Virus record (IMG/VR): IMGVR_UViG_3300031565_004791
Coordinates: 1 to 26,118 of that record
Direction: 5' to 3' (one strand)
Source of the DNA: a virus
Taxonomy: Duplodnaviria; Caudoviricetes
Length of the DNA stretch: 26,118 nt
This document shows positions 1 to 26,118 of this stretch, one piece after another. How positions within the stretch are numbered: position 1 is the first letter of the stretch; every line of letters begins with the position of its first letter. The translations under genes were made by a program, and so were the position numbers. A model generated the notes under the pieces. The model was not told the origin of the DNA, did no database searches, and saw only the letters and a program-made list of their open reading frames with translations.

Positions 1-178
1 CCGACCGTGCAGCCTCGCTCCGGTCGATGCGCACGATTACGCTCGCGACGTCGCGCTCCAGGGTGTTGATGCGACCGACACCGATGCCGTAGGTGACCGC
101 CGCCGACGCGCCGGCTGATAGCAGGCTGACGAGGATTCCGACGGCCCACGCGGGGATGCTCATCTTTTGCGCAGCCAT
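1..178 (-). CDS. Partial small membrane protein (one TM helix + coiled coil), possibly holin/lysis-associated; runs off the window
   Basis: Hand translation MAAQKMSIPAWAVGILVSLLSAGASAAVTYGIGVGRINTLERDVASVIVRIDRSEAARS...; GAGGAG 9 nt upstream of ATG 178; another in-frame ATG at 238; lies after the tail module, where lysis genes often sit. Confidence 0.5.
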   Translation of the reverse strand, partial: MAAQKMSIPAWAVGILVSLLSAGASAAVTYGIGVGRINTLERDVASVIVRIDRSEAARS

Positions 179-287
179 GCTCTTGCGCTCCTCACGGCGC
201 CGCGGAAGCGCGTCAAGTCTCGGGTCAGTCGTCTGCATCGTCGCCTCGGCTGCTCGCCGCTCATGGCATGACACCCACCGCGGACGG

Positions 288-1325
288 TCACGCCCACTCC
301 AGCCACGCCAGGTCCGCGGGACGCAGCCCCGTCGTCACGTCGAGCCCGCCATCAGCGATCATCGCGGAGTCGACCGGCACGCACCAAACGTCCTGGAAGG
401 GGTGCTTCAGCGGCAGGTTGCGGGCGGTCGTCGGCCACGGGTCGATTGCGCCTGCGCCGAGGCGAACGCCAAACCCACCTTCCGCCGGGTCTTCGTCACG
501 GTTGCCCACGGCGGTCTGCGCGTCGTCCGCAAAGGTCTGAGCTGCAAGCAGCGTCGAGAAGGCCCTCGCCGAGCGCATGTGCTGGGTACCCGCGGAGAGC
601 GTCACGTACGCGTCGTAGACGTCGTCACCGAGCGCCATGAGCCCGTCCGCGGTGTAGTGCACATCATCGACTTGAAGCGCGATCGGAGTCGCGTCGACAA
701 CCGCTGCGTTTCCGAGCGTGGCCGCCGCCGACACGTACGCAGCACGCACCAGCGCGAGGTCGCCCGCCGTTCCCTCGGTCACTCCGCAGTTTTCGGAGAG
801 CTGCACGAAGATAATCGGCAGGTCCGCGCCAAATTCCCCTCGGAATGCGCTGCCGAGCTTGAGCAAATTCGCCTCGTACGCCGCCGCAAACGTCGAGTTC
901 TGCACGTCCGCTTCGCCCTGGATCCACGTCAGCGAGCCGAACACAAGCTCGTCGCCCGTAAACTCGGTTTTCGCGGCCTGATAGCACTGCCACAGCGCGT
1001 CGATCGCATCCGCCCACTCGGCGCCTGCGGCCTCGGGCTGCCACGATGCGGCGAGAGATGTGCCCGACCAGCCATCGCGGAAAATGAGCGGCAGCTCACC
1101 GGCGTCGTTCCGCAGATGGTATCCGAAAGCCGCCTCAATGGAGAAGAGCCCCGACGGGATCGTCATCATGGCAGACGCTGTGCCCCCGAACGTCGTGTCA
1201 AGTCGCGTGTATTGGCGCACGTCGTTTTGTGTGAGGTCGTATCTCGTGTCCGTCAGGTCTGACTTATTCGCGGCGCCGCGCGCGTTGCTCTGTCCGCAGA
1301 TGAGGTGAATCGTCCGCGTGGCCAT
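288..1325 (-). CDS. SGNH-type sialate O-acetylesterase-like (SASA/CE6-like) protein, probably virion-associated, with an extra C-terminal domain
   Basis: Motifs ICGQSNA (nucleophile Ser), WIQGEAD and DDVHY (DxxH); start ATG 1325 (MATRTIHL) overlaps the upstream TGA (TGATG), so the longer 544-aa track ORF is not used. Confidence 0.8.
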   Translation of the reverse strand: MATRTIHLICGQSNARGAANKSDLTDTRYDLTQNDVRQYTRLDTTFGGTASAMMTIPSGLFSIEAAFGYHLRNDAGELPLIFRDGWSGTSLAASWQPEAAGAEWADAIDALWQCYQAAKTEFTGDELVFGSLTWIQGEADVQNSTFAAAYEANLLKLGSAFRGEFGADLPIIFVQLSENCGVTEGTAGDLALVRAAYVSAAATLGNAAVVDATPIALQVDDVHYTADGLMALGDDVYDAYVTLSAGTQHMRSARAFSTLLAAQTFADDAQTAVGNRDEDPAEGGFGVRLGAGAIDPWPTTARNLPLKHPFQDVWCVPVDSAMIADGGLDVTTGLRPADLAWLEWA

Positions 1326-2089
1326 CACGCACCCCCGGCTGCAGCGCGCTGCTGTGCGGCGTACGCGAGAAGCGCGGCTATGTCGAAGGCGTCTGACTCG
1401 GTGTTGTCCGCAAACGACCACACGCCAAGCTCTAGAAACGACGTGTCGGACGGGTTCACGCCACCGCCACGTGCGCCGATGCCGACTACAGTCGAAGTGG
1501 GGGAGATGGCATTTGGCGTGCCCGTTGCCTCTTGGGTGCCGTCTACGTAGAGCCGGTTCGTTCCGCCCGTGTTCTGTACGGATACGACGACTGAGATGAT
1601 ATCGCCGTTGGCGATAGCCGAAGTTGAGACGAGGTCCACGGCGCCCTGCTCCCACGCGAGGTTTTGCCCCGTGCCGGTGTGATATCGAAGGTAATTCGCG
1701 GCTGCAAAATCCAGGATGCGCCGATTCGCGGCCCACGTATCGACGCGGAAAAGCGCGTAGACGACGTACGGCTTCACAAGCGAAAAAGCCGCTTCGCTGC
1801 GCAGGTACGATCCAGTCTGGAGACACTGCGCGCCCGAGAGCGATCCGACGGTCACAAGCGCAGGGCGCTGCGGGTCGGTGACAGCGGACCAGCGGAGTGA
1901 CGTCGACCCCTCGCTGTCCCACGTCGCAACGTCGCCGGTGACCTCGGTGATGCCGCTTCCGCGCAGCAAGAGCACGGAGGACTCCGGCGGCGTGAGTGAG
2001 GACGCACCCCTCACGGCAGGCGAGCGGCCGCCCCGGCGGAGTAGCGCGGGGATGGGTGCGCTACGACGGGCGATGTTGCGACCGCGCAT
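1325..2089 (-). CDS. LamG/concanavalin A-like lectin-fold protein, putative receptor-binding or tail accessory protein
   Basis: Beta-rich pattern (ATWDSEGS...PQRPALV, RLYVDGTQEATG, VVGIGARGG, FLELGVWSFA) typical of phage LamG domains; Arg-rich N-terminal leader. Confidence 0.6.
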   Translation of the reverse strand: MRGRNIARRSAPIPALLRRGGRSPAVRGASSLTPPESSVLLLRGSGITEVTGDVATWDSEGSTSLRWSAVTDPQRPALVTVGSLSGAQCLQTGSYLRSEAAFSLVKPYVVYALFRVDTWAANRRILDFAAANYLRYHTGTGQNLAWEQGAVDLVSTSAIANGDIISVVVSVQNTGGTNRLYVDGTQEATGTPNAISPTSTVVGIGARGGGVNPSDTSFLELGVWSFADNTESDAFDIAALLAYAAQQRAAAGGA

Positions 2090-2092
2090 GGC

Positions 2093-2470
2093 TCACGTCC
2101 TCCGGATCCAGAACGTCCCGCTCGCGCCAGACGACCCGATGAGCGCGATGCCGTAGTCCTCGCTACGCACGTCAAAGGTCAATCGCTCGCCGTCAAGCAC
2201 AGGCTCGTCATCCGCGTCCGGCACGTATGCGGTCGTCCCGCCGATGGCCGTCACCACGTCGGAGTCGCCCGAGTCCCATGGGCCCGTGCACCAGTAGCCC
2301 GCGAGGCCCGCAGCGGCGGCAACCATCGTGAGCGTGTACGTACCCGGTCCGAGCGGCCCGACGTAGACCGTCGCGGCGTCGGTGAAGGCGTGGTCGCCGC
2401 CGATGGGCAAGCTCGTGGTGTCGAGCAGGTCCGGGGCGCGCAGGTAGGTCAGGTCGCGGGGGTCACTCAT
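2093..2470 (-). CDS. Hypothetical small beta-rich virion protein (125 aa)
   Basis: ATGA overlap with upstream gene; located in the structural operon. Confidence 0.55.
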   Translation of the reverse strand: MSDPRDLTYLRAPDLLDTTSLPIGGDHAFTDAATVYVGPLGPGTYTLTMVAAAAGLAGYWCTGPWDSGDSDVVTAIGGTTAYVPDADDEPVLDGERLTFDVRSEDYGIALIGSSGASGTFWIRRT

Positions 2471-4374
2471 CGCATCTTCTCCTGAAGCATGGCTTCATAG
2501 TCGTCGTCGCTGACGTCTCCGCCGGACTCGCCGATCATGGCTTCGTAGTCGTCGTCGCTCACCTCGGGCCCGTCATCGGCGACAGGCTGCGCACGCGGCA
2601 TCGTAGCCGCTGACGCGCTGGCCGCACTCGGCACGCCGCGCGACGTCGCTGCGGTGCCCACCTCGCCGATGCGCTCGAGCGGCTGGCCTGCGACATCGCC
2701 AGTCGTGGCCGCCGCGCGTCCGTATGGTGAGCGCGCGAGCACCTGGCCGACGCGACGCGTCGTGCTGGGATTGCGGGCCGCGGACACGATGCGATCGACG
2801 TCTTCGGCAAGCTCCTGCGCGCGCTGGACCCGCGCGGAGTCGACCGCATCGTCCACGCGTGTCGCCGCATCGCGGTAGCCGCCTGGCGTGCCCTCAGGGG
2901 TCGCGCGCGCTGCGCGGTCCGCCGCCGTCTCGGCGAGCGGCGAGCCGTAGTGTCTGCCGAGCCGCTGCACGAGGTCGGCACGCGTGCGGGTGTAGCGCAC
3001 GAGGTCGTCGACGTAGTCCTGCTCCGCGGGCTCCGCGGCGCGCTGCATGGTGGACTCGACCGCGGGCCGCTTGGCGCGCTGGATCGGGTCCCACTCGTTG
3101 GGGCGCTCGGGCGAGTCTTCCAAGAAGCGTCGAGCCGCGATGCGTCGGGCGGGAATCGCCGCCGTCCACGCCGGGTTGTCCCCGCGCTGAAGCGCGGATG
3201 CGCCGCCCCACTCGGGGCGCTCGAGCGCCGCGCGAACCTCGCCGTACCACTCGCGCAGCGCCTCGGCCGCTTGCGGGTCTGCGTTCGGGTTCGGGTCGCG
3301 GCCACGCATGGGGCCGACGCGGCCTTGCATGCGGCCGATGGCGCGCTTGCCCTGGTCGAGCGCGGCGTAGACCTCGCCGACGTTGCCGCGCTCGATAGCG
3401 CGCTGTGCGCGGACAGCCTGGTCATTCAGTTCTGAACGCAGGTTGGCCAGCGCCGCGCGTCCGCTGCGACCGTAGCGGCCCTGGTCGACGAACTCGCGGC
3501 GAATACGCTCCTGCATGGCCGCAAACCAGTTCATGGCATCGTCGACCGCGCTCGGGTCGGCAGGCTCGCGCGCAAGCGCCTCGCGAAGCGTCGCGGGCTT
3601 GAAGCGGATGCGGTCGGACTCGATGGGGCTGCCGATGCGCTCGAGCTCCGTGACGGCGTCGGACACACGGGCCGCGTCGTCAGCGGTCTGCGTGACGCCA
3701 CGCTGAGCCGCACGGAGGCCGCGCCCGACGCCTCCCACCGCTGCGAGGCCGCCGCTGATGCCGCCGCCGATGGCGCCGCCGATGGCTGCGTCTTGCGCGA
3801 TGCCTTGCGCGTCTTCCGCACGGCTGCCGCCCGCTCCGGCGAGCACGCCCTCGCCAGCGGCTTGCGCCACGCGTGCTGCGACACGCGACCCACCCGACAG
3901 CCCAGCGCCAGCAGCGGGGAGCATGCGGCCCGTGGCGACGCCGCCTGCGACCGCGCCGGGGATGAACGCACTTGGCTCCGCCTCGGCCGCTTCGCCTTGC
4001 TGACGGCGCGTCGCGTCGCGGACGTCGGAGTACCCGAGGTCGGCCGCCGCGCGACCGTAGGCGTCTTCCTGGCCCTCGGGAGCCATGAGCCGCGCAAGAC
4101 CTGCTCGCATCTCCGGCGGCACCGCCTGCGACAGTCCGCCGACGAGCTCGTCCACCCATCCCGCGGTCGCGCCCTCAGCGATGCCACGACCGAACGCCGC
4201 CGCGCGGTCCGCGACGTCCTCGTACTCGGCCGGCAAGAGATTGAGCGCGCGCATGAGCCCGACGATGCGCTCCGCGCGCGACGGCTCGACGCTGCCCGTG
4301 ACCTGCTGCTCCGGCATCTCGATGACGTTGGAGTCCTCGGTGATGTCGAGGCGCTGGAAGCGGTCGCGGCTCAC
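2467..4374 (-). CDS. Putative internal virion / DNA-ejection protein (635 aa)
   Basis: GTGA overlap; Gly/Ala-rich hydrophobic segments (AFGRGIAEGATAGWVDELVGG, AAIGGAIGGGISGGLAAVGGVG); third of three large genes after the nozzle, as in P22-like ejection genes. Confidence 0.6.
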   Translation of the reverse strand: MSRDRFQRLDITEDSNVIEMPEQQVTGSVEPSRAERIVGLMRALNLLPAEYEDVADRAAAFGRGIAEGATAGWVDELVGGLSQAVPPEMRAGLARLMAPEGQEDAYGRAAADLGYSDVRDATRRQQGEAAEAEPSAFIPGAVAGGVATGRMLPAAGAGLSGGSRVAARVAQAAGEGVLAGAGGSRAEDAQGIAQDAAIGGAIGGGISGGLAAVGGVGRGLRAAQRGVTQTADDAARVSDAVTELERIGSPIESDRIRFKPATLREALAREPADPSAVDDAMNWFAAMQERIRREFVDQGRYGRSGRAALANLRSELNDQAVRAQRAIERGNVGEVYAALDQGKRAIGRMQGRVGPMRGRDPNPNADPQAAEALREWYGEVRAALERPEWGGASALQRGDNPAWTAAIPARRIAARRFLEDSPERPNEWDPIQRAKRPAVESTMQRAAEPAEQDYVDDLVRYTRTRADLVQRLGRHYGSPLAETAADRAARATPEGTPGGYRDAATRVDDAVDSARVQRAQELAEDVDRIVSAARNPSTTRRVGQVLARSPYGRAAATTGDVAGQPLERIGEVGTAATSRGVPSAASASAATMPRAQPVADDGPEVSDDDYEAMIGESGGDVSDDDYEAMLQEKMR

Positions 4375-6695
4375 CGGAGCACCTCGAAGCCGGCGCGCTC
4401 GGCACGTGCGCGTTCCTCGGGGGTGTCAGGCCGGACGGCGATGCCGCGAGGCGTCCGCACACGGAATGTCTGTCCGCCTCCGCCGCCGCGGCGCTCGCCG
4501 CCTCCGCCCGAGTCGGGCTCCCAGCCGAGCGCCTGCATCTTGAGCCGGTAGCCGCGGCCGATGACCTGCTGAGCGGCTTGGATCTGATTGCGGATGGCGC
4601 CCGCGCTGCGGAGGTCCGTGACGTCGGGGAACTCACGCCGGAAACGCTCGTACTCGCCCTCGTTGATGACGCCCGTGTTCCGAAGCGCAGGGAGCGAGCC
4701 GATGAATGCGTTGCGCGCCGCTTGATACTGCGCGCCAATCTCAGACTCGCCGATGGCCGTGAGCGCGCGGTCACCGGCGCCAATCTGGCCCGCGATGCGG
4801 AGCATGTCGCCGAGGTTCGCCGTTGCGCTCGCCGCACCCTCGCTCGCATCCTGCCCAGCACGGAGCGTGACCGCGTCCGGCGGCACGTCCCCGTTGCGCC
4901 AGCGCCAGCCGGGCAGATTGTTCGCGCGCGCCACTCGCTCGTCATCCTCGCGGGTGTCGCTCATGGCGGAGCCGCCGACGTACGCGCGCCGCTCTGCGCT
5001 CGAAAGCTGCGACCATGCCTGCGTTACTGCGGCCTCGCGCTCGGCCTCGCTCATGCCCTGGAGCTGCGGGTACTCGCGCTGTGCGAAGTCGCGGAAGCTG
5101 CGCGTCGGCCCGAGGCCCTCGGCGCGTGGCCCGCCGCCCTCACCGGAGCGGCGCTGCGTCTGCCGCGTGCGGAGCCCGTAACGACGCGCCACCTGGTTGT
5201 AGAGCGTCGTCGCGGCGTCCGCGGAGAGCGCGCCAATTTCCTCGTCGGAGATGCGCTCGTCTTCCGGTACGCGCTCCATCAGCGCCCGGAGCTCCTGCTG
5301 CGCCTGACGCGACACCGGCGACTCCGGGTCACGCGCCATCTGCGCCGCCTCGGCCTCGGTGCGCGCGATGTCACCCTGTGCGGTGCGCTGCGCCGCGAGC
5401 GCGCGAGCCGCCTCGGCCTGTGCGCCGACCTGCTCCGCACGGAGCCCGATGCCTTCCTCCATCGCGCCGACGCGTCGCGACTCCAGGTCGAGCCGCTGCG
5501 CCTGCTGCGCCTCGAGCATCTGCGCGCGCCGCTCTTGCGCGGCTTGCGTGATGCGCCGGAGGTCCAGGTCCTCGGCGCCGCGTGCGCGCTGCTCGTCCAC
5601 GCCGCGAGCCTGCGTGATGCGGGCCTGCTGTTGCGTGGGACTGCTGTTGATCATGGCGTTGCCGACCATGCCGCCGGCACCCGCCATGAACTGGGCCGCT
5701 GCGGGGCTGCCGCCGCGTGCGTCGAGCGCGAGCGCGCCAGCGCCCAGGCCGATCTTCGTGATGTACCCGAGCGCCTTGAGGATGCGCTCACGACGCAGCG
5801 CGGTACGCGCCTCGTCCTCGCTCGATGTGTCCAGTGCCTGCTGCGTACCCGCGCTGGACTGCGGCATCGCTGCGGTACGAATGTCCGGCGGAAGCCGCGA
5901 GCCCTGCGGCTGCACGGTCTGCTGGCGCGCGTCCGCTGCGCGCTGTTGATCGGGAAGTGGCGCGGCCGCCGGAGGCGCGGGAGGAGCGAGGGGAGAGGAG
6001 GGAGACTCCTGCGCCCCCGGCGGCTGTGCCGGACCCGATGCGGGGGAGCCCATCGGGGTCGTCTGCTGAGGCGCCACGGTGCCGCTCTGCGGCTGCGGCG
6101 TGACGGGAGGCGGCGCACCTCCGCCGCCGAGGTTTGCGCGCGCTTGCGAGGCGCTGGCGACGTCTGCGGCGTCCTGCTGCGCGTCGAGCGCGTCAAAGTT
6201 GACCGCGCGACCGCCCGCCGCGCCCTGCTGGTACGGTGCGCTCGCGTCGAGCACACGCTGATACGGGTCCGGCTGCTCGGCCGGCGCGTTGGGTGTGAAG
6301 CGGATCTCATCCTCGGGAATGTCGACGTTCGCTTGAAAGCGAATCTCATCCTCGGGAATGCTCATCTGGAACTGCGGTGTGACCGGCGTCTGCGGCTCGT
6401 CTCGCTGCGTGGCGATGGACTCGAGGGCGCGCCGCTGAATGGGCGCACCGCGGTCATCCTCGCGCACCTGCCGTCGCTCGAAAGAGCCCAACGACGACTC
6501 GCGGCGCGACTCGGCCGCTTCGTCCATCTGTGCCTGGCGCTCTTCGGCCGCTTCGGCCTCCGCAGCGCGACGCTCCTCGGCCGCCTCCTCTGCCTCGCGC
6601 GCAGCTTCCTCGGCCTTGCGGCGCTCCTCTTCCTCGCGCGCCTTGTTGCCGTTGGAGCCGCCGTCGAGCAGCCCGCCAATAAGGGGAATGCCCAT
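4371..6695 (-). CDS. Putative internal virion / DNA-ejection protein (774 aa)
   Basis: Start ATG 6695 (MGIPLIGGLL) by TGATG overlap; charged coiled coil, Pro/Gln-rich linker, hydrophobic Gly/Ala hairpin, helical C-terminus; synteny. Confidence 0.6.
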   Translation of the reverse strand: MGIPLIGGLLDGGSNGNKAREEEERRKAEEAAREAEEAAEERRAAEAEAAEERQAQMDEAAESRRESSLGSFERRQVREDDRGAPIQRRALESIATQRDEPQTPVTPQFQMSIPEDEIRFQANVDIPEDEIRFTPNAPAEQPDPYQRVLDASAPYQQGAAGGRAVNFDALDAQQDAADVASASQARANLGGGGAPPPVTPQPQSGTVAPQQTTPMGSPASGPAQPPGAQESPSSPLAPPAPPAAAPLPDQQRAADARQQTVQPQGSRLPPDIRTAAMPQSSAGTQQALDTSSEDEARTALRRERILKALGYITKIGLGAGALALDARGGSPAAAQFMAGAGGMVGNAMINSSPTQQQARITQARGVDEQRARGAEDLDLRRITQAAQERRAQMLEAQQAQRLDLESRRVGAMEEGIGLRAEQVGAQAEAARALAAQRTAQGDIARTEAEAAQMARDPESPVSRQAQQELRALMERVPEDERISDEEIGALSADAATTLYNQVARRYGLRTRQTQRRSGEGGGPRAEGLGPTRSFRDFAQREYPQLQGMSEAEREAAVTQAWSQLSSAERRAYVGGSAMSDTREDDERVARANNLPGWRWRNGDVPPDAVTLRAGQDASEGAASATANLGDMLRIAGQIGAGDRALTAIGESEIGAQYQAARNAFIGSLPALRNTGVINEGEYERFRREFPDVTDLRSAGAIRNQIQAAQQVIGRGYRLKMQALGWEPDSGGGGERRGGGGGQTFRVRTPRGIAVRPDTPEERARAERAGFEVLR

Positions 6696-7732
6696 CAGAA
6701 GATGCTCCCGAGGATCTTGCTCGTTCGATCCGTCCGCTTGTCGTCGTTCCTGTTCTGCTGCTCTTGCACCTCGCTGCGCCGTCCGCCGGCAAGCTCCGCG
6801 CTTCGGCCGCTTGCGTCTGACTGCGCCTGCGCGAGCCCGAAGCGGTTCGCGTACCGCTGCTGCGCTGCGCCGCCGCGCCGGTCGGCGTTCCATCGCGTAA
6901 AGTCGTCCGCCGCGCTCGATCGCGTCGCAGCCTCGTCGAAGGACTGGCCACGCATGCCGCTCGACAGGTCGCCCTGCATCCCGAGCGCCTGCAGCGCACG
7001 CCGCTGCGCCTGCGCCTGGGTCTCGAGCTGCATTTCGTTCGCGCGATTCGCACCGCCCTGCTGCGCAGCGAGCTGTCCGGCGAGCTCTGCGCCCGATCCA
7101 GACATCCCGCGCATCGCCATCTGCTGCTGGACTGCCTGGCGCTGAGACTGCTCTTGCTGAGCAGTCTCCATGCGCATCCGCTGCATCGCAGCGGCTTCCT
7201 CAGCGGTGTACCCGCCTCGGCCGATCTGCGAGAGCGAGTCGAGTGCCGCACGCTGCGCCGCGATGGCGCCCGCGTCCGCCTCTGCGCCCGCGAGCTGAGA
7301 CTCCGCGCTCTCGACGCCGCCGAGAAGATCTAGCTCCGACGGAGCCTCCTCTCCCACTCCAGCGAATGCGCCCGAGACACCTCCGAGACCATCGTTGAAG
7401 GCGCCGCCGTAGTAGTCCTGCTGAGCTTGTAGCTGCGCGGCCTGCCGCTTGCGCTCCTCGCGCCTTGAGTCTCGGCGGTCGGCGCGCTTATCGCCGCGAG
7501 GGCCACGTCCTCGCCCAGTTTTTGAGTCCGATGAGTAGTAGACTTGACCCGTTTCGGGGTCTGTCCTCGGCAGGTACGTTTTGTTGTTGCCACCAGCGGC
7601 AGTGCCGGTCTGGCGACCGACCTCGGCGCCATTCTCATCGTAGAACGTCCACTGCCGCTGCTCACCCTCACCAGTCGCGGTGGCGCGCGTGTAGTCGTAA
7701 GCGTTGCCGTCCTGGTCGTAAAACTGCGGCAT
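6695..7732 (-). CDS. Putative DNA pilot/ejection protein (345 aa, Ala/Gln/Gly-rich)
   Basis: Start ATG 7732 (MPQFYDQDG) by TGATG overlap; QQQMAMRGMSGSGAELAGQLAAQQ-type helical region characteristic of podophage pilot proteins. Confidence 0.6.
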   Translation of the reverse strand: MPQFYDQDGNAYDYTRATATGEGEQRQWTFYDENGAEVGRQTGTAAGGNNKTYLPRTDPETGQVYYSSDSKTGRGRGPRGDKRADRRDSRREERKRQAAQLQAQQDYYGGAFNDGLGGVSGAFAGVGEEAPSELDLLGGVESAESQLAGAEADAGAIAAQRAALDSLSQIGRGGYTAEEAAAMQRMRMETAQQEQSQRQAVQQQMAMRGMSGSGAELAGQLAAQQGGANRANEMQLETQAQAQRRALQALGMQGDLSSGMRGQSFDEAATRSSAADDFTRWNADRRGGAAQQRYANRFGLAQAQSDASGRSAELAGGRRSEVQEQQNRNDDKRTDRTSKILGSIF

Positions 7733-8100
7733 CAGCCATCTCCCATCACGAAGAGCCTGACGTCGTATCGGGTGCCCGAGGACAGTCCAGCGATGCCGGA
7801 GAGTACCACGGATCGACCCGATGAGCCAGGGCGCCACAGGGTGGACGACGTCGCGACGGGGACGCCGGCCGCTGCCGCGTACGCACACACCACGACGCGC
7901 GGACGCATGTCGACATCTATCGTCAGATCCGGATCGGCCGGGTCGTATCGGATCTCACGCTCCTGCGCCCGCGGAAGCGCGTCGAGCGCGAGCCGAGTCT
8001 CGCCCACGAAGCGCCGGAATCGATCGCGCACATCCGCCCACTCAGCGCGCGCGTCGATGCCGAGTACCGCGGGAACCAGCGCTTGGACAAAGCGGATCAT
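7732..8100 (-). CDS. Hypothetical tail-associated protein (122 aa)
   Basis: Clean ORF between fibre-like and ejection genes; helical N-half, beta C-half; stop overlaps next start. Confidence 0.55.
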   Translation of the reverse strand: MIRFVQALVPAVLGIDARAEWADVRDRFRRFVGETRLALDALPRAQEREIRYDPADPDLTIDVDMRPRVVVCAYAAAAGVPVATSSTLWRPGSSGRSVVLSGIAGLSSGTRYDVRLFVMGDG

Positions 8101-8106
8101 GTGAGC

Positions 8107-8946
8107 TCAGGAGATGTCATTTTGCCCTTCGAAGGCCACGCAATCGATTGCCGCGGACTGCGTACCAGTGGCGTTGGTCGCGCACTGCCAGTGATGGAAA
8201 AGCAGCGCCGAGTCTGGCGGAATGTCCGTCGTCAGAGTGCCTGACGCCGTGCCCGCCGCGTCCAGCCTCGTCACACGATACACGACAGACCCCGGCGAAA
8301 GGTCGAGCTCGAAACGAATCGACATGTTGACAGCCCGCGCGAAAGACGCGCCGAGATCGACCTTTGTTGCCGAAACCGCGCTGGCCTTGCGCATGAGCTG
8401 AAGGTTCGCGTCGGTCGAATCGAGTCCGAGATACACTCCCGCCGGAATGCTATTACTACTCGGCTGCGTGCCGAAGCTGAGATATGAGCTCATTCCCGCG
8501 ACAAGCCCGATTATCGCTCGCATGTCCGCGATAGCGGACCCAAGAAGACCCACCACCGTCTGAGTGCGACTCGGGCTGCCGAGGCTCCAAAGAGCGCCGG
8601 TCCTCTTGCCTGCCGTGGACCGTGACACGGTGGACGTCTGACACGCGTTGCGATTTTGCCTCTCAAGCCACGTCGCGCTGGCCGGCACCGTCGTCCGCGC
8701 GGTGGTAGCGCTAGCAAAAACCGTCACCGGACTCATATGGGTCACCGAGTCGGTTCCCGACCCGCCCGAGACCGGCATCACCGTACGTCGCACAGACGTG
8801 AGCGTGTCCGATGCCGCTCCGGCTAGCAGCGACGCAGGCACTTGCACCGTCTGCGCGCTCTGACGGCCCGCTAGCACGAGACCTGTCGTGCTCACCGCCG
8901 ATGCCAGCGACTCGATCGTGTCCAGCTCTGGCGTGATGACAGCCAT
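8107..8946 (-). CDS. Putative tail fibre/spike-like protein (279 aa)
   Basis: Start ATG 8946 (MAVITPELD) by TGATG overlap with nozzle; Ser/Thr/Ala/Gly-rich with a beta-sandwich-like C-terminus (ATKVDLGASF...GTLTTDIP). Confidence 0.55.
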   Translation of the reverse strand: MAVITPELDTIESLASAVSTTGLVLAGRQSAQTVQVPASLLAGAASDTLTSVRRTVMPVSGGSGTDSVTHMSPVTVFASATTARTTVPASATWLERQNRNACQTSTVSRSTAGKRTGALWSLGSPSRTQTVVGLLGSAIADMRAIIGLVAGMSSYLSFGTQPSSNSIPAGVYLGLDSTDANLQLMRKASAVSATKVDLGASFARAVNMSIRFELDLSPGSVVYRVTRLDAAGTASGTLTTDIPPDSALLFHHWQCATNATGTQSAAIDCVAFEGQNDIS

Positions 8947-11486
8947 CAGCGCCCTCGCCTTCCCGCTCGAGACGACCCGAGCTCGTAGTCGAGGTGAAGC
9001 GCCGAAAGCGACCACTGCGCGCCACCCTGCGAAATGCAGAGCTTCGGAAAGAGGATCGCGGCTCGCGCGTGGTCGCGCGTGGTGAGAAACGGGATGTCTT
9101 CGGGGAGCGCGTCATCCTGGAGCGTGTGCTCGGTCGTCACCGATGCCGCCGTGTGGATGAGGTCGGAGCGGAAGCTCAGCGTCGCATCGTACATGCGCCG
9201 GTCGGACTCGTACGTCAGAACGCCGCGCTGCCAGTGCTTCGTGACCGTGGGCACCTGCGCGCTCTTCGCGATCCACTCGATGCACTGCTCCACCGGCTGA
9301 TAGAAGACGACGTCTGTCGCATCCCACGTCGTGTCATCCAGCGGAATGACCGTCGCCGTGTCGGGCGAGTCGCCGCCGTCCGCCGTGGCCGACACGACAC
9401 CGCGCCCGCCCGTAGCCGCCTGATACGCCCACGATCCGACGGGGGCGTCTGCGCGCGAGCCGGTGAGCGTCAGGACGACCGCGCTCGCGGTCTGCGAGAC
9501 GCTGATGATCGTGTCGGTGTACGTCACGTCCGCGTGAGGTGCCTCGTCGCTGTCGAGCGTCTCACGCCACACGTCGCCGAGGTCGTCTGCGTCGAGGCCC
9601 GAGAAGAGAATGCGCCCGGCGATGGTGGTCGCCGCGCTGTACTCGCGGTCGCCCGAGGTCCAGCGCGTCCATCCCTGAGTCCGCATGTCGTACTGATAGA
9701 CGCTCGCGACGTAGGCATCCCCGACCGCCGCAGGCACGCCGAGCAGTAACCGCTCTTCACCGTCTTGATAGTGCAGGAAGCATCCGAGCGTGGAGCCGCT
9801 GGCCGGGTCAGTCGTGGCCTGTAGCGCCACTTGGATCGCGCGCAGGTCGGGCTCGATTGCTGGTGCGCTGAGGTTCCCGGCGACGCCACCCTCGGAGAGC
9901 ATGATGACGCCGGCATCGGTCCACGCAAAGACGCGGTCGCCGCCGACCGCTACGGACTTCGGGTGGAGCAAGCGGGCAGTGCTGTCGATCTGCTCGACGC
10001 GCAGCGTCTCGGGCGTGTCGCCAGAGATGATCCAGATGCCATCCGTCTTGAAGACGAAGAGCGCACGCCGCGTCGACCTCATCGCAAGGATGGGCTCGGA
10101 GCGCGATCCAATGTCGACAAAGTTCAGCGCAGGAACGTGCTCGGGCTCTTGCAGCTTCGAGTACATCACGCGGTGGGCGTTCGCTTCTATCTCACCGGAA
10201 AGCGCATAGACGGGTCCAGACCGCGTCTCCAAAGGCGGGTCGAAGAGCCCGACCATTCCAGCCGCAGACCCTACGAAGTCAAACGCGCCATTGGCGCCAA
10301 GATACGGCTCATAAAGCACCATCGTGCCGCCGCCCGCGTGGCCCGCCATAAACACATCGTTTGTTGCAGGTGACCGGGTGTTGATCGATAGACACAGCAG
10401 TCGCACGATTGTCGGAACGTTTGCGTTGAGCGGGATGTCGCCCGTTGCGGCATTGAATGTGGACGCCGTAAAGGTGTAGGTGAGCCCGTTAATCGTGAGC
10501 GTCTGCCCCGCCGTCGGACGCGCGACCATGCGCACCACTAGCTGTCGCGGCTGCTGCACACGCCCGAAAAACAGCATCTGATTGAAAAACGCGATTGACG
10601 CGGCCTGAGGAGGCCGCTCATTCGCCTGTAGGATGCCTTGCTGCGTCGCGTTCGTGTATAGTGATGCGCCCAAATCGGCAGGGTCTGTGATGTCAAAGAA
10701 AATCGATGATCCGCTTGAGACGTCTGCGCCAACGGGCTCGTACACCATCGCAAGGTACAACTCGTCGCTAGGAGTCGCCGTAAAGGGCGTCACGGCGATT
10801 GATCGATATACCTCGATAGTGTCGCCGCTGGCGAGCTCCGCAGGGTGCCGAAGACTGAGCTGTACGCGACGGTCACCGCCAGAGCTGTTTGCCACGACGA
10901 GGTCGGAAGACGGCGTCGATCGGACGATCAGCCCATCTGCGGACTCTCGCACGACGCAGACGCGATAGCGGACCGCAGAGTCAGTCGGCAGCCAGTTCTC
11001 GTCAGCAACCCCGGACACGTCGAGCGCAGCGCTTCCGGGCACCTGCCCGAGCCGTGGATACCCTGCACGCACGGCGACTCCGTCCACGACGCGGGCCACG
11101 CCGCTGGAGGTGGGCACATAGAGCGCGTCCCGAGCGACCGCCGCCGATGCGCCCGCGTATTCGCCGGACTGCGTAATGGCCTGCGTCGCCACGCGGTTTG
11201 CCCATGTCCACGCAGGCTCCGGCACCGCTGCGCCCGTGTCGTCGTCGAGCCCGCCCGTGGTCTGCCCGTAGAGCTCCTCAGCGTCGCCCGTGGGCGCTGG
11301 GTAGATTCCGACGTAGCGCGCCCCGCCGCTGAGACCCTCCGGACGAAAGCCCGGCCGCGGCTCGGCGACGCCCGCCCTGCGGATGACGACGTTGTCCGCG
11401 ACGCGTAGCGCGCCCTGCGGTGCTTCCGTGTGCGGGTTCGGGTCGGTGTACAGGCCGGCCGCGCGCAGTGTTAGGTCAGTCGCCAT
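8946..11486 (-). CDS. Tail nozzle / packaged-DNA stabilization protein (P22 gp10 / T7 gp12-like), 846 aa
   Basis: Start ATG 11486 (MATDLTLRAAGLYTDPNP...GALRVADNVVI); beta-propeller-like repeats (RVMYSK..EPEHVPALNFVDIG, ALFVFKTDGIWIISG, YQYDMRTQGWTRW); directly after adaptor gene. Confidence 0.7.
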   Translation of the reverse strand: MATDLTLRAAGLYTDPNPHTEAPQGALRVADNVVIRRAGVAEPRPGFRPEGLSGGARYVGIYPAPTGDAEELYGQTTGGLDDDTGAAVPEPAWTWANRVATQAITQSGEYAGASAAVARDALYVPTSSGVARVVDGVAVRAGYPRLGQVPGSAALDVSGVADENWLPTDSAVRYRVCVVRESADGLIVRSTPSSDLVVANSSGGDRRVQLSLRHPAELASGDTIEVYRSIAVTPFTATPSDELYLAMVYEPVGADVSSGSSIFFDITDPADLGASLYTNATQQGILQANERPPQAASIAFFNQMLFFGRVQQPRQLVVRMVARPTAGQTLTINGLTYTFTASTFNAATGDIPLNANVPTIVRLLCLSINTRSPATNDVFMAGHAGGGTMVLYEPYLGANGAFDFVGSAAGMVGLFDPPLETRSGPVYALSGEIEANAHRVMYSKLQEPEHVPALNFVDIGSRSEPILAMRSTRRALFVFKTDGIWIISGDTPETLRVEQIDSTARLLHPKSVAVGGDRVFAWTDAGVIMLSEGGVAGNLSAPAIEPDLRAIQVALQATTDPASGSTLGCFLHYQDGEERLLLGVPAAVGDAYVASVYQYDMRTQGWTRWTSGDREYSAATTIAGRILFSGLDADDLGDVWRETLDSDEAPHADVTYTDTIISVSQTASAVVLTLTGSRADAPVGSWAYQAATGGRGVVSATADGGDSPDTATVIPLDDTTWDATDVVFYQPVEQCIEWIAKSAQVPTVTKHWQRGVLTYESDRRMYDATLSFRSDLIHTAASVTTEHTLQDDALPEDIPFLTTRDHARAAILFPKLCISQGGAQWSLSALHLDYELGSSRAGRRGR

Positions 11487-11499
11487 TGGCTCGCACCCC

Positions 11500-12432
11500 T
11501 CACCAGCGAATGCGACGACCACGGCGCAGAGTGCTGCGCGGGTTGAGTATGACACGGGTCCCTCCTTCGGTCCTCGGCTCCATGAGGACGCGGACAGCTT
11601 GCATCTGTCCTTGGAGGAGTGCCATCTCCCGGTCAAGTTCAGCCTGGTACCCGAGCGCGCGGTAGACCTCGGCGACGGTCGCCGTCTCAAGCACGCGGTG
11701 GAGCTCCACCGGCATCTGAAGCACGCATGTGGTGTCCGTGGCGCAGACGTAATCGCCCGCGACGGGCGCCTCAAGAATCGCAGACGCAGCGTCGAGGTCC
11801 ACCGCTGCGCCCACCACGGTCACATCGCTACCGATGACGCGCGGGCGGAATGGCGGCGAGGCGCCGATGACGTCCACGAAGTCACCGGTCGAAAACACGC
11901 TCGCGGCAGTCGTCGTAACAGTGGGCGCGCTGTACGTCAGCACCACGTCGCACGCGCTCGTCTCCACGAAGCGCCCGACGCGGAGGTAGTACCGCATCCG
12001 CAGCATGTACGTGCTCGCGAGCTGCGTCGTCGGCGTCGGCAAGATCTCGATGTCGTTGCCCTCGACCGTGTACGCGCATGGCGCATCCCACCACGGCGAC
12101 GCGGCCTCGCGGTAGAACGGTCGGTCTTCGGGCGGGATGTAGGGTAGCTGCACCTCGGCGCCCGTGGACGTCGAGACAGCGATGACGTCGCGCAGCGAGC
12201 CCGCCTCCGCACGTGTCGGAATCGGATACGCACGCTGCCCGCTGACGATGGTCACAGACTCGCTGATGACGCCATACTCCTCACGCACGGAGCGCAGGAG
12301 TGGAGCCGTCACGGTCTGATGAGCCAGGTCCGCGAGCGCGAGAAGGTCGGTGGTGGTCAGCGCGCCATTGGCCGCGGGGAGCTGGGCCCGACGACGCACC
12401 GAGGCGAGAAGGTCCGTCGTCGTGTAGGCCAT
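11500..12432 (-). CDS. Head-to-tail adaptor (tail tubular A / P22 gp4-like position), 310 aa
   Basis: N-terminal MAYTTTDLLASVRRRAQ helix, TIVSGQRAYPIP, IEILPTP and C-terminal P.ELHRVL...VAE helix match podophage adaptors; synteny. Confidence 0.7.
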   Translation of the reverse strand: MAYTTTDLLASVRRRAQLPAANGALTTTDLLALADLAHQTVTAPLLRSVREEYGVISESVTIVSGQRAYPIPTRAEAGSLRDVIAVSTSTGAEVQLPYIPPEDRPFYREAASPWWDAPCAYTVEGNDIEILPTPTTQLASTYMLRMRYYLRVGRFVETSACDVVLTYSAPTVTTTAASVFSTGDFVDVIGASPPFRPRVIGSDVTVVGAAVDLDAASAILEAPVAGDYVCATDTTCVLQMPVELHRVLETATVAEVYRALGYQAELDREMALLQGQMQAVRVLMEPRTEGGTRVILNPRSTLRRGRRIRW

Positions 12433-12435
12433 AGC

Positions 12436-12681
12436 TCAGTATCCCTCGTCGTCGTCGTCCTCGCCCATCATGAGCGCGTCTGCGCCCATGCCTTCGGACT
12501 CCTCGCCGCCCGCCTCGATGGCGTCGGCTTCGTCCATGAGCTGCTGACCGAGTGCCCGGAGGACCTCGGCCGCACCGGCGTTGTCTTTGACGCGAGACGG
12601 GCCCAGTCGAGCCGTGTTGGCGTCGCCTGCGATGCTCTTCAGCGCCGCAATCTCCGGAGAGCCTGAGCCCGTCTTCATCAT
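12436..12681 (-). CDS. Hypothetical protein with acidic C-terminus (81 aa)
   Basis: TGATG-coupled start at 12681 (MMKTGSGS); ends MMGEDDDDEGY. Confidence 0.55.
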   Translation of the reverse strand: MMKTGSGSPEIAALKSIAGDANTARLGPSRVKDNAGAAEVLRALGQQLMDEADAIEAGGEESEGMGADALMMGEDDDDEGY

Positions 12682-13256
12682 CAGATACCCCACCGCTCGG
12701 TGATGGGCGTCGCGACCTCGCTCGTGAGAGTCGCTCCGCTCGTGAAGCTCGAGGCGCTCACCACGACGGCGTCACCCGTCTCGGAAACGCCGATGAGTGC
12801 CGCCGTCCGGTCTGCGCCGGGATAGGTCACGGTGACCACGCCCGTCGCAGTCACACCGCTTGCGGAGACGAGCCCTGCGAGCTTGGAATGCGCGTTGATG
12901 GCCGCCGTGAGGTTGGTCGTCGCCGCCGCGAGGTCCGCGCCGATGGTGACCTCGTTCTCGTTGGCCGCCGCCACCGCCCACGTCAGCGTGACGTTGCCGA
13001 TGACGACGGTCTCGCCCGCCGTGATGTTGGCGAAGGTGATCGTGATGGTGACCGCGGAGTCCGCAAGCACTGTCCCGGAGTCCACCGAGTCGCACGTCAC
13101 CGCGAGCGCGGAGCCGCGCACTGCCGACACCCCTTGCAGGTACCGGCAGAGCGTCTCTCGGAGCTGCACCCAATCCTCGGCGTCGGCGAGCTCCGCCGCG
13201 ACCGAGGCCGCGGGGAGGTCGACACCGAGTCGGATGGTGATGATGGCGCCGCTCAT
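12681..13256 (-). CDS. Putative capsid decoration / minor structural protein (191 aa)
   Basis: Immediately downstream of MCP, GAGG RBS; Thr/Ala/Val-rich beta domain (AGETVVIGNVTLTW...NLTAAINA...GVVTVT). Confidence 0.55.
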   Translation of the reverse strand: MSGAIITIRLGVDLPAASVAAELADAEDWVQLRETLCRYLQGVSAVRGSALAVTCDSVDSGTVLADSAVTITITFANITAGETVVIGNVTLTWAVAAANENEVTIGADLAAATTNLTAAINAHSKLAGLVSASGVTATGVVTVTYPGADRTAALIGVSETGDAVVVSASSFTSGATLTSEVATPITERWGI

Positions 13257-13262
13257 GGCGCC

Positions 13263-14516
13263 TCAGATCGCCTGGCTGTTGACGATGCCGGTGAAGAGCA
13301 CGCTGCACGCCGGCTTGAAGCTGACGAGCGCCTGGTCCCACCACTGCCGAAGCTCGAAGCCAGCGTTCGACTCCAGTTCGCGGAAGAACCGCTCTTGCTG
13401 ACCGGTGACGCCGGGGAGCCGGAACGTCAGGTCCGCCGAGCCGACGCGCTTGAAGTAGCGGTCGGCCGTGAGAAAGGCCTCGCCGGCCTTGATCATCGGG
13501 TGCGGCTTGATCTCAATGGTGCCGGTCTGCCCGTAGAACACGAGCTTCTCGGTGCCGAGGTCGGCTTCCATCCGCATCTTCGCCGCGTAGCGCCGGAGCG
13601 CCGCCGCATCGTTGTTGAAGTCGCTCCAGGTGTACGGCGACACGCGGAGCGTAAGCGGCCCGAGACCACCACGGAACGCCGCTCGAGCCGAGCCGCGCAT
13701 GACCTTGGCGAACGTCAGCGCCGCGCCGCCCGCGCCGATGCCGTTGCCGCGCCACAGTCCGTAGGTCGCTGCGTTGATGTTGTGCATCGTGCCCGTGTTC
13801 GGCACAAGCACGCGAAGGCCGTCGAACCACGCCGCGTCCGCCTCGAAGGGGATGACGACGTCGCTCGCCTGGATCGCGTTGTTGTCCGCCACCACGCCGG
13901 TGAGCGTCACCGACCGCGTGTCGAAGTCGACGTTCGAGATGGTGAGCGCGCCGTTCGTGTTGCGCCGCGTGCCGCCGGGCGCGCTGTACACATCGACGCT
14001 CGCGCCTTCCATCTGTGCCCACAGGCCGGGGGCCCAAGACGCCTCGGTGATGACGTACGTCACCGAGGCTGCCGCGGAGCCCGCGCCCGTCAGCGTGCCA
14101 ATCGAGTCGCCACCGTAGAGGATGTTCAGCTCGCGGTAGAACGACATCGAGTTGCGCATGTCGCGGACGACGTCGTCGAACGCCGACCCGAAGGCCTCGA
14201 CGCTGGATCGCGCGCGGCTGACCACGCCATACGCGACCTGCTCGCGCATAACGGCCTGGTAGCCCTTCTCGCGGCCCGGCACAGTCTGGCCGCTGACGAC
14301 CGCGTTGAGCGCGAACGCCGTCGCGGTCTGCCCGCCCCACGTCATGCCATGGGCACGCCGCACGCGGACGTTGAAGACGTATTCGTCGCCGAGCTTCTCG
14401 GACTCCGAGAACACCATGCTCTCGGCGAGGTCACTGAATTCCGGGACGATGTCGCGTCCCTTGGTCTCGTAGCGGTCTTTGAACCAGCCATCGAGCGTAG
14501 TTTCGGTCACGGTCAT
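13263..14516 (-). CDS. Major capsid protein (417 aa)
   Basis: Position after portal and scaffold; size; strongly GC3-biased codons; GGAG RBS; HK97-fold-like pattern (DMRNSMSFYRELNILYGG, HNINAATYGLWRGN, IEIKPHPMIKAGEAF, KPACSVLFTGI). Confidence 0.85.
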   Translation of the reverse strand: MTVTETTLDGWFKDRYETKGRDIVPEFSDLAESMVFSESEKLGDEYVFNVRVRRAHGMTWGGQTATAFALNAVVSGQTVPGREKGYQAVMREQVAYGVVSRARSSVEAFGSAFDDVVRDMRNSMSFYRELNILYGGDSIGTLTGAGSAAASVTYVITEASWAPGLWAQMEGASVDVYSAPGGTRRNTNGALTISNVDFDTRSVTLTGVVADNNAIQASDVVIPFEADAAWFDGLRVLVPNTGTMHNINAATYGLWRGNGIGAGGAALTFAKVMRGSARAAFRGGLGPLTLRVSPYTWSDFNNDAAALRRYAAKMRMEADLGTEKLVFYGQTGTIEIKPHPMIKAGEAFLTADRYFKRVGSADLTFRLPGVTGQQERFFRELESNAGFELRQWWDQALVSFKPACSVLFTGIVNSQAI

Positions 14517-14670
14517 GGTGAAAATCTCCGAGGAAATGCCCGTTTCGGGGCGGTTCTTCGGCTGCCTTCACGTGTCGTGACCGGCTCCGTGGAGCACACC
14601 GGGCCCGAGGGTTACCGGCGGCTCATCGACGAAGCGGGCCCGAGGCTACGGAGCCTTGGGGTTTGTTTGC
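14517..14670 (-). promoter_or_regulatory. Structured 5' leader of the MCP gene
   Basis: 8-bp inverted repeat GGCTCCGT (14583-14590)/ACGGAGCC (14648-14655) enclosing two copies of CGGGCCCGAGG (14600-14610, 14635-14645); small hairpin just before the RBS. Confidence 0.5.
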
Positions 14671-14744
14671 TGCGCACCGCACGGAGTTTAACCGTGTCCG
14701 CGGGGATGCCTCCACCGGGTGCTGACGTTACACCACAGCGCGCA
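14671..14744 (-). ncRNA. tRNA-like cloverleaf RNA (degenerate anticodon arm, no encoded CCA)
   Basis: Acceptor CGCGCUG/CGGUGCG (extends to 9 bp), U8, D-arm GUGU-AACGUCA-GCAC, arm CGGUG-GAGGCAU-CCCCG, 4-nt variable loop, T-arm CACGG-UUAAACU-CCGUG; 70 nt from position 1 to 72. Confidence 0.7.
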
Positions 14745-14780
14745 TGCACACCATGGCACGCCGTGCCGGAGCGTGTCAAG
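14704..14780. repeat. 77-bp direct repeat, copy 1 (promoter + 5' half of tRNA-like RNA)
   Basis: 73/77 identical to 15009-15085 by hand alignment. Confidence 0.95.
14750..14779 (-). promoter_or_regulatory. Sigma70-type promoter for tRNA-like RNA and MCP
   Basis: Perfect TTGACA (14774-14779), 18-bp spacer, TG-n-CATGGT extended -10-like element; predicted +1 falls at the 5' end of the cloverleaf. Confidence 0.55.
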
Positions 14781-14970
14781 CGAGCGTCAGATTCCCGATT
14801 GGGGTGGCGTACTCCTGCGCCTTGTCGATGAACGACCACAGGATGCCGTAAGCGTTGCACGGGATGCCTTTGTGGACGAAGTCGCCTCGCGTTGCAGGGT
14901 CCTCGGTGAGCCAGTTGAGCGCCGCTCGCGCGAGGGTGCAGTCGCCGTCGGTCAGGTGAAGGTCAGACAT
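14776..14970 (-). CDS. Orphan cassette ORF, 64 aa (MSDLHLTDGDC...PIGNLTLA)
   Basis: GAGGA RBS 5 nt upstream, supplied by the duplicated scaffold tail; stop TGA lies inside the TTGACA hexamer of repeat copy 1. Confidence 0.6.
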   Translation of the reverse strand: MSDLHLTDGDCTLARAALNWLTEDPATRGDFVHKGIPCNAYGILWSFIDKAQEYATPIGNLTLA

Positions 14971-15010
14971 CGATGTCCTCGCCGTTGAGGAGCCGCGAGT
15001 ATTGCTCCGG
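14961..15010 (-). repeat. Second copy of the scaffold gene 3' end (PEQYSRLLNGEDIDV-stop)
   Basis: 44/50 identical to 15294-15343; all 6 differences are third-position synonymous in the scaffold frame. Confidence 0.95.
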
Positions 15011-15085
15011 ATGCCTCCACCGGGTGCTGACGTTACACCACAGCGCGCATGCACACCGTGACACGGTGTGCCGGAGCGTGTCAAG
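15009..15085. repeat. 77-bp direct repeat, copy 2 (promoter + tRNA-like 5' half truncated after the anticodon loop)
   Basis: 73/77 identical to 14704-14780; TTGACA at 15079-15084 (minus); contains perfect palindrome GCACACCGTG-A-CACGGTGTGC (15051-15071). Confidence 0.95.
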
Positions 15086-15299
15086 TCGGGCTGATGCCCA
15101 TCGCTCGCCGCAGCATGTCGACCGGGTACAAGCGGCGAAAGAACGCGTCTAGCGCCGCCGGCAGCCCACTCCGATACGCATCCATCGCGTCGCGAGCGTT
15201 CCATACCCTTGCCGCGAGCCTTGCGGGAGGAGCGTGGTTCGCGTACCGGCGCTCTAGCCGGCGCTGACGCTGGAGCCGACGTAGCGCGCGGCGGGTCAT
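15081..15299 (-). CDS. Orphan cassette ORF, 72 aa, Arg-rich
   Basis: ATGA overlap with scaffold stop, GAGGA 9 nt upstream; stop TGA lies inside the TTGACA hexamer of repeat copy 2. Confidence 0.55.
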   Translation of the reverse strand: MTRRALRRLQRQRRLERRYANHAPPARLAARVWNARDAMDAYRSGLPAALDAFFRRLYPVDMLRRAMGISPT

Positions 15300-16234
15300 A
15301 CGTCGATGTCCTCGCCGTTCAGCAGTCGCGAGTATTGCTCGGGCGTGAGCTGCGACGAGTGGATGCGCTTCTTCGGCGCTGCACCCGCTGCCGGGCGTCC
15401 CCCATTGGGCTTCGGGCGCGTCGCGTTTCGGTGTGCTTTGGCCTTCTCGATGTCCTGTTGACGCACCGCGTCGAGCTTGTCGCCGAGGAGCGCACGCAGT
15501 TGGTCCGGGCTCATGTCGCCGAGAAGCGAGCGGCTGTGCGTCGTCATCTCCTCGCGCACGACCTGCACGGCGTCCTCCACCGTGAAGCTGCGGTCGCCCG
15601 CGTCGAAGGCCGCGGCGAGCACCTTGGCCACCTCGGACATCATGCGCTGGCTCTTGGGCAGCCCGGCGCTTTCGAGGCCCTTGCTGATGCTCTCGATGTA
15701 CTTGGCGCGCTCGCGCTTCTCGGCCGCGGACGCCGCCGCTTCCTCGCGCTGGCGCTTCTCGGCTGCCTCGCGGTCGGCAAGGGCCTTTTCGCGCGCCGCG
15801 AGGGCGCGCTCGCGCTTGACGTCCTCCGGCGTGCGCTCCTCGGCCTCGATGAGCTCGCGGAGCTGCCTCGGGTTCACCCCGAGGTGCTGCGCCACGGCGA
15901 GGAGCCCGGCGGGGTCGCGCACGGTGTCGAGGAGCTCCCGCACCTGCGCCTTTTCGGCCTCGGTCTCTTTGCGGAGCCGCGCGGCCTCTTCCATGCGCTT
16001 ATGGCTGGCGCTGCGGAGAGTGTAGTCCCGGAGCGCGTCGCGGGCCTTGATGCGCCTCTGCTCGCCGTCAACGGTGACGGTGACGAAGCGGTCGAGATCC
16101 GCCTCGGTCAGTTCGCCGGTCTCGAGCGCCTCGCGAATCTCGGTCGCGGCCGTCTGCGCGGTTGGCGCGCCGCCTGTCGGTGCCGCGGTGCCTTGCGGCT
16201 CTGCGCCGCCTTCGGTGAATCCCTCGTCGCTCAT
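15296..16234 (-). CDS. Capsid scaffolding protein (312 aa)
   Basis: Between portal and MCP; acidic N-terminus, VTVTVDGEQRRI motif, long charged coiled coils, basic/Pro-rich C-terminal tail; GAGGAGGG RBS. Confidence 0.8.
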   Translation of the reverse strand: MSDEGFTEGGAEPQGTAAPTGGAPTAQTAATEIREALETGELTEADLDRFVTVTVDGEQRRIKARDALRDYTLRSASHKRMEEAARLRKETEAEKAQVRELLDTVRDPAGLLAVAQHLGVNPRQLRELIEAEERTPEDVKRERALAAREKALADREAAEKRQREEAAASAAEKRERAKYIESISKGLESAGLPKSQRMMSEVAKVLAAAFDAGDRSFTVEDAVQVVREEMTTHSRSLLGDMSPDQLRALLGDKLDAVRQQDIEKAKAHRNATRPKPNGGRPAAGAAPKKRIHSSQLTPEQYSRLLNGEDIDV

Positions 16235-16244
16235 TCGTCCCTCC

Positions 16245-18311
16245 TCACATTCCCTGTCCGGCCTGCGGGTCGTACGGGGCTTCCTGCCCCGGAACCGTCG
16301 GCATGTTCGGCATGTTCACGCCCGCTTGTGCGGCGAGCGGGTCCTCCGGCACGTCCTGTAGCGGCGCCTGCTGGCCGCCACCCGGATTGCCGCCCGGCAT
16401 GGGCGCGCCACCTGCGTCCGGGGGCTGCATCCCGCCACCCGCGTCGGGCCACGGCGGCAAGCCGATGAGGCCCAGCATGCCGGGATTGCCCACGGTGAGC
16501 TGCTGCCACATCTCGATGTGAAGCTGGATGTGGTCGAGCACGACCGACGTGAGCTCTTCGTTCTCGCGGTTCTCCGGCTCGTCGAGCAGCGCGAAATGCG
16601 CCTCGATGTGGTCGGCATGGTGGTCGGTGAGGAGTACGCGCGCGGGCTTGCCCTGGCACAGCAGGTCGTTCTCCGAGAGGATGCCGCGGAGCTTCGTGTC
16701 CGGACGGTCCAGCAGCGGCTCGTAGCGGCCCGTGCTGAGCATCTGGAGATACTGCTCGGGCCGCTGGAAGACCTGGCGCTCCAGGAACTTGTCCGCGATG
16801 TCCATCCGGCCGCTCGACGTGCGCATGATCGCGTTCCCCGTGTCCACCGCGATGCGCCGAATGCCTGCCACATCCTGTCCGCGGAAGTCGCGCACCCATG
16901 CGCCACCGCGAGGGCCAGCGACGGCAACGAGCCGGGGCTTCGTCATGTACCGACGTGCGCAGTCGAGCCAATGCGTGCCGATGCGCTCGTAAAGCATCGC
17001 GTATGCCGACTGAAGCCCGCTGTTGTACTGCACGGCCATGCTGTGAATCAGCGCCGCCATCGCGCCGCTCTTGACGTTCGCGTCAGGCTGCCCGCGCGCG
17101 ACGTCGTTGATACCGCTGATGCTCTCCATGTAGCTGCCGATCATCTCGGCAAATTTCATCGACGGCCCAAGGTCCGGCATGAGGTCCACGAGCTCCGGCT
17201 TCGCCGTCGACTCCCAGTGCGTCATCCCGTTGGAAAGCTCCTTGGTGTCGAGCCCCGAGCCGCGCGGCGTCCACACGTTGCGGAGGGCGCCCGCGTCGTG
17301 GCATGTGGCAATCGCGCTCACGACCGAGTCGAGCACGTCCTGTAGGCCCATGAGGTCCCACGCGGTCGTGTAGCCGAACGCGGTCTTCGTCTCGATGTCC
17401 GGCCGCATCGCCATGCACGGGATGACGTCGTACGGCAGCGGCCCGTCGAAGAGCACCGTGTCCCCGACGACCATCGCAAAACGGCCCTGCGGCATGGCCG
17501 GCGTACGCGCGTGGTAGAACTCGAGCGCACTGATGCGGTCGGGCTGCTCGCGCTCCTCGCGGCTGAACAGGTCCACCGTGAGCTGCGGGGCCGCGGGTGC
17601 GGAGCGGATGGCCTCGGCTGCGTCCGGGTACTGCGCGAGCAGGTCCCACCGGCTGACGCGCGTGTGCACCGCGAGCCAGTCTTCATCCTCGACGCTGGCA
17701 TCGTGCGAGGGGTCGCGGATGACGTCGAGCGGCATGACGGCGCGCGCGGTGATGTCGCCCTGGTAGATGACGCGGTCCACGAGCTCGCCCGTGCTCTCGT
17801 CCTCGACCTGCTCGACCTCGATGGGCTCGCCGCGCTCGGGGTCCCACGTGACGAGCACCCAGCCCTCGCCGTAGCGTAGCGCGAAGCGGTCGGCCTCCTG
17901 CATGGCCCTCTCGAGCTTGTGCTCTTCGAGGTAATACTCGAAGACTTGCTCGGCCATGCGCGCGGCGGTCTGACTCGACGCGCTCGCGTTGATGCCGCGA
18001 GCGTTCAGCGTCGGGCGCGTGCCGGTGATGAGCACGTGGGTGTGCTCCAGCAGGCTGCGGAACTGGTTGCTGCGGACGAGCACGGTCTCGCCCTGCTGGC
18101 CGCCGTAGCCGACGCGGTCGCTCGACATAGTCGGGTCGTCGGAGCGGCCGAAGAAGAGGTTGTGCGCGTGCTGCCACCGCTCTAGGAAGCCGCTCTGCTG
18201 CACGTACTCCAGGTAGCGCGACCACGCGCGGTTCAGGCGCGCGGGCAGCTCCTCGGTGGGGCTCGCGCACCAGTACCAATCAAGGCCCGCTCCGGGCTGG
18301 TCAGTCGCCAT
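16245..18311 (-). CDS. Portal protein (688 aa)
   Basis: After TerL; motifs ALRYGEGWVLVTWDP, MESISGINDVARG...SGAMAAL, Pro/Gln/Gly-rich disordered tail typical of P22-like podophage portals. Confidence 0.85.
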   Translation of the reverse strand: MATDQPGAGLDWYWCASPTEELPARLNRAWSRYLEYVQQSGFLERWQHAHNLFFGRSDDPTMSSDRVGYGGQQGETVLVRSNQFRSLLEHTHVLITGTRPTLNARGINASASSQTAARMAEQVFEYYLEEHKLERAMQEADRFALRYGEGWVLVTWDPERGEPIEVEQVEDESTGELVDRVIYQGDITARAVMPLDVIRDPSHDASVEDEDWLAVHTRVSRWDLLAQYPDAAEAIRSAPAAPQLTVDLFSREEREQPDRISALEFYHARTPAMPQGRFAMVVGDTVLFDGPLPYDVIPCMAMRPDIETKTAFGYTTAWDLMGLQDVLDSVVSAIATCHDAGALRNVWTPRGSGLDTKELSNGMTHWESTAKPELVDLMPDLGPSMKFAEMIGSYMESISGINDVARGQPDANVKSGAMAALIHSMAVQYNSGLQSAYAMLYERIGTHWLDCARRYMTKPRLVAVAGPRGGAWVRDFRGQDVAGIRRIAVDTGNAIMRTSSGRMDIADKFLERQVFQRPEQYLQMLSTGRYEPLLDRPDTKLRGILSENDLLCQGKPARVLLTDHHADHIEAHFALLDEPENRENEELTSVVLDHIQLHIEMWQQLTVGNPGMLGLIGLPPWPDAGGGMQPPDAGGAPMPGGNPGGGQQAPLQDVPEDPLAAQAGVNMPNMPTVPGQEAPYDPQAGQGM

Positions 18312-18636
18312 TGTCCGCGTCCTCCGCGTAGACCTGCGTATGCACCGTCAGGTCGATGGTCTTGCCGTGCAGCGCGTCCGGCGACTCCGTGACCCACACG
18401 GCGCCGATGGTGGCCACACACTCAGGCTCTTCGCCCTCTGGCACATCGTCGCGCGCCACGCTGGACACGCAGAGCTCCACGCCCTTGCGGCCGTCCGTGA
18501 GGTGGCGCCAGTAGATGCGCTCGCGCAAGGTCTCGTCGGTCTCGATGGCAGCCTCGCGCATGGCCACGAGCTCGTGCTCGCAAGCCATTTGCACCATGAG
18601 CCGGGCCCGCTCCTCGTTGGATTCTCCGAAGATCAT
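18301..18636 (-). CDS. Hypothetical acidic protein (111 aa) between TerL and portal
   Basis: ATGA overlap with terL stop, GGAGGA RBS; overlaps portal start by 11 nt. Confidence 0.6.
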   Translation of the reverse strand: MIFGESNEERARLMVQMACEHELVAMREAAIETDETLRERIYWRHLTDGRKGVELCVSSVARDDVPEGEEPECVATIGAVWVTESPDALHGKTIDLTVHTQVYAEDADNGD

Positions 18637-20069
18637 CGTCGTCGTCCTCCCCCCAATGCTTGCTCAAGCTTCCCGCTGGTACTCTTCTCGTGAATGACGT
18701 CGTGCCGCACGAACGCGTCCCCATGCTGCAAGTGCCGTGGGACATTCGGGTATGGTGACTCACTGCGGTCGACGTGGCGATGCGCGTACATGCTCTGCGC
18801 AATGCCGTCGAAGTGCCCGAGCCCGCCGCTCCGCGCGAAGCTGCTGCGCTGGTCGTTCCATACGCCGCCGCCCATGTGGGCGGTGGTAACGGTGCAGTCT
18901 GGGTGCCACGCGACCGAGCCCTCGGCGCACGCGATGCGCAAGGCGTTGACGGCAGGTTGGAGCCGGTCGCGGTTCGTCGGGGCCCATCGCTGACCGTGGT
19001 AGATCACGAAGTCGTTGATGACGATCTCACTCTCCCGCGTCGCCGTGCTCTGCGAGCTGTTAGGGTCGCCCCACCGCTCGTGAGGCTCGCGGCCCCACAG
19101 CATGAGCTCCTTCGCTGCGACGGCCGGCGCGATGACGTTCGTGCCTTGGTTGCGGAACACGAGCTCGTCGCGCTGGTACAGCACGTCGTCGTCGAAATGG
19201 TGCTCCCAGAAGCCGATCACGGACATATCGGAGAAGCCGAAGTCGGCCACCGTGAAGCAGCGGAAGTGAATCGGCATCGCCCGCACGTGGACGAGCAAGT
19301 CTCGGCGCTGCGAGAACTCCGGCACGATGGCGCGCGACTCTTCGACGATGCGTTCGCACATGTACTCGCGGCGCCACTCGGTCGTTTCTTCGCCGCCCGA
19401 CTCGCGCTTGAACTCCTCGACGGTCTCAGGCGACAGGTGCGGTGCGTCGTAGACCGTTTTCACCCGCAGGCGCCCGGCCTCCTCGGCCTCGCGGCAGTAG
19501 CGCGCGACGAAGGGGTGCTCTGGCGAGCGACTCGGTGTGCTCGGCATGATGAGCTTGCCGCCCGTCGTCATGAGCTGCGGAAGCACGACCGACTGCACGA
19601 CGTAGTCGAGCTCAGTCATGAAGCCGGCCTCGTCGAGAATGGCGAGGTCTGCGGCGCGTCCGCGGAGGCGGTTGGCGTTCGTGCTGTCGGTGCCGGCGAG
19701 CTGGATCGTCGAGCCGTTGGGGAACGACCACCGGAGCTTTTGGCTGTTGAACTTCGGACGCAGGTCGTCCGGGCACTCGGACATCACGTCTTCGAGATGC
19801 GGAACCATGATGCCCTCAGCGTCCTTTTGCGTCGGCGCCGCTAGCAGAGTGCGGGAGCCCGGCTTCGAGAGCGCCATCTCGATGGACATCACGCACGACA
19901 GGAAGCTCTTTCCCCACCGACGCGAGCACAAGATGACCTGTCGTCGCGCGGGCTCTTCGTGGACCATGCGCCGCAACTCCAGCTGCCCGTCGTGCAGCAG
20001 GTAACGCAGGTCGCCCGCGTGCCACGCGGCCTCGATGAGCGCCTCGGTGCTGACAGCTGCGAGGCTCAC
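18633..20069 (-). CDS. terL: Terminase large subunit (478 aa)
   Basis: Walker A CSRRWGKS, LRG...Walker B LAILDEAG, motif III PSTP, WRREYMCE linker, RNase H-like nuclease ADFGFSD. Confidence 0.92.
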   Translation of the reverse strand: MSLAAVSTEALIEAAWHAGDLRYLLHDGQLELRRMVHEEPARRQVILCSRRWGKSFLSCVMSIEMALSKPGSRTLLAAPTQKDAEGIMVPHLEDVMSECPDDLRPKFNSQKLRWSFPNGSTIQLAGTDSTNANRLRGRAADLAILDEAGFMTELDYVVQSVVLPQLMTTGGKLIMPSTPSRSPEHPFVARYCREAEEAGRLRVKTVYDAPHLSPETVEEFKRESGGEETTEWRREYMCERIVEESRAIVPEFSQRRDLLVHVRAMPIHFRCFTVADFGFSDMSVIGFWEHHFDDDVLYQRDELVFRNQGTNVIAPAVAAKELMLWGREPHERWGDPNSSQSTATRESEIVINDFVIYHGQRWAPTNRDRLQPAVNALRIACAEGSVAWHPDCTVTTAHMGGGVWNDQRSSFARSGGLGHFDGIAQSMYAHRHVDRSESPYPNVPRHLQHGDAFVRHDVIHEKSTSGKLEQALGGGRRR

Positions 20070-20299
20070 CGCCGCTTCCCGATGCTGCCGAGCTCCACGT
20101 CGGTGCGGAGCCTCTTAAGGTCCGCTTCAAGCGCCTCGACGTGGCTCGCGCTGGCCTTCGCCTTGAGCTTGTCGAGGATGTCCATCAGCCCCGCGCGCAG
20201 CTCCTCGAGCTCATCCACGCGACGCAGCGCCAGCGTCCGGCGGTACGCGTCCCAGGCGAGCGCCGCGACGAGCACGAGGGCCACGGCGAGCGCGGTCAC
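20066..20299 (-). CDS. Hypothetical protein, N-terminal TM helix + coiled coil (77 aa)
   Basis: MTALAVALVLVAALAWDAY hydrophobic N-terminus; GTGA overlaps at both ends. Confidence 0.6.
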   Translation of the reverse strand: MTALAVALVLVAALAWDAYRRTLALRRVDELEELRAGLMDILDKLKAKASASHVEALEADLKRLRTDVELGSIGKRR

Positions 20300-20562
20300 T
20301 CAGCGCCCCACGCGTCCCGCTCGATGGCGTCGTAGAGGTGCGCGAGCGCCACGATGCGCTCCTCGGGTGCGCGGCTGATGACCGTCTCCTCGCCGTCCTC
20401 GACGCGCACCACGTGGAAGGTCCACGGCTCGCGGGTGTCGCGCCGGAGCCCGTAGCTGTGCGCCGGCCAGTAGATGCCCGGCCGGGCGTTCTCGTGCTCG
20501 GCCACTGCCTCGGCCTTCGTCGTCGCTTCGTTCCGCATTCGTCGTCGCTCCCTCCGGCTCAT
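20296..20562 (-). CDS. Hypothetical protein (88 aa)
   Basis: ATGA overlap with terS-like gene and GTGA overlap with next gene. Confidence 0.6.
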   Translation of the reverse strand: MSRRERRRMRNEATTKAEAVAEHENARPGIYWPAHSYGLRRDTREPWTFHVVRVEDGEETVISRAPEERIVALAHLYDAIERDAWGAE

Positions 20563-21041
20563 GAGCCCTCGCCCTCGCTTCGTCGCCGCCGCAGTTCCGC
20601 CAGCGCATCGTCTGCTGCGATGACCACTGTGGCCACCTGCTGTTGAGCCGCCGCCGCCTCACCCCGCTCGGTCGCGCCGTCGAGGCGCTGGAGCAGGTCC
20701 TGTGCGGCCTGGAACCGAATCTTCTCGTCGTCCGCTCGGGTCGCGAGGTCAATCATAGAACGCATCGCGACCTTGGCGCCAAGGATGAGCCCGTCCGCGA
20801 CTTCCGCGTGCATCGCCTGGCGAATCTGCTGCCAAGCCGTCGAGAAGTCGGGCTCTTTGCGCCAGCGGTAGAGCGTCTCCCGTCGCACTCCTGCGGCCTT
20901 GGCGGCGTCGTCGTAGGACTCGCCACGAGCAAGAGCGGCGAGCGCGACCAGCTTTTCAGCGCTCAGCGTGGCATCTTGTGGCACAGATTGGGCCACGGGG
21001 CCGGGGTTCGGATCGGGCTTGTCCGGCGTATCGCGCTTCAT
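20559..21041 (-). CDS. terS: Terminase small subunit-like HTH protein (160 aa)
   Basis: HTH LARGESYDDAAKAAGVRRETLYRWRKEPDF followed by oligomerisation-type helices (EKIRFQAAQDLLQR); AAGGAGG RBS; upstream of terL. Confidence 0.7.
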   Translation of the reverse strand: MKRDTPDKPDPNPGPVAQSVPQDATLSAEKLVALAALARGESYDDAAKAAGVRRETLYRWRKEPDFSTAWQQIRQAMHAEVADGLILGAKVAMRSMIDLATRADDEKIRFQAAQDLLQRLDGATERGEAAAAQQQVATVVIAADDALAELRRRRSEGEGS

Positions 21042-21053
21042 CGCGAGGCCTCC

Positions 21054-21149
21054 TTAGCGCCAGTTTGCGCCAAGCTGGGCGCGGCGTCCAGTCCGAGCAT
21101 TACGCGCGTGCGGTCGCTGGCCTCCCACGCACACCTCGTTCGGCGTCAT
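21054..21149 (-). CDS. Possible micro-ORF (31 aa)
   Basis: GGAGG RBS and ATGA overlap; TAA abuts the terS RBS; no recognisable motif. Confidence 0.3.
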   Translation of the reverse strand: MTPNEVCVGGQRPHARNARTGRRAQLGANWR

Positions 21150-21235
21150 CGCATCCTCCATCGCACGTAGTCGCAGACCGCGAGCACGTAGCCCACGGGC
21201 CGCACGAAGCCGTTCCACACGAGCCAGCCGATCAT
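21146..21235 (-). CDS. Possible hydrophobic micro-ORF (29 aa, MIGWLVWNGFVRPVGYVLAVCDYVRWRMR)
   Basis: ATGA overlap with rusA stop, GGAGG upstream; ATGA overlap at its own stop. Confidence 0.4.
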   Translation of the reverse strand: MIGWLVWNGFVRPVGYVLAVCDYVRWRMR

Positions 21236-21612
21236 GCGCCCTCCCCCATTTCGACCGTCACGATCGTGCATTCCGCCTCACCCTCGCCCGGCCGCCGCTT
21301 CACCGCCCGGAGCTCCACCACGCGCCGGTCGTCGTCCCAGAGGATGCCGTTTCCGGAGTCCATGACCATCTTCGCGAGGTTGTCTCCGTCCGGCACCGCG
21401 TCCGGCTTGCGGTTGCGCACGAACGCGAGCGTCAGCCTGACGGGTCCGGTCGCAGGCTGCCACCGCGCCGCAAGCGCGGCCGCTTGGAGCGAGGCGCGCG
21501 CGTGAGCCTTGGCCGCCCGCATCTTGGCGCTCGTGAGAGTGCGGCCGTTGTGTACCGTGGCCCGCTCCCACGACGCGGGCGGCCCTGGGATGACCGCGTG
21601 CAGGGTGCTCAT
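21232..21612 (-). CDS. rusA: RusA-family Holliday junction resolvase (126 aa)
   Basis: Start ATG 21612 (MSTLHAVIPGPP); GPVRLTL and PDGDNLAKMVMDSGNGILWDDDRRVVEL catalytic signature. Confidence 0.88.
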   Translation of the reverse strand: MSTLHAVIPGPPASWERATVHNGRTLTSAKMRAAKAHARASLQAAALAARWQPATGPVRLTLAFVRNRKPDAVPDGDNLAKMVMDSGNGILWDDDRRVVELRAVKRRPGEGEAECTIVTVEMGEGA

Positions 21613-21812
21613 CGCACCCTCCTCGGTTTCTTCGCACCCGTCTCCGCGGCCGCACGCGCCCGTGTGAGCGCCTCCAGCCTCGGACCGTAGGCTGACGCCC
21701 CGCACGCCGGGCAGAGCCGCCACACGCGACCGTAGGCCCACGGAAAGGCCCAATCGGCGCCCACGGGGAACGGAGCGGTGGTATCGCAGGTCGCGCAGGT
21801 CGCCTCGGTCAC
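21609..21812 (-). CDS. Small zinc-finger-like protein (67 aa)
   Basis: GTGA-coupled start; CATC...CPAC (two CxxC); ATGA overlap with rusA. Confidence 0.55.
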   Translation of the reverse strand: MTEATCATCDTTAPFPVGADWAFPWAYGRVWRLCPACGASAYGPRLEALTRARAAAETGAKKPRRVR

Positions 21813-22729
21813 ATCGCCCTCGCGGCCGCCGGGATCGCATCCTTCGTCAACTCCGCCCATCGTGCCACGACGAAGCCGAGCCGCCACACAAGCGGCTTGC
21901 CTCGGAAGTCCGGCGCGTGCGATGCGTCGTAGAGCTCCCCAAAGCGCCGCATGGCGCCCATCGCGATCGACCGCGCCGCTCGCCCATGGTCGTCCCAGCC
22001 GCGAGCCTCGGACATCTCCGGGGCCAGCTCGAGGACGCGTCGCTCGATGCTCTCGACGTGGGTCAGGTCCCGGCGTCGGTCTGCGTCGGTCGGTCGCATG
22101 CCGCGGGCTCGGCTGACGGCCAGCCATGCTCGCCATGGGAGCTCGAGGCTGCTCACGGTGTCGTACTCGCCGAGGGGGTCCGGGCAGTCGATCGAAGAGC
22201 CCGGTCGCGCACGGGCGCGCGGAGAGTGCGTAGCACTCTCTCTCCTCTCCTCTCCTCTCCTCTCCTCTGTCCGAGTGGTATTGAACGATTGCATAGACTT
22301 AGCTTCGTCACCAGATCCGTCAGAGGTCACGCAGAGGTCCGTCAGAGGCTCGGCAGAGGATCCGCAGAGGTCCGTCAGAGGCTCGGCAGAGGACGACAGA
22401 GGCTTCGCAGAGGCTCGCTTCCGGGCCGTCTTCGTGGTCGCCCCTTCGGCCTGGTAGCGGTCCCATCCTGGCAGGCTGGCGACTCCATGGCTCACCACGA
22501 TGCACCCGTCCGAAAGGAGCTCCTCGACACACCGGCGCACGATGCGGCGCTCATGCCTCTCGACGCCAAGACGGCGACACACCTCGTCGCCAAGCGGCCG
22601 CCCTCCGAGCGTCATCGTGCCGTCGTCCTCCACGAGCTCGGTGAAGATCTCGCGGAACACCGCCCGCGTCAGCGGCGATAGCAGCGCGAAACTCCCAGTG
22701 GCCCGCCACGACCGACGCCACGGCTTCAT
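21809..22729 (-). CDS. Replication initiator (lambda O / replisome-organiser-like), 306 aa
   Basis: N-terminal winged-helix-like region ending LPGWDRYQ; repeat-encoded linker; EERRGEERRE tract; adjacent to DnaB. Confidence 0.7.
   Translation of the reverse strand: MKPWRRSWRATGSFALLSPLTRAVFREIFTELVEDDGTMTLGGRPLGDEVCRRLGVERHERRIVRRCVEELLSDGCIVVSHGVASLPGWDRYQAEGATTKTARKRASAKPLSSSAEPLTDLCGSSAEPLTDLCVTSDGSGDEAKSMQSFNTTRTEERRGEERRESATHSPRARARPGSSIDCPDPLGEYDTVSSLELPWRAWLAVSRARGMRPTDADRRRDLTHVESIERRVLELAPEMSEARGWDDHGRAARSIAMGAMRRFGELYDASHAPDFRGKPLVWRLGFVVARWAELTKDAIPAAARAM
22236..22413. repeat. Putative replication origin: nine phased CAGAGG repeats, AT-richer patch and polypyrimidine tract
   Basis: CAGAGG at 22321, 22332, 22343, 22354, 22365, 22376, 22387, 22397, 22408; 30-bp exact repeat 22331-22360/22364-22393; (TCTCC)5 at 22241-22265. 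Confidence 0.75.
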
Positions 22730-24036
22730 GACCCAGACTCCTCGTCAAAGACGTCGGCGCGGTCGCTTTTCTTGTCGAGCGGGCGCAGCTGCGTGATCGA
22801 GCCGCCATCGTCGCGGATGAGCGCCACGCGTGGGCGCTTGGGGCTGTCCTTGAGCTTCGCCACCTTCGCGAGGGCGTCGGCGCCTTCGTGGTCGCCATCG
22901 CGCCAGATGAGCACGATCCCCTCGGCCATGTTCTCGACGTCGCCAGAGCCCTTGATGTCGAACATCGTGGGTTCGCGGTGCTTCTTGTTCTCCGGCCGCG
23001 AGAGCTGCGAGACGAGGATCACCGGCACCTTCGCCACCTTCGCGACGCGCTTGCAGGCTCGCGCGGCGTTCGTCAGTCGCTCACGCTCCGACACGCCCTT
23101 ACGCTCCATAGTGCGGTCGGTGATCTCTTGCAGGTAGTCCACGACGATCAGCCCGCACGACTGCGCCAGCCGCTTTGCGTAGCGCGCCACGTGTGAGACG
23201 TCGTTGTCTTCGAGGATCGCGTAGTGAATCGGATCGTCGATCTTCAGCCGGTCGGCCGCGCTCACGACCGAGTCCATGTCGTTGCGTGAGAGCTGAGGTT
23301 TCGAGAGGTCGACCTTGGCTTGATGCGCGACCATGCGTCGGCCCCACACGGCTTCGCGGTCCTCGACCGAGACGATGCCCACGCGCGCGCCGTACTGCGC
23401 CCACCATCGCAGCGCCATCCACAGCGCGAGCGAGCTCTTGCCGGCGTTCGTCTCGCCCGCGATCACAATGAGGTTGCCGGGCGCCATGTGGTCGCCGAGT
23501 GGCGTGAACGCGCCGAGGTCCAGCCCGCGATTGTCGCGCTTGCGAAACACGTCCTCCATCGCAGCAGCCACGACGTCGGGCGTGGTGCGCAGCCACGGAT
23601 ACCCAGTCGCGTCCGCGTTGCTCGTCGCGGTCTCGGCGAGCGACTGCACGGCCTGGATGCACGCATCAACGTCGCCGCCATCAATGAGGGCCACGGCTTC
23701 GAGCAGCGGCTCCCGAAGGCGTCGAATGCGCGAGAGCCCACGAAGGTGCTCCACAGCCCCGGACACGGCCGCAAGAGGCGTGGCGTCGCCCTGTAGCAGT
23801 CGCACTGCCGTTCTCACAGCCTCGTCTTGTCGCTTCGCTCGCAGCGCCTCGATGACGCGCTCGGATGCCGGCATGGCCCCGGACTCGCCCAGGTCGAGGA
23901 TGGCCGCGAGCACGTCACGGTGCGCGGGGATGGCCAGGTCGTCCGGCCGGAGCTCGCCGAGCCGACGCCACGAAGGCGGAGCGGCGAGCACGTAGCGAAG
24001 CACGCTCGCTTCGAGCGACGAGTCGTGGTCGTTCAC
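22726..24036 (-). CDS. dnaB: DnaB-like replicative helicase (436 aa)
   Basis: GTG 24036 with GAGG RBS and GTGA overlap; Walker A AGETNAGKS, IVVDYLQ, VILVSQLSR, DIKGSGDVENMAEGIVLIWR; DnaB-type N-domain (LEASVL...LRPDDL..PAHRDV). Confidence 0.9.
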   Translation of the reverse strand: MNDHDSSLEASVLRYVLAAPPSWRRLGELRPDDLAIPAHRDVLAAILDLGESGAMPASERVIEALRAKRQDEAVRTAVRLLQGDATPLAAVSGAVEHLRGLSRIRRLREPLLEAVALIDGGDVDACIQAVQSLAETATSNADATGYPWLRTTPDVVAAAMEDVFRKRDNRGLDLGAFTPLGDHMAPGNLIVIAGETNAGKSSLALWMALRWWAQYGARVGIVSVEDREAVWGRRMVAHQAKVDLSKPQLSRNDMDSVVSAADRLKIDDPIHYAILEDNDVSHVARYAKRLAQSCGLIVVDYLQEITDRTMERKGVSERERLTNAARACKRVAKVAKVPVILVSQLSRPENKKHREPTMFDIKGSGDVENMAEGIVLIWRDGDHEGADALAKVAKLKDSPKRPRVALIRDDGGSITQLRPLDKKSDRADVFDEESGS

Positions 24037-24428
24037 GCGTACCTCTGTCGGATAGCGGCCGCGACGACTCTGCACATGTCTAGCGCTTCGTGGTCGATGG
24101 GTCCGTCGGGCTCGAAAATTGGGGGCTTGGCCGTCGCGTTGTCGAGCGCCCAAAGCGCAGCGTCGACCTCGCGCTCGGTCAGCTCCGACCCGCGGGAGTG
24201 GTCGCCGAGCGCCCAAAGCGCCGCCTTCCACACCTGCCACGTCGTAGCCACGGCCGGGTTGGCAGCGCGCATCGCGCGCCGCAGGTACCCGAGCCGTTCG
24301 ATGTCGCTGAGGCACGGCCCTTCCTCGAGCGCCGTGACATCGGGGTCAAGGAAGTCCTCCCACGTGCCCGTGATGCCGTCCGCGATGTCCTGCGCCTCCC
24401 AGGCGTCGGCAAGGTCACGAGCGCCCAC
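24033..24428 (-). CDS. Hypothetical protein (131 aa)
   Basis: GGGAGG RBS 6 nt upstream of GTG; stop overlaps dnaB start. Confidence 0.6.
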   Translation of the reverse strand: MGARDLADAWEAQDIADGITGTWEDFLDPDVTALEEGPCLSDIERLGYLRRAMRAANPAVATTWQVWKAALWALGDHSRGSELTEREVDAALWALDNATAKPPIFEPDGPIDHEALDMCRVVAAAIRQRYA

Positions 24429-24446
24429 GTCGAGCCTCCCGCGCGT

Positions 24447-25412
24447 TCATCCGAAAAGCCCCAGTTGGTCAGATCCTGCGTCCACGCTCGCGAGGTTGCG
24501 CGCAGCCTGCTCGTAGTAGCTGCGCTTGAGCTCGCACCCGACGAAACGCCGCTTCTCTTCCAGAGACACGTAGCCCTCGGAGCCGATGCCCGCAAACGGC
24601 GAAAGCACCACGTCGCCCGGATTGCTCCACAGCCGAAGGCACCGGCGGATCACGCCGAGTTGAAGCGGGCAGATGTGGCGCTCGTCGTCGTGCTCGCGCG
24701 CGCTGCGGTATTGCAGCGTGTCGCTCGGGTCGATGGTCGACGCGTCGTCGCGCGGATCGGTGTCGCCGCGACAGATCGCGAATCCCTCGTCGTCGACGCC
24801 GCGCGTCGTGACCCAGACCGGCGACGCGTATCGCTGCCAGACCTCGACGTCCGAGAGCAACCCTTTCCCCTTCTCTTCGTGGCCGATCGGCTCGACGTTC
24901 GGCGTCGGCTTTCGCAGCGTCACGACGTAGTCCGGGATACCCTGGCGACTCATCGACGAGTCCTTGCGGATCGTCTTGTGAAGCAGGCCTAGCGCCTTTG
25001 TTCTCTGCATCGCCGTGACGGGGTCTTTCCAGATGACGACCTCGGAGTGGAACACGAAGCCGACCGCCTGCATTGCGCGAATGAGGTCGCCTCGGAAGTC
25101 GCGTAGACCGATGAAACCGTCGCGACTCTTCGACGTGGGAAGCAGCATGCAGTGCATCGACACGAGCCGACCCGGTTTCAGCACGCGATAGAGCTCGGTC
25201 GCGAGGAATCCGAAGTGCGCGAAGAACTCGTCGTTGTCCCTGCAGTTGCCCATGTCGCGCGGGCTCGCACTGTACGTGTACAGGCTCGCGAACGGCGGCG
25301 AAAATACCGAGTAACCCACCGACTCGTCAGGCAACCCGCGCACGAGCTCCACGCAATCGCCTTGGTACAATGCGAAATTCTCGCCAATCGTCTGATCCAT
25401 CACTTGAGCCAT
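24447..25412 (-). CDS. DNA amino-methyltransferase (N4C/N6A, beta-class motif order), 321 aa
   Basis: ATG 25412 with GGAGG RBS; LYQGDC, motif IV SPPF preceding motif I VLSPFAGIGS, GCELK. Confidence 0.88.
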   Translation of the reverse strand: MAQVMDQTIGENFALYQGDCVELVRGLPDESVGYSVFSPPFASLYTYSASPRDMGNCRDNDEFFAHFGFLATELYRVLKPGRLVSMHCMLLPTSKSRDGFIGLRDFRGDLIRAMQAVGFVFHSEVVIWKDPVTAMQRTKALGLLHKTIRKDSSMSRQGIPDYVVTLRKPTPNVEPIGHEEKGKGLLSDVEVWQRYASPVWVTTRGVDDEGFAICRGDTDPRDDASTIDPSDTLQYRSAREHDDERHICPLQLGVIRRCLRLWSNPGDVVLSPFAGIGSEGYVSLEEKRRFVGCELKRSYYEQAARNLASVDAGSDQLGLFG

Positions 25413-26118
25413 GAGGGCACCTCCATCGTCTCGCTCGGTTGGTAGTCGTTCCACTGGCGCCTGGCGCCGCTCCCTGTCGCGTAGGACGCTTGCGAGACGT
25501 GCTCGAGCATCTGTCGCGACATCTCCTCCGCGTCGTCGTGCTTGCGTCTAAGGTTGCTGATGACCGCTCGCTCAGTCTCGGCAACGCACGTCCGCACGAT
25601 CACTTCGCGCTTCTGGCCGAATCGCCAGCATCGACGAATCGCCTGATACGTCTGCTCGTACGAGTGCGATGCTCCGACGAAGTATACCCGCGCGCAGTGC
25701 TGCCAGTTCAGGCCGAAGCCCGCGATGCTTGGCTTCGTCACGAGGACGCGAATCTGGCCGTCCGCGAACGCCAGGAGCTTGCGGGCCTTCTCGTCGGGTG
25801 AGTCGGACCCTGACACTTGCACCGCGTCGGGTACCGCTGACGTGATCGCGTCGCACTCTGCGTTGTACTCGCCCCACACGAGCGCCGGCTCATCATGCTC
25901 CAACGCAATCGCGTCGGCGATGGCTCGGACACGCGCCGCCTGCGTGGCCTTCCGCGTGTCGCGCTGGTCCGTGAGCGTGCGAGCGTCGTCGAGGAACAGT
26001 CGCCCGACCTCTCGCGCGTTGGCGTGATCGATGGCGATCACGAGCTCTTCGTGCGTCATCGGAGGCAACAAGAATCCGTCGTCGGAGTATCCAAGGTCCG
26101 ACGGCCGCTTGACCATTG
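25400..26118 (-). CDS. SNF2-like superfamily 2 helicase, C-terminal part (5' end outside window)
   Basis: VLVTKPSIAGFGLNWQ (motif V) and YQAIRRCWRFGQKREV (motif VI). Confidence 0.88.
   Translation of the reverse strand, partial: MVKRPSDLGYSDDGFLLPPMTHEELVIAIDHANAREVGRLFLDDARTLTDQRDTRKATQAARVRAIADAIALEHDEPALVWGEYNAECDAITSAVPDAVQVSGSDSPDEKARKLLAFADGQIRVLVTKPSIAGFGLNWQHCARVYFVGASHSYEQTYQAIRRCWRFGQKREVIVRTCVAETERAVISNLRRKHDDAEEMSRQMLEHVSQASYATGSGARRQWNDYQPSETMEVPSWLK

Follow-up and report, generated by a model that had tools for sequence, protein, structure and literature searches.

Two small-gene units in tandem between the putative scaffold and capsid genes of a phage, joined at a degenerate tRNA: what looks like a snapshot of gene swapping

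The window considered here is a stretch of 26,118 nt (IMG/VR record IMGVR_UViG_3300031565_004791, Caudoviricetes) from a GC-rich, podovirus-like soil phage. Its minus strand carries genes for the terminase subunits, the portal, the major capsid protein (MCP) and tail connectors, with an ORF of 312 aa where a scaffold gene would be expected. The same phage is represented by a second IMG/VR record, G001 (99.95% identity over 13.25 kb, 7 differences), a circular genome of 38.5 kb closed by a 127-nt end overlap. Its part beyond the window encodes a RecT-like annealing protein (PF03837, E 4.5e-31) adjoining an exonuclease, and also repressor-like HTH proteins, methyltransferases and an endolysin. 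The absence of an integrase, remarked on earlier for the window, extends to the complete genome: G001 has no match to the tyrosine integrase family PF00589 at E<=1 and none to the resolvase family PF00239, and there is no integrase among the 28 + 89 ORFs compared with PHROGs.

The major capsid protein gene (417 aa, 13263..14516, minus strand) matches the major head protein family phrog_14242 (E 5.8e-08) and, weakly, PF17236. No relative of this MCP was found among 50,697 GenBank phage records, and the closest relatives in Logan and ENA (P0001, P0002) are 92-97% identical; a single-protein scan of genome contigs gave 0 loci and a metagenome scan at least 3. The putative scaffold protein gene (312 aa, 15296..16234, minus strand) is so designated from its position between portal and MCP, the ORF having no family match of its own, and homologs occupy the same position in 59 of 62 loci. 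Preceding the MCP gene is a structured leader (14517..14663, minus strand; fold z -2.96, computed on 14517-14665). It is conserved, with 12 of the 46 predicted pairs changed on both sides in a comparison of 3 sequences, and its final predicted stem covers the MCP RBS. Searching with the leader pattern yielded 103 viral loci, this capsid region being encoded, within the DNA covered, only in two that were already known.

Between the scaffold and capsid genes lie two tandem units that have both flanks in common and contain unrelated ORFs, ORF72 and ORF64, just as an earlier note on this DNA had described. Unit A consists of a scaffold tail, ORF72, an inferred promoter and a tRNA-like element of which only the 5' 40 nt are present; in unit B a second scaffold tail, ORF64 and an inferred promoter are followed by the entire element. 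Underlying this organization are two direct repeats whose copies are 5-12% diverged and whose identical cores are 49 and 14 nt. The first, of 77 nt (14704-14780 and 15009-15085, 95% identity, spacing 305, self-match E 2.7e-28), has 4 differences, all within the promoter. The second, of 50 nt and 88% identity with a spacing of 333, is the scaffold tail: copy 1 (15294..15343, minus strand) is the left flank of unit A and copy 2 (14961..15010, minus strand) that of unit B, and despite 6 differences, all silent, both encode an identical 15-residue scaffold C-terminus. The rest of the genome contains no further copy of the promoter-bearing repeat, and among 48 distinct relatives an internal repeat in the scaffold-MCP interval is present at this locus only.

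The proposal that both ORFs borrow their translation signals from the scaffold tail is borne out, since each has its start in a scaffold stop region, preceded by GAGG at a distance of about 10 nt; copy 1 supplies the RBS and the overlapping start of ORF72, and copy 2 the RBS and start of ORF64. Both ORFs also stop, as claimed, at a TGA within a TTGACA hexamer (15084-15079 and 14779-14774), which is the -35 box of an inferred capsid-gene promoter. Copy A of this promoter (15055..15084, minus strand) has TTGACA, a palindromic 18-nt spacer and CACGGT, and copy B (14750..14779, minus strand), with 4 differences from copy A, has TTGACA, 18 nt and CATGGT. In favor of these promoters, TTGAC-17 nt-TAnnnT is found at the equivalent place in three relatives (L002, L070, L069), and in 9 of 62 loci a relaxed promoter pattern occurs no more than 700 nt from the MCP match. 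On the other side, the -10 boxes are weak, the spacer is 18 nt, and a consensus sigma-70 scan returned 0 sites and so neither copy. No terminator-like site is present on the minus strand from 12000 to 19000.

ORF72 (15081..15299, minus strand), to be regarded as allele A of a gene slot, has an Arg-rich N-terminus and is predicted to be all-helical. It is probably a gene, because it has two homologs elsewhere in the collection, one 51% identical (the same-slot ORF of L002) and one 83% identical (P0124), and because its pN of 0.34 is below its pS of 0.60 (70 codons). The homolog searches for both ORFs covered lengths near that of the query. ORF64 (14776..14970, minus strand) holds its place as a slot gene, namely allele B, though in the form of an 83-aa protein from which 19 codons have been deleted. 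Its cluster has 5 members, of which three others are 83 aa long and one, with a different deletion, 63 aa. In X7, a run from another study, a 754-nt contig of depth 4.5 has the longer version, and the 8 listed differences between it and ORF64 comprise 4 silent and 4 replacement changes. AlphaFold models, of low confidence for both, have a pLDDT of 68.7 and pTM of 0.28 for ORF72 and a pLDDT of 51 and pTM of 0.37 for ORF64/83. Neither protein belongs to a family or has a usable match in PHROGs, Pfam, NCBIfam or PADLOC, and comparison with the ESM Atlas gave nothing usable (best feature score 0.77). GemA (E 0.043), a hydroxybenzoate monooxygenase and mascRNA (E 0.008) were weak matches below cut-off and were set aside. 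An anti-defence role for the slot ORFs is unsupported, a guess from context.

The tRNA-like element (73 nt, 14671..14743, minus strand) has an 8-bp acceptor stem, a D arm, a 7-nt loop GAGGCAU at the anticodon position, a 4-nt variable loop and a T arm. Instead of G19 and C56 it has U19 and A56, position 33 is A and not U, the nominal anticodon is GGC, and the 3' end is AGCA with no CCA. It had previously been called a complete tRNA-like RNA; the 73-nt cloverleaf stands, with an energy z of only -1.19, but the tRNA is a degenerate one that fails RF00005 and is called neither by default ARAGORN nor by Rfam at gathering score. With the ARAGORN threshold at 90% it is called, as are sequences in 11 of 200 shuffles at that setting; with the threshold at 85% calls appear in 61 of 200 shuffles, and those in relatives were dropped except for L042. 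In a search with a covariance model trained on 18 ordinary phage tRNAs the element is the top match (19 bits, E 0.0026; next 12.3), with other phage tRNA-like genes from outside the training set scoring 32-58. Class-I cloverleaf geometry (U8, A14, G53, U54, U55, A58, C61), by rules written after the element had been seen, gives 1 match in the window and 0 in 150 shuffles. No real match to the element was found in the 50,697 GenBank phage records.

The 5' half of this degenerate tRNA, through the anticodon-position loop, recurs in unit A (15009..15048, minus strand) and is identical to 14704-14743. There it meets the scaffold tail of unit B in a non-homologous junction (15009..15010), where the two repeats have 2 nt in common (CC, 15009-15010), immediately 3' of the 7-nt loop (15017-15011). 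The position just past the loop, and the microhomology, had both been pointed out before and are confirmed. The parental overlap is put at 2 nt because X7 too has the copy-2 letter at 15341. No published description of a slot between scaffold and capsid genes that has a tRNA-like junction was found in a search mostly outside the subscription literature.

What occupies the slot in relatives is instructive, and the predicted variability is there. L002 (MCP 66% identical) has one slot ORF, the relative of ORF72, followed by promoter and leader. In L070 (MCP 63%) and L069 (MCP 44%) the slot is empty and the scaffold stop runs almost directly into the -35 box. X7 has scaffold, the 83-aa version of ORF64 alone, promoter and leader; where the window has 3 letters it has 60, matching the 83-aa P0107, P0110 and P0111. 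Missing from it is an 82-nt stretch of the window (14664-14745) that covers the entire tRNA-like element. A second clade, with MCPs 99.8% and 85% identical and the right border again at the -35 box, comprises L018 with an empty slot, L019 with a 67-aa ORF and L036 with an unrelated 92-aa ORF; L018 looks as if it had arisen by deletion from a slot like that of L019. The wider survey took in 62 loci, of which the 59 with a scaffold homolog were kept (3 dropped), which reduce to 48 distinct ones at a cut-off of 90% in the first 200 MCP residues. A coupled slot ORF of at least 55 aa is present in 6 of these 48, L019 and L036 being merged with L018 and so outside the 6; one of the 6, the 169-aa ORF of L064 that runs up to the MCP gene, is probably structural. 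In this phage family the slot thus varies and is empty more often than not, and no other phage in the survey has the tandem. A stop within the -35 box is not a mark of the slot cassette, because in L015/L016 it is the scaffold gene's own stop that lies there and in L002 the slot ORF stops 8 nt before the box.

The covariance model detects no element at the slot of L002, L070 or L069. Since L002, L070 and X7, the three close relatives whose sequence covers this site, are without the element and yet differ in slot content, it would appear to have been acquired recently, at the inferred start of transcription, and slot exchange does not need it. This is pertinent to whether the element could be an attachment site. 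Conceivably a tyrosine integrase supplied in trans by host or helper inserts cassettes at the anticodon loop, so that a 5' fragment remains on the upstream side and the whole copy on the downstream side, with arrays growing by repetition. The anticodon loop is a known integrase crossover site, and in the accessible part of the Islander report (PMC4383910) tRNA islands number 2083 that are anticodon-centred, with 159 of 3919 in the 5'-fragment class. The geometry here is that of this class, with 5' fragment, insert and whole tRNA in direct orientation and a break at the loop edge. Yet the locus departs from such islands, as there described, in having no integrase, the 305-bp unit holding ORF64 alone, in having a degenerate tRNA as target, and in an insert that is sister-phage DNA, an allele of the same locus with scaffold tail included. 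Moreover, the scaffold-tail partner does not match the 7-nt loop, relatives swap slot genes with no tRNA-like element at all, and there is but one junction, in one phage population. Aligning the relatives' intervals did reveal different ORFs in the slot, as anticipated, but not the same junction, and no second cassette with it was found in the relatives surveyed. Integrase-directed capture at the tRNA is accordingly quite unlikely, and the suggestion to that effect, or of something integron-like, is not sustained. An integron array consists of tandem one-gene units, with an integron integrase, an attC after each gene and crossover at GTTRRRY. Tandem one-gene units are present here too, but there is no IntI and no attC (from reading the sequence and an Rfam scan), and the promoter is at the 3' end of the unit; a GTTAAAC in the T loop is 21 nt from the junction and absent from unit A.

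A more basic issue is whether the tandem exists as such. Relevant data come from six soil runs (X1-X6), all of 2019 and one habitat, of which 4 may be the source of the window and all may belong to one campaign. The population evidence consists of unitigs with k=31, whose depth does not translate into a proportion of molecules and which do not separate the tandem from a free 305-bp circle. Unitigs crossing the junction, with depths of 37-89, are present in all six runs (X1-X5, 14723-15038; X6, 14978-15038). They reach 30 letters on the tRNA side, one below the bridging rule, as expected for k=31 where a repeat begins. Mis-assembly of co-occurring A-only and B-only strains into a tandem would draw on the apparent co-occurrence of single-gene forms, itself seen in unitigs. 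Neither single-gene genome would contain the junction, though, and as the joined sequences have only 2 nt in common an assembler would not invent its words, which runs contrary to simple mis-assembly. The same tandem is present in a second assembly (G001). The IMG/VR contig L008 ends exactly at 15009, the last base common to both continuations, as expected of a graph branch. Mis-assembly is, all told, very improbable.

The number of units appears to vary within the phage population, single-gene derivatives coexisting with the tandem. Relative to the flanks, the depth of unit B is 0.45-0.55 in X1-X3 and 0.69-0.84 in X4-X5, and its reduction suggests the presence of genomes without B. In X6 a 46-nt link (15311-15356, depth 22, with 3 differing letters) connects copy-2 tail letters with the scaffold unitig and is read as a genome without unit A. 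This is taken to be a deletion product because the 3852-nt upstream unitig is in common. Also in X6, the junction piece is deeper (73) than the ORF72 piece (64). These unit depths, with the X6 link, favor the variable unit number that had been foreseen.

An alternative source of the same unitigs is a circle: unit B could exist largely as a 305-bp circle, or multimers of it, recombining in and out of allele-A genomes via the 77-nt repeat. There is a precedent of sorts in the PeSLs of phages RB49 and phi1. As far as the available account goes (Arbiol et al. 2010, PMC2839356), sigma-70-like promoter repeats there flank small orphan genes, recombination between them inserts, deletes or replaces genes, and promoter-repeat mini-circles can be released and have been documented. 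The proposed shuffling between repeats resembles this, as would a repeated promoter, here a putative one, flanking orphan genes. As there described, PeSLs involve many-copy early promoters with stem-loop terminators in hyperplastic regions, whereas at the present locus a putative late capsid promoter occurs twice through a single duplication, one of the flanks is coding and no terminator is found. The looping of unit B in the unitig graph, at about half the flanking depth in X1-X3, and the deeper junction piece of X6 would suit a circle. Against it, the window and G001 both assemble a linear tandem across the 49-nt identical core, the 127-nt end overlap of G001 suggests that long k-mers were involved, and the repeat is in two copies only. 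PeSL circles, moreover, are given in the same account as about 1 in 10^5 virions, far under half-depth. A predominantly circular unit B is, on balance, unlikely.

The reading that we prefer, and consider probable, is of a one-gene variable slot of which two sister alleles came to be in tandem through a single illegitimate joining, at 2-nt microhomology within a recently gained degenerate tRNA, and which is resolving by homologous recombination. Alleles would have been swapped between sister phages via RecT-type annealing in the scaffold tail and in the promoter or leader. Whether before or after allele exchange, the remnant of a tRNA gene would have been gained at the start of capsid-gene transcription. 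An allele-A genome, broken immediately 3' of the anticodon-position loop, would then have been fused in one break-and-join to an allele-B genome at its scaffold tail. Subsequent crossover in the 77-nt repeat would delete unit B, and crossover in the 50-nt repeat unit A, so that A+B, A-only and B-only genomes would be found in one population; these routes of collapse match the three states inferred in X6. In the tandem, coupling to the scaffold gene would provide for translation of ORF72, and the duplicated capsid promoter would become available to ORF64. According to the accessible part of De Paepe et al. 2014 (PMC3945230), Rad52-like recombinases of phages act on sequences that are short and diverged. 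The RecT and exonuclease encoded by this phage, and the short, 5-12% diverged flanks, are in keeping with the relaxed recombination described there, which would account for allele exchange and collapse but not for the 2-nt junction. Two observations weigh against the preferred reading. The junction is 0-2 nt from the 3' edge of the anticodon-position loop, a placement that chance explains only moderately well, and unit B is at high depth in X4-X6.

High depth of unit B in X4-X6 could mean that it is kept by selection. In a variant of the preferred reading the tandem has the same origin but has been retained since both small proteins are useful, for instance against host defence, with ORF64 gaining a strong duplicated promoter. 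Its depth in X4-X5 is attained despite a 49-nt perfect repeat, and ORF72 has pN below pS. Phage accessory regions often contain counter-defence genes, as indicated in the available portion of Silas et al. (bioRxiv 10.1101/2023.04.06.535777). Neither protein has a functional match, though, ORF64 is without 19 codons found in 3 of the 4 other members of its cluster, and the slot is empty in most relatives. Retention by selection is distinctly improbable. The accessory regions of that preprint, as far as its available portion goes, also have variable small genes between a conserved gene pair, and the present locus differs in that a one-gene slot would be translationally coupled to the scaffold gene and in its two alleles in tandem with a duplicated scaffold tail. 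The term moron also comes up in this regard, having been used of the locus. A moron, as in lambdoid phages, is a gene with its own promoter and terminator, a single extra gene between conserved virion genes. Presence or absence among relatives between conserved genes fits that description, but ORF72 has no upstream promoter or terminator of its own and overlaps the scaffold stop.

The tandem thus has the look of gene swapping among phages caught in progress, and not of a machine devoted to capture. Mosaicism in phages is usually inferred from its end products. Here a likely intermediate and both likely products of its collapse are in the same samples, and relatives display the single-allele and empty states, making the steps of accessory-gene exchange directly testable. 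The degenerate tRNA at the head of the capsid transcript and the combination of U19 and A56 in several phage tRNA genes provide separate leads on phage pseudo-tRNA function. Phage tRNAs are reported to act against anticodon nucleases. A long shot is that the element has a working role in the transcript of the capsid gene, as a processing signal or a nuclease decoy with a U19-A56 elbow, and that its anticodon loop is a repeatable landing site, with a late accessory-gene array being built and trimmed without an integrase of the phage's own.

A search with the D-arm pattern gave in genome contigs 2 loci, neither a tRNA, and in viral loci 67 matches in 66 loci, 56 of them distinct. A T arm accompanies it in 17, with position 56 being A in 6, T in 6 and C in 5; read by eye, 5 of the 17 (four with T, one with C) do not close the acceptor stem. 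Among the other 12, A56 is found in this phage, L191, L193 (a tRNA-His), L206/L224 and L208 (amber). C56 is invariant in the 18 control phage tRNAs. To judge from sequence comparison, the loci with A56 suggest that U19 and A56 form a compensated elbow and that the element derives from a phage tRNA gene. In the distant relative L042 a true tRNA-Met, confirmed by Rfam, lies between the slot ORF and the MCP gene.

The capsid gene is preceded by a conserved, structured leader RNA, recognized from its fold and from paired changes, at 14517-14663 of the window (minus strand), with counterparts in two relatives, L002 (MCP 66%, an ORF72-type slot gene; 5853-6000) and L070 (MCP 63%, an empty slot; 3850-4000). 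The window copy has a fold z of -2.96, and across these three sequences both sides are altered in 12 of the 46 predicted pairs; an Rfam search with the leader gave no match. Its last predicted stem spans the RBS and, in the modeled fold, is a candidate site of translational control. The leader could also be a binding target for the Arg-rich N-terminus of ORF72, one of the window's two slot genes. The inferred capsid promoter has a palindromic spacer in the same three phages (window 15055-15084; L002 5823-5852; L070 3821-3850), with letters that differ among them; a possible role is as operator or hairpin.

For a close relative (proteins P0001/P0121; 35,697-nt contig, MCP 97%), no ORF72- or ORF83-cluster protein is listed, though short genes may be uncalled, and these protein listings hint at a slot that is empty or holds a further allele.

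Five to seven copies of an 11-nt iteron-like repeat (window 22318-22394), inside an ORF adjoining that for a DnaB-like helicase, mark a likely replication origin. The complete circular genome of the phage (G001; L182) has repressor-like HTH genes and RecT; a search of the whole record for integrase or resolvase found none. Plasmid-like lysogeny is possible, as is lost integration.

In the distant relative L042, the position of the window's degenerate tRNA is taken by a true tRNA-Met (3736-3810; Rfam 60 bits), with a 70-aa scaffold-coupled ORF on one side and the MCP gene on the other. The U19 D arm of the degenerate tRNA is also present in tRNA-like genes within several phage tRNA clusters (L191, L192/L194, L206/L224, L227, L244 and L219, the last with its match at 601-616). 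Most have a 3′ CCA, A56 is common, and their anticodon arms are odd, with 8-nt loops and long or short stems; they may form a class of phage pseudo-tRNAs. In L005, L007 and L208, tRNA genes that read amber (CTA) are found next to the U19 tRNA-like genes or in their midst.

Follow-up and report, generated by a model that had tools for sequence, protein, structure and literature searches.

The window analysed here, a 26,118-nucleotide stretch of tailed-phage DNA, carries, where its capsid transcript is predicted to begin, a tRNA-shaped gene that folds as a cloverleaf, is absent from close relatives of the phage, and belongs to a wider set of phage tRNA genes whose elbow is altered and whose anticodon arm is free. 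We tentatively interpret this element as a His-type, codon-blind tRNA mimic that would be released by host processing and serve as a decoy in trans.

The genes of this part of the phage genome lie on the minus strand and include those for the small and large terminase, the portal, a scaffold-like protein and the major capsid protein (Table 1). Between 93 and 97% of the region's sampled words were present in six soil sequencing runs; no RNA dataset was among the runs listed, which says nothing either way about expression. No cultured phage relatives were found by tblastn with the capsid protein, one homologue of which (63%) sits in a Gemmatimonadaceae MAG, and blastn of the region and of the element against phage and plasmid collections returned chance-level pieces only. 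Elsewhere in the window, positions 22318-22394 contain at least five tandem 11-nt units, possibly origin iterons, within the ORF 22729-21809 and adjoining a DnaB-like helicase.

Table 1. Coordinates of the features of the capsid region in the window
Feature	Position	Strand	Remarks
Portal gene	18311-16245	-	
Scaffold-like gene	15296..16234	-	Inferred from its place between the portal and capsid genes; no family match
Optional small gene X	15081..15299	-	72 aa; similar ORF in L002; present in X10, absent from X7 and X11
Second copy of promoter and 5' half of element	15009..15085	-	Half element at 15048-15009; breaks just after the anticodon loop
Second copy of scaffold-like gene 3' end	14961..15010	-	88%; fused to the half element; start of the 305-bp unit
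Optional small gene Y	14776..14970	-	64 aa; no family match
Predicted sigma70-type late promoter	14750..14779	-	TTGACA 14779-14774, 18-nt spacer, weak -10 14755-14750
Likely inserted unit	14664..14745	-	Closest relative (run X7) has 4 bases instead of 82, joint 14663 to 14746; X10 and X11 skip the unit too
tRNA-shaped gene (the element), G-1 to C73	14672..14743	-	Acceptor, D and T arms intact; U19-A56 elbow; deviant anticodon arm; CCA not encoded; His-type marks (G-1:C73, variable loop CGGA)
Capsid mRNA leader	14517..14663 (to 14668 by a wider reading)	-	Retained in relatives with or without a tRNA-like insert; self-contained fold
Major capsid protein gene	13263..14516	-	PHROG 14242, E 5.8e-8; 106 homologues

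Structure and detection of the element

The initial annotation gave no strand for the element, which is read from the minus strand with position 1 at 14742, G-1 at 14743 and C73 at 14672. All the letters listed there (U8, A14, A21, G53-U54-U55, A58, C61, the D-loop AACGUCA and the T-loop UUAAACU) were recovered, as were the faults of the anticodon arm, namely the U30.C40 mismatch and a loop GAGGCAU devoid of U33, the absence of CCA and the extension of the acceptor stem by G-1:C73 and U-2:A74. An additional deviation had been missed, since the 15-48 tertiary pair is A15/A48 and not Watson-Crick. The A/C-rich linker said to follow the stem does exist, but it starts at A74 itself, and its last part is already found in relatives lacking the element.

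All 16 stem pairs outside the anticodon arm are intact (acceptor 7/7, D 4/4, T 5/5), with pair probabilities of 0.75-1.0 whether the element is folded alone or inside the whole leader. The anticodon stem is unstable, its pair probabilities reaching at most 0.46. Taken alone, the folding energy of the element is unremarkable (z -1.4). A strict cloverleaf grammar matched the window once, at the element, versus no match in 300 simulated windows; the shape is beyond chance, which confirms the original observation.

A low-score or pseudo call had been anticipated. ARAGORN did not call the element at default settings and called it tRNA-Ala(GGC) at a lowered threshold, and the Rfam search did not report it for RF00005 (29-bit cut-off). 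The best Rfam match was to mascRNA; with 26.1 bits against a cut-off of 42.5, and a partial, shifted register covering 14674-14722 only, membership of that family was rejected. Positions 34-36 read GGC, and the GUG anticodon of tRNA-His is absent. The loop carries G32 and A33, contrary to the Y32-U33 rule on a 5-bp stem. The element thus shares with decoding tRNAs the cloverleaf stems and a Watson-Crick 19-56 pair, without their Y32-U33 loop or a score above cut-off, and with tRNA-His a templated G-1 (G14743) paired with C73 (C14672), without the anticodon. Given the missing U33, the weak anticodon stem and the low score, the earlier view that this is not a decoding tRNA is likely correct. The element falls outside the decoding tRNAs, tRNA-His and mascRNA, and looks like a processed tRNA mimic.

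Transcription is predicted to start at about 14745-14743, that is at G-1 or the base of the extended stem, and the element occupies this site without harm to the promoter or the leader. A promoter consensus scan found no promoter upstream of the element; of the 19 other loci inspected, 16 have TTGAC ahead of their capsid gene. The placement of the element at the 5' end of the capsid transcript agrees with both the predicted start and this recurrent TTGAC.

An accessory slot upstream of the capsid gene

Contigs from four of the 20 sequencing runs with a small share of the region were compared at 80% likeness; one run, X8, had no contig across the element. The three informative relatives, from three studies and with flanks 92-98% identical, join the promoter straight to the capsid leader and lack the element. 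The stretches skipped are 14664-14745 in X7, 14660 to 15050 in X11 and 14660 to 15068 in X10, and the shorter sides of these joints measure 164, 43 and 62 letters, respectively. With differences from the window at only 4 of 164 and 6 of 314 bases of its flanks, X7 split off recently. A canonical anticodon arm would take at least three changes in the element and the other stems none; set beside the few flank differences, this suggests that the element likely arrived already dead.

The more distant relative L002 (66% identical) has the scaffold gene, a small gene, the TTGAC promoter, the leader and the capsid gene, and no tRNA shape. Homologues upstream of related capsid genes, which the initial annotation had proposed to collect, did not appear: a covariance model built from 37 related genes (these include the element, whose own 63.7 bits are therefore circular) gave nothing above 11.8 bits over 104 capsid loci, comprising 79 viral loci, 77 of them with at least 400 bases upstream, and 25 metagenome loci, 20 of them with as much, some contigs being in both sets. 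The fold of the capsid leader is the same with or without the element. The proposal of a processing or stabilising element needed by the capsid mRNA is not sustained by these results, and a conserved capsid-mRNA element was rejected, as 3/3 informative close relatives skip it and 0/79 and 0/25 loci match the model. Judged from these comparisons, the capsid mRNA does not need the element. A single gain in this lineage is the simplest reading, and repeated loss a less simple one.

The leader itself (window 14517-14668; also L062, L143, L144, L063 and L080) has a hairpin and motif blocks common to relatives between the TTGAC promoter and the ribosome site. It has no Rfam match, and its consensus fold, from 5 sequences, is weak (-6.7 kcal/mol, with many broken pairs). 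It is a candidate capsid-expression control RNA.

A 77-nt direct repeat (14704-14780 and 15009-15085), overlooked initially, provides a second promoter and a second 5' half of the element. It belongs to a 305-bp unit (window 14704-15009) made of the scaffold-end copy, gene Y, the promoter and the half element. In four deep runs the depth of the contig inside this unit was about 0.5 to 0.8 of that of its flanks, so the unit is likely absent from part of the population. As a polymorphic duplication it could collapse between the 77-nt repeats. Tandem amplification of a tRNA gene under defence pressure is described in PMC13096335, but the extra copy in the window is incomplete, and we infer that the half element is most simply a scar left by recombination. 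The four deep runs, which may represent one population, listed no variant of the full element.

Both small genes are gained and lost among relatives at this slot. Gene Y, for which no relative beyond the same phage was found in viral contigs, encodes 64 aa in the window; three of the four other cluster members have an 83-aa version, compared with which the window's copy lacks about 19 residues near its start. The element is likely a recent insertion into an accessory slot that also swaps these two genes.

The 19-56 elbow and the anticodon arm in phage tRNA genes

A pattern based on the element's D-arm (U19 pattern) was found at 42 viral loci, 33 of them distinct, and 31 of these passed an automatic filter on shape. 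With a narrower G19 pattern, 10 of 64 collection parts yielded 120 loci, 106 distinct, of which 103 passed. A56 occurs in 18/31 U19 genes and in 0/103 G19 genes; when near-identical genes were collapsed into lineages, the counts were 13/22 versus 0/50 (P 7e-9), in line with the earlier suggestion that U19-A56 is compensatory. The reciprocal scan, fixing A56, gave 25 distinct matches, two of which were dropped because they had no stems; of the rest, 19 (the element among them) have U at position 19, 3 have A, 1 has C and none has G. Another D-arm family carrying A56, 78 tRNA-shaped genes from 40 of 64 parts with no matched C56 control, had G18-U19 in 45, GG in 18, GA in 14 and GC in 1. The coupling of positions 19 and 56 is strong, not absolute.

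When 185,579 cellular genomes were scanned for the U19 pattern, 13 distinct matches were obtained, and the tRNA-shaped ones (10/10) all have C56. Among the phage genes with U19-A56, many encode ordinary tRNAs (His, Gly, Trp, Met or suppressor) within arrays, so the swap does not in itself mark a special role. Neither does the missing CCA, since it is likewise absent from 58 of 100 canonical phage tRNA genes with G19; a reading of this absence as loss of function was rejected on the same count. As far as these gene counts go, the swap is genuine, enriched in phages and no obstacle to decoding. The homing endonuclease SegB is described as needing the motif GGTTCRANTCC in tRNA genes (PMC2330249). 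This motif is broken by C56A, from which we infer that phages may swap the 19-56 pair to escape nucleases that cut tRNA genes. As a separate observation, tRNA arrays of Pyrinomonadaceae/Acidobacteriota (L202, L207, L209, L212 and L216) contain a tRNA-Pro(UGG) with U19 facing C56 and with C33 for U33.

Deviant anticodon arms were flagged automatically in 15/31 U19 genes versus 3/103 G19 genes; by lineage the figures were 10/22 versus 3/50 (P 2e-4). Manual curation of the deviant set removed L057 and added L019. Among the 15 flagged genes the acceptor stem had 7/7 pairs in 13 and 6/7 in 2, and the T stems were nearly all perfect. These two stems were not fixed by the search pattern, whereas the D-arm and T-loop were, the class being so defined. 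The alignment of 37 genes had 94% paired cells in the acceptor stem, 99% in the T stem and 82% in the anticodon stem. The class is heterogeneous: deviant arms are more frequent with C56 or U56 opposite U19 than with A56, and the 19-56 pair is often broken in the group of L020, L030 and L181.

L044 and L056 are syntenic, with about 67% DNA identity. Their orthologous elements both have exactly the D-arm of the window's element, agree with each other in the acceptor and differ by a compensatory T-stem change, with unrelated anticodon arms. L030 and L181 have two different anticodon arms in one slot, with 57-58-nt tRNAs without an anticodon arm nearby. The deviant arms beside intact acceptor and T stems, together with the top half kept between L044 and L056, argue that the U19 class is under selection; in arrays, the need for processing could alone preserve the top half.

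Several further loci of this kind were encountered. Phage tRNA genes of 57-65 nt with a missing or shrunken anticodon arm lie at 1572-1629 and 2206-2262 of L030, 1572-1636 and 2004-2060 of L020 and 198-254 of L181; they are conserved among related phages and score 44-56 bits on RF00005. In both L056 (ORF at 896-1219) and L044 a small ORF is flanked by the codon-blind tRNA on one side and a CUA suppressor tRNA on the other, with a weak match in L056 to the PTH2 peptidyl-tRNA hydrolase (E 0.057, below cut-off). The lone tRNA-like genes at 666-736 of L040 and at 1493-1563 of L048 and of L053 have a common downstream motif and no Rfam family above cut-off. In L040 and L048 the flanking sequences look complementary to each other and include a second hairpin resembling a T arm, as though the gene were part of a larger RNA.

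Origin and possible role of the element

The G-1:C73 pair is given in PMC3937112 as the determinant of bacterial tRNA-His for HisRS. It is found without CCA in three other deviant genes (L023, L040 and L048), and the variable loop CGGA with A48 is identical in the element and in the phage tRNA-His genes of L034 and L049, which are canonical and also share its D-arm and U19-A56 pair. By its cloverleaf, arms and His marks the element thus resembles the phage tRNA genes of RF00005, tRNA-His with G-1:C73 in particular. Outside the anticodon arm, its nearest canonical tRNA is of the Met type (38/54 positions), overall identity not singling out His, and the T-arm match to the tRNA-His of phage NiceHouse is at chance level (E 2); a His origin is for these reasons only likely.

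In the mimic reading, which we hold tentatively, the gene would have been captured recently, arriving already codon-blind. Transcription from the TTGACA late promoter would begin at or just before G-1, and the element would be transcribed first; RNase Z would cut after C73, host enzymes would add CCA, and HisRS might charge the product via G-1:C73. The freed, abundant look-alike would then tie up defence proteins that read the acceptor end, the T arm or the D arm and not the anticodon. Competition of viral tRNA with AriB has been raised as a possibility, and D-loop contacts reported, in PMC12409363, while for the OLD nuclease PMC12445682 reports that rescue does not proceed by competitive inhibition. 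The decoy for anticodon nucleases specifically, as put forward in the initial annotation, is a weak proposal because the loop no longer resembles their substrate. Also against this reading, the element was found in one phage lineage only, and its slot collects scars as well, namely the half copy and the shortened gene Y.

Nearly as likely as the mimic is an inert relic, that is a dead phage tRNA gene acquired through illegitimate recombination and since maintained as a mere passenger, its anticodon arm damaged by nuclease or recombinase strikes or left free in arrays where only processing of the top half is still selected. The absence of the element from all relatives examined, the duplication breakpoint just after the anticodon loop and the traffic of small genes at the slot fit such an origin, and SegB-type endonucleases are described as cutting phage tRNA genes (PMC2330249). 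Against a relic stand the top half conserved with a compensatory change across phages 67% identical, the 16/16 intact stem pairs and the position at the predicted transcription start with promoter and leader unharmed; moreover, the 38.6-kb record, 72% complete, has no match to HNH (PF01844) or tyrosine integrase (PF00589). The lack of an integrase match in this incomplete record also bears on an attachment-site remnant or an assembly artefact, suggested by the repeat in the region and by contig L017, which ends exactly at the repeat; as four runs contain the element and the junction contig without differences, and U19-A56 is found in 0/10 cellular genes of the pattern, making a host tRNA fragment unlikely, we regard this origin as highly improbable.

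A 5'-terminal stem can protect an mRNA from 5'-end decay, and a 5' monophosphate usually speeds it. An optional cis element could act through the uncut 9-bp stem, shielding the capsid mRNA, or through a cut after C73 that creates a new mRNA 5' end. The predicted start at the base of the extended stem, the folding of the element independently of the leader and the small hairpins that L143 and L144 carry at the same place would suit this role, but close relatives manage without any such element, a cut would leave the 5' monophosphate, and a simple hairpin would suffice, the full cloverleaf and compensated elbow being explained by tRNA ancestry; we consider it quite unlikely. Hardly credible is an unusual working tRNA reading GCC (Ala) or rescued by modification: the 7-nt loop is in the right register with a purine at 37, ARAGORN proposes Ala(GGC) at low threshold and canonical phage tRNAs also have U19-A56 elbows, yet G32, A33, U30.C40 and the unstable anticodon stem stand against decoding, and C3-G70 and G4.U69 replace G3.U70, so that anticodon and acceptor marks disagree.

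Among known systems, mascRNA and menRNA (RF01684) are likewise tRNA-shaped, have a weak anticodon arm and form part of a longer transcript, from which RNase P and Z release them; they are eukaryotic and conserved in their place at the 3' terminus of a long RNA, whereas the element occupies a 5' end and close relatives lack it. Staphylococcal non-proteinogenic tRNA-Gly and the Bacillus pseudo-tRNA 'tRNA-Other' are chargeable, with an altered D/T-loop consensus, and work outside normal decoding; they are cellular and have known or proposed pathways, whereas this phage shows no obvious partner pathway. Phage T4 RNA species I and II are not known to have a decoding role. These RNAs, which according to PMC2330249 are matured from a precursor transcript that also contains tRNAs, sit in a tRNA array like other stable, non-decoding RNAs from phage tRNA clusters, in contrast to the full-size cloverleaf at a late promoter found here. 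The nuclease-resistant phage tRNAs, T5 tRNA-Lys against PARIS and T-even tRNA-Thr against P2 OLD, are reported to rescue translation and to keep U33 and the cognate anticodon (PMC12445682, PMC12409363), unlike the element, which has no U33 and is a solitary gene at the capsid promoter, outside any array. No description of U19-A56 phage tRNAs or of codon-blind phage tRNA mimics was found in the titles and abstract openings listed by full-text literature searches, with subscription journals little covered. The available portions of PMC2784084 and PMC6409571 added nothing on such tRNAs or the class, and the tRNA list of the latter may include genes of this type.

A bolder version of the mimic reading, which we think unlikely as a whole, would make the element one of a widespread, uncatalogued phage class of codon-blind tRNA mimics, broadly defined by intact acceptor, D and T arms, a U19-A56 elbow and a free or missing anticodon arm. 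Such mimics would be mobile accessory genes jamming tRNA-targeting defences, with a histidine-chargeable one placed at the start of the capsid transcript and made in bulk when capsid protein would trigger defences.

As ARAGORN at default settings and RF00005 miss the element and other members of the class, tRNA-shaped RNAs that do not decode are likely underrepresented in catalogues of phage tRNAs. Sister phages that differ by the exact 82-bp insert offer a clean natural comparison of whether a codon-blind tRNA helps a phage against tRNA-targeting defences. If the element is a relic, the elbow result still holds: many phage tRNA genes have U19-A56 in place of the near-universal G19-C56 pair, a swap present in 0/10 cellular genes of the pattern.

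Follow-up and report, generated by a model that had tools for sequence, protein, structure and literature searches.

Two scaffold gene ends in tandem in a soil phage: what looks like an accessory-gene swap caught in progress

Why should a phage carry, downstream of its scaffold gene, a second and orphan copy of that gene's last codons that differs from the first only at silent sites? We followed this question in a 26,118-nt stretch of viral DNA (the window), in which the terminase, portal, major capsid, DnaB and RusA families were matched. The minus-strand order at the locus is portal, scaffold with its in-frame end (tail A), ORF72, R1, the orphan end (tail B), ORF64, R2, leader and major capsid. 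A tandem, [tail A-ORF72-R1][tail B-ORF64-R2], thus lies between the predicted scaffold and major capsid genes; its repeated unit comprises a tail, a small ORF and an R element, with lengths of 333 and 305 bp. The features are:

16245..18311, minus strand, portal gene (phrog_156, E 2.7e-25)
15296..16234, minus strand, predicted scaffold gene of 312 aa, with 11 homologues
15296..15343, minus strand, tail A, the in-frame scaffold end, with a GAGGA SD-like motif and the ATG of ORF72
15081..15299, minus strand, ORF72, accessory gene with its stop within the TTGACA of R1; a 51% identical homologue lies in the same slot of the relative L004
15009..15085, minus strand, R1, a promoter-like motif and the first 39 nt of a tRNA-like element
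15006..15012, minus strand, non-homologous joint at which R1 meets tail B, with no more than 2 nt of microhomology
14963..15010, minus strand, tail B, the orphan, with a GAGGA SD-like motif and the ATG of ORF64
14994..15007, minus strand, 14-nt run identical to 15327-15340, the switch interval of the scaffold-tail B genome of sequencing run X6
14776..14970, minus strand, ORF64, accessory gene, 19 aa shorter than its 83-aa relatives
14704..14780, minus strand, R2, the second R copy, with the identical 49-nt core at 14704-14752
14671..14743, minus strand, intact, non-canonical tRNA-like cloverleaf formed by R2 and following bases, with GGC at the anticodon position
14517..14665, minus strand, structured leader of the major capsid gene (folding z -2.96)
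13263..14516, minus strand, major capsid gene (phrog_14242, E 5.8e-8)

The two tails (14963-15010 and 15296-15343, both minus strand) each translate to PEQYSRLLNGEDIDV* and differ at 6 of 48 bases. Every difference is at a third position and synonymous (tail A/tail B codon pairs CCC/CCG, CGA/CGG, CTG/CTC twice, GAC/GAT and GTA/GTC), which bears out the preliminary description of this DNA, where the copies were said to encode one peptide with third-position differences only. With transition weights of 1-4, the chance that random substitution would give only synonymous differences is 4.6e-4 to 2.6e-3 for the five differences that remain when the Pro codon is excluded and 1.0e-4 to 8.1e-4 for all six. 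At roughly 1e-4 to 3e-3, neutral decay of a copy is unlikely, as that description had argued. The similarity ends before the Pro codon upstream and 2 bases past the stop downstream. No comparable orphan copy was found for any of 12 other gene ends tested.

The tails also serve the genes that follow them. The ATG of the following ORF lies within the last codons of each tail, 9 nt from the GAGGA motif in tail A and 5 nt in tail B, and the silent changes do set which ATG exists, as had been claimed: ORF72 starts at 15299 and ORF64 at 14970. Because a tail thus provides its following ORF with both SD motif and ATG, we think that the orphan is likely kept as the translation start of ORF64, behind the putative R1 promoter, and not as coding sequence; its silent differences would be inherited from a past as a real gene end.

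The 312-aa gene is predicted to encode the phage scaffold from its position between the portal and major capsid genes, an order also found in the relatives L004 and L014; the protein had no family or structure match in PHROG, Pfam, NCBIfam or PDB. In phage P22 the scaffold C-terminus binds coat protein, and such binding would explain the conserved tail residues. The major capsid protein additionally gave a weak SU10_MCP match, below the cut-off. ORF72 and ORF64 both stop at the TGA of R's TTGACA, and the tandem holds a single non-homologous joint, at which R1 ends and tail B begins. Searches for a function of ORF72 and of ORF64 or its 83-aa form gave nothing significant in Pfam, PHROGs, PADLOC, NCBIfam or ESM Atlas. 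ORF72 is predicted to fold into four helices (pLDDT 68, pTM 0.27), and this model had no Foldseek match among viral structures. A longer fused form of ORF64 was looked for and none was found, which counts for little. Elsewhere in the window, short intragenic tandem duplications occur at 2488-2582 (47 nt, in a 635-aa gene) and 6287-6360 (35 nt, in an 840-aa gene).

A possible objection is that the tandem is an assembly or library chimera of two co-occurring strains, and both single-allele forms described below do appear to be present in the same soils. However, the homology at the joint is at most 2 nt. The tandem recurs in a second assembly, where 11,269 bases show 5 differences, all of them outside the locus, while a third record stops exactly at the R1 end. 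With only 5 differing sites in 11 kb, the assemblies of the window's phage are nearly clonal. We further examined six runs (X1-X6), namely the 6 of 24 listed runs that held at least 96% of the sampled words. Every one of these is a soil run of 2019, four are possibly the window's own source, and the six may even come from one campaign, so they do not represent independent habitats. A joint-spanning unitig, built from read 31-mers, is present in all six at a depth of 37-89. Two pure strains lacking the joint are ruled out, as their simulated unitigs would not include the joint unitig. The chimera that the preliminary description had held up as a danger is thereby excluded by six runs of six and a second assembly, and we give any residual form of it a negligible chance.

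The reads also reveal that the tandem is not alone. Run X6 contains a 46-nt unitig at 15311-15356 with three variant letters and a depth of 22.4, next to pieces of 285, 61 and 329 nt. We simulated k=31 unitigs for a mixture of the tandem with a genome that switches from the scaffold to tail B within the 14-nt identical run, and the simulation gives the X6 unitigs of 46/49/61/285/329 nt exactly. A crossover in the 17-nt identical run was rejected; it predicts unitigs of 43/82/264/305 nt, none of which is seen. We therefore conclude that there exists a genome with an intact scaffold gene, tail B and ORF64 but no ORF72. It makes up about 26% of X6 and was found in this one run of the six, contigs being prone to drop rare variants. 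An intact scaffold gene that ends in the 14963-15010 allele and is followed by ORF64 is what the preliminary description had set out as the thing to find, and its presence in X6 supports the claim made there that both tails are real gene ends from two phages. This genome has the Pro codon of the in-frame tail, and its flanks are identical to the window, so that it represents either the pre-insertion state or a collapse product, and no independent donor. The 46-nt unitig is an empty site with the other tail in frame, as expected for an insert of the e14/icd type. The preliminary description did not have the tail-ORF-R unit, the half tRNA-like element in R or the polymorphism of the locus.

The reciprocal form, with ORF72 and without ORF64, is indicated by read depth. 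The depth of the cassette relative to the scaffold side is 0.51-0.55 in X1-X3 and 0.82-0.84 in X4-X5, and the depth of the R core, present in 4 of the 5 runs X1-X5, fits a mixture of genomes better than two copies per genome. Least squares on depth, a rough measure (the two flanks differ by up to ~20%), puts the genomes lacking ORF64 at 24-58% in X1-X5 and 8% in X6. As this form adds no new k-mer, depth is the one line of evidence for it, and it probably exists alongside the tandem. Taken together, the locus looks like an accessory-gene swap caught in progress, with the doubled form accompanied by one shortened form and likely by a second.

Where might the two alleles have come from? Relatives are few: viral collections held only the window's phage (two records) and L004, genome collections only L014, and the metagenome collection (12 of 64 parts covered) only the window's phage, and among GenBank phages nothing matched the capsid protein or R. 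The leader pattern recovered 46 stretches from the genome collections, of which one had scaffold and capsid genes and 45 were unrelated. No independent donor genome turned up in the viral and genome collections or in the 12 of 64 metagenome parts. L004 (66% capsid identity) has the scaffold gene, the 51% identical ORF72 homologue and the leader as in the window, together with a clear promoter, TTGACG-N17-TACATT; in L014 the promoter directly follows the scaffold stop, leaving a slot without an ORF. What lies between the scaffold stop and the capsid promoter is thus variable: nothing in L014, an ORF72 homologue in L004 and both ORFs in the window. The orphan tail is absent from L004 and L014.

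The protein cluster of ORF64 has five members, among which three of 83 aa start with MSDL, the start that the overlap with tail B dictates, and one of 63 aa starts with MT; ORF64 itself is without 19 residues of the three 83-aa relatives, and the 63-aa relative has a third N-terminus. ORF72 is the sole member of its 90% cluster. The last 15 residues are identical in every close scaffold that extends to the C-terminus (P0003, P0013, P0018-P0022). One of them, P0013, has a response-regulator receiver domain fused to the last ~95 scaffold residues on a 1476-nt contig, and is likely a chimeric contig; P0013 and P0015 seem to share one contig, judging from equal source and length (1476 nt), an observation of little weight with P0013 being chimeric. 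A second variable slot lies between portal and scaffold, where L004 has a 93-aa ORF (3383-3664) and L014 an unrelated 58-aa ORF (3789-3965), neither with a family match, and where the window has none.

The divergence between the tails is like that of separate lineages. Silent differences affect 5 of 14 codons (0.36) between tail A and tail B, and silent divergence at identical residues of capsid and scaffold is 0.34-0.45 between the window and L004/L014. Because the tails have diverged at silent sites to the L004/L014 level in a nearly clonal population, they probably had long separate coding histories. This bears on an alternative in which the orphan is a local duplicate conserved as protein, translated either within a 33-aa peptide (14963-15064), whose last part it would form, or as a leader that couples translation to ORF64. 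The frame is indeed open from a GTG in R1 to the orphan's stop, which overlaps the ORF64 start region. Yet that GTG has no preceding SD-like motif and lies upstream of the predicted R transcription start, and the same frame in R2 leads to an unrelated 23-aa end. Near-saturated silent divergence would moreover be hard to reach locally in a nearly clonal population, and a local origin would leave unexplained why the tails are followed by different ORFs. We regard local translation as quite improbable.

We instead favour, as the probable explanation, a two-allele tandem that arose by a single non-homologous joining of two related phages and that collapses by homology at the tail or at R. DNA of the two phages would have been joined once by non-homologous recombination, leaving two slot alleles in tandem; because the illegitimate joint placed the alleles in this way, both flanking linkers are now duplicated. 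Recombination in the R core would then lose ORF64, and recombination in the duplicated tail would lose ORF72. A one-step crossover, an integrated mini-circle, or local duplication with allele replacement would each produce the same sequence.

The phage appears equipped for such a collapse. A 38.6-kb record (G001; CheckV completeness 72%) overlapping the window at both ends has a gene for an annealing protein of the Bet family, above the TIGR01913 cut-off, with an adjoining exonuclease gene, and we infer that this Bet/Exo system likely carries out the collapse. Red-beta recombines short diverged sequences, with a quoted minimal pairing segment of 23-27 bp (PMC3945230). The longest identical runs in the tails are 14 and 17 nt, below that segment. 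The R event looks common and the tail event rare, which fits, as the 49-nt core exceeds 23-27 bp and the 14-nt run is shorter. G001 had no match to PF00589 or PF00239, the families searched for tyrosine and serine recombinases. The record begins and ends at an 11-nt tandem repeat array (window 22318-22394) whose copy number varies between assemblies; these repeats are possibly replication-origin iterons near DnaB.

Which tail is native is a separate matter. The preliminary description read the orphan as foreign capture; its two-phage origin is supported, while the orphan as the foreign copy is not established, its codons fitting the scaffold body better. In that body 20 of 25 leucines are CTC, and tail B has CTC CTC where tail A has CTG CTG. 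Over the three free codons, the likelihood ratio in favour of a native tail B is 80 when scaffold frequencies are used and 7.5 when seven-gene frequencies are; over all five codons it is 62 and 12, respectively, although an argument on direction from only three free codons is a slender one. Among 15-codon windows, codon fit places tail A at the 3rd percentile and tail B at the 35th, and ORF72 is more foreign in codon use than ORF64 (0.47 versus 0.65). From its codons, then, the orphan may be a native end that was displaced. On the other side, most genomes have tail A in frame, and an ORF72 homologue fills the L004 slot. On codon usage we lean slightly towards tail B/ORF64 as native and tail A/ORF72 as incoming with a replacement gene end; the converse, with tail A/ORF72 native and tail B/ORF64 incoming, we hold to be a little short of an even chance.

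The right linker, R, has features of its own. R1 and R2 are identical at 73 of 77 bases, including the 49-nt 3' core, and these are the only two R copies in the 38.6-kb record. A TTGACA-N18-CA(T/C)GGT motif in R ends 7 nt before the tRNA-like element; its sequence would fit a promoter, in a position like that of the clear L004 and L014 promoters, and a scan with the sigma-70 consensus did not call R a promoter. No terminator-like site was found on the minus strand between 13000 and 19000. R1 also has a perfect 9-bp palindrome across the spacer and -10 region, which holds all four R1/R2 differences, and the capsid promoters of L004 (4820-4850) and L014 (4946-4976) have a GC hairpin within their 17-nt spacer.

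The cloverleaf at 14671-14743 reaches 93% of the ARAGORN threshold; when the 201-nt region was dinucleotide-shuffled 1000 times, one shuffle attained 90%; it is called neither at the ARAGORN default threshold nor by RF00005, and its folding z-score is -1.33. Its arms have standard lengths, with pair probabilities of 0.76-0.92 for the acceptor, D and T arms and a weak anticodon stem. Taking the usual tRNA position names (U33, G18G19, T-loop TTC) to apply here, it is without U33 and CCA and has A33, G18T19 and T-loop TTA. The usual tRNA contact is G19-C56; at that site the cloverleaf shows T19-A56. It is not a canonical tRNA gene. An Rfam hit to the mascRNA family was rejected as membership (26.1 bits against a cut-off of 42.5). 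The element is absent from L004 and L014 and was not found in genome contigs or GenBank phages; it lies at the predicted 5' end of the capsid transcript and looks undescribed. Beyond it, the capsid leader keeps two sequence blocks in L004 (4864-5000) and L014 (4990-5126), at 63-66% capsid identity, and had no Rfam match; we consider it a candidate regulatory RNA.

R1 holds the promoter-like motif and 39 nt of this element, broken off two bases past the anticodon loop, and partial tRNA duplications usually mark integration events (PMC9897764). In an alternative reading, [tail-ORF-promoter-5' tRNA half] units form a cassette system without an integrase, cut at the anticodon arm, circularise, and enter the scaffold 3' end or R, repeatedly, to give arrays. 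Apart from the position of the joint two bases past the loop, the 7 nt that span the joint have their complement at R1 positions 9-15, with which they pair in the predicted fold; both ORFs end in the same TTGACA, and the ORF64 relatives have three different N-termini. The mini-circles of PeSL (PMC2839356) are a precedent, and a 305-bp circle would share graph edges with the tandem. However, the coincidences of joint with loop and of the 7-nt complementarity were spotted post hoc, and the 7-nt loop is not common to the sequence upstream of the tail. A single joint and a single array of two units were seen, the 38.6-kb record has no third copy of R, L004 and L014 have neither orphan tail nor tRNA-like element, and the searches for tyrosine and serine recombinases gave none. 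Recombination of the integrase type at the anticodon loop was rejected, there being no shared 7-nt core and no integrase. We judge the cassette system unlikely. If it were true, cassettes would enter an essential gene at its 3' end and bring a new end for it along, and the tandem would be a programmed intermediate by which populations switch between alternative late accessory genes.

The joining of two phages followed by homologous collapse can be compared with known systems. Nearest are the T4-type phages, with linker-mediated modular exchange and PeSL+ORFan cassettes: there, homologous recombination between promoter-bearing repeats adds, removes or replaces small ORFs with no dedicated integrase (PMC2839356), and the window locus probably works in a like way. 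Unlike the PeSL case, the window locus has two R copies and no dispersed family, its left linker is coding sequence from the end of a core gene, and R holds half a tRNA-like element and no terminator; mini-circles, on record for PeSL (PMC2839356), would be hypothetical here. As with e14 at icd/icdC, a duplicated C-terminal gene fragment flanks an insert and the gene stays intact, most differences between the two copies are silent, and a genome without the insert has the other gene end, as in X6 (PMC13626634, PMC10111431); unlike e14, the inserted 333 bp carry one small ORF and sit in a gene of a phage, and no integrase turned up. Red and Rad52-like systems share the pairing of Bet with an exonuclease (PMC3945230), and Red-made duplications are likewise unstable and segregate single-allele progeny (PMC545071), but here the first joint is non-homologous and the Bet/Exo of the window's phage is predicted. 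Finally, lambdoid morons are also solitary accessory genes of a morphogenesis region gained illegitimately (PMC2839356), but ORF72 and ORF64 run in operon direction, take their start codon from a scaffold tail and are not followed by a terminator.

A literature search, which took in few subscription papers and no supplements, found no report of this arrangement. Our best reading is that the locus is a variant of known phage modular exchange, with underlying processes that are known. Whether phages swap unrelated genes at a fixed position illegitimately or by linker homology is treated as a matter of debate in PMC3945230. Since one illegitimate joint and then homologous resolution are needed at this locus, the two routes would here act in sequence. 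Intermediates of such exchange are rarely available; here the tandem, one demonstrated product and another probable one coexist in nearly clonal soil populations. What stands out is that the intermediate coexists in nature with one product and probably with the other, and that a core gene's recoded end serves as the left linker; the locus is an unusually complete snapshot of modular exchange.
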